Shown here: positions 1 to 41,507 of the stretch, piece by piece
Layout of the letters: each line of letters starts with the position of its first letter
How positions within the stretch are numbered: the first letter of the stretch is position 1
Origin: a virus
Lineage: Duplodnaviria > Caudoviricetes
Length of the DNA: 41,507 nucleotides
IMG/VR virus record: IMGVR_UViG_3300017649_000007
Coordinates: 1 to 41,507 of that record
Direction: 5' to 3' (one strand)
Program-made: the position numbers and the translations under genes
The notes under the pieces: model-generated
Told to the model about the DNA's origin: nothing
Databases searched by the model: none
The model's input: the letters and a program-made list of their open reading frames with translations, nothing else

Positions 1-155
1 TCCCCGTTTCCCGCCGCTCAGAAATTGGGACCCCCTCTCCGCCAAATCCGTTGGGAGGTAGCGGGTTCGGGGCAGCAGGACCGCCAATTTTGATAGCTCT
101 GAGCTGCGAGGATGCGATGTTCAGCCGGAAAGCTAAGGTAGGCAAGGAGAGCCGA

Positions 156-839
156 GTGAGCACACAGTCACCCCAGGTCGAACCCGACCCGGAACACATG
201 CAGCCTCACGTCCATGTCGCGCCAAGTGCCTTGGCAGGCAGTGGGGATGCGGAGCCCGATGGCCCACAGTTGCTTTGGGTCCATCCGACGCACCTGAACC
301 TGTATCACAGGAACCCTCGACGCGGGAAGCCTGACGAGATCGCCAAGAGCCTCCGCGCCAACGGGCAGTACAAGCCCATCGTCGTCAACAAGGGCACGTT
401 CACGAACAGGCCGTGGGAAGTGTTGGCAGGCAATCACACCCTGATCGCCTTCCGCGACCTGCTCCAAGCCGAGCCGCACGACGTGCGATGGCAGAAGATC
501 CTGGTTCACCTCGTGGACGTGGACGATGATCGCGCGGCGCGGATCGTGGCGGCTGACAACCGCACGGCGGATCTTGGCGACTACGATCAGGACGCGCTGC
601 GTGACCTGTTGACCGGCCTCGACGGCGACCTGTTCGGCACCGGCTACGAGGACGCTGACCTGGCAAAGCTGTTGGGCGGCGACGACATCGGTGACGAGGG
701 TCCCATCTCGGGTGATGCTGAGACGGGGGAGACCCCGCGCACCTTCGGTGTCGTGGTGGAGTGCGAGACGGAAGCGCAGCAGGTCGCCTTGCTGGAACAG
801 CTTGAGGCTGAAGGCTTCAACGTGCGGGCGCTGATGTGA
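156..839 (+). CDS. ParB/Srx-like N-terminal domain protein
   Basis: Motifs NPRRG..EIAKSL..NGQYKPIVVN, VLAGNHT and ADNRTADL are typical of phage ParB-like domains. GTG at 156 follows AAGGAG (144-149); the ORF track starts at 51. Confidence 0.8.
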   Translation: MSTQSPQVEPDPEHMQPHVHVAPSALAGSGDAEPDGPQLLWVHPTHLNLYHRNPRRGKPDEIAKSLRANGQYKPIVVNKGTFTNRPWEVLAGNHTLIAFRDLLQAEPHDVRWQKILVHLVDVDDDRAARIVAADNRTADLGDYDQDALRDLLTGLDGDLFGTGYEDADLAKLLGGDDIGDEGPISGDAETGETPRTFGVVVECETEAQQVALLEQLEAEGFNVRALM

Positions 840-840
840 C

Positions 841-1950
841 ATGAAGGCTGACATCACCCTCACCGTCGAGCCACCGCGATCAGCGCGGGCGCGGCAGGTG
901 TCGGGCCTCTTCGATGTGTCGTTGGATGAGAAGCTGACGGCAAGCTGGAGCCATGATCTGCCCATCGAGCAGCAGGACTGGCAGGTGGGCCTGATCGTCG
1001 GCCCGTCTGGCGCTGGCAAGTCGGTGCTGGCGAATCGACTGTGGCCCAACATGGTCCGCGAATCGCTCGACTGGAGCGACAGGGCGATCATCGAGCACTT
1101 CCCTGCCGACATGAGCATCCACGACGTGACGGGCCTGCTCACGTCCGTTGGGTTCGGCAGCGTGCCCGCGTGGCTGCGTCCGTACTCGACCCTGTCGAAC
1201 GGTGAGCGGTTCCGCGCCGACATGGCTCGCCTGATTGCCGAGTCGAGCGACGACGATATCGTGGTGGTGGACGAGTTCACGAGCGTTGTTGACCGGCAGG
1301 TGGCTCGCGTTGCCTCCCATAGTGTTCAGAAGGCCATCCGGCGCAGCGGTCGGCGGTTCGTGGCGGTGACCTGCCACTACGACGTGATCGACTGGCTACA
1401 GCCCGATTGGGTCTACGACGTCGGCAGCCAATCGTTCGCCTGGAGGTCGGTTCAACCCCGGCCAGGCATGCGATTCGAGATCTATGAGGCGAGTCCGCGC
1501 GACTGGCCGGTGTTTGCTCGACACCACTATCTGACAAGCGAATTGTCAAAGGCCGCAAGGTGTTTCACAGCGTGGCTCGACGGCGACCTGTGCGGGTTTA
1601 CCTCCTACCTGCACTTCCCGCACCCGAAGACGCGGAGCATCAAGATTGCTCACCGGATCGTGGTGCTGCCCGACTATCAGGGGCTCGGGATCGCCTCGCG
1701 CATGAACGACTGGACCGGGGAATACCTTGCGGCACGAGGCTATCGGTATCGCGTGGTCTCCGCGCACCCGGCCATGATCGGGATGTTCATGCGGAGCCCG
1801 CGCTGGAGGGAGTGTGGACGCGCCAAAGGCGTTGCCACCTCGAAGAAGTCGATTATGAAGGCGGCGAACCTATCCTCACGCCGTCTGGCTGTGCGCTCGT
1901 TCGAGTACCAGCCACCGGCTGAAGGGAAATCCAATGGCAGGCAACAGTAA
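841..1950 (+). CDS. ABC-type ATPase fused to C-terminal GNAT acetyltransferase (putative DNA-modification enzyme)
   Basis: Walker A GPSGAGKS, ABC signature LSNGE, Walker B VVVDEF, H-switch TCHYD; GNAT motif A RIVVLPDYQGLGIA. Confidence 0.85.
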   Translation: MKADITLTVEPPRSARARQVSGLFDVSLDEKLTASWSHDLPIEQQDWQVGLIVGPSGAGKSVLANRLWPNMVRESLDWSDRAIIEHFPADMSIHDVTGLLTSVGFGSVPAWLRPYSTLSNGERFRADMARLIAESSDDDIVVVDEFTSVVDRQVARVASHSVQKAIRRSGRRFVAVTCHYDVIDWLQPDWVYDVGSQSFAWRSVQPRPGMRFEIYEASPRDWPVFARHHYLTSELSKAARCFTAWLDGDLCGFTSYLHFPHPKTRSIKIAHRIVVLPDYQGLGIASRMNDWTGEYLAARGYRYRVVSAHPAMIGMFMRSPRWRECGRAKGVATSKKSIMKAANLSSRRLAVRSFEYQPPAEGKSNGRQQ

Positions 1951-2452
1951 CAGCGGGCGCAGGCCGAAGCCCGCACCGCTCAAGCTGATCGAAGGGCGGG
2001 GGAACGGTCGTGACAGCGGCGGTCGCAAGGTGCCGACCCCGCCCATGTTCACGCGCATCCCGCCCGAGAAGCCGGATCACTTGACGCCCTACGCATCTGA
2101 GATCTGGGACCGGATCGTGCAGGACCTGCCCAAGCTGGGCCTGCTCAAAGAGGTCGACGGCCCGTCACTGGAGATGCTGTGCGAGACGTACAGCCGGTGG
2201 CGCGTGGCTGTTGAGATGCGCATGGCCGCACAGAAACAGGCACCGGGCACGAAGGGTCTCATTGCGAAGAACAGCCAGGGCTTCGTGATCGCACCGTGGG
2301 TGAACGCAGAGACTCAGGCGTCCAAAGAGTTCCGCGCCTGGTGCGCCGAGTACGGCCTGACCCCGGCTGCCGAGATGAAGCTCGCCATGCCGACCGGCGA
2401 CGACGAGGGGGACATGAATCCCTTTGCGGGACCGCAAGGGAAGGCTGAGTGA
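1934..2452 (+). CDS. terS: Terminase small subunit, P27 family
   Basis: N-terminal GRRPKPAPLKLIEG..GRDSGGR and C-terminal EYGLTPAA; lies upstream of TerL. Confidence 0.85.
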   Translation: MAGNSNSGRRPKPAPLKLIEGRGNGRDSGGRKVPTPPMFTRIPPEKPDHLTPYASEIWDRIVQDLPKLGLLKEVDGPSLEMLCETYSRWRVAVEMRMAAQKQAPGTKGLIAKNSQGFVIAPWVNAETQASKEFRAWCAEYGLTPAAEMKLAMPTGDDEGDMNPFAGPQGKAE

Positions 2453-2667
2453 TGGCCGTCCCGCAGAAGGGCTGGAAGCTGCCCGTGAGCCCGCGCCGCT
2501 CGCCGTACTGCGATGGGTCGGGACGCGAACTGGCGCTTGAAGTTCCGCCCCCCGCTGTGTCCATCAAGCGGGCCACGTGCCCGGTATGTGGGCACATCGT
2601 GGTTGTCGAGCGCAACAAGCTTGTGCGCCACTGGTGGCCGCACGAACGCCACTCTCGGGAGGTCTGA
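2449..2667 (+). CDS. Small putative Zn-binding protein
   Basis: CDGSG...CPVC...H..H pattern; GTGA overlap with the terS stop. Confidence 0.6.
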   Translation: MMAVPQKGWKLPVSPRRSPYCDGSGRELALEVPPPAVSIKRATCPVCGHIVVVERNKLVRHWWPHERHSREV

Positions 2668-2670
2668 CCA

Positions 2671-3063
2671 ATGGCAAACATCGTCAAGTACGTCACGAAG
2701 CTGGACCGGCACATCGAGTTGCTTGGTTCGGCGGCGCGAACGGCATCGCCGGATACCGTTGAGCTGCGTGGCATTCCGCAGGGCACGCGCGGCCTGATCG
2801 TCGTGCTCAACGCCACCGTGAAGGGTGACTCGCCTTCGGTCACGATGAAGATTCAGGGCGTCGACGCGATCACGGGTGCGACCTGGGATATCATCAGCGC
2901 CACAGCGCTCACCGATATCGGCACTCGGGTGTTGCGTGTGGGCAATATCGCTACGGCCAGCAACGTTGCCGCCAACGACCTTGTGCCGAGCGCTGTTCGG
3001 GTAACCTGCACGGCGAACTCTGCCGACTCGTTGACGTACAGCGTGACAGCGCAACTGGTGTGA
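2671..3063 (+). CDS. Hypothetical beta-rich protein, possibly virion-associated
   Basis: GGAGG RBS; tightly packed between neighbours; Thr/Ala/Val-rich. Confidence 0.65.
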   Translation: MANIVKYVTKLDRHIELLGSAARTASPDTVELRGIPQGTRGLIVVLNATVKGDSPSVTMKIQGVDAITGATWDIISATALTDIGTRVLRVGNIATASNVAANDLVPSAVRVTCTANSADSLTYSVTAQLV

Positions 3064-3070
3064 CCTCGAC

Positions 3071-4849
3071 ATGGCACCCAAGAGCCAAGACCCTTGGGAC
3101 GCAGCCGATCTCGAAGAGCTGAAGATAAGCCCCGAAGTCGCGTACTACATGAAGTCACGCGGCTTCGGGGTTCCCGACTGCCCGCCCCTGATCAAAACCC
3201 CGGAGCCTGGCTACGTCAGGGTTCCCGAAGCGCGCAAGTGCCGATTCGACTGCGACAGAGTTGATCACGTGATCCTGGCCTTCCGTCAGTTGCGGCACAC
3301 GAAGGGCCGCATGGCAGGCCAGGTGTTCGAGCCTGACCCGTGGCAGATCGCCTACGTGATCGCACCGTGGGCCGGTTGGGTCTGGCCGTCGCCCGATACG
3401 GGCGAGTACGTCCGCGTCATAACCACTCTGTACGTTGATCTTCCGCGTAAGAACGGCAAGACGACGCTGGCCGGTGGCATCGCCCTCTACATGACGGCGG
3501 CTGACGGAGAACAGGGCGCACAGGTGCTCGCCGCCGCGACGACGAAAGAGCAGGCGCAGTTCGTGTTCGAACCGATGCGCAAGCTCGTCTTCAAGTCACC
3601 CGGCCTGCGACGGTATCTGAAGGCTACCAAGGGTTCTATCTCGCACTCGCTCAGCGGCTCCTACTTCAAGCCGATTGCGAGTGCTGGTGACGCCCAGCAC
3701 GGCGCAGACATCCACGCCGGGATCGTGGACGAGCTGCACCTGCACAAGACGCCAGATCTCATCGACGCCTTGGAGACTGGCACCGGCTCTCGACTTCAGC
3801 CGCTCATGATGTTCATCACGACGGCTGACGCTGGCAAGCGAAACACCCCGTACGACAAGAGACGTTCCCGCATCGAGCAATTGGCGCGCGGTGTGCTGAA
3901 AGATCCGACCACCTATGGCGTGATCTTCGCCGCCGAACGACCCGAGTACAAAGACGGCGTGCTCATCAAGGGTGACGACCCGTTCGCCAAAGAGACTCTG
4001 CGGAAAGCAAACCCAGGTGCAGGCGTCAGTCCTACGTGGCGCTACCTCATGCAGGAGGCCGAGACGGCCAAAGAGAGTCCTGCGCAATACGCACGCTATC
4101 TGCGTCTGCATCTGGGCATCCGCACCAAACAGGAAACCCGGTTCCTCGATGTCGACACCTGGGACGCCAACGCGGGAATCGTTGTCCCAGAACGACTCAA
4201 GGGCAAGCGCTGCTTCGGCGGGCTCGACCTGGGTTCAACGTCCGACCTCACGGCGTTCGTGCTGGTGTTCCCGGACGATGAGCGCGGCGGGTTCGATGTC
4301 CTGGCCTGGCACTGGTGCCCGGAGGAAACCATCGAAGACCTGGACCGGCGCACTGCGGATGCTGCGTCGACAGAATGGGTTCCGAACGGCTGGCTCCGCA
4401 CAACACCTGGCGCTGTGACCGACTACGAGTTCATCAAGACGCAGATCCTCGACGCGCTCGACACCTACGACGTCCAAGAGATTGCGTTCGACCCTTGGCA
4501 CTCAGTGCAGTTGGTGACCGACCTCATAAACGAGGGAGCGCCGATGGTCGGTATGCGGCAGGGCTACTCGACAATGTCTGCTCCCACAAAGGATCTCGAC
4601 CGGGTCCTGAAGATGGGTGCGCAAGAGGTTGAGGGCACGCTGAAACCCCTTATGCGGCACGGGGGAAACCCGCTACTGCGCTGGGAGGTCGACAACTTCG
4701 CGGTGCAGATCGACGCAGCGGGAAACGTGAAGCCAGACAAGGCGAACGCCGGTGACAAGATCGACGGCGTTGTTGCCCTGATCATGGCGCTGGGTCGCGC
4801 AATGGCCGCGCTGTCCGACAACCAAGTGCCTTGGGCCGCTTGGGTGTAA
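3071..4849 (+). CDS. terL: Terminase large subunit
   Basis: Walker A PRKNGKTT, Walker B GIVDELH, nuclease motifs GGLDLGSTSDLTA and KIDGVVA. Confidence 0.95.
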   Translation: MAPKSQDPWDAADLEELKISPEVAYYMKSRGFGVPDCPPLIKTPEPGYVRVPEARKCRFDCDRVDHVILAFRQLRHTKGRMAGQVFEPDPWQIAYVIAPWAGWVWPSPDTGEYVRVITTLYVDLPRKNGKTTLAGGIALYMTAADGEQGAQVLAAATTKEQAQFVFEPMRKLVFKSPGLRRYLKATKGSISHSLSGSYFKPIASAGDAQHGADIHAGIVDELHLHKTPDLIDALETGTGSRLQPLMMFITTADAGKRNTPYDKRRSRIEQLARGVLKDPTTYGVIFAAERPEYKDGVLIKGDDPFAKETLRKANPGAGVSPTWRYLMQEAETAKESPAQYARYLRLHLGIRTKQETRFLDVDTWDANAGIVVPERLKGKRCFGGLDLGSTSDLTAFVLVFPDDERGGFDVLAWHWCPEETIEDLDRRTADAASTEWVPNGWLRTTPGAVTDYEFIKTQILDALDTYDVQEIAFDPWHSVQLVTDLINEGAPMVGMRQGYSTMSAPTKDLDRVLKMGAQEVEGTLKPLMRHGGNPLLRWEVDNFAVQIDAAGNVKPDKANAGDKIDGVVALIMALGRAMAALSDNQVPWAAWV

Positions 4850-4863
4850 CTAGGAGGTTTGAA

Positions 4864-5052
4864 GTGAGGTTCCGAGACCATCGCATGACGCTTGCGAAGG
4901 ACTCCGCTCTGGTCCTTGAGATCCCGAAAGAGATCGACGTGACCGTGATGGCTACGCCCCGCGTGAAGGCGCTCCATCCGTTCAACGCGAACCGTTTCAG
5001 GCCGGTGCCGAATCGCAAGGCGCGGCGTGCTGCCCGAAAGGCGAGCAAGTGA
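4864..5052 (+). CDS. Small basic hypothetical protein
   Basis: AGGAGG RBS before GTG 4864; stop overlaps the next start (GTGA). Confidence 0.6.
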   Translation: MRFRDHRMTLAKDSALVLEIPKEIDVTVMATPRVKALHPFNANRFRPVPNRKARRAARKASK

Positions 5053-5267
5053 CCGCACGTGGTGCCGTCCCGCTCGTCGCTGTGGGCCTGGCGTTGTTCG
5101 TCTACGGCATCTATCTGTTGGGTGGACTGCCTTGGGCGGCAATCGCTACCGGCCTGCTCGTGATCATCCTGGCGCTGCTGCTCTACGACCCGGACGCCCA
5201 GCCTGCCCGTCGTACCCAGGGCCAGCGCAAGGGCCGACTTCGATTGGTAGGTAAGACGGGCTCATGA
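5049..5267 (+). CDS. Small membrane protein with two TM segments
   Basis: Two hydrophobic stretches; coupled overlaps on both sides; common position just before the portal gene. Confidence 0.7.
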   Translation: MTARGAVPLVAVGLALFVYGIYLLGGLPWAAIATGLLVIILALLLYDPDAQPARRTQGQRKGRLRLVGKTGS

Positions 5268-6757
5268 ACCTACTCTCGCGCCTGTTGGGCAGAAGCTCTC
5301 GATCCACGTTCGACATTCAGACGGTTGACGACTACGCAAAGCTGCTAACGGAATTCGCGTTCAACGGCGGCGCGTTCGGTATCGGCGGCGGGCTTCAACA
5401 GACGCAGGTAGGTACGGCGACTGAGAAGCCAGCCCCGAACTTCGTCGCGCTCAGTCAACAGGCTTACGGTGCTTGCGGTCCCGTGTTCAGCTGCATGCTC
5501 GTGCGGATGCTGGTGTTCTCCAGCGTCCGCTTTGAGTGGCAACGGCTTCGGCAGGGCAAGCCGTCTGACACGTTCGCCAACGACCGGCAGTTGCGGATTC
5601 TTCAGCGGCCCTGGCAGAACGGCAACACCCAAGATCTGCTGATCCGCATGATTCAGGACGCCGACCTGGCGGGGAACTCCTACTGGTACAAAGACACCAA
5701 CCTTGCCACGCTCGGGACCCAATCTCCCAAAGCGGAACTGGTGCGGCTGCGCCCAGACTGGGTTGAGCTGATCCTGGAGCCCCGCATCATTCGCGGCGGC
5801 GATCTGGGGAGCGGGCAGGTCGGCTGGCGGAAGCTGGGATACCTTTACACCGAAGGTGGTCCGCAGCCCGAGAAAAAGGCCGTCGCACTGCTGCCCGACG
5901 AGGTCTGCCACTTCATGCCGATCCCGGACCCGCTGGCGAACTTTCGCGGAATGTCTTGGCTGACACCAGTTCTTCGGGAGATTCAAGCTGATCACGCGAT
6001 GATCCGGCACCAGCGGAAGTTCTTCGACAACGCGGCCACGCCGAACATGGTGGTCAAGTACACCAACACGAACATGACCCCCGAGAAGTTCCAAGCGTGG
6101 CGTGAGCTGCTGGACACTGGCAGCAAGGGCATCGAGAACGCTTACAAGACACTGCATCTGGCACCAGGAGCGGAGCCGGTCGCGGTCGGCTTCAACATGA
6201 AAGACATCGACTTCAAGCTGATCCGGGACGGCGGGGAGACGCGCATCGCCGCCGCCGCTGGTGTCCCGCCCGTGATCGCGGGGTTCAGTGAAGGTCTCGG
6301 TGCCGCAACGTATTCCAACTACTCGCAGGCTCGACGCCGATTCGCTGACGGCACAATGCATCCCTTGTGGGAGAACGTCGCCGGATCGCTTGAGGACCTG
6401 CTCGACCCGCCCGACGATGCTCGACTGTGGTACGTCGCCAAGGATGTGCCGTTCCTCCGCGAGGACCAAAAGGACGCGGCGCTTATCGCCAAAACCGAAG
6501 CGGAGACTATCAACTCGCTCATCACTGCTGGCTACAAGGCAGACAGCGTGACCCAGGCCGTGATCGCACAGGACTGGAGCATGTTGCAGCACAGCGGCCT
6601 GATGAGCGTCCAACTCTTGCCGCCCGGTTCTGTCAAGAGCCCCAAGCCCGGTGGCAGTGAAACCGTGAGCAGAGATCGGATCGTTGAGCTGCCCGATGGA
6701 CAGTTCGGCATCGTGGTCGATACGGAAGGGAACACTGATGAGCACCACGACGATTGA
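5264..6757 (+). CDS. Portal protein (HK97-type)
   Basis: GNSY, RLRPD, GMSWL, FFDNAATP and IAAAAGVPP motifs; synteny after TerL. Confidence 0.92.
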   Translation: MNLLSRLLGRSSRSTFDIQTVDDYAKLLTEFAFNGGAFGIGGGLQQTQVGTATEKPAPNFVALSQQAYGACGPVFSCMLVRMLVFSSVRFEWQRLRQGKPSDTFANDRQLRILQRPWQNGNTQDLLIRMIQDADLAGNSYWYKDTNLATLGTQSPKAELVRLRPDWVELILEPRIIRGGDLGSGQVGWRKLGYLYTEGGPQPEKKAVALLPDEVCHFMPIPDPLANFRGMSWLTPVLREIQADHAMIRHQRKFFDNAATPNMVVKYTNTNMTPEKFQAWRELLDTGSKGIENAYKTLHLAPGAEPVAVGFNMKDIDFKLIRDGGETRIAAAAGVPPVIAGFSEGLGAATYSNYSQARRRFADGTMHPLWENVAGSLEDLLDPPDDARLWYVAKDVPFLREDQKDAALIAKTEAETINSLITAGYKADSVTQAVIAQDWSMLQHSGLMSVQLLPPGSVKSPKPGGSETVSRDRIVELPDGQFGIVVDTEGNTDEHHDD

Positions 6758-7706
6758 GCGCCGGACGGGTCGCCCGTCCGCTATAGGTGAGCGTCAGTCG
6801 CCGTTCGCGTTGCGGGCCGACGACGACGAAGAACTAGACGGCTGGACACTCGACGGCTACGGCGCAGTCTTCAACAGGGAGACGGTCATTGACTCTTGGG
6901 AGGGTCGCTTCCGAGAGGTGATCGCCAACGGGTCGATGAAAAAGAGTTTCCGCGAGAGCCCGCCGATTGTGCAGTTCGACCACGGTCGGCACCCGCTGAT
7001 CGGCTCATGGCCCATCGCGGAACTCCTGTCGGTGCGCGAAGATTCAGACCCGGAGCGTGCCCCCGAGGGCGGCGCTCACCTGATGGCGCGGATGTTTGAG
7101 CACCTGTTCTTCGAGCCGCTGCGCATGGCGATCCGTGCGAAGGCGATCAAAGGCATGAGCTTCCGTTTCGAGGTGGTGCGCGAAGAGTGGCGCACCGCTG
7201 ACGGCAAGCTGATTCGGGACGACGAGCAGTTGTTCCAAGCACTCAGGGAGACCTGGGATTACAGCGTCCCCACCGAAGACCTGCCGGTTCGCACGCTCAA
7301 AGAACTCAGGGTGTCCGAGATGGGTCCCGTTGTGTGGCCTGCATATTCGGACACCAGCATTGGCATTCGGTCGGTCGACCTTGACCGCCTGCCCCACGAC
7401 CGCGAGGCCCAGCGCGCGGTCATTCACAAGCTTTTCGCCGCTTCGCTGGCGAAGAGGTCGGAGGACAACTCCGAACCGAACACACAGTCCCAGAGTGAGG
7501 TTGCGCCGCAAGCCACACGTGATGCAGATGCATCAGGTGCCGGGGAGCACCCAGCCGAACTCAACGACGCGCCGCAAGCCACAGGCTCAGAGCAGCCTGC
7601 CGGGGAGCACCCGTCGTCACGCGGTCTCCGTGCCGATCAGATGGTCGCACTGAGATCCATCCGTCAAATGGTGCATGAAATTCAGCTGCGAAAGGAACAG
7701 TCATGA
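6738..7706 (+). CDS. Prohead (capsid maturation) protease, HK97 family
   Basis: GYGAVFN, QFDHG, GMSFRF and E.GPV.WPAY motifs; ATG 6738 follows GAAGGG. The C-terminal extension has a duplicated APQAT...GEHP motif. Confidence 0.9.
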   Translation: MSTTTIERRTGRPSAIGERQSPFALRADDDEELDGWTLDGYGAVFNRETVIDSWEGRFREVIANGSMKKSFRESPPIVQFDHGRHPLIGSWPIAELLSVREDSDPERAPEGGAHLMARMFEHLFFEPLRMAIRAKAIKGMSFRFEVVREEWRTADGKLIRDDEQLFQALRETWDYSVPTEDLPVRTLKELRVSEMGPVVWPAYSDTSIGIRSVDLDRLPHDREAQRAVIHKLFAASLAKRSEDNSEPNTQSQSEVAPQATRDADASGAGEHPAELNDAPQATGSEQPAGEHPSSRGLRADQMVALRSIRQMVHEIQLRKEQS

Positions 7707-9280
7707 GCACCAATGCAACTGGCACGCCGGATAGTGGCGACAAGCCCGCCGAGCGCTCTGCCCTTCAGATGACCTACACCCAGGCCATCAATCGCATCCA
7801 AGAGATCGAAGCTCGCATGACCGAGCTGTCCGAACTCGACAGCCTCACTCCCGAGCTGGATGCGGAGTTCCGCGAACTGCGGGACGAAGCGTTCCTCGTG
7901 GACGAGCACCGCAAGCGTCTTGAACGCGCCGACGATCTGGCGAAGATCAAGAGCGTTCGCGGCCAGGCCGATTCGGCGATTCGCACTCGCGGGATTCGTG
8001 TTGCCCCTGGCACAACCGTGTCGAGCGGCTACGACGACTACGACCGTGACTCCATCCTGGAGCCAGACTCCGTGGAGGACCGTCGATTCCGTGACCCGTG
8101 GAACCTCACCGAGGTTCGTCAGTACGGACGCCCCGCTGGCGAGCTGGGCGGCGAGCTGCGTGCTCGCGCCCTGTCGGCCATCGAGAAGATGCCCGTGGCG
8201 AGCGACCGGATTCGTGCGCGCGCAACGGAGATCATCGAGCAGTTCGACAGCAAGGATGCTCGTCTGTCGCGGCACGTCCTGCTGACCTCGAAGCCCGCGT
8301 ACGTGCGGGCCTGGTCGAAGCTGGCTCTGAACCGGCAGCACACGTTGACCGCCGAAGAGCAGCGCGCCCTTGCGGATGTGGAAGAGTACCGGGCGATGTC
8401 CCTCACGGACTCCGCTGGCGGGTATCTCGTTCCCTTCCAGCTCGATCCGACCCTGATCGTGACCAGCGCCGGTGTCCGCAACGACATCCGGCAGATCGCC
8501 CGTCAGGTGGTCGCCACCGGCGACGTGTGGAACGGCGTGTCGAGTGCCCATGTTTCGTGGTCGTTCGACGCGGAAGGCTCTCAGGTCAGCGATGATTCGC
8601 CGACCTTCGGGCAGCCGTCGATTCCGAACCACATGGCCCGAGGCTTCGTGCCGATCTCCATTGAGGCGTCGATGGATGAAGCCAACGTGGCCCAGGAAGT
8701 CGGTCGCCTGCTCGCGGGCGGCAAGACCGATCTGGAAGGTTCGGTGCTGATAACCGGCGACGGCTCCGGTAAGCCGACCGGCATTGTGACGGCCCTGGCG
8801 GCATCTTCGCCGTCCGTGGTCGTCCCGGCTGCAACTGATGACACCTTCGCCATTGGCGATGTCTACAAGTTGCAGGGCGCACTACCCGCTCGCTATCGGG
8901 CCAACGCATCCTGGCTGGCGAACAACTTGATCTACAACATCGTTCGCGGCTTCGATGACTACGGTGGCGGCTCGTTCTGGGCCGACATGAACGATGACCG
9001 TCCTGCCCGTCTGCTGGGTCGCCCGGCTCTCGAAGCCGAAGCGATGGACGGGACTATCGACACCACTGGCGCGGCGAACAACTACGCCATGATCTTCGGC
9101 GATTTCGAGAACTTCGTGATCACGGATCGCCTGGGCATGGCCGTCGAGTTCCTGCCGCATCTCGTGGGTGCCGATCACCGTCCGACCGGCCAACGTGGTT
9201 GGTTCGCCTACTACCGCATCGGTTCTGACTCCGTCAACGACGGCGCGTTCCGCATGCTGAACGTGGCGAGCGCCAGCTAG
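7703..9280 (+). CDS. Major capsid protein, HK97 fold, with long N-terminal scaffold (delta) domain
   Basis: Coiled-coil N-terminus; RAMSLTDSAGGYLVP, GDGSGKPTGI, LLGRP and FGDF motifs. Confidence 0.93.
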   Translation: MSTNATGTPDSGDKPAERSALQMTYTQAINRIQEIEARMTELSELDSLTPELDAEFRELRDEAFLVDEHRKRLERADDLAKIKSVRGQADSAIRTRGIRVAPGTTVSSGYDDYDRDSILEPDSVEDRRFRDPWNLTEVRQYGRPAGELGGELRARALSAIEKMPVASDRIRARATEIIEQFDSKDARLSRHVLLTSKPAYVRAWSKLALNRQHTLTAEEQRALADVEEYRAMSLTDSAGGYLVPFQLDPTLIVTSAGVRNDIRQIARQVVATGDVWNGVSSAHVSWSFDAEGSQVSDDSPTFGQPSIPNHMARGFVPISIEASMDEANVAQEVGRLLAGGKTDLEGSVLITGDGSGKPTGIVTALAASSPSVVVPAATDDTFAIGDVYKLQGALPARYRANASWLANNLIYNIVRGFDDYGGGSFWADMNDDRPARLLGRPALEAEAMDGTIDTTGAANNYAMIFGDFENFVITDRLGMAVEFLPHLVGADHRPTGQRGWFAYYRIGSDSVNDGAFRMLNVASAS

Positions 9281-9291
9281 TCGGAAAGCTA

Positions 9292-9333
9292 GGGGCGGCA
9301 AGGGGTTCCGTACGCCTTTCCCCTTGCCGCCCC
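9292..9333 (+). terminator. Stem-loop after capsid gene (terminator or mRNA stabiliser)
   Basis: Perfect 14-bp inverted repeat GGGGCGGCAAGGGG/CCCCTTGCCGCCCC; the U-tract is weak. Confidence 0.6.
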
Positions 9334-9360
9334 GCTTAATCCCGTTGGGAGACAAAACAA

Positions 9361-9702
9361 ATGGCAGTGCTACGAGCGAAGACAGCGTTCTCCTACACCG
9401 ACCGCAACGGGGTTTCCCGGCTGGTCAAGGTGGGGGACCTGTTGAACGACAACGATCCCGACGTTGCCAAGCGTCGTCACCTTTTCGTGCCCGTCGAGGA
9501 ACACGTCGAGGTGGTCGAGCGGAGGCGCGTCGGCACACCCCTCATGGAAACCGCTACGGCAGAACCCTCTTCGCGTCGGTCACTGTCGCGGTCGAGAGGG
9601 CGCAAGGGCAGCGAGCCCGCCGAGCCGGTCGCTCCGGTGGTCCAGCCGGTGGTCGAGCCGGTGGCTGAGCCCGTTGCCGAGACCTCCACGGAAACGGAGT
9701 GA
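9361..9702 (+). CDS. Hypothetical head-region protein
   Basis: GGAG RBS; low-complexity EPV-repeat C-terminus. Confidence 0.7.
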   Translation: MAVLRAKTAFSYTDRNGVSRLVKVGDLLNDNDPDVAKRRHLFVPVEEHVEVVERRRVGTPLMETATAEPSSRRSLSRSRGRKGSEPAEPVAPVVQPVVEPVAEPVAETSTETE

Positions 9703-10118
9703 CCGCAATGAAACTCGTCTACAACTCCAGTGTTGCCAAGGTCGCCTTGGCGTATGACACCATCGATTCGGACACGGACACCACTGGTGCAGTGCTCGAC
9801 ACCTACGACGGCGGAAACGCTTTCGCGGAAGTCGATTTCATCGTCACCACCGGCACCGTGACTGACGGCACCTACGAGTTTGCCATCACCGAGTGCGACA
9901 CCGCTAATGGCGACTTCGACCCGGTTCCGGCGTATCGGATTCTGGGCACGGTGCCGACCGTGGGTGCATCCAACGACAATGCTCTGTACTACTTCGCTTG
10001 CCGCCCAACGAAGCGGTACGTGCAGCTCGTCGTCACGTCGGACCAAACGACTGACGGCGGCGCGATGGGTGCCGTGGCGCTGCTGAGCACGGGCAGCGTC
10101 AACCCGCCCGTTCGCTGA
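9699..10118 (+). CDS. Hypothetical virion protein, possibly capsid decoration
   Basis: Thr/Asp-rich beta-type sequence between capsid and adaptor genes; alternative start ATG 9708. Confidence 0.6.
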   Translation: MTAMKLVYNSSVAKVALAYDTIDSDTDTTGAVLDTYDGGNAFAEVDFIVTTGTVTDGTYEFAITECDTANGDFDPVPAYRILGTVPTVGASNDNALYYFACRPTKRYVQLVVTSDQTTDGGAMGAVALLSTGSVNPPVR

Positions 10119-10128
10119 GGGGGATGAC

Positions 10129-10668
10129 ATGCCAGATCTCAACGCATCCGACGTGCAGACGTACACCAAAGGGAGGCTTGCCAGTTCGGACAATCTGACG
10201 ACCGTGCTGCTCAAGGCTGCCCTGGCGGGTGCGCGGTCGGTTTGCGGCTGGCATGTCAACCCTGTCAAGGAGAACCACGTGCTGACACTTGACGGGTCGG
10301 GCAGTGAGCTTCTGCTGCTGCCCACCCTGAAAGTGGTTGAACTAAAAGCCGTTACCGAAGACGGCAAGTCACTCGATCTTGCGGATGTCATGCACTCTGC
10401 CGGTGGGCCGGTTCGGCTGCGCAAAGTCACTGGGCGGTGCTGGACTCCGAAGTACAGCGCAGTCACGGTCACGATGGACCACGGCTACGACGATGAGGCT
10501 GCTGCTGATTGGCGGCTGGCTGTGCTCGACGCGGTCGACCGATTCTCGGAAAGCATTGGGGCAACGGGGCTCAAGCGCTATCGGGTGGATGACGTCGACC
10601 GTGAATGGTTCAACAACCCTGACGCCTTCAACCGTCATCTGATCGCACCCTACAGGTTGATGCCATGA
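10129..10668 (+). CDS. Head-to-tail adaptor
   Basis: AR..CGWHV.P, LDG.G..LL.LPT and VTMDHGY motifs typical of actinophage adaptors. Confidence 0.8.
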   Translation: MPDLNASDVQTYTKGRLASSDNLTTVLLKAALAGARSVCGWHVNPVKENHVLTLDGSGSELLLLPTLKVVELKAVTEDGKSLDLADVMHSAGGPVRLRKVTGRCWTPKYSAVTVTMDHGYDDEAAADWRLAVLDAVDRFSESIGATGLKRYRVDDVDREWFNNPDAFNRHLIAPYRLMP

Positions 10669-11015
10669 CCGCTGGGGGACAGTCGGTCACGTTCGTCTCC
10701 GTGGGTACGGGGGCAACGGACGAGTGGGGCAATCAATTGAAATCGCAGTCCACCACAACGATCACGAACTGCCGTTTCCGGCCCGTGTCTGTGTCCGAGA
10801 CCGTCGACTACACCGACAAGACGACGACCCTCTGGAAGCTCACGAAGATCCGGCCTATCGAGAGCCAGTTGCTCGACGCCAAGCCGAACGATCTTCTCTT
10901 GTGGGACAACAAGACTTTCGAGATCGACGGTGTCCCAAAGGTTTTCACTGACCATACCGGGTCGGTGTATAAGGTCACGGTGTTTGCCAAGCTTCAGCAA
11001 CGGCACGTGGCCTGA
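10665..11015 (+). CDS. Head-to-tail stopper
   Basis: Size, synteny, D.WGN motif and FEIDG.P motif. Confidence 0.75.
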   Translation: MTAGGQSVTFVSVGTGATDEWGNQLKSQSTTTITNCRFRPVSVSETVDYTDKTTTLWKLTKIRPIESQLLDAKPNDLLLWDNKTFEIDGVPKVFTDHTGSVYKVTVFAKLQQRHVA

Positions 11016-11039
11016 TCCTTTGCAAGGAAAGGAAATCCG

Positions 11040-11237
11040 ATGAAGTACGAAGTGCTGCGACCGTGCGTGGTTCGCTCGCCGGATGGCAAGAGCGCCACGC
11101 ACTACCGCAAGATGGGCACCGAGATCGACGCCAACCCGGCTGACGCTCGCCTGCTCGTGGAGAAGGGCTACCTCAAAGAGGTCAAGTCGCAAAGCGCGCC
11201 CGCTGCACCGGCAGAAAAGCCCAAGGACACCAAGTAG
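11040..11237 (+). CDS. Small hypothetical virion-region protein
   Basis: AAGGAAAGGA RBS; A.LLVEKGYL motif. Confidence 0.65.
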   Translation: MKYEVLRPCVVRSPDGKSATHYRKMGTEIDANPADARLLVEKGYLKEVKSQSAPAAPAEKPKDTK

Positions 11238-11243
11238 TTCCGC

Positions 11244-11600
11244 ATGGGCTGGCGTGAAGACTTTGGCATCGAAGACGATTCGGACATCGTCAAAGCGGCC
11301 AAGGACGACATCGAGAACGGGCTGAACCAACAGATGGTCGAAGTGCGCGACTACTGGCGGTCCATCTCGCCCGAAGAGACGGGTGACTACAAGGACCAGT
11401 TCGTGTTCGGCAAGTTCGAGCTGGACGACGGGACGCCCGGTCGCCGTGTCGCCAACATGTCACGTCACGCTCACCTCGTTGAGTATGGGGCTGAGGATCA
11501 AGAGCCGCACTCGCCACGAGCCAAGACCGCCAATCACTTTGGCAACGAAGGGCGGTATCTGGCCGGTGGCAGCGGCCCCGCACCGGAGGCTTCGCTCTGA
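11244..11600 (+). CDS. HK97 gp10-like neck/tail completion protein
   Basis: SISP..TG.Y and HAHLVEYG motifs. Confidence 0.7.
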   Translation: MGWREDFGIEDDSDIVKAAKDDIENGLNQQMVEVRDYWRSISPEETGDYKDQFVFGKFELDDGTPGRRVANMSRHAHLVEYGAEDQEPHSPRAKTANHFGNEGRYLAGGSGPAPEASL

Positions 11601-12052
11601 TGGTCGATCTTCACCCGTATGTCGCACCAGATGGCCTTGAGGCGCTGAGGGTTTGGATAACCGGGTCGGCGTCGCTCACGGGAATCCCCGTGCGAGCCAA
11701 TCGTCGTCCGGGCGACACGCTGCCATACATCATGCTCACCCGTCCCAGTACCGTGTCGGATCTGCTTACGGAGACTGGGGTTTACCGGGTGCATGCGTTC
11801 CATGAAGAGGGGAGCGGGCAGTCCGCGATGAAGCGGTCGTATGACCTTGCAACCCTTGTGAATCGACGCATCGCCGTTCTCAACCCGAGATACGGCGGCG
11901 GTCAGGTGCCGGTGACCGTCAACGGCGTGGATCTCTACGCGGATTCTGTTGACTTCAACGAGGGTCCGACGCGGGAGAAGTACACCGAAGACGGCTCGAT
12001 TGAGCAGTACATCACCGACATCACCATCGCGTGGCGACTGCTCGCCGCGTAA
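11600..12052 (+). CDS. Tail terminator
   Basis: Immediately precedes the major tail gene; R.PGD.LPYI motif. Confidence 0.7.
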   Translation: MVDLHPYVAPDGLEALRVWITGSASLTGIPVRANRRPGDTLPYIMLTRPSTVSDLLTETGVYRVHAFHEEGSGQSAMKRSYDLATLVNRRIAVLNPRYGGGQVPVTVNGVDLYADSVDFNEGPTREKYTEDGSIEQYITDITIAWRLLAA

Positions 12053-12119
12053 AGCACACACAGTCAAAGTTGTTATGGCCCAGTCAGTATGGGCGATCCC
12101 TCACTGAAAGGTTAAAAAA

Positions 12120-13145
12120 ATGGCTCTGCCTTCAACTGGCGGGACATACGACGAACTGTTCCGCCCTCAGCTCAACCCGCTGGCGATTCGGAAGGGTATC
12201 GTCACCGACGCCTTTGTCCGTGATTACCACCAGTCCGCTACCAGCCTTGCCGATCCCGCTGTGGGCCTTGGCGATGACGGCTACTTCAGCCCCTACGCTC
12301 AGGATGGCTACCCGCGTGATGATCTTCTGATCACCAGCGACTCAGCGAACCTCGGCTTCTGGCATCTCGGTCACCTGGGCGTGGACGGCATCAATTTCGA
12401 TCCGCAGATGGACAGCGAAGAGGTGCCGACCGCCCAAACTCTGCGGCCCGCACGTGAAGATGTGATCCGCGAGGGCGAGATGTTCACCATTGTCTGCCTG
12501 GAGCAGACCCCCCTGGTTCGCTACCTGGTGAACGAGCTGCCGCTGGTCGACGTGCCCGATCTGGGGCAGGCGCATCTGACGATCCCGAAGCCGATGGAGG
12601 CCGGAATTGTTGAGCGCCAGTTCATCCTGTGGGGCTTCGACGGCGGTCATTTCTTCGCTCGCACCATCCCAAGGTGCTCGAAGGTGAAGGTCCGCGAATT
12701 CGCTTGGAAGCGTGAGGGTAAGGAGGGCACCGGCGTCACGCTGGACTTCAAGGTGTTGCCTTGCCCGTACGTCGGCAAGCCGGTGCTGGAGCACTACGAG
12801 GGTCCTGCCCACCGTGCTCTCGGCGGCTACGCGACCTTCCCGCCGCCCGCCCCGGTGGCGACGTCTGTCACGCCCGAGAAGGCAACCATCACCTTCGCGG
12901 AAGCCGTTGGGCCTGCTGACCCGTTCACCTACAAGGTCTACAAGATCAACTCCAGCACGGGGGAGCGCACCTTGGCGACCATCGACACCGGCTATCCGAC
13001 GGTGGCGGGTGGCACGGTCACGATCCGGGTCACCGGCATCTCTGACGGTGTGGATTTCACCTTCGAGGTTGAGGCCACGGGTACCAACGGCCTGACCACG
13101 GTCTCGTTGGAGTCCAACGAGATCACCGGCGACGACGGCAACTGA
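12120..13145 (+). CDS. Major tail protein with C-terminal Fn3/Ig-like domain
   Basis: GAAAGG RBS; synteny; C-terminal PAPVATS..ATITF...YKVY...FTFEVEA..NG pattern. Confidence 0.85.
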   Translation: MALPSTGGTYDELFRPQLNPLAIRKGIVTDAFVRDYHQSATSLADPAVGLGDDGYFSPYAQDGYPRDDLLITSDSANLGFWHLGHLGVDGINFDPQMDSEEVPTAQTLRPAREDVIREGEMFTIVCLEQTPLVRYLVNELPLVDVPDLGQAHLTIPKPMEAGIVERQFILWGFDGGHFFARTIPRCSKVKVREFAWKREGKEGTGVTLDFKVLPCPYVGKPVLEHYEGPAHRALGGYATFPPPAPVATSVTPEKATITFAEAVGPADPFTYKVYKINSSTGERTLATIDTGYPTVAGGTVTIRVTGISDGVDFTFEVEATGTNGLTTVSLESNEITGDDGN

Positions 13146-13160
13146 GTTCGCCCCCAAGAC

Positions 13161-13202
13161 GGCCCGTCAGGGTGGTTTGACTGTGTGCCACCCTGGCGGG
13201 TC
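13161..13202 (+). promoter_or_regulatory. Hairpin between major tail and tail chaperone genes
   Basis: CCCGTCAGGGTGG (13163-13175) pairs with CCACCCTGGCGGG (13188-13200); the loop is TTTGACTGTGTG. Confidence 0.65.
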
Positions 13203-13249
13203 CCAAAACACAGTCCACACAGTCACTTTCAAAGAACAGGACACAGTCA

Positions 13250-13690
13250 ATGGCAGCCATCGACAAAAAGCGGGCACTCTCCATCCAAGAGGCGATGGAG
13301 CAGACCGCTGACTTCTTCGGCTTCGATCTGTGCGAGCGGATCGACGTGGGCGGTGAGATCTTCGAGATTTACTTCCGCGACCTGCTGGACCGCGACACGA
13401 ACGCTCGCGTCGAAGCCGTCTATACGGAGTACGCCAAGTGCGACCGTGAAGAGATCACGCTCAGCGACGGCTCGACAGTGCCAGGGCCATACAAAGATCC
13501 GCGCACAAAGGACGGCAAAGAGTTCGACCTCGAATGGCGTCTGGCCGTCGCGCTGTGGGGTGAGGAAAAGGCAGAGCGTTTCGTCAAGGCCGGTGGGCCT
13601 CCCGGTCTGATCCTCATGGTGTGGTCCAAGCAGCGGACCCAGATCAACGAACGGATGAAGCGGGACCCCAAAAGTTTTAGAGGCGATTGA
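13250..13690 (+). CDS. Tail assembly chaperone (G)
   Basis: Lies between major tail and tape measure genes; ends near a CCC AAA A slip site. Confidence 0.85.
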   Translation: MAAIDKKRALSIQEAMEQTADFFGFDLCERIDVGGEIFEIYFRDLLDRDTNARVEAVYTEYAKCDREEITLSDGSTVPGPYKDPRTKDGKEFDLEWRLAVALWGEEKAERFVKAGGPPGLILMVWSKQRTQINERMKRDPKSFRGD

Positions 13691-13991
13691 TCGCTGGATC
13701 TGGTATCCACGTCAGATCGAACATGACCTAGAGGTCTACTACGGCAAGAGCATTGGCGACTGGATGAGCGGCAAGATGTCCAGTCGCCAATTGCTCGTGT
13801 ATCTGGACGGCCTTGTGGCAGACGAACGGTCGCGCCACGGCTGGTATGCCCAGACCGTTCTCCGGGACTGGGAAGAGTTGAAGCAAAAGGCTGAAGAGCA
13901 GCACGAGCGCGAATGCCGTGCAGTCAACGAGGCAGCGATCCTGCACAAGCCGCTACGCATGGACGCAATCGTTGCACCAGAAGATCGTTGA
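13671..13991 (+). CDS. Tail assembly chaperone frameshift extension (T part of G-T)
   Basis: The +1 frame is open from 13659 and reads KVLEAIDRWIWYPRQIEHDLEVYYGKSIGDWMSGKMSSRQLL, typical of actinophage G-T second domains. Confidence 0.75.
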   Translation, partial: KVLEAIDRWIWYPRQIEHDLEVYYGKSIGDWMSGKMSSRQLLVYLDGLVADERSRHGWYAQTVLRDWEELKQKAEEQHERECRAVNEAAILHKPLRMDAIVAPEDR

Positions 13992-14007
13992 GAGGTGGTG
14001 ACGTTCA

Positions 14008-17000
14008 GTGCCGATTATGGTCGACCTTCTGCCGAAGGTTAACGAACGTGAATTCGAGCGCGCTGCCGATCAGATCAAAGACAAGTTCGCGGACGCGGGC
14101 CGCTCGTCGGGAACCAAGTTCTCTGAACAGCTTTCAGAGGCGATGGATCGGTCGAGCGGTTCGGTCGAGAAGTTGTCGGGCAAGGTTCGCAAGGTCAAGA
14201 GCGACATCGATGATGTCGGCAACGCTGCGAAGAAAACGCAGGATGAGCTTGGTGCCCTTACGAACTTCGCAATGGGCATGTTCGACGGCCTGGGCGGCAA
14301 GGCTGAAAAGTTCACCGGCATACTGGGTTCCGTTGGCAAAGGCGCGGGCGTCCTTGGGGCGCTCGCGCTTGTCGGCACTGTGGCCTATCAAGCGGGGCAA
14401 CAGCTTTACCAGCTTGGCCAGGAATGGGACGACGTTGGCGACAGCATCGCCGCCAAGACTGGTGCCATCGGTGACGACCTCAACCGGCTGACTGACACCT
14501 TCAAATCCACGGTCAAGGAAATGGCCGTGCCTATGAGCGACTTTGGCGATGTGTTCGCCTCAGTCGCTCAGTCGTTCCATATCGACGGCGACGCGCTGAA
14601 GATCTTCTCGAAAAACATTGCGGACCTACAACAATTGACCGGCGAGAAGATCAACATTCGGCAGTTGTCGCGGACGTTCCGCGTGTTCGGTGTCGACGTC
14701 GAAGAGAACGGCGTTCAGACCCTCGACGCACTCGCGGAAGCATCTCGTGATACAGGCATTCCGTTCAACGAGCTGATCAGCAACCTGAACAAGGCTGGCC
14801 CCGCAGCCAAGCAGTTCAACATGGGCTTGGGTGAAACTGCTGGCCTGATATCGACTTTCGAGGAAGCTGGCATTGCGCCTGAGAAGACGGTTCAGTCCCT
14901 CACGTCGGCGCTGCGCAGGTTTGCCGATGAGGGTCGTGAGCCTCGGCAGGCGTTGGGCGAGACGATCACTGCCATTCAAACCTTGTCGCAGATCGGTGAT
15001 GAGGCGGGCGCTGCCGACCTCGCATCGAAATACTTTGGCCGGGACTTCATTCCGTTCCTGGAGGCGATCAAGACCGGCGTCGTTGACGTTCAGGCCCTCA
15101 ACGATGCGATAGGCAACACCGGCCCCACCATTCAGGAGCTGCGCGAGGAAACGTCTGGCGTCCAAGAGGAATGGCAAAAGCTCGTTAACACAGTCAAAGT
15201 CGAGTTCGCGCCCGCTGCTGAGGCGGTCTTCCGCAGTGTGAACAGTTTCCTTGAGGAGACGATTGAGCTACTCAAGGCGATCACCGAGCGCAAATGGACT
15301 GTGGTGCTTGACATCATCTCGCCAGGGCTGGGCGGGGTGGTCGAGGATATCGGCAATGCGCTGGGTCAGGGTGTTGATCCTGATCGCCACCCCGAACTGC
15401 CATATGGCTGGCCTGGCACCGGGACTCCCAACGCTCAGGCCCGCGCTCGTGCTGGCACCCGTGAATCGGGTGGCCTCCCAACGCCGGGCACCATCAACGG
15501 CATCCCCGTCGATCAGGCACGGGCACCCGCTGGCACCCGTGAATCGGGCGGTCTGCCGAAAGACATGCAGGCCCAGGGATTCTCGAACAACGTGCAGGCC
15601 GGAAAGGTCAGCTGGCAGGTGCTCGACGCCATCGCGGCGAAGCACGGCGTCAAGGTCGGCTCGACCAACCGTCCTAACTCTGGCACCAGCTACCACAACG
15701 GTGGCCGCGCGACCGACTACAACGGCAGCCCGAAGGCGTTGCGCGCCTTCGCCGAAGAGGTCTCTGCCCTGTACGGCCCGCAACTGGCCGAGCTGATCTT
15801 CGACCAGAAGGGCTGGGCGGGAAACGTGAAGAACGGCCAAAACACTGGCCCGTTCGGCAATGTCTACACGATGCAACAGGCGGGTCGCCACGACGACCAC
15901 GTTCACATCGCCATCAACGCTCCGCGCTTCGCGCAGGGCGGTGCCGTCGACAACATTCCGGCCTGGCTCACCGCTGGCGAGCACGTGCTCACCGTCGAGG
16001 ATGTTCAAGCGATGGGTGGTCAACAGGCCGTCTACGAGTTCCGGCGTCGGCTGCACGGCTACGAGGGCGGCGGCGAGGTCGACAATCGCTGGAAGTACGA
16101 CCCCAGCAAGGGGCAACTGCCAGCGCCGTTCGATGTGCCTCCCGGCTGGGACATGCGGTTTCCGTTGCCTAAGAAGAGCAATCCCAACGACCCGTTTTAT
16201 TGGATGCGGGACATGGGCATCGTCGGCACGATGGGTGAAGGAAACTTTCATCCGGGCATGGTGCTCGACACCAGCACGACCACATACACTCCCGCAGCGC
16301 CGTTCTGGCAGCACGGACCAGATTCGTTGAGGTACAGCGAGATTCTGGACATTGGCACCAACCATCATCCGAAGGCACCGAACTGGGTGTGGGAGCGCTA
16401 CAGGCCGCGCGGCCCCTGGCTGGGCGATGACCCGATGTACGACGCACTGACGAAGAACCGGCCCAAGGGCAAGCGGTTCGGCGGCGCTGTGCAGCGCTTC
16501 CAGACTGGCGGCGCGGTGGGCAACGTGCCCGACCTGTTCAAGGGTGAGCCGAACTTCAAAGATCCGCTGTTGCGGTCCTTCACATCCGGCCTGGCCGGTT
16601 CAGGCGGCTGGGCCGGTATGGTCGGCAACTTCGTTGAGATGGGCCTCGACATGGCGGCGGCTGAGCAGGCCATGCGGCTGGGTCTGGGCATGCCTGGCGA
16701 CGACCCTGGCCGCTCCGAGCACATGGGCTCAGGTGCCGCTCCCGGCCCCTCTGGGCGCTCTCCAGCGACTATGGGCGGGGGAGGCTTCCAAGGTCTCGGT
16801 GGCGCGCCTCTGGCGGCTGCACAGGGCGCGGCAAGCTCGCTCGACATGCTCGCGCCCGGATCGGGTCAGGCTGCGCAGGTCGGCATCCAGCTCGCCAACC
16901 GGGCCGCTGCGTTCGGCGGTCAGGCCATCGGTATCGGCATCAACGGCGTGGTGGAGACCTTGCTGCCCAATGGCTCACCCTTGGGTGACCCGTCCCGCAA

Positions 17001-17262
17001 CTGGCTGGGTCGACTTGCGCAGGGCGTCTCGGGTGCCCGACCGGCTGCGCCGCCCGACGCTGGGCAACAGACAGTTCCGATGGAGACGATGGATCGCAGC
17101 GCCGAGACGACACATGGCCGTGGCGCAAACCCTGGTCCTGGCAACTTCCCTGGCGCTCCGCTCATTGGCACGATGAACGTGACCAGCCCGTCTGACAGCC
17201 AGGCGATTGCGCGGGATATCAACCGGCAGATCAACGCCCACGGCGCGGGGAGTGGTTACTGA
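14008..17262 (+). CDS. Tape measure protein with putative Zn-peptidase motif
   Basis: 1084 aa, Ala/Gly-rich and helical; YHNGGRATD...HDDHVH motif; FAQGG/FQTGG repeats; PAWLTAGEHV. Confidence 0.92.
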   Translation: MPIMVDLLPKVNEREFERAADQIKDKFADAGRSSGTKFSEQLSEAMDRSSGSVEKLSGKVRKVKSDIDDVGNAAKKTQDELGALTNFAMGMFDGLGGKAEKFTGILGSVGKGAGVLGALALVGTVAYQAGQQLYQLGQEWDDVGDSIAAKTGAIGDDLNRLTDTFKSTVKEMAVPMSDFGDVFASVAQSFHIDGDALKIFSKNIADLQQLTGEKINIRQLSRTFRVFGVDVEENGVQTLDALAEASRDTGIPFNELISNLNKAGPAAKQFNMGLGETAGLISTFEEAGIAPEKTVQSLTSALRRFADEGREPRQALGETITAIQTLSQIGDEAGAADLASKYFGRDFIPFLEAIKTGVVDVQALNDAIGNTGPTIQELREETSGVQEEWQKLVNTVKVEFAPAAEAVFRSVNSFLEETIELLKAITERKWTVVLDIISPGLGGVVEDIGNALGQGVDPDRHPELPYGWPGTGTPNAQARARAGTRESGGLPTPGTINGIPVDQARAPAGTRESGGLPKDMQAQGFSNNVQAGKVSWQVLDAIAAKHGVKVGSTNRPNSGTSYHNGGRATDYNGSPKALRAFAEEVSALYGPQLAELIFDQKGWAGNVKNGQNTGPFGNVYTMQQAGRHDDHVHIAINAPRFAQGGAVDNIPAWLTAGEHVLTVEDVQAMGGQQAVYEFRRRLHGYEGGGEVDNRWKYDPSKGQLPAPFDVPPGWDMRFPLPKKSNPNDPFYWMRDMGIVGTMGEGNFHPGMVLDTSTTTYTPAAPFWQHGPDSLRYSEILDIGTNHHPKAPNWVWERYRPRGPWLGDDPMYDALTKNRPKGKRFGGAVQRFQTGGAVGNVPDLFKGEPNFKDPLLRSFTSGLAGSGGWAGMVGNFVEMGLDMAAAEQAMRLGLGMPGDDPGRSEHMGSGAAPGPSGRSPATMGGGGFQGLGGAPLAAAQGAASSLDMLAPGSGQAAQVGIQLANRAAAFGGQAIGIGINGVVETLLPNGSPLGDPSRNWLGRLAQGVSGARPAAPPDAGQQTVPMETMDRSAETTHGRGANPGPGNFPGAPLIGTMNVTSPSDSQAIARDINRQINAHGAGSGY

Positions 17263-19280
17263 TGAAGTTCTATCCACCTGGACCCGTAACCCGTTACGGT
17301 ATACAGCTTTTGAAAGAGGGCATGGAGCCGCTGATCATCTATACCAGCGGCGACGGCTCTATCCAGTGGGCGATCAACGGCGGTTTGGCCCCGTACCCCA
17401 ATGTCCAAGAGGGAGCGTTTCTTCAGGACGGGGTCGCGGGGTTCCATCCGTCGTTTTCGTTCGTTGAGGCGAAGGGTGCTCGTCAGGCTGGCGTGACGAC
17501 ACAGGCCACCGTCTACGACCCGGCAGAGTTCGACCTGCCAATGGAATTCACGGTCCCCGCCGACTCGTCCGATCCCGTCGCGGCGGGCAAGGCGATTGCT
17601 CGTGTGATCCGCGATTGGATCTCATCGTGGGACCCGGACGAGCCGGGGAAGCTCGAAGTGATCACCCCCGACATGGGTCGGTGGTGGTGCCATCCGCGCC
17701 TGTTCCGTTCGCCGCCCGAGCGCCAATTCCGTGCCCAGGCAAGGCGTTTGCGGCAGTCATACACCTGGACGGCCCGCAACGACGCGGCGTTCTGGCGCTC
17801 AACGGATTCCGTGTCTGAGTTCAAGTTCAAGTTCTCGTTCGCGTCCGACAACTTCCGCCGAGAGGACGAGACCGGCCTTGGGCCGCAATGGGCTCAGACG
17901 TATGACCCAGCCGACGGCGGCGGCACGTGCGGCACGGACGGCAAGTACGCCCGATGGTTCCCGGAGGGGAACGAAGATCGGGAGGTCCGCAACCGATTCC
18001 TCGGCGTCAACGAGGTGCAGACGGTCGAGATCGACGGCGAATTCGACGGTGGTACTTGGACATACACGGTCAACGGCCAGACGACGTCGGGCATGGCACC
18101 CGACATCGATGCTGAAGGTTTCCAACAGGCCATCGAGGCTCTGTCTGGTGTCTCAGAGGGTGACGTGCTAGTTGAGGGCGCGGCGGGTGGCCCGTTCAAG
18201 GTGACGTTCCTGAACAACCTTGGCTTCCAGAACATTACGACATCGGCATCTGGTGCCAGCTTGACGCCAGATGGAACCGCGTCGAGCGTGAAGGTGGCGA
18301 CTGCCGTCGAGGGCACAAGCGCCGAAACGGAAACCGACATGCAGGTGGTGACGCTGAAGATCGGCGAAGCCTTCCAGTGGCCGTTCCCCGAGCTTGGCGC
18401 GCTTGACATCTGGTGCCGTTTGAACGACGACGACGAAGACCCGACCGGCGTCCGGTTCAGGATCTTTCGCCATTGGGTTACCTTGTCCCGCTTTGAAGAG
18501 GGCGTTGAGACGGTGATCTTGCAGCGGCCCTTGCTGTTCCCCCCGTTGTGGTTCGAGGACTGGACCGTTGTCGCGGGCGTCAACGGCAATGCGCGCCGAT
18601 TCAAGCTGTTCCGTGGCAAGAGCAACTTTCTGGTCCTCGACTGGATCGACCGCAACGAGGTGACCCCGATGGGTGAGGGATATCGCGGGTCCGCCTGGGG
18701 GATGAAGGTGTGCCCCAGTCCCTTGCTCGGGCTGCAATGGGTTCCGCCGAGCGTCGAAGAATTCTCCGTAGGTGTCAACGCAACCCAGACCCAGAGCGGC
18801 CACGTCTATCTGACCAACTTCGGTGATCAGAAGGGCTATCACAGGTTCCTCGCATATGGCCCTGGCACTTTCAGGCTTGGCAATGTGGGGACGAACAACT
18901 ACATCGAGTTCGGTCCACTGCTCGACGGCCAGATTGCTCTTCTGCCAACGCATCCCAGGCTGCGTGGGGTGGTCGACCTGACGCCTGATCAGCCAGAGCA
19001 GGAACTCACGATATTCCAAGACTTTGTCAAACGGTTGATCAACCTTGCGGTGAGCAACAATACGCCACCCCTTCTGGAGTGGTTTGAATCGCTGCTGGGC
19101 ATCCGGCCCCCGCAGGGCGAGCTGTACCACCTGCTCAAGGGCCGCTTCACAGGGCACATCCCGCCGAAGCCTGCCGGTGATGCGCCGACCACGGTCAAGA
19201 TTCCGGTCGAGATCGTGGATGGCAATGCCGACTCGAAGATCATTGCGGCCCTTACGCCCTTGCGCAGATGGCCGCTGTAG
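17262..19280 (+). CDS. Minor tail protein (distal-tail-like with insertions)
   Basis: First gene after the tape measure; VNEVQTV insertion motif. Confidence 0.75.
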   Translation: MKFYPPGPVTRYGIQLLKEGMEPLIIYTSGDGSIQWAINGGLAPYPNVQEGAFLQDGVAGFHPSFSFVEAKGARQAGVTTQATVYDPAEFDLPMEFTVPADSSDPVAAGKAIARVIRDWISSWDPDEPGKLEVITPDMGRWWCHPRLFRSPPERQFRAQARRLRQSYTWTARNDAAFWRSTDSVSEFKFKFSFASDNFRREDETGLGPQWAQTYDPADGGGTCGTDGKYARWFPEGNEDREVRNRFLGVNEVQTVEIDGEFDGGTWTYTVNGQTTSGMAPDIDAEGFQQAIEALSGVSEGDVLVEGAAGGPFKVTFLNNLGFQNITTSASGASLTPDGTASSVKVATAVEGTSAETETDMQVVTLKIGEAFQWPFPELGALDIWCRLNDDDEDPTGVRFRIFRHWVTLSRFEEGVETVILQRPLLFPPLWFEDWTVVAGVNGNARRFKLFRGKSNFLVLDWIDRNEVTPMGEGYRGSAWGMKVCPSPLLGLQWVPPSVEEFSVGVNATQTQSGHVYLTNFGDQKGYHRFLAYGPGTFRLGNVGTNNYIEFGPLLDGQIALLPTHPRLRGVVDLTPDQPEQELTIFQDFVKRLINLAVSNNTPPLLEWFESLLGIRPPQGELYHLLKGRFTGHIPPKPAGDAPTTVKIPVEIVDGNADSKIIAALTPLRRWPL

Positions 19281-19289
19281 GAGCCTGAC

Positions 19290-21011
19290 ATGCCAAGAGT
19301 GCAGTTCGCCAATCCCGCTGACCTAGAACGACTTCTGAAGTCCGACGCGCGTACAGCGATCTCCGCTGCCGACATGATGGCGGCAGCGGAACTTGCTGCG
19401 CCAACAGACATTCAGGTCACCATCTACGACAAGTTCTACCGGGAGCGCGGCGCGGTCGGTGACTACATCGAGGCGCAGGTCGCGTTCCCCCGTCACCTCG
19501 TGGAAACGGGGCAGCTCACCCTCAAGGGTGAAGATCCGCTTTGTGAGGCCGTTCTGAAGTGCCACGACGAGGTTGTGCCGATCACAGTGGAGATTGGGCA
19601 CCTGCTGTGGTCGGGCCGCGTCAAGGTTGCCAAGGATCGTTTCGGGTTCCCCAATGAGCCTGATGTGGTGGTCTGCGACCTTGAGGGCGACCGTGCTTGG
19701 TTGATGAAAATCCTTGCCTGGCCGAACTTCCTGCTGCCGATTCAGGTCCAGTTCCCGCCGCGCGGTGTGGCTATCGGCAACGCGGTCACAGTGTGCAAGT
19801 GGCTCATCGCAACTCAGGCTTTCCGGTTGCAATCTGGCATCTGGGATCTGGTGAACAACCTTGGCAGCCTGAACCTCGACTGGCGCTCATGGATCGGCAC
19901 CCTGCTCATGCAGGACGTTCTCGGCCCGGACGGCAGGTTCGACCTGTCGGATGTCATGCGGATGCTGCGCACGCCAATCTATGTGCGGCAGAGGCCACTT
20001 GACGCTCTGTTCGATACGTCGCCGCTGATCTCGGTCAACTGGCGCATGGACAAGCTCTACGAGGTCATCGATCAGATCGTCAAAGACAATGGCCTGGTCG
20101 TGGAAGCCAAGTTGTGGCGTCCGGGCGATCCGCAGCCCGACGAGGACATGCTGTTCCCACTCACAGTGCCTACCATTGTGATTGACGTCAAAGACAGACT
20201 TGGTATCGTCGGCCCGACACACACGTTCCTCGACGGCATCCTTCGCGCGGCAATCGATTTGCAAGACAGCATTTTTGGCGAGATCACGAAGCCGTTCCTC
20301 AACCCGAACGGCGAGCCCGCGCCGGAAGGCTTCAACATAGCCCCGGTGCTCGGCCTGCACTGGATCGAGCCGTGGGCTCTGTTCAACTGTGATCACCCCG
20401 AATCCGCTTGCTGGGGCGAGATTTCGCATCACCACCCCCTAGCATGGCGAACGGTTGTGGGCGGAAAGAGCCCCAAGTGGATGAACGACTTGATGAATGC
20501 TCTTTGGTCGTGGCTGCTGGACAGTCTCATGATCATTGTCGGCTTCACTGGTCTACCAAGCACTTTGCTCGACGGGTTGTTCAACGACGTGCTGCTGGCA
20601 TTCCAGTTGGCAGACAACATGACCCGAAGAATCAAGGCGGGACCATACGCCTACCCGGAATGGTTCGCGCCTACTCAGCATGCTCCGTACAACATCGATG
20701 CGGTCTTCGCCCTGAAGCGCGAGCAATGGAACACTCGCGGATACGTAAGCGCCATAGTGCATTTCGACAATGGTTACCCGTACGAATTAGGGCGCGATCT
20801 GTTCCCAGGTTCGCTTGCGTCAGTGATCAAGCGCGGCAAGGTCTACACCGACTTTGTCGAGAACATCGTCGTCACCGACAACCGAGAGACGTTGTTGGTG
20901 CAGTGTCAGATTGGTGACGGCAAGGCCGAAGAGCCTGCTGAGGTCAAGACATACCGGAACTTCGTGAAGTTCCAAGAGGCTTTGAACGCGCTCATGTTGA
21001 GCAATACGTAA
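19290..21011 (+). CDS. Minor tail protein (baseplate hub-like)
   Basis: Second gene after the tape measure; LWSGRV, LWRPGDPQP and GGKSPKW motifs of mycobacteriophage minor tails. Confidence 0.8.
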   Translation: MPRVQFANPADLERLLKSDARTAISAADMMAAAELAAPTDIQVTIYDKFYRERGAVGDYIEAQVAFPRHLVETGQLTLKGEDPLCEAVLKCHDEVVPITVEIGHLLWSGRVKVAKDRFGFPNEPDVVVCDLEGDRAWLMKILAWPNFLLPIQVQFPPRGVAIGNAVTVCKWLIATQAFRLQSGIWDLVNNLGSLNLDWRSWIGTLLMQDVLGPDGRFDLSDVMRMLRTPIYVRQRPLDALFDTSPLISVNWRMDKLYEVIDQIVKDNGLVVEAKLWRPGDPQPDEDMLFPLTVPTIVIDVKDRLGIVGPTHTFLDGILRAAIDLQDSIFGEITKPFLNPNGEPAPEGFNIAPVLGLHWIEPWALFNCDHPESACWGEISHHHPLAWRTVVGGKSPKWMNDLMNALWSWLLDSLMIIVGFTGLPSTLLDGLFNDVLLAFQLADNMTRRIKAGPYAYPEWFAPTQHAPYNIDAVFALKREQWNTRGYVSAIVHFDNGYPYELGRDLFPGSLASVIKRGKVYTDFVENIVVTDNRETLLVQCQIGDGKAEEPAEVKTYRNFVKFQEALNALMLSNT

Positions 21012-21023
21012 GGGAGTTTCACT

Positions 21024-21899
21024 GTGGGCGTTTCGATTAACGGTGACAACATCACGATCACCAATGCGACCATCGACATCATCAACGGCAACAACCCGGA
21101 GTCTGGTGTCGTCTACATCGTGATCACCCCGGAGGGCGGCGTCGGTGTACTTCCGTTCATGGCTCAGGGAGATCCAGGCCAGCCAACGCTTTTTCCGGTG
21201 ATCGAGCTTGAGCAGGTGCCGCATGGCGATCCACTGCCGACACCCAACCCGGAGAAGACACTGCTTGACCCCGGTGGCCCTGGTCAGCCCGCCAAGTATG
21301 CGCTGAAGTTCTACCTGAACGCTGGCGCAGACGGCCAGCCAGGGGTCTTCAACATCAGTGGCGCGGCTGATCTTTCGGCCACGCCGGGTGCGGGGCACGA
21401 CAAGTTCGTGCTCGAATATCGGCACTCGGATGGCAAGTGGGTGCCGTCCGCGCAGCGGATCTCGACCTACTACGCATCCGGCACTATCAACGCGACGGCG
21501 TACGGGAACACCAATCCCCGTCAGCTCAGCTCGATTTCGGTACCGGCCATGCCGTGGAACTGGCGACCCATCGTGTTCGCGGCGACGACGGTGACCGGGA
21601 CGGACGGCGACAGTCCGACGCGAGTGGATCTTATTGCGCGGCTTGGCAATGCCGATTCCGGCGATGTTCTGGGCTACGGTCGCGGCGTGATCGGTGCCAA
21701 CACCATTGGGGTGCAGACGGTTATCATTCCGAACTTCGCCGCCAATCAGGCTGTGCCTGGCTCGTATGGTCGTGTTGCATCAGGCGCGGCAGCGGACATC
21801 TATCTTCGTGCCGAGCAAGTGAATCCGACGACCAGCTCGTGGTCGACGCCCGCGTCCCCTGACACCTCGTTCGGTGTTCTGGTCCTGCCTGTGTCATGA
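21024..21899 (+). CDS. Minor tail protein
   Basis: Synteny; collagen-like GDPG/GADGQPG stretches; PWNWRP motif. Confidence 0.75.
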   Translation: MGVSINGDNITITNATIDIINGNNPESGVVYIVITPEGGVGVLPFMAQGDPGQPTLFPVIELEQVPHGDPLPTPNPEKTLLDPGGPGQPAKYALKFYLNAGADGQPGVFNISGAADLSATPGAGHDKFVLEYRHSDGKWVPSAQRISTYYASGTINATAYGNTNPRQLSSISVPAMPWNWRPIVFAATTVTGTDGDSPTRVDLIARLGNADSGDVLGYGRGVIGANTIGVQTVIIPNFAANQAVPGSYGRVASGAAADIYLRAEQVNPTTSSWSTPASPDTSFGVLVLPVS

Positions 21900-24800
21900 A
21901 TCCGCTCGATTCTGAATCCTGGCCCGCAGACCCGTCGATGCCGTCCTCGGCACCGTACGGGTATGTCACACCGAACCTGCCTGGCCTCCCGCAGGCTCGA
22001 CCGCTCGTCTCGGCGCAAGAGATCGCGGCGCAACGGAAGCGCTTCTATGAGCTGCTGATCCGTGAGCTGGTCCGCGCGCTGACCGGGTTCTTCAACCCGA
22101 ACTCTGGGTCTGCGTTCGATCAGCTTCGCAACTGGGCCTTGACGAACGGCGGGCAGGCTCTTCGGGATGCGTTGACTGGCATAGTCAACTCGACGCCGAC
22201 CGATCTGGACAACTGGCTGTTGAGCTTGGTCACCAGCAACTCGCCGCTCGACGCGGCCAAGCTGATCGGCCAGATTGGGCAACATCTGTTGACCCGCATC
22301 GGGATTGGCGCGCTCGTTCAAGAGCCGACCAACGTCTTCCCTGACGGCTCGTTCCCGCAGGGCTCCATCCCGCCCAACGGGATCTGGACGATTGACACAG
22401 CGGCGTCGCGGACCACCGATGGCACTGGTGCCGCGAAGGTGATCTTCAACGGCACAAGCAAACTGATCGGCACCGGCCAGAACAAGCGCGAGTTCATCGC
22501 GGTCACCGCGAATCAGAAGATCAACGTGAAAACCTATATGCGGCACGAGAACTTCAACGCCGTTGGTTCAGACGTTGTATCCCTCATACTCGTACCTCGG
22601 CACACCGATGGAACTGTCGGTGAGCCAGTGGTTCTCGACACTTACACGCCCTCCACACCGAACGTTGACTGGCCCGGCCATGAGCTAGGCGGTCAGTACA
22701 CGGTGCCGGAGGGCGTTGACGGCGTTCAGGGCCGAATCTCAATCAGCTCTGGCGCTTTGAGTGGCACCGGGTACTTCGATGACTTCACCGGCCAGCTCGT
22801 GTCCCAGATCCAGATGAGCTGGGTGGAAGGTCTCATCGGTGAGATCGATGAGGCACGCGACCGCTGGCAGGCTCTCATCGACACCATCCGCAACACGGTC
22901 GGCCACATCTTCGAGTTCGGCGCGAACCTTGAGCAGCTTGCGGAAGCCCTCACCCAGATCTCGTTCCTGAACATCCTTGGCATTGGTGGCCCCGGAAACA
23001 TCGGTGGCACAGTGCAGGCCATCATCGACGCCGCCGTGGGTGGCGCGGTTGGCCTGTTAGGCAACGGCGCGAGCCTGCCCGATCTGTTCAACATGATCTT
23101 CCAAGTCAGCTCCAATTCCGCTCTGGGAGCTTTCGTTTGGGACCTGTTCAACTTCCGCAACAACGAGCCGGTCGACGGCGGTCTGATGCCCAACGAGATT
23201 GGGAATATCAGTATGCCGCAGATCAACCAACTGTTCCCGGTCACGCAGGACGCCTCGATTGCGGCCACGTTCCGCATGAAGCGATCCTCACCGCTGGGTG
23301 TCGTGTCCTGGCTGGGTTACGGCACAGACGAGATGACGGCGTTCTACGTCAACGTGTGGAAGGACGCGGGCGACCACTGGGAGCTGGTGCATTCGTCGCC
23401 AAACATCCTGGCAGAGATAACACCTGGCATATCTCCGCAGTGGCAGTTCTATTTCCTTGACGACCCGGTTTCGCGCGAGATGGGTGAGGTGTTCGCTCAC
23501 GAATTGGTGCCCGTTGGTGGGACGCACTACGTTCTCGGACATCAGTTGGCCGCAGCGATTCCCAATCACCCGTTCTCGTCAGTCGAGGGGCTTGGGTTCA
23601 AGCGGGACAACACAACTGACCCTGACGACCCGCCGAGCACCGTCTCGAAGTCGAATGTCACGTACTCGTCAGAGATCCCGTATATCACGACGGCGGTCGA
23701 CACCGGCGATCAAGAGATCGACCATGAGCCAGTTGTCTTGTACTTCAACGAGACAACCACCATCCCCAGGCCCCGGTGGGCGCACTATGTCGACGTGATC
23801 CCGGTCGGCGCTGGAGGCGCTGGCTCGCCAAGCATCTTGGGCCTGTTCGGCGAACCGGGTCGGAAGGGTTCGGTCAACCCGACGACATGGATCTACACGA
23901 TTCACTTCGATGACTCGGTCACCACGATCAGCTTCACGCGTGGCAACGGCGGCACTCCGGGGCTGGTGTCTGGCGGCTCTGGTGGCTCAACGACGTTCTC
24001 GATTCCTGGGCACACTCAGACGGCTTCGGGCGGTGCGGGTGGCGATACGCCGCAACTACTTCCGTCGCCCGGTGTCGGTCCCGGCGAGATCCAGTACAAC
24101 ACTAGATCCTTTGTCGCGGGCGGAAACCAAGAGGTGCCTGGCAGTTCCGGCGTTGCGCCCGGTGGCCCCGGCACGGGCGGTAGCCTGCTGCGGCCAGGCG
24201 GCGGGCCTGGCGCGCCGGGCGGCGGTTGGATCGTGTTGAGGCAGCACGCATTGCCTGGCGAGCCCGAGGTGGGCGACCCCGTCGACCCGGCTATGGGTAT
24301 TCAGCACGAGGGCATCGCCAGCCGTCGTGCGACGGGAGACACGACTGTGTTTGAGGACGGCCTACTCGATCCGGCGCTTGCCGAGCAGGTCGAGCAGATT
24401 ATGATCGCTTCGAGGGCGGCAACGGGTGTGCCTGGCATGGTGCTCGTATTGCGCGGTCCAGCTGGGTATTTCGAGAAGGCGATTGGCTTCAGAGCGAAGA
24501 ACAGCTCTGCGCCGATGACGGTTGGCACACACTTCCGTGGCGGCAGCACCACGAAACACTTTGTGGCATGCGCTATTCTGAGGGCATACGATGCGGGTCT
24601 GCTGGACCTCAACGACACCATTGACCAGTACGCCACGTCGACCTACCCGCTCAACGAGATTCCCAACAGCAACAAGGTCACCATCCGCAACCTGATGCAA
24701 ATGCGTTCTGGCCTCTATGATCCGCACAAGGATCTTCTGACCATCATCAGCATTGCCCTCTTCCCGTCGCAGAACTACACGATGAAACAGGCGTTCAACA

Positions 24801-25564
24801 CGATCAAGAGCGGCGCGATACAGGCCGAGCCAGACACAGTGTTCGACTACAACAATGGCAACTACTTCATCCTGGGCATGATCCTGGAGGCCGTCTATCC
24901 GGGCCGCACCTGCCGTCAGATCATCACAGAGGATTTCCTTGTGCCCCTCGGCATGACCGAGTCCGAGTGGCCGACTACGACGGCGCTGCGCGAACCGTAT
25001 GCACGAGGCTACGGCGGTCTGCTCTTCGATGACGTGACGTCCCTCAACCCTGGGTTCCTGGGACCTGCTGGTGCCCTTGCGTTTACGTCGCCAGACCTTC
25101 AGAAGTGGGGTCACGCTGTGATGCACAACGAGGTCGGGCTGGAGCCCGAGACCTGGGAGCTGTGGCACACCGCCATGGTTGAGTACCCGAACGGGGCTAC
25201 CTGGAGCCTCGGCCCGCCGACGTTCCGGTACGGCTTAGGCCAGATCAACGTCGGCTCGTTCTACGGCCACGACGGCTCTCAGCCTGGGTATGGCACGGTC
25301 ATGTGCTACAGCCCCGAATACGGCGCAGTGGCGACAGGGTTCGAGAACACGCAGACGCCCAATCTCGCAGTGCTGACACAGGTTTTCGTCGCGGCGATGA
25401 ACCTGATTTATCCGGGCTCGATGAAGCCGGTCGCCAAAGATATTGAGCCAGAAGGTATTGAGCCACGACGCGCCTTCGGCAAGACCAAGATGTTCGTCTA
25501 CCACGAGCCTGGCGACGAAGACGGCAACACTGGAATTCCGATCAAGATCCCGTTCTATCTGTAA
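21896..25564 (+). CDS. Large minor tail protein with Gly-rich region and C-terminal serine beta-lactamase/D-Ala-D-Ala carboxypeptidase-like domain
   Basis: SxxK (GSTTK), YxN (YNNGNY) and GHDG motifs within ~24380-25410; Gly-rich GAGG segments upstream. Confidence 0.85.
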   Translation: MNPLDSESWPADPSMPSSAPYGYVTPNLPGLPQARPLVSAQEIAAQRKRFYELLIRELVRALTGFFNPNSGSAFDQLRNWALTNGGQALRDALTGIVNSTPTDLDNWLLSLVTSNSPLDAAKLIGQIGQHLLTRIGIGALVQEPTNVFPDGSFPQGSIPPNGIWTIDTAASRTTDGTGAAKVIFNGTSKLIGTGQNKREFIAVTANQKINVKTYMRHENFNAVGSDVVSLILVPRHTDGTVGEPVVLDTYTPSTPNVDWPGHELGGQYTVPEGVDGVQGRISISSGALSGTGYFDDFTGQLVSQIQMSWVEGLIGEIDEARDRWQALIDTIRNTVGHIFEFGANLEQLAEALTQISFLNILGIGGPGNIGGTVQAIIDAAVGGAVGLLGNGASLPDLFNMIFQVSSNSALGAFVWDLFNFRNNEPVDGGLMPNEIGNISMPQINQLFPVTQDASIAATFRMKRSSPLGVVSWLGYGTDEMTAFYVNVWKDAGDHWELVHSSPNILAEITPGISPQWQFYFLDDPVSREMGEVFAHELVPVGGTHYVLGHQLAAAIPNHPFSSVEGLGFKRDNTTDPDDPPSTVSKSNVTYSSEIPYITTAVDTGDQEIDHEPVVLYFNETTTIPRPRWAHYVDVIPVGAGGAGSPSILGLFGEPGRKGSVNPTTWIYTIHFDDSVTTISFTRGNGGTPGLVSGGSGGSTTFSIPGHTQTASGGAGGDTPQLLPSPGVGPGEIQYNTRSFVAGGNQEVPGSSGVAPGGPGTGGSLLRPGGGPGAPGGGWIVLRQHALPGEPEVGDPVDPAMGIQHEGIASRRATGDTTVFEDGLLDPALAEQVEQIMIASRAATGVPGMVLVLRGPAGYFEKAIGFRAKNSSAPMTVGTHFRGGSTTKHFVACAILRAYDAGLLDLNDTIDQYATSTYPLNEIPNSNKVTIRNLMQMRSGLYDPHKDLLTIISIALFPSQNYTMKQAFNTIKSGAIQAEPDTVFDYNNGNYFILGMILEAVYPGRTCRQIITEDFLVPLGMTESEWPTTTALREPYARGYGGLLFDDVTSLNPGFLGPAGALAFTSPDLQKWGHAVMHNEVGLEPETWELWHTAMVEYPNGATWSLGPPTFRYGLGQINVGSFYGHDGSQPGYGTVMCYSPEYGAVATGFENTQTPNLAVLTQVFVAAMNLIYPGSMKPVAKDIEPEGIEPRRAFGKTKMFVYHEPGDEDGNTGIPIKIPFYL

Positions 25565-25575
25565 AGGGACGCAAG

Positions 25576-26394
25576 ATGACTGAGCCTCTACCTATCGACT
25601 TCGAAGACGGCATCGGCATGAAGGCCGACGCTGCGTATCTGAATCTGGTGGGCACCAAAGTGAATGCCTTGGTCGACGCAAGGCCGATAACAGGGACTTA
25701 CGTCGAGCGGCCTGCTGCGGGCGAGACTGGACGTGTCTTCTACGCAACAGATCTCGGCACCGTCTATCTGGACGACGGCGCAGAGTGGGTGCTGGTACTT
25801 GCCACCAGTACCCCGCCCTGGGTGAGACCGCCGACGACTGGCTGGGACACCACCACCATGCATGCTGCAACGGTCGGTGCCGACCGTGACGGGCGGCTTA
25901 TGACCTTGCCAGGCAGCGACACTAGTCCCAACGCGGGCCGTGTGGAGTTCAGAACGCTCTCTCCCGCAATGGAGTATGTGTTCACCGTGTACCTGGAGTT
26001 TGCGTACTACGACCTCGGCGGCAGCCCGTACGGCGGCATGTTTCTGCGCAACAGCACTTCCGGTAACACGATGTTCTTCGGGTGGCAGTTCAACACGGGC
26101 GGCGGCTCGCCGCTCTACATCGCCCGTGGCACGCCCACCAACATGGTTTCCGTTGTGGTGCATCAGCAATCACTCATGCGCATGCCCGAGTCGCCGCGCT
26201 GGATGCGGATCGTGGACAACGGAACGCACCGCCAGTATTACGTCTCGTTCAACGGGATCGATTGGGTGTTCTGCTTTTCCGAGACTCGCACGACCCACAT
26301 CACCGCCGATCAAGTCGGCTGGGGCGGTACGAACTCATCGAGCAATAATACGGCGCTGCTGCGACTGCGCCACTTCAACGTCGAGGCACTGTAG
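25576..26394 (+). CDS. Minor tail/fibre protein with putative lectin-like C-terminal domain
   Basis: RPAAG..GR.FYATD fibre motif; beta-sandwich-like C-terminus (YVSFNGIDW). Confidence 0.65.
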   Translation: MTEPLPIDFEDGIGMKADAAYLNLVGTKVNALVDARPITGTYVERPAAGETGRVFYATDLGTVYLDDGAEWVLVLATSTPPWVRPPTTGWDTTTMHAATVGADRDGRLMTLPGSDTSPNAGRVEFRTLSPAMEYVFTVYLEFAYYDLGGSPYGGMFLRNSTSGNTMFFGWQFNTGGGSPLYIARGTPTNMVSVVVHQQSLMRMPESPRWMRIVDNGTHRQYYVSFNGIDWVFCFSETRTTHITADQVGWGGTNSSSNNTALLRLRHFNVEAL

Positions 26395-26403
26395 GAGCAT
26401 ACG

Positions 26404-26811
26404 ATGAGCGATCTGTATGATGCTGGCGTAGAAGCGTTTTTGAGCGGCAACCTCAGCTGGACCACCGATGAGATCCGCGCCCTGCTGATCGATGTCGCTG
26501 ACTACACGGTCGATCTGAACGGTGACCGGGTTCTCGATGACATCCCAGCGGGTGCCATTGTGGCAGTGAGCGATCCGCTGACCGGCAAGTCGGCCACTGA
26601 TGGCGCGGCGGATTGCGCCGACTATAAGTTTGAAGAGGTGTCAGGCGACCCGTGTGAGGCCGTCGTCTACTACCACCACACGGGCAATGCTGAAACGTCG
26701 ACTCTCATTGCCTACTTCGATGATTCGTTCGGGCTGCCAGTTACCCCCAACGGCGGCGACATCAACGTGAAGATCGACCACAACGGCCCGAACAAGCTCT
26801 TCCACCTCTGA
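26404..26811 (+). CDS. Small tail-fibre-associated protein (probable paralog of 30234..30677)
   Basis: AGGAG RBS; FLSGNLSWTTDEIRALL and VTPNGGDI motifs. Confidence 0.7.
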   Translation: MSDLYDAGVEAFLSGNLSWTTDEIRALLIDVADYTVDLNGDRVLDDIPAGAIVAVSDPLTGKSATDGAADCADYKFEEVSGDPCEAVVYYHHTGNAETSTLIAYFDDSFGLPVTPNGGDINVKIDHNGPNKLFHL

Positions 26812-26826
26812 CGAAAGCACAGTCAA

Positions 26827-27033
26827 ATGGCTCTCACCGCAGATCAATTCGACATCAACGCTCGCATAGTTGAGGGCGCGGCGGCGGCTGTTCGTGCCCG
26901 AGCCACCGAGCACAAGCCGTTCGGTCAAACGTCACCGGAAAACCACCCGTACACCTACTACTGGGTGCTGGGCTACAACAAGGCGGTTGACACGATGGTT
27001 GGCGACCCCGGCGATGATGGCGGCGAAGCGTGA
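26827..27033 (+). CDS. Small hypothetical protein
   Basis: Fills the gap; GTGA coupling with the next gene. Confidence 0.6.
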   Translation: MALTADQFDINARIVEGAAAAVRARATEHKPFGQTSPENHPYTYYWVLGYNKAVDTMVGDPGDDGGEA

Positions 27034-30000
27034 GCTGGTGGGTCGAGCAGGGTCTAGACCCTGCCGGTGTTGTACTGGAACTCATTCCCGGCCAAGGTGA
27101 TTTCACTATTACGGGGAATGTTCACCTTCAAGCGCCAGGTGTCCAGCTTGAGCTAACGCCTGGCCGTGCGGGGCTGACTCAGACGGTCAGCCCCGCTGGC
27201 GTCGTGCTTGAGTTGTCCCCCGGCACAGCGGAAGTCGAAGTGACATCGTTCGTCGCTATCGAAGCTGCGGGTGTCGATCTGGAGCTGACACCCGGCACTG
27301 CGGATGTCGAACTCACCCAGAACGTTTACCTCGACGCACCTGCTGCCGAGCTGGAGCTGACAGCCGGTCGCGGACATCTTGAACTCGCGGTACAGGCTGC
27401 CGAAGCCGCGCTCGAATTGATCTGTGGCACAGCTGAGGTCGAGGTTGTCAACGTTGCACCGCCAGAGATTCTGTATATAAGCCGTCGAGGCACCAGCTAC
27501 GGCAACACAACCGGCAACGCGATCAACGCCAGCCCCGATCTGCCCGACGACATCCAAGCCGGGGACCGTGTCATCGCATTCATTCACAGCACCAATCTGT
27601 TTGGCACCAACATGCCCCCGTCAGGCTGGTCCCAGCTGGACGAGCTGGAGGATGTTGCGGGCCAGTCAGGTTACCGGATGTCGGTGGCCTATCGGGACTA
27701 CGACGGGGTTTGGACGAAGCCGACATGGGTCATTGCTGCGGGCGGGTCCGACAACTCTGCGGTGATCTATCAGGTTGTGTTGCGCCGCAAAGAGGGTGAA
27801 GCCGCCGACTGGGCCAAGCCGACATACACCAGCATGGGCCTTGACAACTCGCTTAACACCTCGTTCAACGTATCGTCGCCAGAGCCGTTCACCACCCATC
27901 AGAACGGGCGCATCCTTGTCGCCAGCCAGTGTGAAGATCCCGGCCTCAACATCACGGGTGCCACAAAGGGCGGCGTGGATCTTGAGCTGGTCGCCACCGG
28001 GCAGACGGGCACCACAACGGGTACCGACATCGGCGCGGCCATGTCGACCTTCAAGGACCCCAACCCTGGTACGGGAACGATGGCCGTCACTGGCACCCAC
28101 ACACTCAGCCACCGTGGCGCGGCAATGTTCTTCGAGCAGAAGGCGCTTCGCCACGTCGAGCAGTACGTCGAGTACATCGACGGTGCCACGGCCAACAGCA
28201 CCAGCGTTACGATCCCGTCGCACGAAGAGGGAGACCTGTTGGTGCTCTTCGTGTACCGCTCCAACACGACGGCAGCCACCAAGCCGACAGCGGGTGGAAC
28301 GGTACCTGACTGGCAGGTGGCCGATACGAGCAGCGGGTCTAGCGCGTCACTGATCGTGGCGTATGCGTTTGCTGAAAGCTCAAGTACCACAACGGGCACC
28401 TGGACCAACGCGACGACGATGGCGGTGTGCGTTCTGCGTGGTGCGGACGCCGAGAATCCGATTGGCAGCCTTTCTACGTTCGGCGAAAACCAAGGCATAC
28501 GAACACGATTGCCAGGCATCACCGTAGAGGACGACACGGGCAGGTCGATGATCATTAACTTCACCTGCCGAACCAACTCGTCCACGGAAGTTGTTGGCGC
28601 AGCGCCGCAAGAGTGGGTGACCCAAGAGTCTGGGTCGCGGTGCTTTGTGCTCACAAAGAGGAACACGCTGGAGTGTCCGCAGACCTACGTCAACTTCGGC
28701 GCGACCGGCTCGTTTGCCAACAACAACTACCGCACAGTGACTTTGGAACTGAAGGGCGTACCGGCTGGCCCGCCACGGATCAACCTCGACGCTCAGCCTT
28801 GCCATATCACGCTGGAGCCTGGCACGGCAGAGGTGTTCGTTACCGACCACAAGATGCTCGCACCTGTCGGTGCCTCACTGGAACTGGTGCCTGGCCTGGC
28901 TGCGGTCAGCATCGAGCAGCCGGGCGCAACGTACATCGATGCACCTGGTGCGTCCATCGAATTGACTCCCGGCACAGCGGAAGTGGACATCCTCTCGCCC
29001 AACGTTGTGCTCGTCGGCACCAACGAGGCGACCGGCAACAGCATCACGATCCCCACCCATCAAGCAGGCGACACTATCGTGATCTTCGCCTTCGAGGATT
29101 TCGGGGCGACGCTGCCCACTATGCCGAGCGCGGGTGGCACTGTGCCACAGTGGAATCCGATCGAAGCGAAGCCAGGCACGTTCTGCGCCATGCATGTTGC
29201 CTGGTGCATTGCGACCGATGGCAGCACCACATCAGGCACCTGGACCAACGCCGACAAGATGCAGGTCGCTGTTCTTCGGAATGCGAACCCGGCCAACCCG
29301 ATTGGTGGACACGACATCGTAGAGGTCAACACAGGTTCGTACATTGACATGCCAAGCATCACACTAGAGGTGGACGACGGATCATCCCAGATCCTCTACG
29401 TGCCAATCCGTGCCGGTGCCTGCACATGGGACACAACGCCCTCCGGCTATACGTTGCATGAGCAGACGACGACCAACCCGGCTGGCGCGATTCTGACGAA
29501 AGACGACACCACCACAGACGGGTCGCTGCGCTGGAACACAAACCTCACATCAGGTTTGGGCCAGGCTATCGGTGCCACCATCGAGGTCAGGAAAGACCCG
29601 ACGCCGGTCAAGCTCATCGACTCGGTCTACGCGGCGTCGACGTCGGCAACGATCCCGGCCCACAAGGCTGGGGACATCATCGTCGTGTGGGCCTATCGAT
29701 CTGGCTCTTCTACGCCGCCGACCAAGCCGTCAGCCAGCGGCACGGTGCCGAACTGGATTGACATCGACTCGGCGGGCGGCGAGTTTCCCGCGTCAAACTC
29801 GTGCCGCACAGCGTATTGCGTGGCAACAACGTCGAACACCACGACGGGCACCTGGACCAACGCAAGTCACCTGATCGTCGCCGTGCTGCGCTGCCAGGGT
29901 GGCGCTGTCATTGGGGGCCACGATGTTTGGTTCGACAACCACGCAACAGAGACGGTCGCACCAGCGGTGTCGATGACCCAAACCGATGGCACGTCGGCTC

Positions 30001-30194
30001 TGCTGCACTTCGTTGGACGTGCTGGTTCCGTGTCGAGCTGGACAGTACCGGCAGGCTACACGAAACACGAAGAGAGCCAATGTCTGTTCGCAACCAAGGA
30101 TGTCACCACATCAGACGGGTCCCTCACCGCAGTAACAAACTCGGTGGGCCAAACCCGTTTCGCCGCTGCGACTGTCGAGATCATTGCCCACTGA
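27030..30194 (+). CDS. Repeat-containing minor tail/fibre protein
   Basis: About 10 (A)PG..LELTPG.A repeats plus three clear copies and one divergent copy of a TIP.H..GD.....GGTVP.W...TGTWTNA domain. Confidence 0.8.
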   Translation: MSWWVEQGLDPAGVVLELIPGQGDFTITGNVHLQAPGVQLELTPGRAGLTQTVSPAGVVLELSPGTAEVEVTSFVAIEAAGVDLELTPGTADVELTQNVYLDAPAAELELTAGRGHLELAVQAAEAALELICGTAEVEVVNVAPPEILYISRRGTSYGNTTGNAINASPDLPDDIQAGDRVIAFIHSTNLFGTNMPPSGWSQLDELEDVAGQSGYRMSVAYRDYDGVWTKPTWVIAAGGSDNSAVIYQVVLRRKEGEAADWAKPTYTSMGLDNSLNTSFNVSSPEPFTTHQNGRILVASQCEDPGLNITGATKGGVDLELVATGQTGTTTGTDIGAAMSTFKDPNPGTGTMAVTGTHTLSHRGAAMFFEQKALRHVEQYVEYIDGATANSTSVTIPSHEEGDLLVLFVYRSNTTAATKPTAGGTVPDWQVADTSSGSSASLIVAYAFAESSSTTTGTWTNATTMAVCVLRGADAENPIGSLSTFGENQGIRTRLPGITVEDDTGRSMIINFTCRTNSSTEVVGAAPQEWVTQESGSRCFVLTKRNTLECPQTYVNFGATGSFANNNYRTVTLELKGVPAGPPRINLDAQPCHITLEPGTAEVFVTDHKMLAPVGASLELVPGLAAVSIEQPGATYIDAPGASIELTPGTAEVDILSPNVVLVGTNEATGNSITIPTHQAGDTIVIFAFEDFGATLPTMPSAGGTVPQWNPIEAKPGTFCAMHVAWCIATDGSTTSGTWTNADKMQVAVLRNANPANPIGGHDIVEVNTGSYIDMPSITLEVDDGSSQILYVPIRAGACTWDTTPSGYTLHEQTTTNPAGAILTKDDTTTDGSLRWNTNLTSGLGQAIGATIEVRKDPTPVKLIDSVYAASTSATIPAHKAGDIIVVWAYRSGSSTPPTKPSASGTVPNWIDIDSAGGEFPASNSCRTAYCVATTSNTTTGTWTNASHLIVAVLRCQGGAVIGGHDVWFDNHATETVAPAVSMTQTDGTSALLHFVGRAGSVSSWTVPAGYTKHEESQCLFATKDVTTSDGSLTAVTNSVGQTRFAAATVEIIAH

Positions 30195-30233
30195 ACCTGA
30201 TGCAAATGCATCACCTACCAAAGGAGAACAATC

Positions 30234-30677
30234 ATGACCGCTGGACCGTGGACTCCCACCAACGCCACGCTCACCAAGATCCTGAATGGCACCTTCGACT
30301 GGGACAGTGACACTTTCAAGGTGGCACTGCTGCTGTCCACGTCAAACATCAGCACCAGCTCGACGGCGTTCTCGGGTGTATCCAACGAGCATTCGAACGG
30401 GAACGGCTACACAACTGGCGGCGAGACTGTCGCGTTCACCCTGACCGGGACGACCAGTGTCACAGTGCATTTCACGTCCAACCCAGAATGGGAGGCTGAC
30501 GGCGGCGACATCGTGGCCCGCTATGCCTGCATCTATGAGGACGGCGGCGACGTGGCGTTCTTCATGGAGCTGGACGACTCGCCAGCCGACGTGACAGTGA
30601 CGGACGGAAACCTTCTGGTGCTTCGCAATTCGACCGGCGACGCCAGCCCCGTCTTCACCCTGTCGGTTGCTTCGTAA
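30234..30677 (+). CDS. Small tail-fibre-associated protein
   Basis: AAGGAG RBS; NGTFDWDSDTFKVALL and NGYTTGG motifs. Confidence 0.75.
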   Translation: MTAGPWTPTNATLTKILNGTFDWDSDTFKVALLLSTSNISTSSTAFSGVSNEHSNGNGYTTGGETVAFTLTGTTSVTVHFTSNPEWEADGGDIVARYACIYEDGGDVAFFMELDDSPADVTVTDGNLLVLRNSTGDASPVFTLSVAS

Positions 30678-30686
30678 GGGGTAGCA

Positions 30687-31676
30687 ATGGGTTTCAGGAC
30701 GATCAACGGGCGTGCCTACTCTGAGAACGGCTGGCGGTTCTGTGACGCCAACGAGTGCGACACGGGCGTGGTGCCGGGAACCACTCTGCGGCTGCCTATT
30801 CGGCGTGGCATCGCTAACATCATCCTCAAAGGTTGGTGCGCCTACTTCCACCGTCACATCGAGTCGCTGAACAACCATCGCGGCTTCACCGACGAAGGCG
30901 CTTGGACCGCAACAAACTCCGTGTCGACGTCGAACCACCTCGCGGGCACAGCTGTCGACCTGAACTGGGATTCGCACCCGGTGAACGTGTCGCGGTACCA
31001 AGGGTTCTCAGCGAGCGAGATCAACGCCGTGCGCCACGGCCAGGATCTCTTTGAGGGAACGATCTTCTGGGGTGCCGACTGGAACTCCCCGTTGGACCCC
31101 ATGCACTTCCAGCTCCGCTACCCGGAGGGGGATGCGCGCAACGCAGCCTTCGCCACGAAGCTGTCGAACGGCTACCTGGGGATCTGGACTGACGGTGCGC
31201 CAGCGATACCTGAACCTGTCGATGGGCCGCGTCTGCTTCAGCGTGGCGTGTCGGGCGACGATGTCGCACGGTTGCAGGACGGTCTCAACAAGGTGTTCAA
31301 TAGCTACGGCAAGCCGCTCGACGTGGACGGCGACTTTGGCCCGCTGACTGAGGCTGTCGTCAAAGAGTTCCAGCTCCGGTCGGGCCTGCTCGTGGACGGG
31401 ATCGTTGGTCCCGCAACGCGTGCCGAGCTGCTGAAGTACGGGATCAACCCGGAGGGTGGCGCTGCGCCGAAGCCACCGGCCCAGCCTGCGCCACCCAAGG
31501 CGAAGTCGTTCCCCAAGGACTACAGCGACCGCGAGCTTCTGGAATATGTAGCCGCCCAGCTTGGTCCGAAGCAAGCGGCATGGCCCGAGTCAAGCTCGTT
31601 GGGCCGCAACGATAAAGGCGAAGAACTCACCTTGCGTGACGGGCTCGCCGAGCTGAAGCGCAAGATCGAGGGATAG
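30687..31676 (+). CDS. lysA: Lysin A (M15-type Zn peptidase plus peptidoglycan-binding domain)
   Basis: SENGW N-terminus, SNHLAGTAVD and DPMHF; PG-binding repeats DGDFGPLT and DGIVGPAT. Confidence 0.92.
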   Translation: MGFRTINGRAYSENGWRFCDANECDTGVVPGTTLRLPIRRGIANIILKGWCAYFHRHIESLNNHRGFTDEGAWTATNSVSTSNHLAGTAVDLNWDSHPVNVSRYQGFSASEINAVRHGQDLFEGTIFWGADWNSPLDPMHFQLRYPEGDARNAAFATKLSNGYLGIWTDGAPAIPEPVDGPRLLQRGVSGDDVARLQDGLNKVFNSYGKPLDVDGDFGPLTEAVVKEFQLRSGLLVDGIVGPATRAELLKYGINPEGGAAPKPPAQPAPPKAKSFPKDYSDRELLEYVAAQLGPKQAAWPESSSLGRNDKGEELTLRDGLAELKRKIEG

Positions 31677-31688
31677 GGGGCCGACCAA

Positions 31689-32786
31689 ATGGCACTCCGC
31701 GTGGGTTCGCAAGGGCCACTTGTTAATTCGTACATTCGAACGATGAACGCTCGTTTCGCGTCGTACTCGAAAGCAGCAGACGGTGGTCCGCTGAAGCTCG
31801 ACGGGTATTTCGGACTGGATGACCGTGCCGTCCACAATGAGTGGCAGCGGCGCATGAAGCGGCCAGTGCGAACCACCGGAGACATCGTCACCGACGAAGA
31901 GCTGGCGATACTGGGTCTCGCCGTGAGCCCGCCGTCGAGAGACGAAGGCGCACGACGCTACCCGTTGCAGGGTGTCGGGTACAACACCAACGCATTCCTC
32001 GCGCCAGACCCGACCCACTCGTATGTCGAGATGGTCAACGAGGGCGCAACAGAGGCAATGCGTCTGGCGCAGCCGATCATCGGCAACAAGATCCTCATCG
32101 GGTACTCGGGCGGCGCTGACGCCATGACCGAGTTCCTGTGGCGCTGGCCCGAGAGCCGCCGCCACGAGATCCGCTGCGTGATCGGGATTGGCGACCCCTC
32201 GCGGCGTCCTGGGCCGACGCTGCTGGGGGACAACCCGCCTGGGCAGGGGATCGCGGGGCGCTGGGCACCAGAATGGGTTTGGCCCCGCTACTACAACTTC
32301 TGCCTGCCGGGTGACATGTACTGTTGCGCTCCGGTGCCGAGCTTGCAGCCGGTGTTCTATCAGGTACTCACAAGGGCGGAACTGTCTTTCGACTTCGCCG
32401 TGTACCTGTTCAATTTCTTCACCAGTGAGCTGGGGCAGATCTTGCTGGGAGCCAGAAAGTCTGACATGCCCGGTGCCGGTGTGCTGAGCGGAATCGCTGG
32501 CCTGGTAATGCCGTCCGGTCTCGTTCAGGCACCGATGGTTCTGTTCGGCCTGCTGCCGACGCTGATCAACTCACTGGTGTCCCTGATCAAGTTCCTTGCG
32601 ACCAACGATCATGGGAGGTATCACGAACCGAACCCGGCGTGGGGCGGCAGCGCCATCGACCGCGCCGTGCGGGTCGTGACCGAGAACGTGTCGAGCGGCC
32701 TTGTGTTCCTGTTCCCCGGCACCTGGGGACGTTGGGACATCGGCTACCCCTTCGACATTGGCATCCGTTTGTACGAGATGAGGTAG
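31689..32786 (+). CDS. lysB: Lysin B (cutinase-like mycolyl-arabinogalactan esterase), apparently circularly permuted
   Basis: N-terminal LRVGS.G...DGYFG domain; GYSGGA nucleophile elbow; GDPSR, GDMY and DHGRY motifs. Confidence 0.88.
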   Translation: MALRVGSQGPLVNSYIRTMNARFASYSKAADGGPLKLDGYFGLDDRAVHNEWQRRMKRPVRTTGDIVTDEELAILGLAVSPPSRDEGARRYPLQGVGYNTNAFLAPDPTHSYVEMVNEGATEAMRLAQPIIGNKILIGYSGGADAMTEFLWRWPESRRHEIRCVIGIGDPSRRPGPTLLGDNPPGQGIAGRWAPEWVWPRYYNFCLPGDMYCCAPVPSLQPVFYQVLTRAELSFDFAVYLFNFFTSELGQILLGARKSDMPGAGVLSGIAGLVMPSGLVQAPMVLFGLLPTLINSLVSLIKFLATNDHGRYHEPNPAWGGSAIDRAVRVVTENVSSGLVFLFPGTWGRWDIGYPFDIGIRLYEMR

Positions 32787-32790
32787 AGAG

Positions 32791-33033
32791 ATGAAGTTGT
32801 CACCGGATAACCTTGCGCGGCTGCGCATGTGGGCCTACGGCGTCTCAGTTGCCGTGGTCGGCCTGCTGATCGGGTATGAACGGATCGCCCCTGACAAGGC
32901 CCCGCTCTGGCTCGCCCTGATCAGCGCCGTGTTCCTGATGACGACGGGAACCACTGCGGCATACAACGTCTACCATCAGCGCAAGGCTGGCATGTTCGAC
33001 GGTGAGCCGCCCAACGAAAGCGGTCTGCCGTGA
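32791..33033 (+). CDS. Holin
   Basis: Two TM helices and an R.WAYGV motif; follows the lysins. Confidence 0.8.
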   Translation: MKLSPDNLARLRMWAYGVSVAVVGLLIGYERIAPDKAPLWLALISAVFLMTTGTTAAYNVYHQRKAGMFDGEPPNESGLP

Positions 33034-33377
33034 GCCCGCTCGAAGTGATCGGCCTGGCGCTTGGTTCGGGTGGCGTCGGGTCGATCCTCACGGCGGCGAT
33101 CCAGATGCGGCTGAACCACAGCGCGGTTCAGGTCGACCAGTTCAACGCGATAGTCGATGCGCAGAACAAGCGGATCGATGAGCTGCACAGACAGATTGGT
33201 GAGCTGAAGGCGAACCTGCACGGCGAGATGCGCGAGCACAACGAGACCAAGCGGCGCTATCGGATCACCTTGCGGTACATCAGAGATCTTCGGGACTGGC
33301 TCAACTCCAGCGGGGTTGCCCATCTGGCGAACACTGCGGTGCCAGGCATTCCGAGCGAGGTACAGGATGACCTATGA
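33030..33377 (+). CDS. Membrane-anchored coiled-coil protein of the lysis cassette
   Basis: N-terminal hydrophobic helix followed by a heptad pattern. Confidence 0.7.
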   Translation: MSPLEVIGLALGSGGVGSILTAAIQMRLNHSAVQVDQFNAIVDAQNKRIDELHRQIGELKANLHGEMREHNETKRRYRITLRYIRDLRDWLNSSGVAHLANTAVPGIPSEVQDDL

Positions 33378-33739
33378 AGCCAGCGGATGTGTTCTGGGTG
33401 AGCGTGCCGGTCGTGGCGATTGCCCACAACGTCTGGGCGGCACGGACGGGTCGTGAGCAACTGTCGCAGGCGATGGATCGCTATCGAGCTGCCAGCCCTG
33501 TGGCCGAGCTGGCCGTGATGGCTACTGCGGCGCATCTGTGTCGTCGCCTGCCAGCGTTTCTCGACCCGTGGGCATGGTTGTACGGGATGACGACGAAAGT
33601 CAGCCACAGCGGGCGTGGGGCGCTGGGAATCGTGCTCCTAGCCGCGCTGGGCGGGCTGGGTGCCAGTGTGTGGCTGGCACGCCAGCTTGAAGACACCTCA
33701 ATCGATCTTGGTCCAAGGGAGGCAGTTCCAACTGACTAG
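33374..33739 (+). CDS. Membrane protein
   Basis: Hydrophobic segments; EQLS.A.DRY...AAHL...DP motif; ATGA coupling. Confidence 0.65.
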   Translation: MKPADVFWVSVPVVAIAHNVWAARTGREQLSQAMDRYRAASPVAELAVMATAAHLCRRLPAFLDPWAWLYGMTTKVSHSGRGALGIVLLAALGGLGASVWLARQLEDTSIDLGPREAVPTD

Positions 33740-34087
33740 ATACTCACCCTCGTGCAGGGCGACTACGGCACTCTCGCCGTAGTCGGCCCTGCCTGAGTCG
33801 ACCAGGGTCTCAGCAAGATCGGAGATCGACTCGGAGTAGGGGACGCCATCGTGGATCTGCCACGTGCAAAAGCGTCCCCGCATAAGAGTGGAACCCTGTG
33901 TCTCCCAAAGGCCCTCACTCTCGGCGTCTACGTGATAGTAGACGCCATTTTTTGTGTCTATAGTCGGGTTCGCTTGCGCCACAACGGGAACGGCCAGCGC
34001 AGTCGCAGCCGCTGTGACACCGGCAACAGCCAGGCGATGCGGATGCATCACCTGAAATGCTTTCAGTATCTCGTTCCGTACGCTCAT
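33698..34087 (-). CDS. Putative secreted protein (start ATG 34087 or 34048)
   Basis: Signal peptide RLAVAGVTAAATALAVPVVAQA; G.W.T.G...C.W...C.PW pattern resembling small actinobacterial secreted proteins. Confidence 0.65.
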   Translation of the reverse strand: MSVRNEILKAFQVMHPHRLAVAGVTAAATALAVPVVAQANPTIDTKNGVYYHVDAESEGLWETQGSTLMRGRFCTWQIHDGVPYSESISDLAETLVDSGRADYGESAVVALHEGEYLVSWNCLPWTKID

Positions 34088-34253
34088 GTGATGCAGGCTA
34101 CACCTGTTTCCGCAGCTCAGCCAGTTGACCGGGATCACGCGGGAATCTGCGAACGCAGGTTTCCCAGTTCTGTAGCAAATGTCGGCAAGCTTCTGACGTG
34201 CAAGGTGCGAGCCAGAGCAAATGCTGAAAAGGCGTGCATGTCCCCCACACTTT

Positions 34254-34262
34254 TGATATTCT
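34254..34262 (+). promoter_or_regulatory. Candidate extended -10 promoter driving the leader and cassette array
   Basis: TGATATTCT fits TGnTAnnnT; a stable hairpin begins 6-8 nt downstream, where a start site would fall. Confidence 0.45.
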
Positions 34263-34267
34263 GTGAT

Positions 34268-34606
34268 GTTCGGTTCAGCGATGAGCCGACGGGCGACCAG
34301 CCGCTCCCACGAGCGAGAACCCGCCCCCAGCACTTTGACAACTACACAGAGACGAAAGCAGAGGGTGAGAGTATCGCGCCCGCAATGCGATTCACGCCGA
34401 TGAGGCTGTAGGTGGGTGTTCATCTGAGGCTCACGCCACCGGGATCGCAAGCGCGAGAGTGTAACCCGCTGTAGTAGTTGAGAATGTGTCTCCTTTCCAA
34501 TCTTTCTCCAATTGCCCCCCAAAGGGCAGGGTTGCCAACGGGTTCCGATCCGTTGGCTTCCCCGTGTTTTGGGAGTCAAAGCACCACTTCAAGATTGGAG
34601 ATCACA
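34268..34606 (+). ncRNA. Candidate long structured leader or small RNA
   Basis: GCGA-tetraloop hairpin 34270-34289; CGGG..CGCTC/GAGCG..CCCG domain; long-range pairing 34339-34349 with 34469-34480; hairpins 34514-34528, 34529-34562 (UCCG loop) and 34564-34584; ends in AAGATTGGAGA. Confidence 0.55.
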
Positions 34607-34846
34607 ATGGCAGCAATTGTCAGCAAGCGAATCCGCGCGGGCCTCTACGAGGTCACGACCGACACGGGTCGTACGTTCACCGTCGAGCAGATCCGCACCG
34701 ACACACCCGGCTACGGCGTCGAGCGGCGCTGGTGGGTCAACCCGTCCGACGACGGACCCCACCCCGTGTTCGACCCGTTCGCCACCAAGGGTGATGCACT
34801 CGATGCCATTACGTTGATGTTCAGCTCTGACAAAAGCTGGATGTGA
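34607..34846 (+). CDS. Hypothetical protein (cassette 1)
   Basis: ATG follows AAGATTGGAGA; 79 aa. Confidence 0.75.
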   Translation: MAAIVSKRIRAGLYEVTTDTGRTFTVEQIRTDTPGYGVERRWWVNPSDDGPHPVFDPFATKGDALDAITLMFSSDKSWM

Positions 34847-34851
34847 CGTTC

Positions 34852-34931
34852 TGAGTGCGACTCAGCCACACAGACTTCCGAGCCTGTGTGTGCTGCTGGT
34901 GTACTCAGCACCACCACAACAAGATTGGAGA
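34852..34931 (+). repeat. Structured intergenic element A1
   Basis: TGAGTG..CAGCCACACAG/CTGTGTGTGCTG..GGTG-TACTCAG-CACC..CAACAAGATTGGAGA; 34848-34931 is identical to 36286-36369. Confidence 0.95.
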
Positions 34932-34936
34932 GAACA

Positions 34937-35212
34937 ATGAAGGTTTGCGCACACGAGAACCTGGGGCCGTTCCAGAACGTCCACTTTCGCGCCGACTCGA
35001 TCAAGCAAGCGGTCGAACGGTTCCGGGAGGATCTGGAAGGCGTCTACGGCACGCTGGAAGGCATCACCGAGCGCACCGGGGAGGATCATGCCCCGGCGCT
35101 GGGTGTGTACCCGCAATGCCCAGATTGCGACTCCCAGATGAACTTCCACGACTACCCACTGGGTCTGTACCGGGTGGGGCCGCGTGGAGGCATACAGCGC
35201 ATGTTCGGATGA
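34937..35212 (+). CDS. Hypothetical protein (cassette 2)
   Basis: ATG after element RBS; its stop is the first codon of element B1; CPDC motif. Confidence 0.75.
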   Translation: MKVCAHENLGPFQNVHFRADSIKQAVERFREDLEGVYGTLEGITERTGEDHAPALGVYPQCPDCDSQMNFHDYPLGLYRVGPRGGIQRMFG

Positions 35213-35295
35213 ATCAACGGCAGGCACACAGTCTTTCCGGGGCCTGTGTGTCTGTAGATGGATTCAACCATCAACCCTCACAACAAGATTGGAGA
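35210..35295 (+). repeat. Structured intergenic element B1
   Basis: TGAATC..GCAGGCACACAG/CTGTGTGTCTGT..GATGG-ATTCAA-CCATC..CAACAAGATTGGAGA. Confidence 0.93.
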
Positions 35296-35300
35296 CGACA

Positions 35301-35591
35301 ATGTCTGACTCGAAGAATCCCTACATCCTCCGTGCCGACGAGGTGAAGCCGGGTGAGATCGTGGTCGACAAGCACGGGAGCCTTTGGGTTCTCGATGAAT
35401 TGGGCGAGCGCCCGCAGTGGCGCTACATCGTCCCCGAGGATTCGACCCGCGAACCGGGTTACTCGTGGGACGGGTTCGACGCCCTGCCAGAGGCTTACGA
35501 GCCGTACACAGTGCTCGATGAGGGCGCGTGCGCCGTCATCGGCAAGTGGCTCGTAGCCGAGGCTCGTCGCCGCAAGGTTTACGTTGTCTGA
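35301..35591 (+). CDS. Hypothetical protein (cassette 3)
   Basis: ATG after element RBS; its stop begins element B2. Confidence 0.75.
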   Translation: MSDSKNPYILRADEVKPGEIVVDKHGSLWVLDELGERPQWRYIVPEDSTREPGYSWDGFDALPEAYEPYTVLDEGACAVIGKWLVAEARRRKVYVV

Positions 35592-35674
35592 ATCAACGGC
35601 AGGCACACAGTTCTTTCGGGGCCTGTGTGTCTGTAGATGGATTCAGCCATCAACCCACACAACGAGATTGGAGA
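35589..35674 (+). repeat. Structured intergenic element B2
   Basis: Near-copy of B1; tail reads CAACGAGATTGGAGA. Confidence 0.93.
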
Positions 35675-35679
35675 CAAAC

Positions 35680-35961
35680 ATGTACGTTGAGACCCGCACC
35701 GACGCATCCGAGGTTTTGGAAACCGTTCTGCGCGAACTGATTCACATGATCATCCGTTTGCGTAACACGGTCCACACCAAGCGGAACATCAGCTCCTACG
35801 TCACCAATCCGCAACTGCGGCAGATGGCGAACGAGCTGCGCGGAGCCTACGTGCTGGCTTGCCGGGTGGCCGGAGATCCCGACCGCATCCCGCTCGAGGT
35901 TCATGAACAGTACGGCGAAGCCGTGCGAGCGGCCCAAGAGTTGGTTGGCAAGCTCGCTTGA
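35680..35961 (+). CDS. Hypothetical helical protein (cassette 4)
   Basis: ATG after element RBS; its stop begins element A2. Confidence 0.75.
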   Translation: MYVETRTDASEVLETVLRELIHMIIRLRNTVHTKRNISSYVTNPQLRQMANELRGAYVLACRVAGDPDRIPLEVHEQYGEAVRAAQELVGKLA

Positions 35962-36041
35962 GTGTGACTCAGCCACACAGACTCCCGAGAGCCTGTGTGT
36001 GCTGCTGGTGTACTCAAGCACCACCGCAACAAGATTGGAGA
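35959..36041 (+). repeat. Structured intergenic element A2
   Basis: A-family copy with +2 and +1 nt insertions in the two loop regions. Confidence 0.95.
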
Positions 36042-36046
36042 CGACA

Positions 36047-36292
36047 ATGGCTAAAGCAGATCGCCGCGTCAGCGTGACCGACCTCAAGACCTGCAAGCGT
36101 TGTGGCGTGGGCAGTCTCTCTTGGGAGACCTCGCGCCGCAACGGCAAGCCCTATCTGTGCATTGTTCGACGCACACGGGAAGGCTTGTACGCCATGCCCT
36201 ATCAGCCTCACAAGTGCCATCCCGACGACGTTGCCCGCATGGACGCTGCGCGCGCCCAGGACGAAGCCAACGGGATTCACTTCGAGTTCTGA
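36047..36292 (+). CDS. Small putative Zn-binding protein (cassette 5)
   Basis: CKRC...H.C motif; its stop begins element A3. Confidence 0.75.
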   Translation: MAKADRRVSVTDLKTCKRCGVGSLSWETSRRNGKPYLCIVRRTREGLYAMPYQPHKCHPDDVARMDAARAQDEANGIHFEF

Positions 36293-36369
36293 GTGCGACT
36301 CAGCCACACAGACTTCCGAGCCTGTGTGTGCTGCTGGTGTACTCAGCACCACCACAACAAGATTGGAGA
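36290..36369 (+). repeat. Structured intergenic element A3
   Basis: Identical to A1. Confidence 0.95.
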
Positions 36370-36374
36370 CGACG

Positions 36375-36890
36375 ATGACCACCTACTATGTCCCCGCCGA
36401 TCACACCGCCACCGAGTGGCGAGAGATGGCGAAGGATTGCTACCGCCGCGAGCAGGAATCGTTCGAGCGGAGCGACACAGATGGTTTCCTGTCCCAGTGG
36501 GCCGCAAACCAATTCGCTAAGATGTACGAGCGGATGGCAGAGCTGGCCGCAAACGGGGGCCGTGCGAACCTGCATTGGCTCTACGAGCGGGACAACGAGA
36601 CCGGCGAGTGGGTGCCCGTCGAGAACTGGCGCTGGGTTGAAACGCGTTACGGCATGAGCGTTCTCGTGGTTCGTGAAAGCCGCGAGAACGTGTTTTTCAA
36701 CCCGTCCGAGGCTCGCAAGGCTTCGACGCGTCAGCGCAACGACGAGCGCAAAGGCTTCCGCTGGGGCACAGTGGAAACCGAGGTCGTCTGCCGCTTCGGC
36801 GGCGGCGCGTACAACATGATCGTCACCGAGCGGAAGCGCAACGCTCCGCTGACGGTCGTTTCAACCGCTCATTACAGCGATTGGGACTGA
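36375..36890 (+). CDS. Hypothetical protein (cassette 6)
   Basis: ATG after element RBS; 171 aa; its stop begins element A4. Confidence 0.8.
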   Translation: MTTYYVPADHTATEWREMAKDCYRREQESFERSDTDGFLSQWAANQFAKMYERMAELAANGGRANLHWLYERDNETGEWVPVENWRWVETRYGMSVLVVRESRENVFFNPSEARKASTRQRNDERKGFRWGTVETEVVCRFGGGAYNMIVTERKRNAPLTVVSTAHYSDWD

Positions 36891-36964
36891 GTGTGACTCA
36901 GCCACACAGGCTTTCGAGCCTGTGTGTGCTGCTGGTGTACTCAGCACCGCAACAAGATTGGAGA
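36888..36964 (+). repeat. Structured intergenic element A4
   Basis: Perfect CACACAGGCT-TTCG-AGCCTGTGTG stem. Confidence 0.95.
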
Positions 36965-36969
36965 CGACA

Positions 36970-37140
36970 ATGACCAAGATCACGACCGTTGCTGCCCGCT
37001 CGATCCGCGTGGGCACCGTGTTCGCCGATGGCGCTACCGTCATGGAGCGCCACACGGCAGAGGGCCTGCTCAAGTTCGTCTGTGATGACGGGCGCGAGAT
37101 GACCTATCGCTCCAGCGACCGTGTGAAAGTCACGTACTGA
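36970..37140 (+). CDS. Small hypothetical protein (cassette 7)
   Basis: 56 aa filling exactly the space between two elements. Confidence 0.75.
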   Translation: MTKITTVAARSIRVGTVFADGATVMERHTAEGLLKFVCDDGREMTYRSSDRVKVTY

Positions 37141-37214
37141 GTGTGACTCAGCCACACAGACTTCCGAGCCTGTGTGTGCTGCTGGTGTACTCAGCACCGC
37201 AACAAGATTGGAGA
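37138..37214 (+). repeat. Structured intergenic element A5
   Basis: A-family copy that starts at the upstream stop codon. Confidence 0.95.
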
Positions 37215-37220
37215 CGACAA

Positions 37221-37508
37221 ATGATCAAGTTCGTTCACATCAAGGGCGACGACGCCTACCGCGCCATCGGTGCCCAGCACATTTACTGGGCGCAGAGGGA
37301 TGGGAAGCGTTGGCAGGTAAGCGTTCATAACCGGGTCGACTTCCGTGAGCTGACGCTCACAGCGCCGGGACAAGCGCTCGACACTGAGTGGTTCGACCGT
37401 CTGAGTGAGTGCAAAACCTATGCGCAGCACTACGAGGCCAACGTTGACCACGAGAGCCGTCGCTACCTGAACCGCTCAACGCGAGCCGTGCTCGCCACGA
37501 TGGAATGA
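37221..37508 (+). CDS. Hypothetical protein (cassette 8)
   Basis: ATG after element RBS. Confidence 0.75.
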   Translation: MIKFVHIKGDDAYRAIGAQHIYWAQRDGKRWQVSVHNRVDFRELTLTAPGQALDTEWFDRLSECKTYAQHYEANVDHESRRYLNRSTRAVLATME

Positions 37509-37517
37509 AGGCACCTC

Positions 37518-37597
37518 TGAGTGTGACTCAGCCACACAGACTTCCGAGCCTGTGTGTGCTGCTGGTGTACTCAGCACCGCCACAACAAGATTGGAGA
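37518..37597 (+). repeat. Structured intergenic element A6
   Basis: A-family copy. Confidence 0.95.
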
Positions 37598-37602
37598 CAA
37601 CA

Positions 37603-37833
37603 GTGAAGGTTACCGAGATTCGAAGGCTCGCAATGCAGTCCACACGCTATGGCTGGTACGACCACGGTTCAACCGTCGCCGCCACCTGCCCACTGTGCCG
37701 CAAACACGTCGTGACTCAGTACAGCATGTGGGCAACCGCCCCTAACGGTAAGCGCCTCAGCAAGATTCAACAGGCGCGCAATGGGGTGGCCGACCATCTC
37801 GCCTCCGAGTGTGTCGAAACTGTCAACGCCTAA
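37603..37833 (+). CDS. Small putative Zn-finger protein (cassette 9)
   Basis: GTG after element RBS; CPLC...H...C motif; its TAA begins element C1. Confidence 0.75.
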   Translation: MKVTEIRRLAMQSTRYGWYDHGSTVAATCPLCRKHVVTQYSMWATAPNGKRLSKIQQARNGVADHLASECVETVNA

Positions 37834-37906
37834 GCCGGTAGGAGGCGCAGCTACTCGCGTGGGTAGTTGCGTCTCTGGTCTGCTTAGACCGCAACAAGAT
37901 TGGAGA
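37831..37906 (+). repeat. Structured intergenic element C1
   Basis: TAAGC..GGAGGCGCAGCTACTC/GGGTAGTTGCGTCTCT GGTC-TGCTTA-GACC GCAACAAGATTGGAGA. Confidence 0.92.
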
Positions 37907-37911
37907 ACACA

Positions 37912-38244
37912 ATGAACACCAGCTATGTTCGTCAGCGTACCGGGGCTCCCGAGGCAGTTGCACAGGGCCGCACGCAGATCACCTACAACGGTCGCACCCG
38001 AACGGCACGTACAGCCGATGGGGTGGAAATCGTTGAGGGCCTGCGGGTCTACACCAACGACCTGGAGCGCGGCGTGATCCGTCTCGACCGCGCCGAGTGG
38101 GAGTGGTACGGATCAGAGGGCAAGTACCATCTGTGGTTCGAGGTCGAGGTCGATCACAACTACAAGGGCGAGCCTGTGAACGGGGAGCGCGTGCTCCAGT
38201 CTGACGACCGGGTTGCCACACGGTTCGAGGGGGTACCGGCATGA
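37912..38244 (+). CDS. Hypothetical protein (cassette 10a)
   Basis: ATG after element RBS. Confidence 0.75.
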   Translation: MNTSYVRQRTGAPEAVAQGRTQITYNGRTRTARTADGVEIVEGLRVYTNDLERGVIRLDRAEWEWYGSEGKYHLWFEVEVDHNYKGEPVNGERVLQSDDRVATRFEGVPA

Positions 38245-38447
38245 GCAACTTCAAGGCAACGGAAGTCGTTGCACTGCATATGTATCCGCACGGTGTGGGC
38301 TCGTTCGCCCACTTCGATGTCGTCGCCGTGACAAGCAACGGCAAAGAGATTTTCCAAGGGTACGCAGTGAGCTACGACGTGGTGAAGGCACGGCAAAAGC
38401 AAGCCTTCCCATACGCTTCCGTGGAGATCATCGAACCCGCGCTCTGA
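38241..38447 (+). CDS. Hypothetical protein (cassette 10b)
   Basis: ATGA coupling and GAGGGG RBS; its stop begins element C2. Confidence 0.7.
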   Translation: MSNFKATEVVALHMYPHGVGSFAHFDVVAVTSNGKEIFQGYAVSYDVVKARQKQAFPYASVEIIEPAL

Positions 38448-38522
38448 GTGGGTAGGAGGCGCAGCTGTCCAGTGTGGGCAGTTGCGTCTCTGGTTCACTC
38501 AGAACCACAACAAGATTGGAGA
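38445..38522 (+). repeat. Structured intergenic element C2
   Basis: TGAGTG, then a 17-bp stem, then GGTT-CACTCAG-AACC and the tail. Confidence 0.93.
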
Positions 38523-38529
38523 CAAGAGA

Positions 38530-38913
38530 ATGGCAACAGTAAAGGTGTACCTGAATGTCAGCCGGGATAGCTTCTTCGGCTTCTACAACGACTTCGGGAA
38601 GCCAGTCCTAGTCCCTGCCATCACTTTTGAGCTGGACGATGAGCTCGCTTCCGACCTGCAATGCGGTGCGCCGTATGCAGCCTTGGAGCGGGTGTTCGAG
38701 CAATTGAACATCGGCGGGCATGACGGCGGGCCAGAGGGTAAGCCGTGGACCGTCGAGTACCGACAGAACGGCTACCGTAGCCTATCGGTGGGTGACGTTG
38801 TCGTGATCGGGGAACTTGCGTACGCCGTGGAAAGCTCTGGCTGGCGCTACATCCCGACCGACGATCTGACGGCGGCGCTGCAACGCGGCGTTGAGCAGGG
38901 GGTGGGCAAATGA
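38530..38913 (+). CDS. YodL-like domain protein (cassette 11a)
   Basis: LERVFEQLN...RSLSVGDVVV...AY.V.S.GW matches the YodL-like motif as recalled. Confidence 0.65.
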   Translation: MATVKVYLNVSRDSFFGFYNDFGKPVLVPAITFELDDELASDLQCGAPYAALERVFEQLNIGGHDGGPEGKPWTVEYRQNGYRSLSVGDVVVIGELAYAVESSGWRYIPTDDLTAALQRGVEQGVGK

Positions 38914-39230
38914 TCACGCTCACATACTGTTCCGAGTGCGGGGCAGACTTGAGCAACGGGTACGCGCATGCCCGACCGTGCTGCTATGAGCAGATGCGGA
39001 TCGTGCAGCCTAACAACGACTGGCGCGGCCTTCGGGTGTGGCCGAAAGAGGGCTACACCAAATACAAAGGGCCGCGTGTTGATCGGGCAGGCGAGCCCGT
39101 GCCGAGCGGCACCGTACTTGGGTGCAACGGCATGGGCAGCGCGTACATCAAGTGGGACAATGGCTCTGTGTCATTGCTCCCGGTCAACGAGATCGAGACG
39201 TACGGGCAACGCGTCCACGTCGAGCTCTGA
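38910..39230 (+). CDS. Hypothetical protein (cassette 11b)
   Basis: ATGA coupling; CSEC motif and SH3-like G.V.....IKWDNG; its stop begins element C3. Confidence 0.7.
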   Translation: MITLTYCSECGADLSNGYAHARPCCYEQMRIVQPNNDWRGLRVWPKEGYTKYKGPRVDRAGEPVPSGTVLGCNGMGSAYIKWDNGSVSLLPVNEIETYGQRVHVEL

Positions 39231-39307
39231 GTGGGTAGGAGACGTAGCTGCCAACATGTTTGGCAGTTGCGTCTCTGGTTCACTCAGAACCGCAACAAGA
39301 TTGGAGA
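39228..39307 (+). repeat. Structured intergenic element C3
   Basis: Ends resemble C2; upper stem resembles C4-C6. Confidence 0.93.
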
Positions 39308-39312
39308 GAACA

Positions 39313-40254
39313 ATGACAACCACCATCGTCAAGGATCGTCGTCGCAGCACTACGCGCCGTTCGGCCAAGCCTCGTCGTGATGTCACGTCCAGCGACTTGC
39401 CGCTACGTGATGACGGGAAGGTCGACCTGGTCAAGGTTCTGGAGTTCGCACTCACAGCACCCGGCCATCTGTCGAAGTGCTACAACAGATTCCATCGTTA
39501 TTCGCTGCTCAACATCATCATGGTGCTGATGCAGACCGGCAAGATGGAACCGATGGCGACGTTCAATCGCTGGAAGTCGCTGGGACGAAACGTCACAAAA
39601 GGCAGCAAGGCGCTGTGGGTCAACCACCCGCGCTTCGCTCCCGAGCGTGACTCTGACGGCCTCCCAGTGGTCGGCAAAGATGGCAAGGTCGAGATGAAGG
39701 TTGTCGGGTTCTACCCGAAAGCCACTGTGTTCCAACTGCATCAGACAGAGGGGCCGGATCTCAAAATGCCTGAACTGCCAGAGTGGGACCGCGAGCAAGC
39801 CGCCAAGGTGCTTGAGCTGAACGAAGTTCCGTTCGAGTACCACGACGGCAACGCCCAGGGCTACAGCACAGGCCGCGACTACGCGATCAACCCTGTGGCT
39901 GAGTACCCGATCAAGACCCTGTTCCACGAGTGGGGTCACATCTTGTGCGGTCACACAACCGGCGACGACAACGCTCCGATGCATCGTGGCGTCCGCGAGT
40001 TCCAAGCTGAGGCAGTCGCTTTGCTCGTCTGCAAGGAACTCGATGTCAAAGAGTACGACCCAGCCGCCTGCCGTGGGTACATCCAGAACTGGCTGCAAGG
40101 CCAGAGCGCCGAGTACCTGGACGACGACGGCAACCTGGCCGTGACGGATGCTGTTGTGCGGCAGATCTTCGCCGCCGCCGACAAGATCCTCACAGCCGGG
40201 CGGAAGTCGCACTACGACAAGATGGAGGCCGACCGTGATAACGCGCAACGTTAA
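39313..40254 (+). CDS. ardC: ArdC-like antirestriction protein (ssDNA-binding domain plus zincin metallopeptidase)
   Basis: YSLLN..ATFNRWKSLGRNVTKGSKA N-domain; HEWGH zincin motif; REFQAE; YIQNWL. Confidence 0.8.
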   Translation: MTTTIVKDRRRSTTRRSAKPRRDVTSSDLPLRDDGKVDLVKVLEFALTAPGHLSKCYNRFHRYSLLNIIMVLMQTGKMEPMATFNRWKSLGRNVTKGSKALWVNHPRFAPERDSDGLPVVGKDGKVEMKVVGFYPKATVFQLHQTEGPDLKMPELPEWDREQAAKVLELNEVPFEYHDGNAQGYSTGRDYAINPVAEYPIKTLFHEWGHILCGHTTGDDNAPMHRGVREFQAEAVALLVCKELDVKEYDPAACRGYIQNWLQGQSAEYLDDDGNLAVTDAVVRQIFAAADKILTAGRKSHYDKMEADRDNAQR

Positions 40255-40381
40255 CGGCAAGTGGATCTGCCACTGCGGCAACGATGCCCGTAACGACGGC
40301 TCAGAGTATGACTGGGTGTGCGAACAGTGGCCGTTCTGCGAACAGGAACGGCCAGAGCTGCAAGCACCCTGGTTGGACTGA
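40235..40381 (+). CDS. Small Cys-rich protein (cassette 12b)
   Basis: GGAGG before GTG 40235; CHC...C.....C pattern; its stop begins element C4. Confidence 0.6.
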   Translation: MITRNVNGKWICHCGNDARNDGSEYDWVCEQWPFCEQERPELQAPWLD

Positions 40382-40457
40382 GTAGGTAGGAGGCGCTGCT
40401 GCCAATATGATTGGCAGTAGCGTCTCTGGTCTACTTAGACCACAACAAGATTGGAGG
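40379..40457 (+). repeat. Structured intergenic element C4
   Basis: TGAGTAG..GCGCTGCTGCCAAT/ATTGGCAGTAGCGT..GGTC-TACTTA-GACC and the tail. Confidence 0.93.
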
Positions 40458-40465
40458 CAAACAAA

Positions 40466-40627
40466 ATGGATGTTCAAGCGACCTACGACGAGCTTGCCGA
40501 TCTCACCAACCAAGCCCTATCTGGCTGTGAGGTCGACGCCGTCCGCATGGCCGAACTCTTTGAGTCGCTTGACTGCTGGCTCAAGGCGCGCGGTTATCTG
40601 CCGAAGTCATGGGCAGAGGGCCGGTGA
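40466..40627 (+). CDS. Small hypothetical protein (cassette 13a; absent from the ORF track)
   Basis: ATG after element RBS; translates to MDVQATYDELADLTNQALSGCEVDAVRMAELFESLDCWLKARGYLPKSWAEGR (53 aa). Confidence 0.7.
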   Translation: MDVQATYDELADLTNQALSGCEVDAVRMAELFESLDCWLKARGYLPKSWAEGR

Positions 40628-40632
40628 TCACA

Positions 40633-40941
40633 ATGGCTACCAAAGTGATTGCCAAAGTGCCCACGTACAGCAGGCAGTACCGCGAAGCCAGCCTCGAAGA
40701 GCTGCGCACCAGAGACGATCTGGTGTTTAGCGACATCGAAGAGGACACGGCAGCCGACACGGTCACGGTCTACTACACAACCAAGATTCGTCAGTGGTGC
40801 GGCGCACTGCGCAAGGTCGGGATCGACCCAGAGATACTTGCCTGGGTCCCGAACCACGGCAGGGGTGAAACGCGGCTCGAACTGTTGGAGTCAGGCAAGT
40901 GGACACTCGTGGATGTGATCAACGATGAACTCAACGGCTAG
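40633..40941 (+). CDS. Hypothetical protein (cassette 13b)
   Basis: Follows 13a directly (alternative start GTG 40624); ends just before element C5. Confidence 0.7.
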   Translation: MATKVIAKVPTYSRQYREASLEELRTRDDLVFSDIEEDTAADTVTVYYTTKIRQWCGALRKVGIDPEILAWVPNHGRGETRLELLESGKWTLVDVINDELNG

Positions 40942-40943
40942 GT

Positions 40944-41023
40944 TGAGTAGATAGGAGACGCTGCTGCCAAACATGATTGGCAGTAGCGTCTCTGGTCTAC
41001 TTAGACCGCAACAAGATTGGAGA
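40944..41023 (+). repeat. Structured intergenic element C5
   Basis: 40941-41023 is identical to 41425-41507 (83 bp). Confidence 0.95.
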
Positions 41024-41028
41024 CAACA

Positions 41029-41421
41029 ATGTGCAAGATCATAGGGGCCGACCCATACGTCACACCTGACGACCGGGATCGGGAACTGTTGGCGCAACGT
41101 GCAACCCGTCGAGCCGAGGTCAACGCTCCACGGTCGGGTGACTACGTCGTTTTCACAGACGGCGTGAAGCGCCGGATCAGCTCCCTGTGGGACGGCAATG
41201 TGCAAACGTCGGACGGCGGATCGTGGTACCTGCTGACGAGCGGTGACGCCTCGTTCTCCGGGTCGCTACATCCGCCCGTGCGACGAGAATTCCTGACCGA
41301 TTCGAGAGAGACAGAGCCAGCGTCGTTTTGGTTCTTCCATCACGATTTGGCGCAGGCGCACAACGCCGTCCACGTCGAGCTGCGCGTCCGTGTCTGGACC
41401 GCAAGCACAACGGCACCCTAG
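41029..41421 (+). CDS. Hypothetical protein, DUF4121-like (cassette 14)
   Basis: PRSGDYV...SFSGS...FWFFHHD..AHNAV.V...VRVW resembles the DUF4121 pattern as recalled. Confidence 0.5.
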   Translation: MCKIIGADPYVTPDDRDRELLAQRATRRAEVNAPRSGDYVVFTDGVKRRISSLWDGNVQTSDGGSWYLLTSGDASFSGSLHPPVRREFLTDSRETEPASFWFFHHDLAQAHNAVHVELRVRVWTASTTAP

Positions 41422-41427
41422 CTGGGT

Positions 41428-41507
41428 TGAGTAGATAGGAGACGCTGCTGCCAAACATGATTGGCAGTAGCGTCTCTGGTCTACTTAGACCGCAACAAGA
41501 TTGGAGA
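41428..41507 (+). repeat. Structured intergenic element C6 (window ends at its tail)
   Basis: Identical to C5. Confidence 0.95.

Follow-up and report, generated by a model that had tools for sequence, protein, structure and literature searches.

In the 41,507-nucleotide stretch of virus DNA analysed here (the window), positions 34485-34512, upstream of an array of small genes, are complementary to the ribosome-binding site (RBS) tail shared by those genes, and this complementarity is real. This arrangement recurs in other actinobacterial phages, each with complementary letters of its own, and the stretch is therefore likely to belong to an RNA switch that lowers the whole row of genes. Our preferred reading, held tentatively and with slightly less than even confidence, is a multi-target antisense leader RNA of the c4 kind, which would mask the first RBS in cis and the others in trans once cut free. 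The original prediction of a master switch acting on 15 RBS tails is partly upheld, by the complementarity and by covariation where tails are distinctive; a predicted cis pairing to the first tail (P about 0.9) could alone drive that covariation. It had missed the upstream leader RNA, a boxA-like motif and the resemblance of the elements between the genes to processing sites.

The window, a linear virus record with a completeness of about 50%, contains genes for terminase, portal, capsid, tail and lysis, among them a lysin B, with a ParB-like gene and a GNAT-domain gene 5' of the terminase (51-1950). The relatives of its tail proteins are mycobacteriophages in every case; this and the gene content point to an uncultured phage with a host of mycobacterial type. 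No close relatives of the window were found; the tail 15-mer matched 123 stretches of viral contigs, the 80 listed being single matches throughout, and no match was obtained when viral contigs were searched for lysin B and ArdC. About 870 non-coding bases follow the lysis genes and are succeeded by the small-gene array, which reaches the contig end with 15 starts and 14 long hairpins between genes. From their position and content, the array genes are probably early genes; the single Pfam match within the array is an ArdC-like gene. The leader region comprises the following features:

33923..33946, + strand: terminator-like hairpin (consensus match only) ending the structural and lysis region upstream of the leader
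34234..34262, + strand: possible promoter, read by eye (-35-like 34234-39, 17-nt spacer, extended -10 TGnTATTCT)
34270..34512, + strand: predicted leader non-coding RNA of about 240 nt, with a structured core and a free 3' tail (from the fold; ends putative)
34334..34349, + strand: rRNA-leader-like (boxA-like) motif, which also supplies the 5' arm of the core-closing stem
34474..34482, + strand: 3' arm of the closing stem, immediately 5' of the anti-tail, pairing with the 34340 region in the fold
34485..34512, + strand: anti-tail, composed of half-site a (34485-93), site b (34494-504) and site c (34505-12)
34514..34584, + strand: three hairpins between the anti-tail and the first RBS (z -2.88), a cloverleaf if site b pairs in cis
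34589..34606, + strand: first RBS tail, including the predicted cis partner of site b (34591-34601; pair probabilities 0.69-0.93)
34607..34846, + strand: first array gene, 79 aa, phrog_2287, with relatives in Cuke, Fowlmouth, Aminay and cluster E

The tail AAGATTGGAGA stands 5' of 15 array genes, and GATTGGAG has 15 copies on the + strand, all within 34593-41506, and none on the - strand. These repeats have a single orientation (15/15 on +) and lie a few nucleotides 5' of the start codon in small genes separated by long gaps; 14 of the 15 precede an ORF and the last is cut by the contig end. The tail keeps its sequence in three unrelated types of hairpin and had been described as common to all array elements, which holds for its 15 copies except that two of them differ by one base. 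The letters of 34485-34512 are as first given. Of the three antisense copies proposed there, site b (11 nt with one G-U) and site c (an exact 8-mer) stand, while site a is a half-site only (GGAGA plus CACA or GACA), at -8 to -11 kcal/mol versus about -13 for site b. The proposed overlap with the 16S anti-Shine-Dalgarno (anti-SD) sequence was also recovered, as CTCCTTTC lies within the actinobacterial 16S end GGATCACCTCCTTTCT, an end present in 28 of the 34 long bacterial loci.

Both TCTCCAAT and CCAATCTT have one + strand copy each, inside 34485-34512, and TCTCCAATCTT at no more than one mismatch gives 17 matches where 0.36 are expected, namely the 15 tails, site b and a stray tail-like copy at 33815. 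The pair formed by sites b and c occurs once in the window and in none of 100 shuffles. The longest Watson-Crick run against seven downstream tails has a mean of 8.9 nt, compared with 5.6 in shuffled leaders (0/60), and the mean duplex with the tails reaches -15.9 kcal/mol for the anti-tail versus -9.7 for the 16S anti-SD. RNA-RNA interaction prediction separated the array starts (n=14, -15.6) from 28 other starts (-10.2), apart from three non-array starts that pair with the anti-tail as strongly (-14.9 to -16.2). Duplex energy alone does not single out 34485-34512: in an energy-only scan of 10,370 overlapping 28-nt segments against 8 of the 15 tails, those of the anti-tail came 10th, 11th and 13th (-15.4 to -15.2; all segments had a mean of -6.8 and an sd of 2.0), outranked by an arm of a type-B element and by two stretches of coding sequence. 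In three runs from related strains, one base is missing from the T run between sites b and c, and no substitutions fall in 34485-34512 among the related-strain variants listed. A conserved uORF, with an ATG at 34484 in frame with gene 1, was considered and rejected because Kumao, Rey and clusters AC/R have no such start before the anti-tail.

Transcription of the leader would start near 34270; a consensus promoter scan found no promoter at 34234..34262. The leader fold leaves the 3' tail unpaired (z -1.05), with a mean unpaired probability of 0.76 for the anti-tail in the truncated RNA. When the first RBS is included in the fold, site b pairs in cis with the first tail (P 0.69-0.93) and sites a and c remain mostly free, and the three hairpins at 34514..34584 form a candidate cut site that would release the leader. 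The motif at 34334..34349 matches, at 12 of 16 bases, one found 105-370 nt 5' of 16S in all 34 bacterial loci with at least 400 nt downstream (out of 120 fetched), which we take to be boxA. A soil metatranscriptome contains one 226-nt RNA contig that is exactly 34280-34505, with a depth of 15.7 compared with about 3 for the other three RNA pieces. This is a weak hint, because it comes from one study, as contigs without strand or ends, and because two DNA runs also break at 34504; the RNA cover data leave out 37600-41507 and the late genes (control), as well as small-share sequencing runs. Six leader-core substitutions occur in related strains, of which three preserve the predicted pairing, two lie at unpaired positions and one disrupts a pair. 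Searches of the leader by blastn returned chance matches only, and Rfam at E<=1 over 33000-41507 returned two sub-threshold miRNA hairpin matches and no C4. A 12-nt word is identical between window 34396-34407 and the Papyrus core (L135 near 12137), which is borderline relative to chance.

The 14 elements of the array, and its one annotated gene, are distributed as follows:

34841, 35956, 36287, 36885, 37135 and 37503, + strand: six type A long-hairpin elements, each followed by a tail and a small gene
35207 and 35586, + strand: two type C long-hairpin elements, each followed by a tail and a small gene
34841..37581, + strand: block of the eight type A and C elements, 23-29 base pairs each
37828, 38442, 39225, 40376, 40936 and 41416 (37828..41507), + strand: six type-B long-hairpin elements with tails, 24-30 base pairs
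39313..40254, + strand: ArdC-like anti-restriction gene (PF08401, E 3.7e-8; phrog_7245)

RNase III substrates are characterized by a long helix (>20 bp) with an internal loop, and this form was found in all 14 elements (23-30 pairs). Types B and C (8 of the 14) favour the + strand and have 4-6 G-U pairs, whereas type A folds equally on both strands; in type B, the + strand is more stable by 10-18 kcal/mol and the five elements folded gave z -4 to -9. The window elements have no Rfam ribozyme match and do not qualify as U-tract terminators. T7 early mRNA is cut by RNase III, with long hairpins containing internal loops before the early-transcript genes, and the window likewise has such hairpins before its genes; we know of no antisense leader in T7. 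In other phages, the same slot holds different structures. In L328, an IMG/VR contig, Rfam detects two pistol and six hammerhead ribozymes, the only such matches among the 21 loci besides the window and the only family matches over leaders and elements; each of the eight lies 5' of a shared RBS tail in a phage gene array (8192-13293). The AC/R elements are tRNA-like by their T-loop words and stand 5' of most array genes (L132 7650-16000; L135 13100-19400), although ARAGORN called no tRNA or tmRNA on L132. Since three different structures share the slot, one of them self-cleaving, these observations suggest that the elements between genes are RNA cut sites, and by analogy those of the window may be cut as well. 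Hammerhead-like words in the window and in AC/R cores were rejected, as the required stems could not be closed by eye and Rfam was silent. In the type-B hairpins (37828-41491), the 3' arm can pair with the tail and the 5' arm resembles it, so that these elements may switch between an open fold and an RBS-masked fold. Many annotated AC/R array starts are an ATG inside the tail itself.

The layout recurs in 18 other loci, picked by hand, from Kumao, clusters AC, R and M, and IMG/VR contigs. A gene common to the window and MrMiyagi led to the same layout in the latter, whose leader is conserved across clusters AC and R. This AC/R non-coding RNA (for example L132 6450-7025 and L135 11960-12268) is 300-550 nt long, has no Rfam match and is called as hypothetical ORFs in some records. 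Its anti-tail contains 18 nt invariant in five genomes, while the flanks are 73% identical by column. Anchored on the T-loop, 64 of 66 AC/R elements contain GG(A/G)TGG, the word on which the final alignment was made; its T weakens the SD, yet pairs with the anti-tail, and other flanking changes in these tails are mostly A/G, which the facing U tolerates. Kumao, Rey and Bongo each combine a boxA-like motif and a folded RNA with a pyrimidine tract and tails of their own, and the same layout with its own pyrimidine tract was found in Kumao, cluster M and nine IMG/VR loci. A boxA-like motif scan of viral contigs gave 93 matches, 86 of them distinct; 14 of these loci have at least five copies of a purine-rich 9-mer downstream, and by eye an anti-tail is present in 10 of the 14 and absent from L319 and the L270 group (L270 with relatives L291 and L343, judged on L270). 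The distance from motif to anti-tail is 110-335 nt and core length differs between loci; the leader cores are not detectably homologous, and therefore what is shared is the layout, not the sequence. A Kumao leader search retrieved Kumao itself and one chance match, a window-type motif scan gave 118 mostly unrelated matches, and a covariance model from four AC/R sequences, a weak model, matched only L258 among 18 sources. A gene-start listing of Argie, Typha, Cjw1, Nodigi and LeBron yielded no clear case.

The proposed covariation between tail and anti-tail was scored on 19 loci with the layout, window included, and four without, all loci and tail patterns being hand-picked. It is recovered where tails are distinctive: for the window tails their own anti-tail ranks first of 18, and for the AC/R tails the AC/R anti-tails rank first and second. 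In contrast, the GA-rich classes do not discriminate (own anti-tail at ranks 1-12 of 18), because GA-rich tails cross-pair. In a shuffle test (60 shuffles), 11 of the 19 loci reach <=3, two of these 11 at a different site, and Rey and L321 are at chance; cluster M has an anti-tail with weak statistics.

According to our preferred reading of a c4-like leader, one early promoter near 34270 would produce a transcript of leader and array, in which site b would remain paired in cis with the first tail until the intervening hairpins are cut. The hairpin 5' of every gene would be cut, by an RNase III-like activity in the window and by RNase P/Z-like activity or self-cleavage in the relatives, yielding single-gene mRNAs and a free, stable leader. 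Present in excess, this leader would pair in trans with the tails through two to three registers and outcompete the 16S anti-SD. By the build-up of the leader and its masking in trans, the array proteins would be made as an early pulse and then turned down.

Another explanation, unlikely in our view although by no means negligible, is a lock acting only in cis: before processing of the leader, the anti-tail would hold the 5' UTR shut across the RBS of the first gene, and its match to the other tails would reflect homogenisation by cassette shuffling. For 15 of the 19 loci, the anti-tail is predicted to pair in cis with the first RBS (mean P >=0.37; the probabilities for site b of the window are given above), and this could alone drive the covariation. 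There is also no overall preference for downstream tails, which pair better than the first by at least 1 kcal/mol in seven of the 19 loci, worse in four and about equally in eight. Contigs of related strains diverge from the window at element junctions within 34900-37000 and run on into other genes, which suggests cassette shuffling at the repeats and differing gene orders in these strains. Against a lock of this kind, sites a and c are left without explanation because both stay free in the cis fold, the flanks of the AC/R tails vary while the core matching the anti-tail is kept, and Fowlmouth has a tail-less gene between the leader and the matching RBS. Moreover, the first genes are unrelated between phages, so that a gene-specific lock would have no clear purpose.

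The boxA-like motif raises another, rather doubtful possibility, that host Nus factors hold the leader on RNA polymerase and masking proceeds hand over hand. The closing stem would set the anti-tail at the RNA exit, each new tail being captured in turn; ribosomes would be kept off the polymerase, the transcript re-tethered after each cut and finished single-gene mRNAs released. The motif that precedes 16S in all 34 bacterial loci also heads these phage regions, in many loci the bases preceding the anti-tail are predicted to pair close to the boxA-like end, and tandem registers suit strand exchange. NusG contacts S10/NusE in ribosome coupling as well as in antitermination (PMC6614797). Tethering gives the best account of the co-occurrence of motif, anti-tail, tandem registers and cut sites. 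However, AC/R leaders have an anti-tail without a recognisable motif, the window copy has 4 mismatches in 16 and is predicted to be paired (closer copies occur in Kumao, Rey and the scanned viral-contig loci), and many motif-bearing loci have no anti-tail (L270 group, L283, L319, L333, L344). It is a speculative idea that actinobacterial phages run their early arrays like a mini rRNA operon, with a boxA-tethered leader riding on RNA polymerase, whose anti-SD-like tail would seize every emerging RBS and hand it on. If true, the polymerase would carry an antisense RNA by which transcription is uncoupled from translation, while ribozymes, tRNA mimics or RNase III hairpins release single-gene mRNAs.

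It is very improbable that the leader mimics the 16S 3' end, as a phage-specific anti-SD favouring array mRNAs or as a general mask of host RBSs. The shared CTCCTTTC, a GGATCAC 5' of the Rey tract and the rRNA-leader-like motif upstream would agree with it, but GGATCAC is not kept in Bongo, L313 and L321, core lengths differ (as does the spacing from the motif), the AC/R model finds none of the other leaders, Rfam gives no rRNA match, and the anti-tail follows phage-specific non-SD letters. Least probable of all, and barely to be entertained, are inverted DNA binding sites for a protein, which the original prediction had offered as its alternative, or chance: repeats of cluster K (SAS/ESAS) have been proposed as possible protein sites (PMC3203893) and the anti-tail is not the top segment by energy, but G-U pairs and bulges are meaningful only as RNA pairing, the position after an RNA stem is fixed in 19 loci, sites b and c do not recur together in the shuffles, the array proteins have no DNA-binding match (with about half of the genome missing from the record), and the leader fold, the G-U-rich + strand hairpins (8 of 14), the L328 ribozymes and the RNA contig fit a role as RNA.

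For a c4-like leader, several known systems offer partial parallels. The c4 RNA of P1/P7 is a precedent for a phage antisense RNA covering an RBS (PMC5320573). It resembles the window leader in deriving from a longer transcript, in having two pairing sites with partial RBS cover and in a specificity set by few letters. It is described there as a three-stem RNA of about 77 nt that pairs via loops a' and b', whereas the window leader is predicted to be about 240 nt with a linear 3' tail and, unlike c4, has 15 or more potential targets. Thus, the leader has the downstream-RBS complementarity of C4 RNAs without the Rfam match or the loop targeting in a fold of about 77 nt; it works in a c4-like way if our reading holds, yet is no C4 member. 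The cluster A Pleft RNA is likewise a non-coding early-operon leader, abundant, stable and processed, and accompanied by more than 90% lower downstream levels (PMC5712189). In L5, the Pleft leader is followed by a tRNA-like element (by eye); unlike the window, L5 lacks both a boxA-like match and an array of repeated tails, and no anti-tail was seen in the cluster-A-like L183 and L344. The B11/6C sRNA also represses multiple targets through purine-rich RBSs, with which B11 pairs without the help of any known chaperone (PMC10470900); unlike the window leader, B11/6C is host-encoded, with C-rich loops and scattered targets that are not co-transcribed with it. The bacterial rrn leader with its Nus antitermination is a further parallel, as a near copy of the actinobacterial rrn-leader motif stands in the phages 5' of a folded RNA that ends in a pyrimidine tract resembling the 16S anti-SD. 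In contrast, the phage leaders have protein genes downstream and the closing 3' arm lies 5' and not 3' of the pyrimidine tract, and those of AC/R have no motif.

The closest parallels to the tails themselves are cluster K SAS and cluster M CR3/CR4, described in PMC3203893 and PMC7953290 as phage-specific, over-conserved RBS repeats with small genes and long gaps; the cluster M tail considered here would correspond to CR3/CR4. The window repeats share with SAS the single orientation before small genes, but the tail differs from the 13-nt SAS consensus. The RNA or protein partner of such repeats was left open in print in 2011 (PMC3203893), and the leaders supply a candidate RNA partner for those of clusters AC, R, M and Kumao. 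These phages are grown on M. smegmatis mc2155, and compensatory mutants can therefore test the candidate. Cluster K itself appears to have none: no such RNA was found in the two phages checked (Aminay whole; Anaya 36/61 kb), Aminay, with 23 SAS, having no free anti-SAS and Anaya one reverse site without the leader layout. In the literature consulted, an anti-tail leader is nowhere described for these phages, although the primary description of cluster M might cover repeats and leader. If true, one RNA that addresses 15 or more interchangeable cassettes via a common RBS code would be a novel means of timing the genes for host takeover, and might be used to switch sets of genes in mycobacteria.

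Some further observations concern the surroundings of the anti-tail. The stray tail-like copy (33815-33825) and a second copy of site a (33897-33905) both lie in the non-coding stretch 5' of the late terminator; they are possibly a relic, or a late-transcript 3' end touching the same system. Dozens of GC-rich phage contigs (L266-L358) have the actinobacterial rrn-leader motif at the head of non-coding regions, including cluster-A-like ends and tRNA arrays. In Cuke, an internal leader segment can pair with the anti-tail. In L307, L323 and L335, the 3' half of the anti-tail and the bases that follow it can form a small hairpin, much as the end of 16S can in its precursor, and the 5' half may then serve as a toehold.

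What the first reader, a model, noticed from the sequence alone, without database searches (positions are those of the whole stretch)
34852..41507. Array of 14 structured elements, each heading a one- or two-gene cassette: candidate undescribed phage gene-cassette system
Seen: for 6.6 kb, essentially all non-coding DNA is an ~80-nt element, in the order A,B,B,A,A,A,A,A,C,C,C,C,C,C. Each runs from at or near the upstream stop codon to a CAAC(A/G)AGATTGGAG tail, with the next start 5-8 nt later. The cargo genes are small and unrelated to each other. Known analogies are integron cassettes, start-associated sequences of cluster K mycobacteriophages and promoter stem-loop modules of T4-like phages. 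These elements lack attC boxes and obvious promoters and are far more structured than a start-associated motif. Inference: a portable stop-structure-RBS unit acting as expression module, RNA processing signal and/or recombination joint.
Basis: partly seen in the sequence, partly recalled or inferred. Interest (0 to 1): 0.92.

Follow-up and report, generated by a model that had tools for sequence, protein, structure and literature searches.

The report
Two-state RNA joints between phage genes
A mycobacteriophage-like virus separates its small accessory genes with 15 copies of a folded hairpin plus a fixed ribosome-binding site, close relatives swap genes at these joints, and the hairpins, of a kind already noted in cluster M mycobacteriophages, likely mark where one long message is cut and protected.

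Summary
The array is real: 14 elements as described, a 15th upstream, and two more on an overlapping contig, between the lysis genes and integrase of a temperate actinophage. Each element is a long covarying hairpin, usually holding the upstream stop codon, overlapped by a small rival hairpin and followed by a fixed Shine-Dalgarno tail. It is not undescribed: the same hairpin family fills accessory-gene gaps in cluster M mycobacteriophages (Rey, Bongo, Estes), where stem-loops before CR3/CR4 repeats were noted in 2014; the tail differs. No Rfam match. Relatives gain, lose and reorder cassettes with junctions inside the elements, consistent with ordinary homologous recombination; no attC sites or dedicated recombinase were found. 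Best reading (0.55): mRNA processing and protection signals, as RNase III sites in T7; in one relative a type II hammerhead ribozyme occupies the same slot before the same tail. The enzyme and cut site are not shown, and E. coli RNase III rules fit inconsistently. A conserved antisense copy of the tail in four leaders hints at a master switch. This scan reported similar arrays in many other phage genomes.

The parts
34254..34262 (+). Extended -10-like site, candidate promoter of the array operon
   Evidence: Only such match in 33740-34610, none inside the array; inference
34333..34349 (+). Leader motif shared with the L173 leader; BoxA-like (likeness recalled)
   Evidence: present in 2 of 4 leaders
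34490..34504 (+). Antisense copy of the shared tail, predicted to hide the first ribosome-binding site
34518..34600 (+).
34607..34846 (+). Cargo, 79 aa; homolog in MrMiyagi array
34851..34930 (+). Element 1 (A)
34937..35212 (+). Cargo, 91 aa; homologs in MrMiyagi and Rey
35209..35294 (+). Element 2 (B), supplies stop
35301..35591 (+). Cargo, 96 aa
35588..35673 (+). Element 3 (B), supplies stop
35680..35961 (+). Cargo, 93 aa; homolog in L223 array
35958..36040 (+). Element 4 (A), supplies stop
36047..36292 (+). Cargo, 81 aa; homolog in MrMiyagi array
36289..36368 (+). Element 5 (A), supplies stop
36375..36890 (+). Cargo, 171 aa; homologs in 135 actinophage records
36887..36963 (+). Element 6 (A), supplies stop
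36970..37140 (+). Cargo, 56 aa
37137..37213 (+). Element 7 (A), supplies stop
37221..37508 (+). Cargo, 95 aa; not covered in 3 of 4 relative runs
37517..37596 (+). Element 8 (A)
37603..37833 (+). Cargo, 76 aa; behind a B element in relatives
37830..37905 (+). Element 9 (C), supplies stop
37912..38447 (+). Two-gene cargo, 110 aa and 68 aa
38444..38521 (+). Element 10 (C), supplies stop
38530..39230 (+). Two-gene cargo, 127 aa and 106 aa; behind a B element in relatives
39227..39306 (+). Element 11 (C), supplies stop
39313..40381 (+). Two-gene cargo: ArdC-like anti-restriction protein (313 aa) and 47 aa
40378..40456 (+). Element 12 (C), supplies stop
40466..40941 (+). Two-gene cargo, 53 aa and 102 aa
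40943..41022 (+). Element 13 (C)
41029..41421 (+). Cargo, 130 aa
41427..41506 (+). Element 14 (C) at the contig end; the array continues on L210

Best explanation
Each element is a covarying long hairpin overlapped by a small rival hairpin and followed by a fixed ribosome-binding tail, and it likely works in the messenger RNA as a site where a host double-strand ribonuclease, most likely RNase III, cuts one long accessory-gene transcript into units that keep protective hairpins at their new ends. Shown: the two mutually exclusive folds, the stop codon in the long stem's base in most copies, one operon with a leader and a single U-tract terminator at its end, and cassette exchange with junctions inside the elements. 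Inferred: a cut in the long hairpin would leave the upper stem on the upstream piece and let the downstream piece refold its 5' end into the small hairpin ahead of an A/C-rich leader and the ribosome-binding site; a ribosome stopping in the stem base would flip the fold and so tie cutting to translation. Inferred separately (about 0.8): the repeats act as homologous-recombination joints as a by-product of their identity, with no dedicated recombinase.
For: Long hairpin: 86.6% of cells paired against 67.8% shuffled, covariation score 0.454 against 0.188 (0 of 500 shuffles), at most 0.127 when slid, on 33 distinct hairpins; G-U pairs are tolerated. Small hairpin: at least 4 Watson-Crick pairs in 14 of 14 window elements and 49 of 56 distinct family members, against 1,881 of 12,400 shuffled linkers, with different paired sequences in different types. 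Element 0 has no upstream gene, has replaced the basal sequence, and keeps the same ladder of pairs and mismatches and a small hairpin. In L187 the slot before the same tail holds a type II hammerhead (full model, 33.2 bits, E 2.8e-5) whose cut would also leave a hairpin on both products; hammerheads flanking single prophage genes are known to cleave (PMC3088659, passages). MrMiyagi and Cuke, which share cargo and one family hairpin each, fill other gaps with tRNA T-arm-like units. Stem length 22-27 pairs in the window covers the 22-bp RNase III footprint, and T7 R1.1 is a 49-nt stem cut on one strand (PMC3867540 section 7, PMC8708148 section 8). No U-tract in 14 of 14; no internal promoter.
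Against: No RNA end was observed; the one RNA run is contigs only. The hammerhead is a single case among 19 sources scanned, scores below Rfam's gathering cut-off of 37, and was not tested for cleavage. The E. coli RNase III pair matrix gives no shared register: only 2 of 14 reach the paper's stricter score (-25.5), all 14 the looser (-33.8), with best registers 9, 19 or 20 and no random-stem control. The good half-site fit at the stem base (best in 5 of 11 window and 19 of 24 other hairpins) is confounded with the stop codon, and a cut there would destroy the small hairpin. Hairpins from metagenomes were found with a pattern that fixed the basal letters. The host and its RNase III specificity are unknown.
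Confidence: 0.55

Rival explanations
1. No cutting: the element is a translation-coupling switch. A ribosome stopping in the stem base melts the long hairpin, the small hairpin forms, and this changes re-initiation, Rho access or decay of the next cassette.
For: Stop codon at positions 2-4 in 10 of 14 window elements and 12 of 25 anchored cluster M hairpins; the small hairpin forms in 10 of 14 when the first 14 nt are blocked.
Against: Neither fold covers the Shine-Dalgarno tail; element 0 keeps both folds without an upstream gene; a hammerhead can take the slot; about half the cluster M copies are off the stop codon.
Confidence: 0.25
2. The hairpins are intrinsic terminators or attenuators that grade expression along the array, as in T4-type PeSLs.
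For: Strong intergenic hairpins right at gene ends; PeSL stem-loops terminate (PMC2839356, passages).
Against: 0-1 T in the first 8 nt after the stem in 14 of 14; mycobacterial polymerase does not stop at hairpins lacking a U-tract (PMC3993855, abstract); no promoter to restart; the operon ends in a normal U-tract terminator.
Confidence: 0.07
3. The elements are binding or cutting sites for a phage protein, such as the ASCH-domain protein encoded near the end of the array.
For: An ASCH gene ends the array in L210 and lies in the G001 array, 56% identical; similar to the human ASC-1 ASCH domain, E 3e-11.
Against: No ASCH homolog in the held array stretches of L223, L206, L174, L200, Rey, Bongo, Estes, Kumao, MrMiyagi or Cuke (stretches only, not whole genomes); loops and upper stems are not conserved in sequence.
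Confidence: 0.08
4. An integron-like system: single-stranded DNA hairpins recombined by a site-specific enzyme.
For: Cassette gain, loss and reordering; imperfect hairpins with fixed mismatches; a tyrosine integrase lies just downstream in L210.
Against: No attC boxes in 14 of 14; crossovers fall in different stretches of shared sequence, including the unpaired tail; G001 has the array and no PF00589 match (67% complete); the L210 integrase sits with a repressor as an ordinary immunity cassette.
Confidence: 0.04

Closest known systems
Stem-loops upstream of conserved repeats CR3/CR4 in cluster M mycobacteriophages (Pope et al. 2014, seen only as cited in PMC7953290)
   Same: Same hairpin family (80% over 64 nt to Rey; model hits in Rey 3, Bongo 3, Estes 4), same place before small accessory genes near the integrase, small rival hairpin present, gene insertions come with a repeat copy.
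   Different: Different tail sequence; array lies between lysis genes and a tyrosine integrase; copies are more uniform. What the 2014 paper proposed as function could not be read.
RNase III processing sites of the T7 early region (R1.1; PMC8708148 section 8, PMC3867540 section 7)
   Same: Intergenic imperfect stem of similar size just upstream of the next ribosome-binding site in a polycistronic message.
   Different: Cleavage not shown; no consistent fit to the E. coli pair matrix; copies are repeats, hold the stop codon and have a rival fold.
Hammerhead ribozymes flanking single genes in prophages (PMC3088659, passages)
   Same: Punctuate variable small genes, including anti-restriction genes; one occupies this slot in L187.
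   Different: The window's elements have no ribozyme core.
PeSL regulatory cassettes of T4-type phages RB49/phi1 (PMC2839356, abstract and passages)
   Same: About 100-bp intergenic repeats from stop codon to start codon that serve as homologous-recombination joints for orphan genes.
   Different: PeSLs carry a promoter and a terminator; these carry neither.
Start-associated sequences (SAS/ESAS) of cluster K mycobacteriophages (PMC3203893, passages)
   Same: A fixed, phage-specific sequence at the ribosome-binding site, longer than pairing with 16S rRNA needs.
   Different: Different sequence; ESAS inverted repeats are conserved in sequence, whereas these stems vary in sequence and keep pairing.

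Membership tests
Cluster M stem-loop + CR3/CR4 modules | Stem-loop upstream of a conserved start-site repeat between accessory genes | tested here: met
Cluster M stem-loop + CR3/CR4 modules | Hairpin homologous to the cluster M hairpins | tested here: met
Cluster M stem-loop + CR3/CR4 modules | Start-site repeat has the cluster M sequence | tested here: not met
   Tails differ; the published CR3/CR4 consensus itself was not readable
Cluster M stem-loop + CR3/CR4 modules | Inserted genes come with a repeat copy | tested here: met
   L187 against L173, 382-nt insert between 41-nt identical tails
RNase III processing sites (T7 type) | Stem of about 22 bp in an intercistronic gap | tested here: met
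   22-27 pairs in the 11 distinct window hairpins
RNase III processing sites (T7 type) | Proximal/distal box pair preferences in one shared register | tested here: inconclusive
   matrix from PMC6212723 Table S4 (E. coli enzyme)
RNase III processing sites (T7 type) | Cleavage that depends on RNase III | not testable with these tools
   No raw RNA reads available
Integron cassettes | attC boxes around the hairpin (box pattern recalled) | tested here: not met
   0 of 14
Integron cassettes | Linked integron integrase | tested here: not met
   None in G000 or G001 (both incomplete); L210 integrase lies with a repressor and was not tested for the IntI insertion
PeSL cassettes | Promoter within each element | tested here: not met
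PeSL cassettes | Crossovers inside the elements | tested here: met
Intrinsic terminators | U-tract after the stem | tested here: not met
Any Rfam family | Score at or above the gathering cut-off | tested here: not met
   (best: a generic miRNA-precursor hairpin, 30.8 against 80 bits)

The most novel reading that the evidence does not exclude
These phages run a plug-in RNA punctuation system in which three unrelated cutters (a translation-gated two-state hairpin, a hammerhead ribozyme and a tRNA-like unit) fill one slot, and the released leader RNA, carrying an antisense copy of the shared ribosome-binding tail, switches every cassette off together, so any gene that recombines in behind a tail is captured by one master control.
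Probability: 0.15. Interest if true: 0.78.

Novelty: new variant of a known kind. Interest (0 to 1): 0.45.

Why it matters
The stem-loops before cluster M repeats have been unexplained since 2014. This array and its relatives supply natural experiments: a hammerhead in the same slot, a first copy that keeps the fold without a stop codon, and cassette swaps between near-identical phages. Together they make the processing idea directly testable in cultured phages on M. smegmatis, and show how actinophages can trade accessory and anti-defence genes without a dedicated recombinase. If the leader antisense switch is real, it would be a new way to control a variable gene array.

Tried and rejected
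Rfam at gathering score: nothing in the window or in 14 related loci; at relaxed E-value only generic hairpin families in the window and two true tRNAs in six other loci. A 14-nt tail scan of viral contigs returned 120 stretches, the 80 listed all single matches and not followed up; a 17-nt scan gave 47 loci, one contig with an array. The scan of bacterial genomes gave 13 single matches, none confirmed by the model, so no host was identified. The model found no hit at E<=0.05 in the held stretches of Kumao, Argie, Pherobrine, Muddy or prophiT36-2a, although Kumao gaps hold similar-looking hairpins; Pherobrine repeats look promoter-like and are a different thing. A comparison with a mycobacterial pre-rRNA processing stem could not be made: no such genome was reachable. 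RNA run X16 gave five contigs, on the leader region and three cargo genes; contigs cannot show ends, strand or level, so it was not used as evidence. No RecT, Erf or Sak family hit among 78 ORFs (77 chosen from 123 listed, plus one). Pope et al. 2014 was not held; a mis-remembered DOI fetched an unrelated paper. Literature searches for a functional study of these hairpins found none, in an open-access library only. The BoxA likeness could not be checked against a printed sequence.
Full report
Context. The window is a 41.5-kb piece of a tailed phage: terminase, portal, capsid, tail and lysis genes fill 1-33.7 kb, and the large terminase is 67% identical to those of Mycobacterium abscessus prophages. 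The array follows the lysis genes. L210 is identical to the window over its last 2,606 nt and shows what follows: two more elements, an ASCH-domain gene, a 51-codon gene, a hairpin with a U-tract, then a tyrosine integrase (E 5e-22) and an HTH repressor on the other strand. The phage is therefore probably temperate, and the array reads as one operon of at least 17 units.

Observation. Confirmed as written. The tail has 16 matches against 0.19 expected, 15 of them in the array. Non-coding DNA in 34852-41507 is 14 gaps of 78-94 nt and one of 5 nt. The upstream stop codon is positions 2-4 of the hairpin in 10 of 14. A 15th element at 34518-34600 was missed. No two cargo proteins are alike; one is ArdC-like.

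Anatomy. Each element has a 6-bp basal stem, a weak zone, a mismatch at pair 11 in 28 of 35 distinct hairpins, and a sequence-variable upper stem. On 33 distinct hairpins the structure covaries: score 0.454 against 0.188 in shuffles (0 of 500) and at most 0.127 when slid; 15 of 20 pairs change on both sides, which 16 of 500 shuffles also reach. The structure was read from one member and the metagenomic members were found with a pattern fixing the basal letters, so these numbers lean in its favour. Two earlier scan notes described a rival small hairpin; I tested it here. The 3' arm can pair with the linker behind it: at least 4 Watson-Crick pairs in 14 of 14 window elements and 49 of 56 distinct members, against 1,881 of 12,400 shuffled linkers. 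Element 0, which has no upstream gene, has a different basal sequence with no stop codon, yet keeps the ladder and an 8-bp small hairpin. No element has a U-tract, an attC box or a promoter (one loose match).

Relatives. A structure-anchored pattern gave 68 stretches in metagenome contigs. Arrays occur in a population with D-type hairpins (L173, L187, L203, L225, L208, L178 and G001), and in L223, L174, L200 and L206. In cultured phages, the type A element matches Rey at 80% over 64 nt, and the model hits Rey 3, Bongo 3, Estes 4, MrMiyagi 1 and Cuke 1 times. Folding the cluster M gaps without any motif gave a hairpin of 20 or more pairs in 33 of 45. PMC7953290 (whole text) states that cluster M phages have stem-loops upstream of CR3 and CR4 and that inserted genes carry a CR3 copy. 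The original 2014 paper was not available. The hairpin family is thus described; the tail here is different.

Cassette exchange. L187 is 99.9% identical to L173 over 5.7 kb and then carries a 382-nt insert (a 90-codon gene and its spacer) between two identical 41-nt tails; L173, L203 and L225 lack it; only 14 nt of L187 lie beyond the second junction. L225 lacks a 64-codon cassette of L203 and carries an 89% allele of the next, with the junction in the element. Four runs from three other studies (possibly one campaign) hold close relatives, most laid contigs 90-100% alike: the 76- and 127-codon genes sit behind B elements, the 96-codon gene behind an A element in 2 of 4, new cargo follows known tails, the 95-codon gene is uncovered in 3 of 4, and one 1,856-nt contig runs from the 127/106 pair through a C element straight into the gene that follows element 14 in L210. 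Crossovers fall wherever sequence is shared, as for PeSLs (PMC2839356, passages). G001 has no tyrosine integrase match (67% complete). Both phages encode a PD-(D/E)XK nuclease downstream; no RecT-like family was found among 78 ORFs.

What fills the slot elsewhere. The spacer of the L187 insert is not the hairpin but a type II hammerhead: full-length model match, 33.2 bits against a cut-off of 37, E 2.8e-5, intact core, and the sequence allows the 4-bp loop I pseudoknot described in PMC3088659 (passages). It was the only one in 19 sources. MrMiyagi shares four cargo families with the window and fills most gaps with tRNA T-arm-like units: nine motif matches on the coding strand and none on the other in both MrMiyagi and Cuke, whose stretch includes two true tRNAs; that these are cut by tRNA-processing enzymes is inference. 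Two other likely cutting signals in the same slot are the main reason to favour processing.

Which enzyme. Size fits RNase III (22-bp footprint; PMC3867540 section 7; T7 R1.1, PMC8708148 section 8). Scoring with the E. coli pair counts (PMC6212723, passages and Table S4) is inconclusive. A half-site at the stem base scores best in 5 of 11 window and 19 of 24 other hairpins, but those pairs are also the stop codon, which coincides in 12 of 25 cluster M cases. Full-site scores reach the strict threshold in 2 of 14 and the loose one in 14 of 14, in different registers and without a random-stem control. A cut near pair 11-12 would place the small hairpin at the new 5' end, which suits protection (end hairpins stabilise mRNA, PMC7509114, passages), but that register fits the E. 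coli rules poorly in A and D types.

Leader. Three relatives have a -35/-10 match upstream of the array and the window an extended -10 at 34254. All four leaders carry an antisense copy of the tail shortly before the first element: 9 nt in the window (0 of 176 background windows), 10 in L173 (0 of 50), 7 in L223 (1 of 36), 6 in L206. It is predicted to hide the first ribosome-binding site in the window and L223, less clearly in L173, and pairs with an internal tail at -17.1 kcal/mol. Action in trans is speculation.

Verdict. A real, selected RNA module; a variant of the cluster M stem-loop and repeat architecture that likely works like T7's processing sites and doubles as a recombination joint as PeSLs do. 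It is not an integron, a terminator array or an Rfam family. Searches for a functional study found none in the open-access library. This scan has reported the same kind of array in other genomes: 9 notes held all words of one query and 6 of another; these are not independent support. Interest 0.45.

Noticed in passing
L187 5985-6056: Type II hammerhead ribozyme candidate just below the Rfam cut-off, in the spacer of an inserted cassette.
   Followed up: partly
L170 5200-12269; L247 1-9000: MrMiyagi and Cuke separate small genes with repeated tRNA T-arm/acceptor-like units plus a small hairpin and a fixed RBS; ARAGORN calls none in L170; no paper on them found.
   Followed up: partly
window 34333-34349; L173 leader: Shared leader motif resembling an rRNA-operon BoxA antitermination signal (likeness recalled), in 2 of 4 leaders.
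   Followed up: partly
window 34490-34504: Antisense copy of the shared ribosome-binding tail, found in 4 of 4 leaders.
   Followed up: partly
L210 5552-5935 (-); L217 9572-9943 (-): ASCH-domain gene near the end of two arrays, 56% identical, similar to human ASC-1 ASCH domain.
   Followed up: partly
L210 4275-5300 (+): The integrase frame runs about 60 codons past its domain and contains a copy of the tail that may start an overlapping small gene; a similar SD precedes the repressor.
   Followed up: no
L210 about 4080-4110: tRNA 3'-half-like stretch between integrase and repressor, a candidate attP core.
   Followed up: no
window 33698-34050 (-): Leftward gene for a small, probably secreted or membrane protein (weak PHROG match) between lysis genes and the array; terminator-like hairpin at 33923-33946.
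   Followed up: no
L173 5441-5566; L217 10985-11120: Two family hairpins in tandem within one gap.
   Followed up: no
L169 3222-8849: Kumao gaps contain a separate repeated short hairpin motif besides long hairpins before a fixed RBS.
   Followed up: no
G001:C1:37237-37250 (+): An exact tail copy on the strand opposite the array, with no start codon at the usual distance.
   Followed up: no

Follow-up and report, generated by a model that had tools for sequence, protein, structure and literature searches.

A window of 41,507 nucleotides (the whole stretch of viral DNA analysed here) holds 15 copies of a structured RNA element in four geometries, in which a long stem and a small hairpin draw on the same nucleotides and appear to be mutually exclusive. 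These elements probably act as processing sites: if an RNase III-type enzyme cuts the long stem at its central mismatch, the mRNA downstream would be released with its 5′ end fully paired, so that the element would supply its own refolding cap. The locus is an early array of co-directional small genes in a mycobacteriophage-like genome, and cultured relatives carry the repeated element too.

Two folds of the repeated element

The elements are 60–85 nt long and variable in sequence, with covarying pairing. Each consists of a long nested hairpin starting from or near the upstream stop codon, followed by an A/C-rich leader and then a ribosome-binding site (Table 1). In 21 of the 31 elements compared, the 5′ arm opens with the stop codon of the upstream gene; of the 14 window copies preceded by a gene, 10 show this arrangement. 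The sequence-only reading of this DNA had listed 14 elements, all of which stand, but had overlooked the first (Z). Its claim that divergent families share one uncatalogued plus-strand RNA structure was upheld, and all of the base pairs that it quoted for the arm, the loop and the stems were found in the sequence.

Table 1. Positions of the elements and associated features in the window
Feature	Position	Strand	Remarks
Putative SigA-type promoter, extended −10	34234–34262	+	Recognized by eye; upstream of the array; consensus scan negative
Structured leader (conserved), candidate non-coding RNA in its own right	34330–34505	+	Common to the window and the related contig G001
Element Z	34512–34584	+	Long stem; the alternative hairpin (8 bp) starts at 34564; fourth geometry
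A/C-rich leader with conserved Shine–Dalgarno motif, 15 copies	34590–41506	+	One per element, on its 3′ side; first 34590–34600, last 41494–41506
Element A1	34852–34912	+	Small hairpin starts at 34898
Element B1	35210–35272	+	4×5 internal loop; small hairpin starts at 35257
Element B2	35589–35651	+	Small hairpin starts at 35636
Element A2	35959–36022	+	Small hairpin starts at 36007
Element A3	36290–36350	+	Small hairpin starts at 36336
Element A4	36888–36948	+	Small hairpin starts at 36934
Element A5	37138–37198	+	Small hairpin starts at 37184
Element A6	37518–37578	+	Small hairpin starts at 37564
Element C1	37831–37890	+	Small hairpin starts at 37877
Element C2	38445–38506	+	Small hairpin starts at 38492
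Element C3	39228–39291	+	Small hairpin starts at 39277
ArdC-like anti-restriction gene, ArdcN	39313–40254	+	Sole array gene matching Pfam
Element C4	40379–40441	+	Small hairpin starts at 40428
Element C5	40944–41007	+	Small hairpin starts at 40994
Element C6	41428–41491	+	Small hairpin starts at 41478

The long stem contains approximately 20–37 pairs, with a weak centre (mismatch, G-U) approximately 10 pairs above the base and at least 11 below the loop. The small hairpin begins at the G of this centre and reuses the lower-stem nucleotides of the 3′ arm. Compared with dinucleotide shuffles, the 31 elements folded with z-scores of −2.2 to −9.4 (median −5.0), and none of 200 shuffles was as stable as the original for six elements folded whole as the plus strand. 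In the alignment of C copies, 13 of 24 long-stem pairs had changed on both sides, as had 12 of 19 in that of A copies; none of 500 shuffles reached either count, a result not to be read as a probability, since the copies are related. For the small hairpin, the closing pair was G-C in each of the 20 distinct versions, and pairs of four types occurred at the fourth position. Taken singly, these hairpins stood out modestly from chance, with a median null fraction of 0.05 (0.05 or less in nine of the 20, and 0.65 in one), and in one Kumao copy the small hairpin was not clearly present.

The two folds share at least two stem nucleotides in 29 of the 31 elements, and one nucleotide in the other two, both B copies. 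Among 18 held-out copies from cluster M phages, the central G is followed by G in five, which makes a U-G pair in the long stem and a G-C pair in the small hairpin; in the other 13 it is followed by C, which makes G-C in the long stem and C-G in the small hairpin. All 18 copies therefore have one base that is compensated in both helices, indicating that both folds are selected and mutually exclusive. In 29 of 31 elements, the long form was predicted to be more stable than the combination of inner stem and small hairpin (median, −4 kcal/mol), while the open form was more stable in Z and in Kumao K111; in the A, B and Z copies, the gap between the two folds is only a few kcal/mol.

The arm and the hairpin loop had earlier been placed in a single pseudoknot-like fold on account of their covariation. 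This covariation is real, and five arm bases do complement the 4–6-nt loop in A, B and C copies; however, the pairing of the 5′ arm runs on through the strands of the small-hairpin stem, forming an ordinary nested helix, so that the long stem explains the covariation and the small hairpin is an alternative fold. Covariation was also detected at pairs unique to the nested form. Nor is the loop the partner of the arm in every copy, since the arms of Z, G0, G8 and several Kumao copies pair with the small-hairpin stem instead. The simultaneous crossing helices that define an H-type pseudoknot were not found, a shortened, loop-only form being conceivable for A and B, and in C copies a 5-nt linker would have to bridge approximately 10 pairs. 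A real pseudoknot that cleaves itself as a ribozyme or blocks a 5′ exonuclease could draw on the invariant core of the C geometry, in which an A-G mismatch occurs in 17 of 18 held-out copies and the adjacent G-U and G-C in all 18. Few bases are invariant, however, when all four geometries are compared, and this reading appears improbable. A search of Rfam 15, including its ribozymes and xrRNAs, gave no match at the gathering score; matches to microRNA precursors and frameshift sites fell far below the cut-offs. The C-type internal loop was considered as loop A of the hairpin ribozyme, which we take it to resemble, and was rejected, as no second domain was seen by eye and no Rfam match was obtained. 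An extra small hairpin at the extreme start of A copies was likewise discarded; it is not conserved, being lost in G001 copies with an altered arm.

With RNA energies, the plus strand folded better than the minus strand in 24 of 31 elements and in 18 of 18 from cluster M, and G-U pairs made up 98 of 759. With DNA energies, the plus strand was better in only 15 of 31. The G-U pairs, and a strand preference seen with RNA but not DNA energies, argue against single-stranded DNA recombination sites of the integron attC type, moved by a nearby tyrosine recombinase. Integron cassettes have a stop codon within the site and swappable genes, and the array is similar; moreover, gene order and content vary among relatives, and a tyrosine recombinase lies downstream of the array in the related locus L117. 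That recombinase scored 49.7 against an integron-integrase cut-off of 265, with a match confined to the C-terminal 42 residues, and it adjoins a repressor gene containing a tRNA-like segment, an arrangement usual for phage integration cassettes. Serine integrases are found beside the arrays in Kumao, Cuke and cluster M (IPhane7 and Aziz). Taken together, these observations make recombination sites very improbable.

Candidate cleavage and refolding

In the favoured model, the array would be transcribed as one early transcript in which the long stem folds first, and a host endonuclease, probably RNase III, would cut the 3′ strand immediately 5′ of the central G. The upstream mRNA would then retain a 3′ hairpin, while the downstream mRNA would snap to the small hairpin with zero unpaired 5′ bases, a cap that may shield the 5′-monophosphate end from RNase E sensing and from RNase J. 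In passages of PMC1540722 and PMC3867540, RNase III has a footprint of approximately 22 bp and needs a distance of 11 bp or more between cut and loop, and internal loops lead to single-strand cuts and a protective 3′ hairpin. A passage of PMC3997798 describes base-paired 5′ ends as withstanding 5′-dependent decay, and M. smegmatis as possessing both RNase E and RNase J. The long stems (20–37 pairs, with about 10 on the base side of the centre and at least 11 on the loop side) are long enough by the rule given in the passage of PMC1540722, and a mismatch lies within −1 to +1 in all 25 distinct copies.

Similar long intercistronic hairpins are found in the early mRNA of T7, where the RNase III sites (R1.1 and others) contain an internal loop, undergo a single-strand cut and leave a protective hairpin at the upstream 3′ end (passages of PMC8708148, PMC1540722 and PMC6938266). 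The present elements resemble R1.1-type sites in the long hairpin with an internal loop (4×5 in B copies), cleavage being so far a prediction here. They differ from T7 sites in their repetition (at least 15 copies), in having four geometries and in the stop codon within the stem. They also have a second covarying hairpin on the 3′ arm, a candidate downstream cap, whereas the T7 passages mention no refolding. In Streptomyces coelicolor, RNase III cuts both sides of the internal loop of the intergenic rpsO-pnp hairpin (passage of PMC10126417). That hairpin is alike in being an intergenic target of an actinobacterial RNase III at internal-loop edges, but it is a single, destabilizing chromosomal site involved in autoregulation, and the passage describes no alternative cap fold.

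The sequence rules of the E. coli enzyme gave mixed support for the predicted cut. Applying the rule of no G-C pair at both proximal-box positions, a cut at the central G was the best of 11 registers, agreeing with the rule in 15 of 25 distinct copies, but in 0 of 10 of the A geometry, and two other registers scored 13 and 12. At proximal-box position 2 in the 18 held-out copies, the lower pair was not G-C in 17, compared with seven for the upper pair (G-C in 11). The lower pair is mostly G-U rather than A-U, and the rule is that of E. coli and may not be that of the mycobacterial enzyme. Following a simulated cut at the central G, the pairing of the 5′ G was 0.9 or higher in 27 of 31 elements, compared with 10 of 372 at other registers, a difference that is partly circular because this G was defined by the small hairpin. 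A switch hiding the ribosome-binding site was considered and rejected, the predicted pairing of the site being alike before and after the cut.

The partial fit to the E. coli rules, and a conserved core of mismatch and wobble that resembles a protein determinant, are consistent with a site bound or cut by a phage protein, or with a put-like RNA acting on RNA polymerase, instead of a host RNase III site. However, the element occurs in phages with few array genes in common, and cluster AC phages have one copy each, so that a host enzyme is the simpler account and a phage-protein site seems quite improbable.

The position of the stop codon in the arm suggests instead a ribosome-operated switch or insulator for which cleavage is not obligatory: a terminating ribosome would melt the 10-pair lower stem, whose length may be close to the cover of such a ribosome, and the small hairpin would form, the open form then stabilizing, insulating or coupling the next gene. 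The small energy gap in the A, B and Z copies agrees with such a switch. However, 10 of the 31 elements do not lie at a stop codon, Z and its counterpart in G001 are preceded by a non-coding leader, the predicted Shine–Dalgarno pairing is nearly equal in most copies between the uncut RNA and the released 3′ part, and the tRNA mimics that fill the equivalent slot in relatives suggest cutting. We thus regard a switch operating in place of cleavage as unlikely. The switch may also be combined with cleavage and determine whether cutting takes place. With regard to the functions proposed in the sequence-only reading, the processing site agrees with the favoured model, and a nuclease site that refolds into a cap is more likely than a ribozyme or an isolated RNase J block.

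Relatives and tRNA mimics in the equivalent slot

Among cluster M phages, 28 records carry the element, and it is also present in Kumao and cluster AC phages. In the arrays of clusters AC and R, the slot is filled by mimics of the tRNA top half (an acceptor plus T arm of 11–12 bp, with a T-loop), each followed by a hairpin and a ribosome site. We counted 12 of these mimics in MrMiyagi, 14 in Cuke, 13 in Papyrus and none in the window; the arrays of MrMiyagi and Cuke also include one hairpin element each amid the tRNA mimics, while in Kumao the mix is reversed. Both types share the slot from stop codon to ribosome site, the trailing hairpin, the A/C leader and a predicted cut leaving a paired 5′ G. 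In contrast to the hairpin elements, the mimics have a tRNA-like shape that would point to RNase P rather than a long double-stranded stem. No prior description of tRNA top-half mimics in cluster AC or R arrays was found in the literature.

A hairpin element precedes the gene at 34937 in the window and in MrMiyagi; in Papyrus, a tRNA mimic takes its place. Similarly, the same gene is found behind differing element types in the window and G001, and the same element precedes differing genes in MrMiyagi and Cuke. The contig joints at element borders have short sides and unassigned inserts. In the favoured model, the repeats would also be promoter-less plug-in slots, with a stop codon at one end and a ribosome site at the other, whose genes are likely swapped by recombination.

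Repeated regulatory cassettes flanking small genes are also known as PeSLs in T4-type phages, where repeats with a promoter and a terminator lie between small non-essential genes and allow modular shuffling (PMC2839356). The sigma-70-like promoter and terminator stem-loop that define each PeSL unit were not found at any element, neither promoter-like nor U-tract terminator-like sites being detected there by a scan whose consensus covers part of the mycobacterial promoters; the present elements are two-state RNA folds. In cluster K mycobacteriophages, the SAS/ESAS sequences combine an unusually conserved ribosome-binding motif and a linked upstream element at many small genes, with a role described as unknown (passage of PMC7302621). 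As far as the passage covers them, SAS/ESAS and similar actinophage motifs are DNA motifs or short inverted repeats, in contrast to the 60–85-nt covarying RNA described here. Our literature search, whose reach did not extend to the main 2014 cluster M genome paper, found no description of the element.

Relatives were scarce in contig collections. An exact-motif scan of viral and metagenome contigs gave mostly single chance matches, with L030 as the only array among 44 loci, and a scan of 97 loci gave arrays only in L117–L119 and the window itself. A protein-based search of viral and genome contigs returned two distant loci and then none, and the element models had no match in six further loci. 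No element was detected in the whole records of LadyBird, Argie and Muddy (C model) or of Papyrus (both models), and the array proteins of the window had no match in two cluster M stretches.

If the cut-and-refold cap is real, it would offset the usual cost of endonucleolytic processing, namely, an unstable product with a 5′-monophosphate, and the repeated intergenic elements of mycobacteriophage accessory-gene arrays gain a concrete and testable function. Since the elements occur in cultured phages of M. smegmatis, they are directly accessible to experiment; dozens of natural variants could define the substrate rules of mycobacterial RNase III and RNase P, and the elements could serve as insulators in polycistronic expression constructs for mycobacteria. 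More speculatively, there may be a modular RNA grammar, in which early anti-defence arrays are converted into capped single-gene mRNAs via interchangeable handles for host nucleases, either the self-capping two-state stem or the tRNA top-half mimic. In the stem form, the stop codon would lie within the switch and the terminating ribosome would set cutting; at the extreme, the mismatch core might itself be a protein-free cutter.

Array organization and flanking signals

Apart from the ArdC-like gene, the array genes are small, with functions mostly unassigned. At the position in G001 equivalent to the putative promoter of the window, a clearer −35/−10 pair was found. The structured leader between the putative promoter and element Z has no Rfam family and was unmatched in 10 other phage loci. 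In an RNA run available as contigs only (X15), depth was 15.7 over the leader (34280–34505) and 2–4 elsewhere, values that are uninformative on RNA ends or levels because the DNA contigs break at the same place.

A scan of the array, which does not cover all mycobacterial promoters, gave no promoter-like sites, and none of six terminator-like sites coincided with an element. In L117, the array extends past the position of the window end with two more elements, followed by a terminator-like hairpin that was detected by folding and is absent from the terminator-scan list.

Fold of the intergenic elements

The small-gene array of the window contains 15 copies of an A/C-rich leader with a Shine-Dalgarno motif, each preceded by a structured element. 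The sequence-only reading had listed 14 of these elements at correct positions, and the base pairs it quoted are present in the sequence; a further element, Z, was found 5' of the first array gene. The pseudoknot-like fold proposed for the 14 was not recovered, as their minimum-energy fold is instead a single long nested hairpin, formed by continuous pairing of the 5' arm with the loop and then the stem of the small 3' hairpin.

We analysed a set of 31 copies: 15 from the window, 2 from L117 (a metagenome contig extending the array), 11 from G001 (a related viral contig) and one each from the cultured phages MrMiyagi, Cuke and Kumao, seven Kumao copies of irregular geometry being kept out of the counts. 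All 31 copies folded better than shuffled sequences (z from −2.2 to −9.4). The long form was more stable than the inner stem plus small hairpin in 29/31 copies, and the long form and the small hairpin had at least two stem bases in common, also in 29/31. G-U pairs accounted for 98 of the 759 pairs. With RNA energies the + strand was more stable than the − strand in 24/31 copies, a preference that was gone with DNA energies (15/31). Covariation of the long stem was far above controls in both alignments. The closing pair of the small hairpin was G-C in 20/20 distinct versions, with compensatory variation inside, and copy by copy this hairpin was just modestly above chance.

In the G001 array, five elements had extra hairpins 3' of the small hairpin and ahead of the ribosome site, and several elements carried long insertions at the stem tip. 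The length of the stem tip is thus free and the core fixed.

Two helices in cluster M phages

Covariance models trained on the copies from the window, G001, L117, MrMiyagi, Cuke and Kumao identified whole arrays in IPhane7 and Aziz, two cultured cluster M phages absent from the training set. DNA matches to one cluster M element were found in 28 records, all of which we take to be cluster M. In the 18 best held-out copies, both-side changes were observed at 20/24 long-stem pairs, in an alignment fitted to the model. The base following the central G, at which the small hairpin starts, was G in 5/18 copies, forming U-G in the long stem and G-C in the small hairpin, and C in 13/18, forming G-C and C-G in these helices, respectively. 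Since one base is kept paired in two helices, both helices are selected and their full coexistence is impossible. In Z, in the G001 copies G0 and G8 and in several Kumao copies, the partner of the 5' arm is the small-hairpin stem itself. These two observations establish that the folds are exclusive, in elements also present in cultured phages, and that the conserved entity is a two-state element. A loop-only pseudoknot could be a folding intermediate in copies of the A and B geometries.

Geometry of a putative processing site and tRNA mimics

In all four geometries (A, B, C and Z), the small hairpin begins at a G in the weakly paired centre of the long stem. In A, B and C copies, 10 bases separate this G from the stem base and at least 11 pairs lie above it; a mismatch occurs at or adjoining it in 25/25 distinct copies. 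RNase III is described as having a footprint of ~22 bp with a cut-to-loop minimum of 11 bp, and internal loops as restricting it to a one-strand cut that leaves a protective 3' hairpin (PMC3867540, PMC1540722); T7 RNase III sites are treated in PMC8708148 and PMC6938266. The element geometry matches this footprint. The Streptomyces coelicolor enzyme is described as cutting an intergenic hairpin at both flanks of an internal loop (PMC10126417). The sequence rule for Escherichia coli RNase III is A-U/U-A at the fourth position (PMC6212723), and similar rules are indicated for Bacillus subtilis (PMC11780869). The E. coli rule gave mixed results: a cut 5' of the central G was the best of 11 registers (15/25 copies; two others gave 13 and 12). 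At this cut the rule fails in 10/10 A-geometry copies, and the upper position is G-C in 11/18 held-out copies.

The array of the cluster AC phages MrMiyagi and Cuke and of the cluster R phage Papyrus is likewise placed after the lysis genes, and its spacers contain tRNA top-half mimics (12, 14 and 13, respectively). Each mimic has an 11–12 bp acceptor plus T stem, a T-loop and a short spacer, mostly with GG, and is followed by a 7–9 bp hairpin and the ribosome site; most are without an anticodon arm. The mimics received no ARAGORN tRNA call and no Rfam call, and neither the window nor the G001 stretch contains any. MrMiyagi and Cuke each have a single A-geometry hairpin amid the mimics, 5' of unrelated genes. 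The Kumao elements are hairpins for the most part, plus one mimic detected by pattern and another seen by eye. The gene at 34937 is preceded by a hairpin in the window, as is its counterpart in MrMiyagi (62% identical), and the Papyrus counterpart (36%) is preceded by a tRNA mimic, demonstrating the interchange of hairpins and mimics; the ArdC-like gene lies behind a C element in the window and behind an A element in G001. The tRNA shape between genes probably points to RNase P cutting, which would likewise leave a paired 5' G. As hairpins and mimics occupy one slot, the simplest common function would be mRNA cleavage that yields a protected 5' end. RNase E sensing is described as being resisted by paired 5' ends, and Mycobacterium smegmatis as having RNase E and J (PMC3997798).

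The array would be made as a single early transcript, from a promoter read by eye (the promoter scan was negative). Each element would then be cleaved at the predicted position, with RNase III as the candidate enzyme, and the downstream mRNA would be stabilised after the cut. The position of the elements between stop codon and ribosome site is established. The upstream stop codon is the first triplet of the arm in 21/31 copies, so the switch may be ribosome-operated; the ribosome site is predicted to be equally accessible in both states. Integron-type recombination at the elements is unlikely. In contigs of near relatives, joints and loose ends coincided with the borders of elements; because these joints have short sides, the suggestion that genes are swapped at elements rests mainly on protein comparisons.

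Relation to described systems and genome setting

Rfam gave no family match in the window, Kumao, MrMiyagi or Papyrus loci. A literature search, most papers being judged by titles and abstract openings, found no description of the elements or mimics, and the portion consulted of a mycobacteriophage review contained nothing on either (PMC9262239). Among described systems, the nearest are the RNase III sites of T7, the PeSL cassettes (PMC2839356) and start-associated sequences (PMC7302621). We conclude that the elements form a genuine RNA family that has not been catalogued. It is best classed with the intercistronic processing sites of phages, as a variant in which a refolding cap is built in; a new pseudoknot class was not retained on present evidence. 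A 2014 J. Virol. paper on the cluster M phages Bongo, PegLeg and Rey reportedly discusses repeated sequences, so the cluster M repeats may already be known as DNA motifs.

The window covers the left-hand portion of a siphovirus genome, with terminase, portal, protease, capsid, tape measure, tail and lysis genes. Its terminase shows 67% identity to Mycobacterium prophage terminases and 58% to those of Gordonia phages. The lysis genes are followed by a non-coding gap and then the co-directional array; no phage-collection record covers 80% of this array. Array genes mostly match families of unknown function only; one encodes an ArdC N-terminal domain with a match to an anti-restriction family. 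The HEWGH motif of this protein, suggesting a metallopeptidase-like domain, is C-terminal, and phage records gave just two weak matches.

Coordinates of features in the window and related loci
Feature	Location	Remarks
ArdC-like gene	window 39313-40254	C-terminal HEWGH motif; 65% identical copy in G001
Element Z	window 34512-34584	
Structured leader, candidate non-coding RNA	window 34330-34505; L155:11575-11745 (- strand; G001 array)	Common to G001, some compensatory changes; unmatched in 10 other phage loci
Hairpins in lysis-array gap	window 33783-33835; 33923-33946	Latter terminator-like, + strand
Two genes 5' of terminase	window 51-1950	One without Pfam match; other with GNAT acetyltransferase domain and P-loop stretch
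Tyrosine recombinase and repressor gene	L117:3524-5053	Repressor gene holds tRNA-like segment on its opposite strand
Mimic arrays between early genes	L049:7661-15952 (MrMiyagi); L052:4282-13195 (Cuke); L051:7515-13769 (Papyrus)	12-14 mimics each
Different ~400-nt conserved non-coding leader 5' of mimic arrays	L049:6450-7200; L052:3400-4070; L051:6300-6770	Rfam search of two of the three loci gave no match
Kumao array	L048:3463-8794	Seven copies of short conserved hairpin repeat; three tandem, one within tRNA mimic

L117 is identical to the last 2606 bases of the window and extends the array by two further elements. These are followed by a strong hairpin between A and T runs, an opposite-strand tyrosine recombinase and a repressor, a pair that we take to resemble integration-dependent immunity cassettes.
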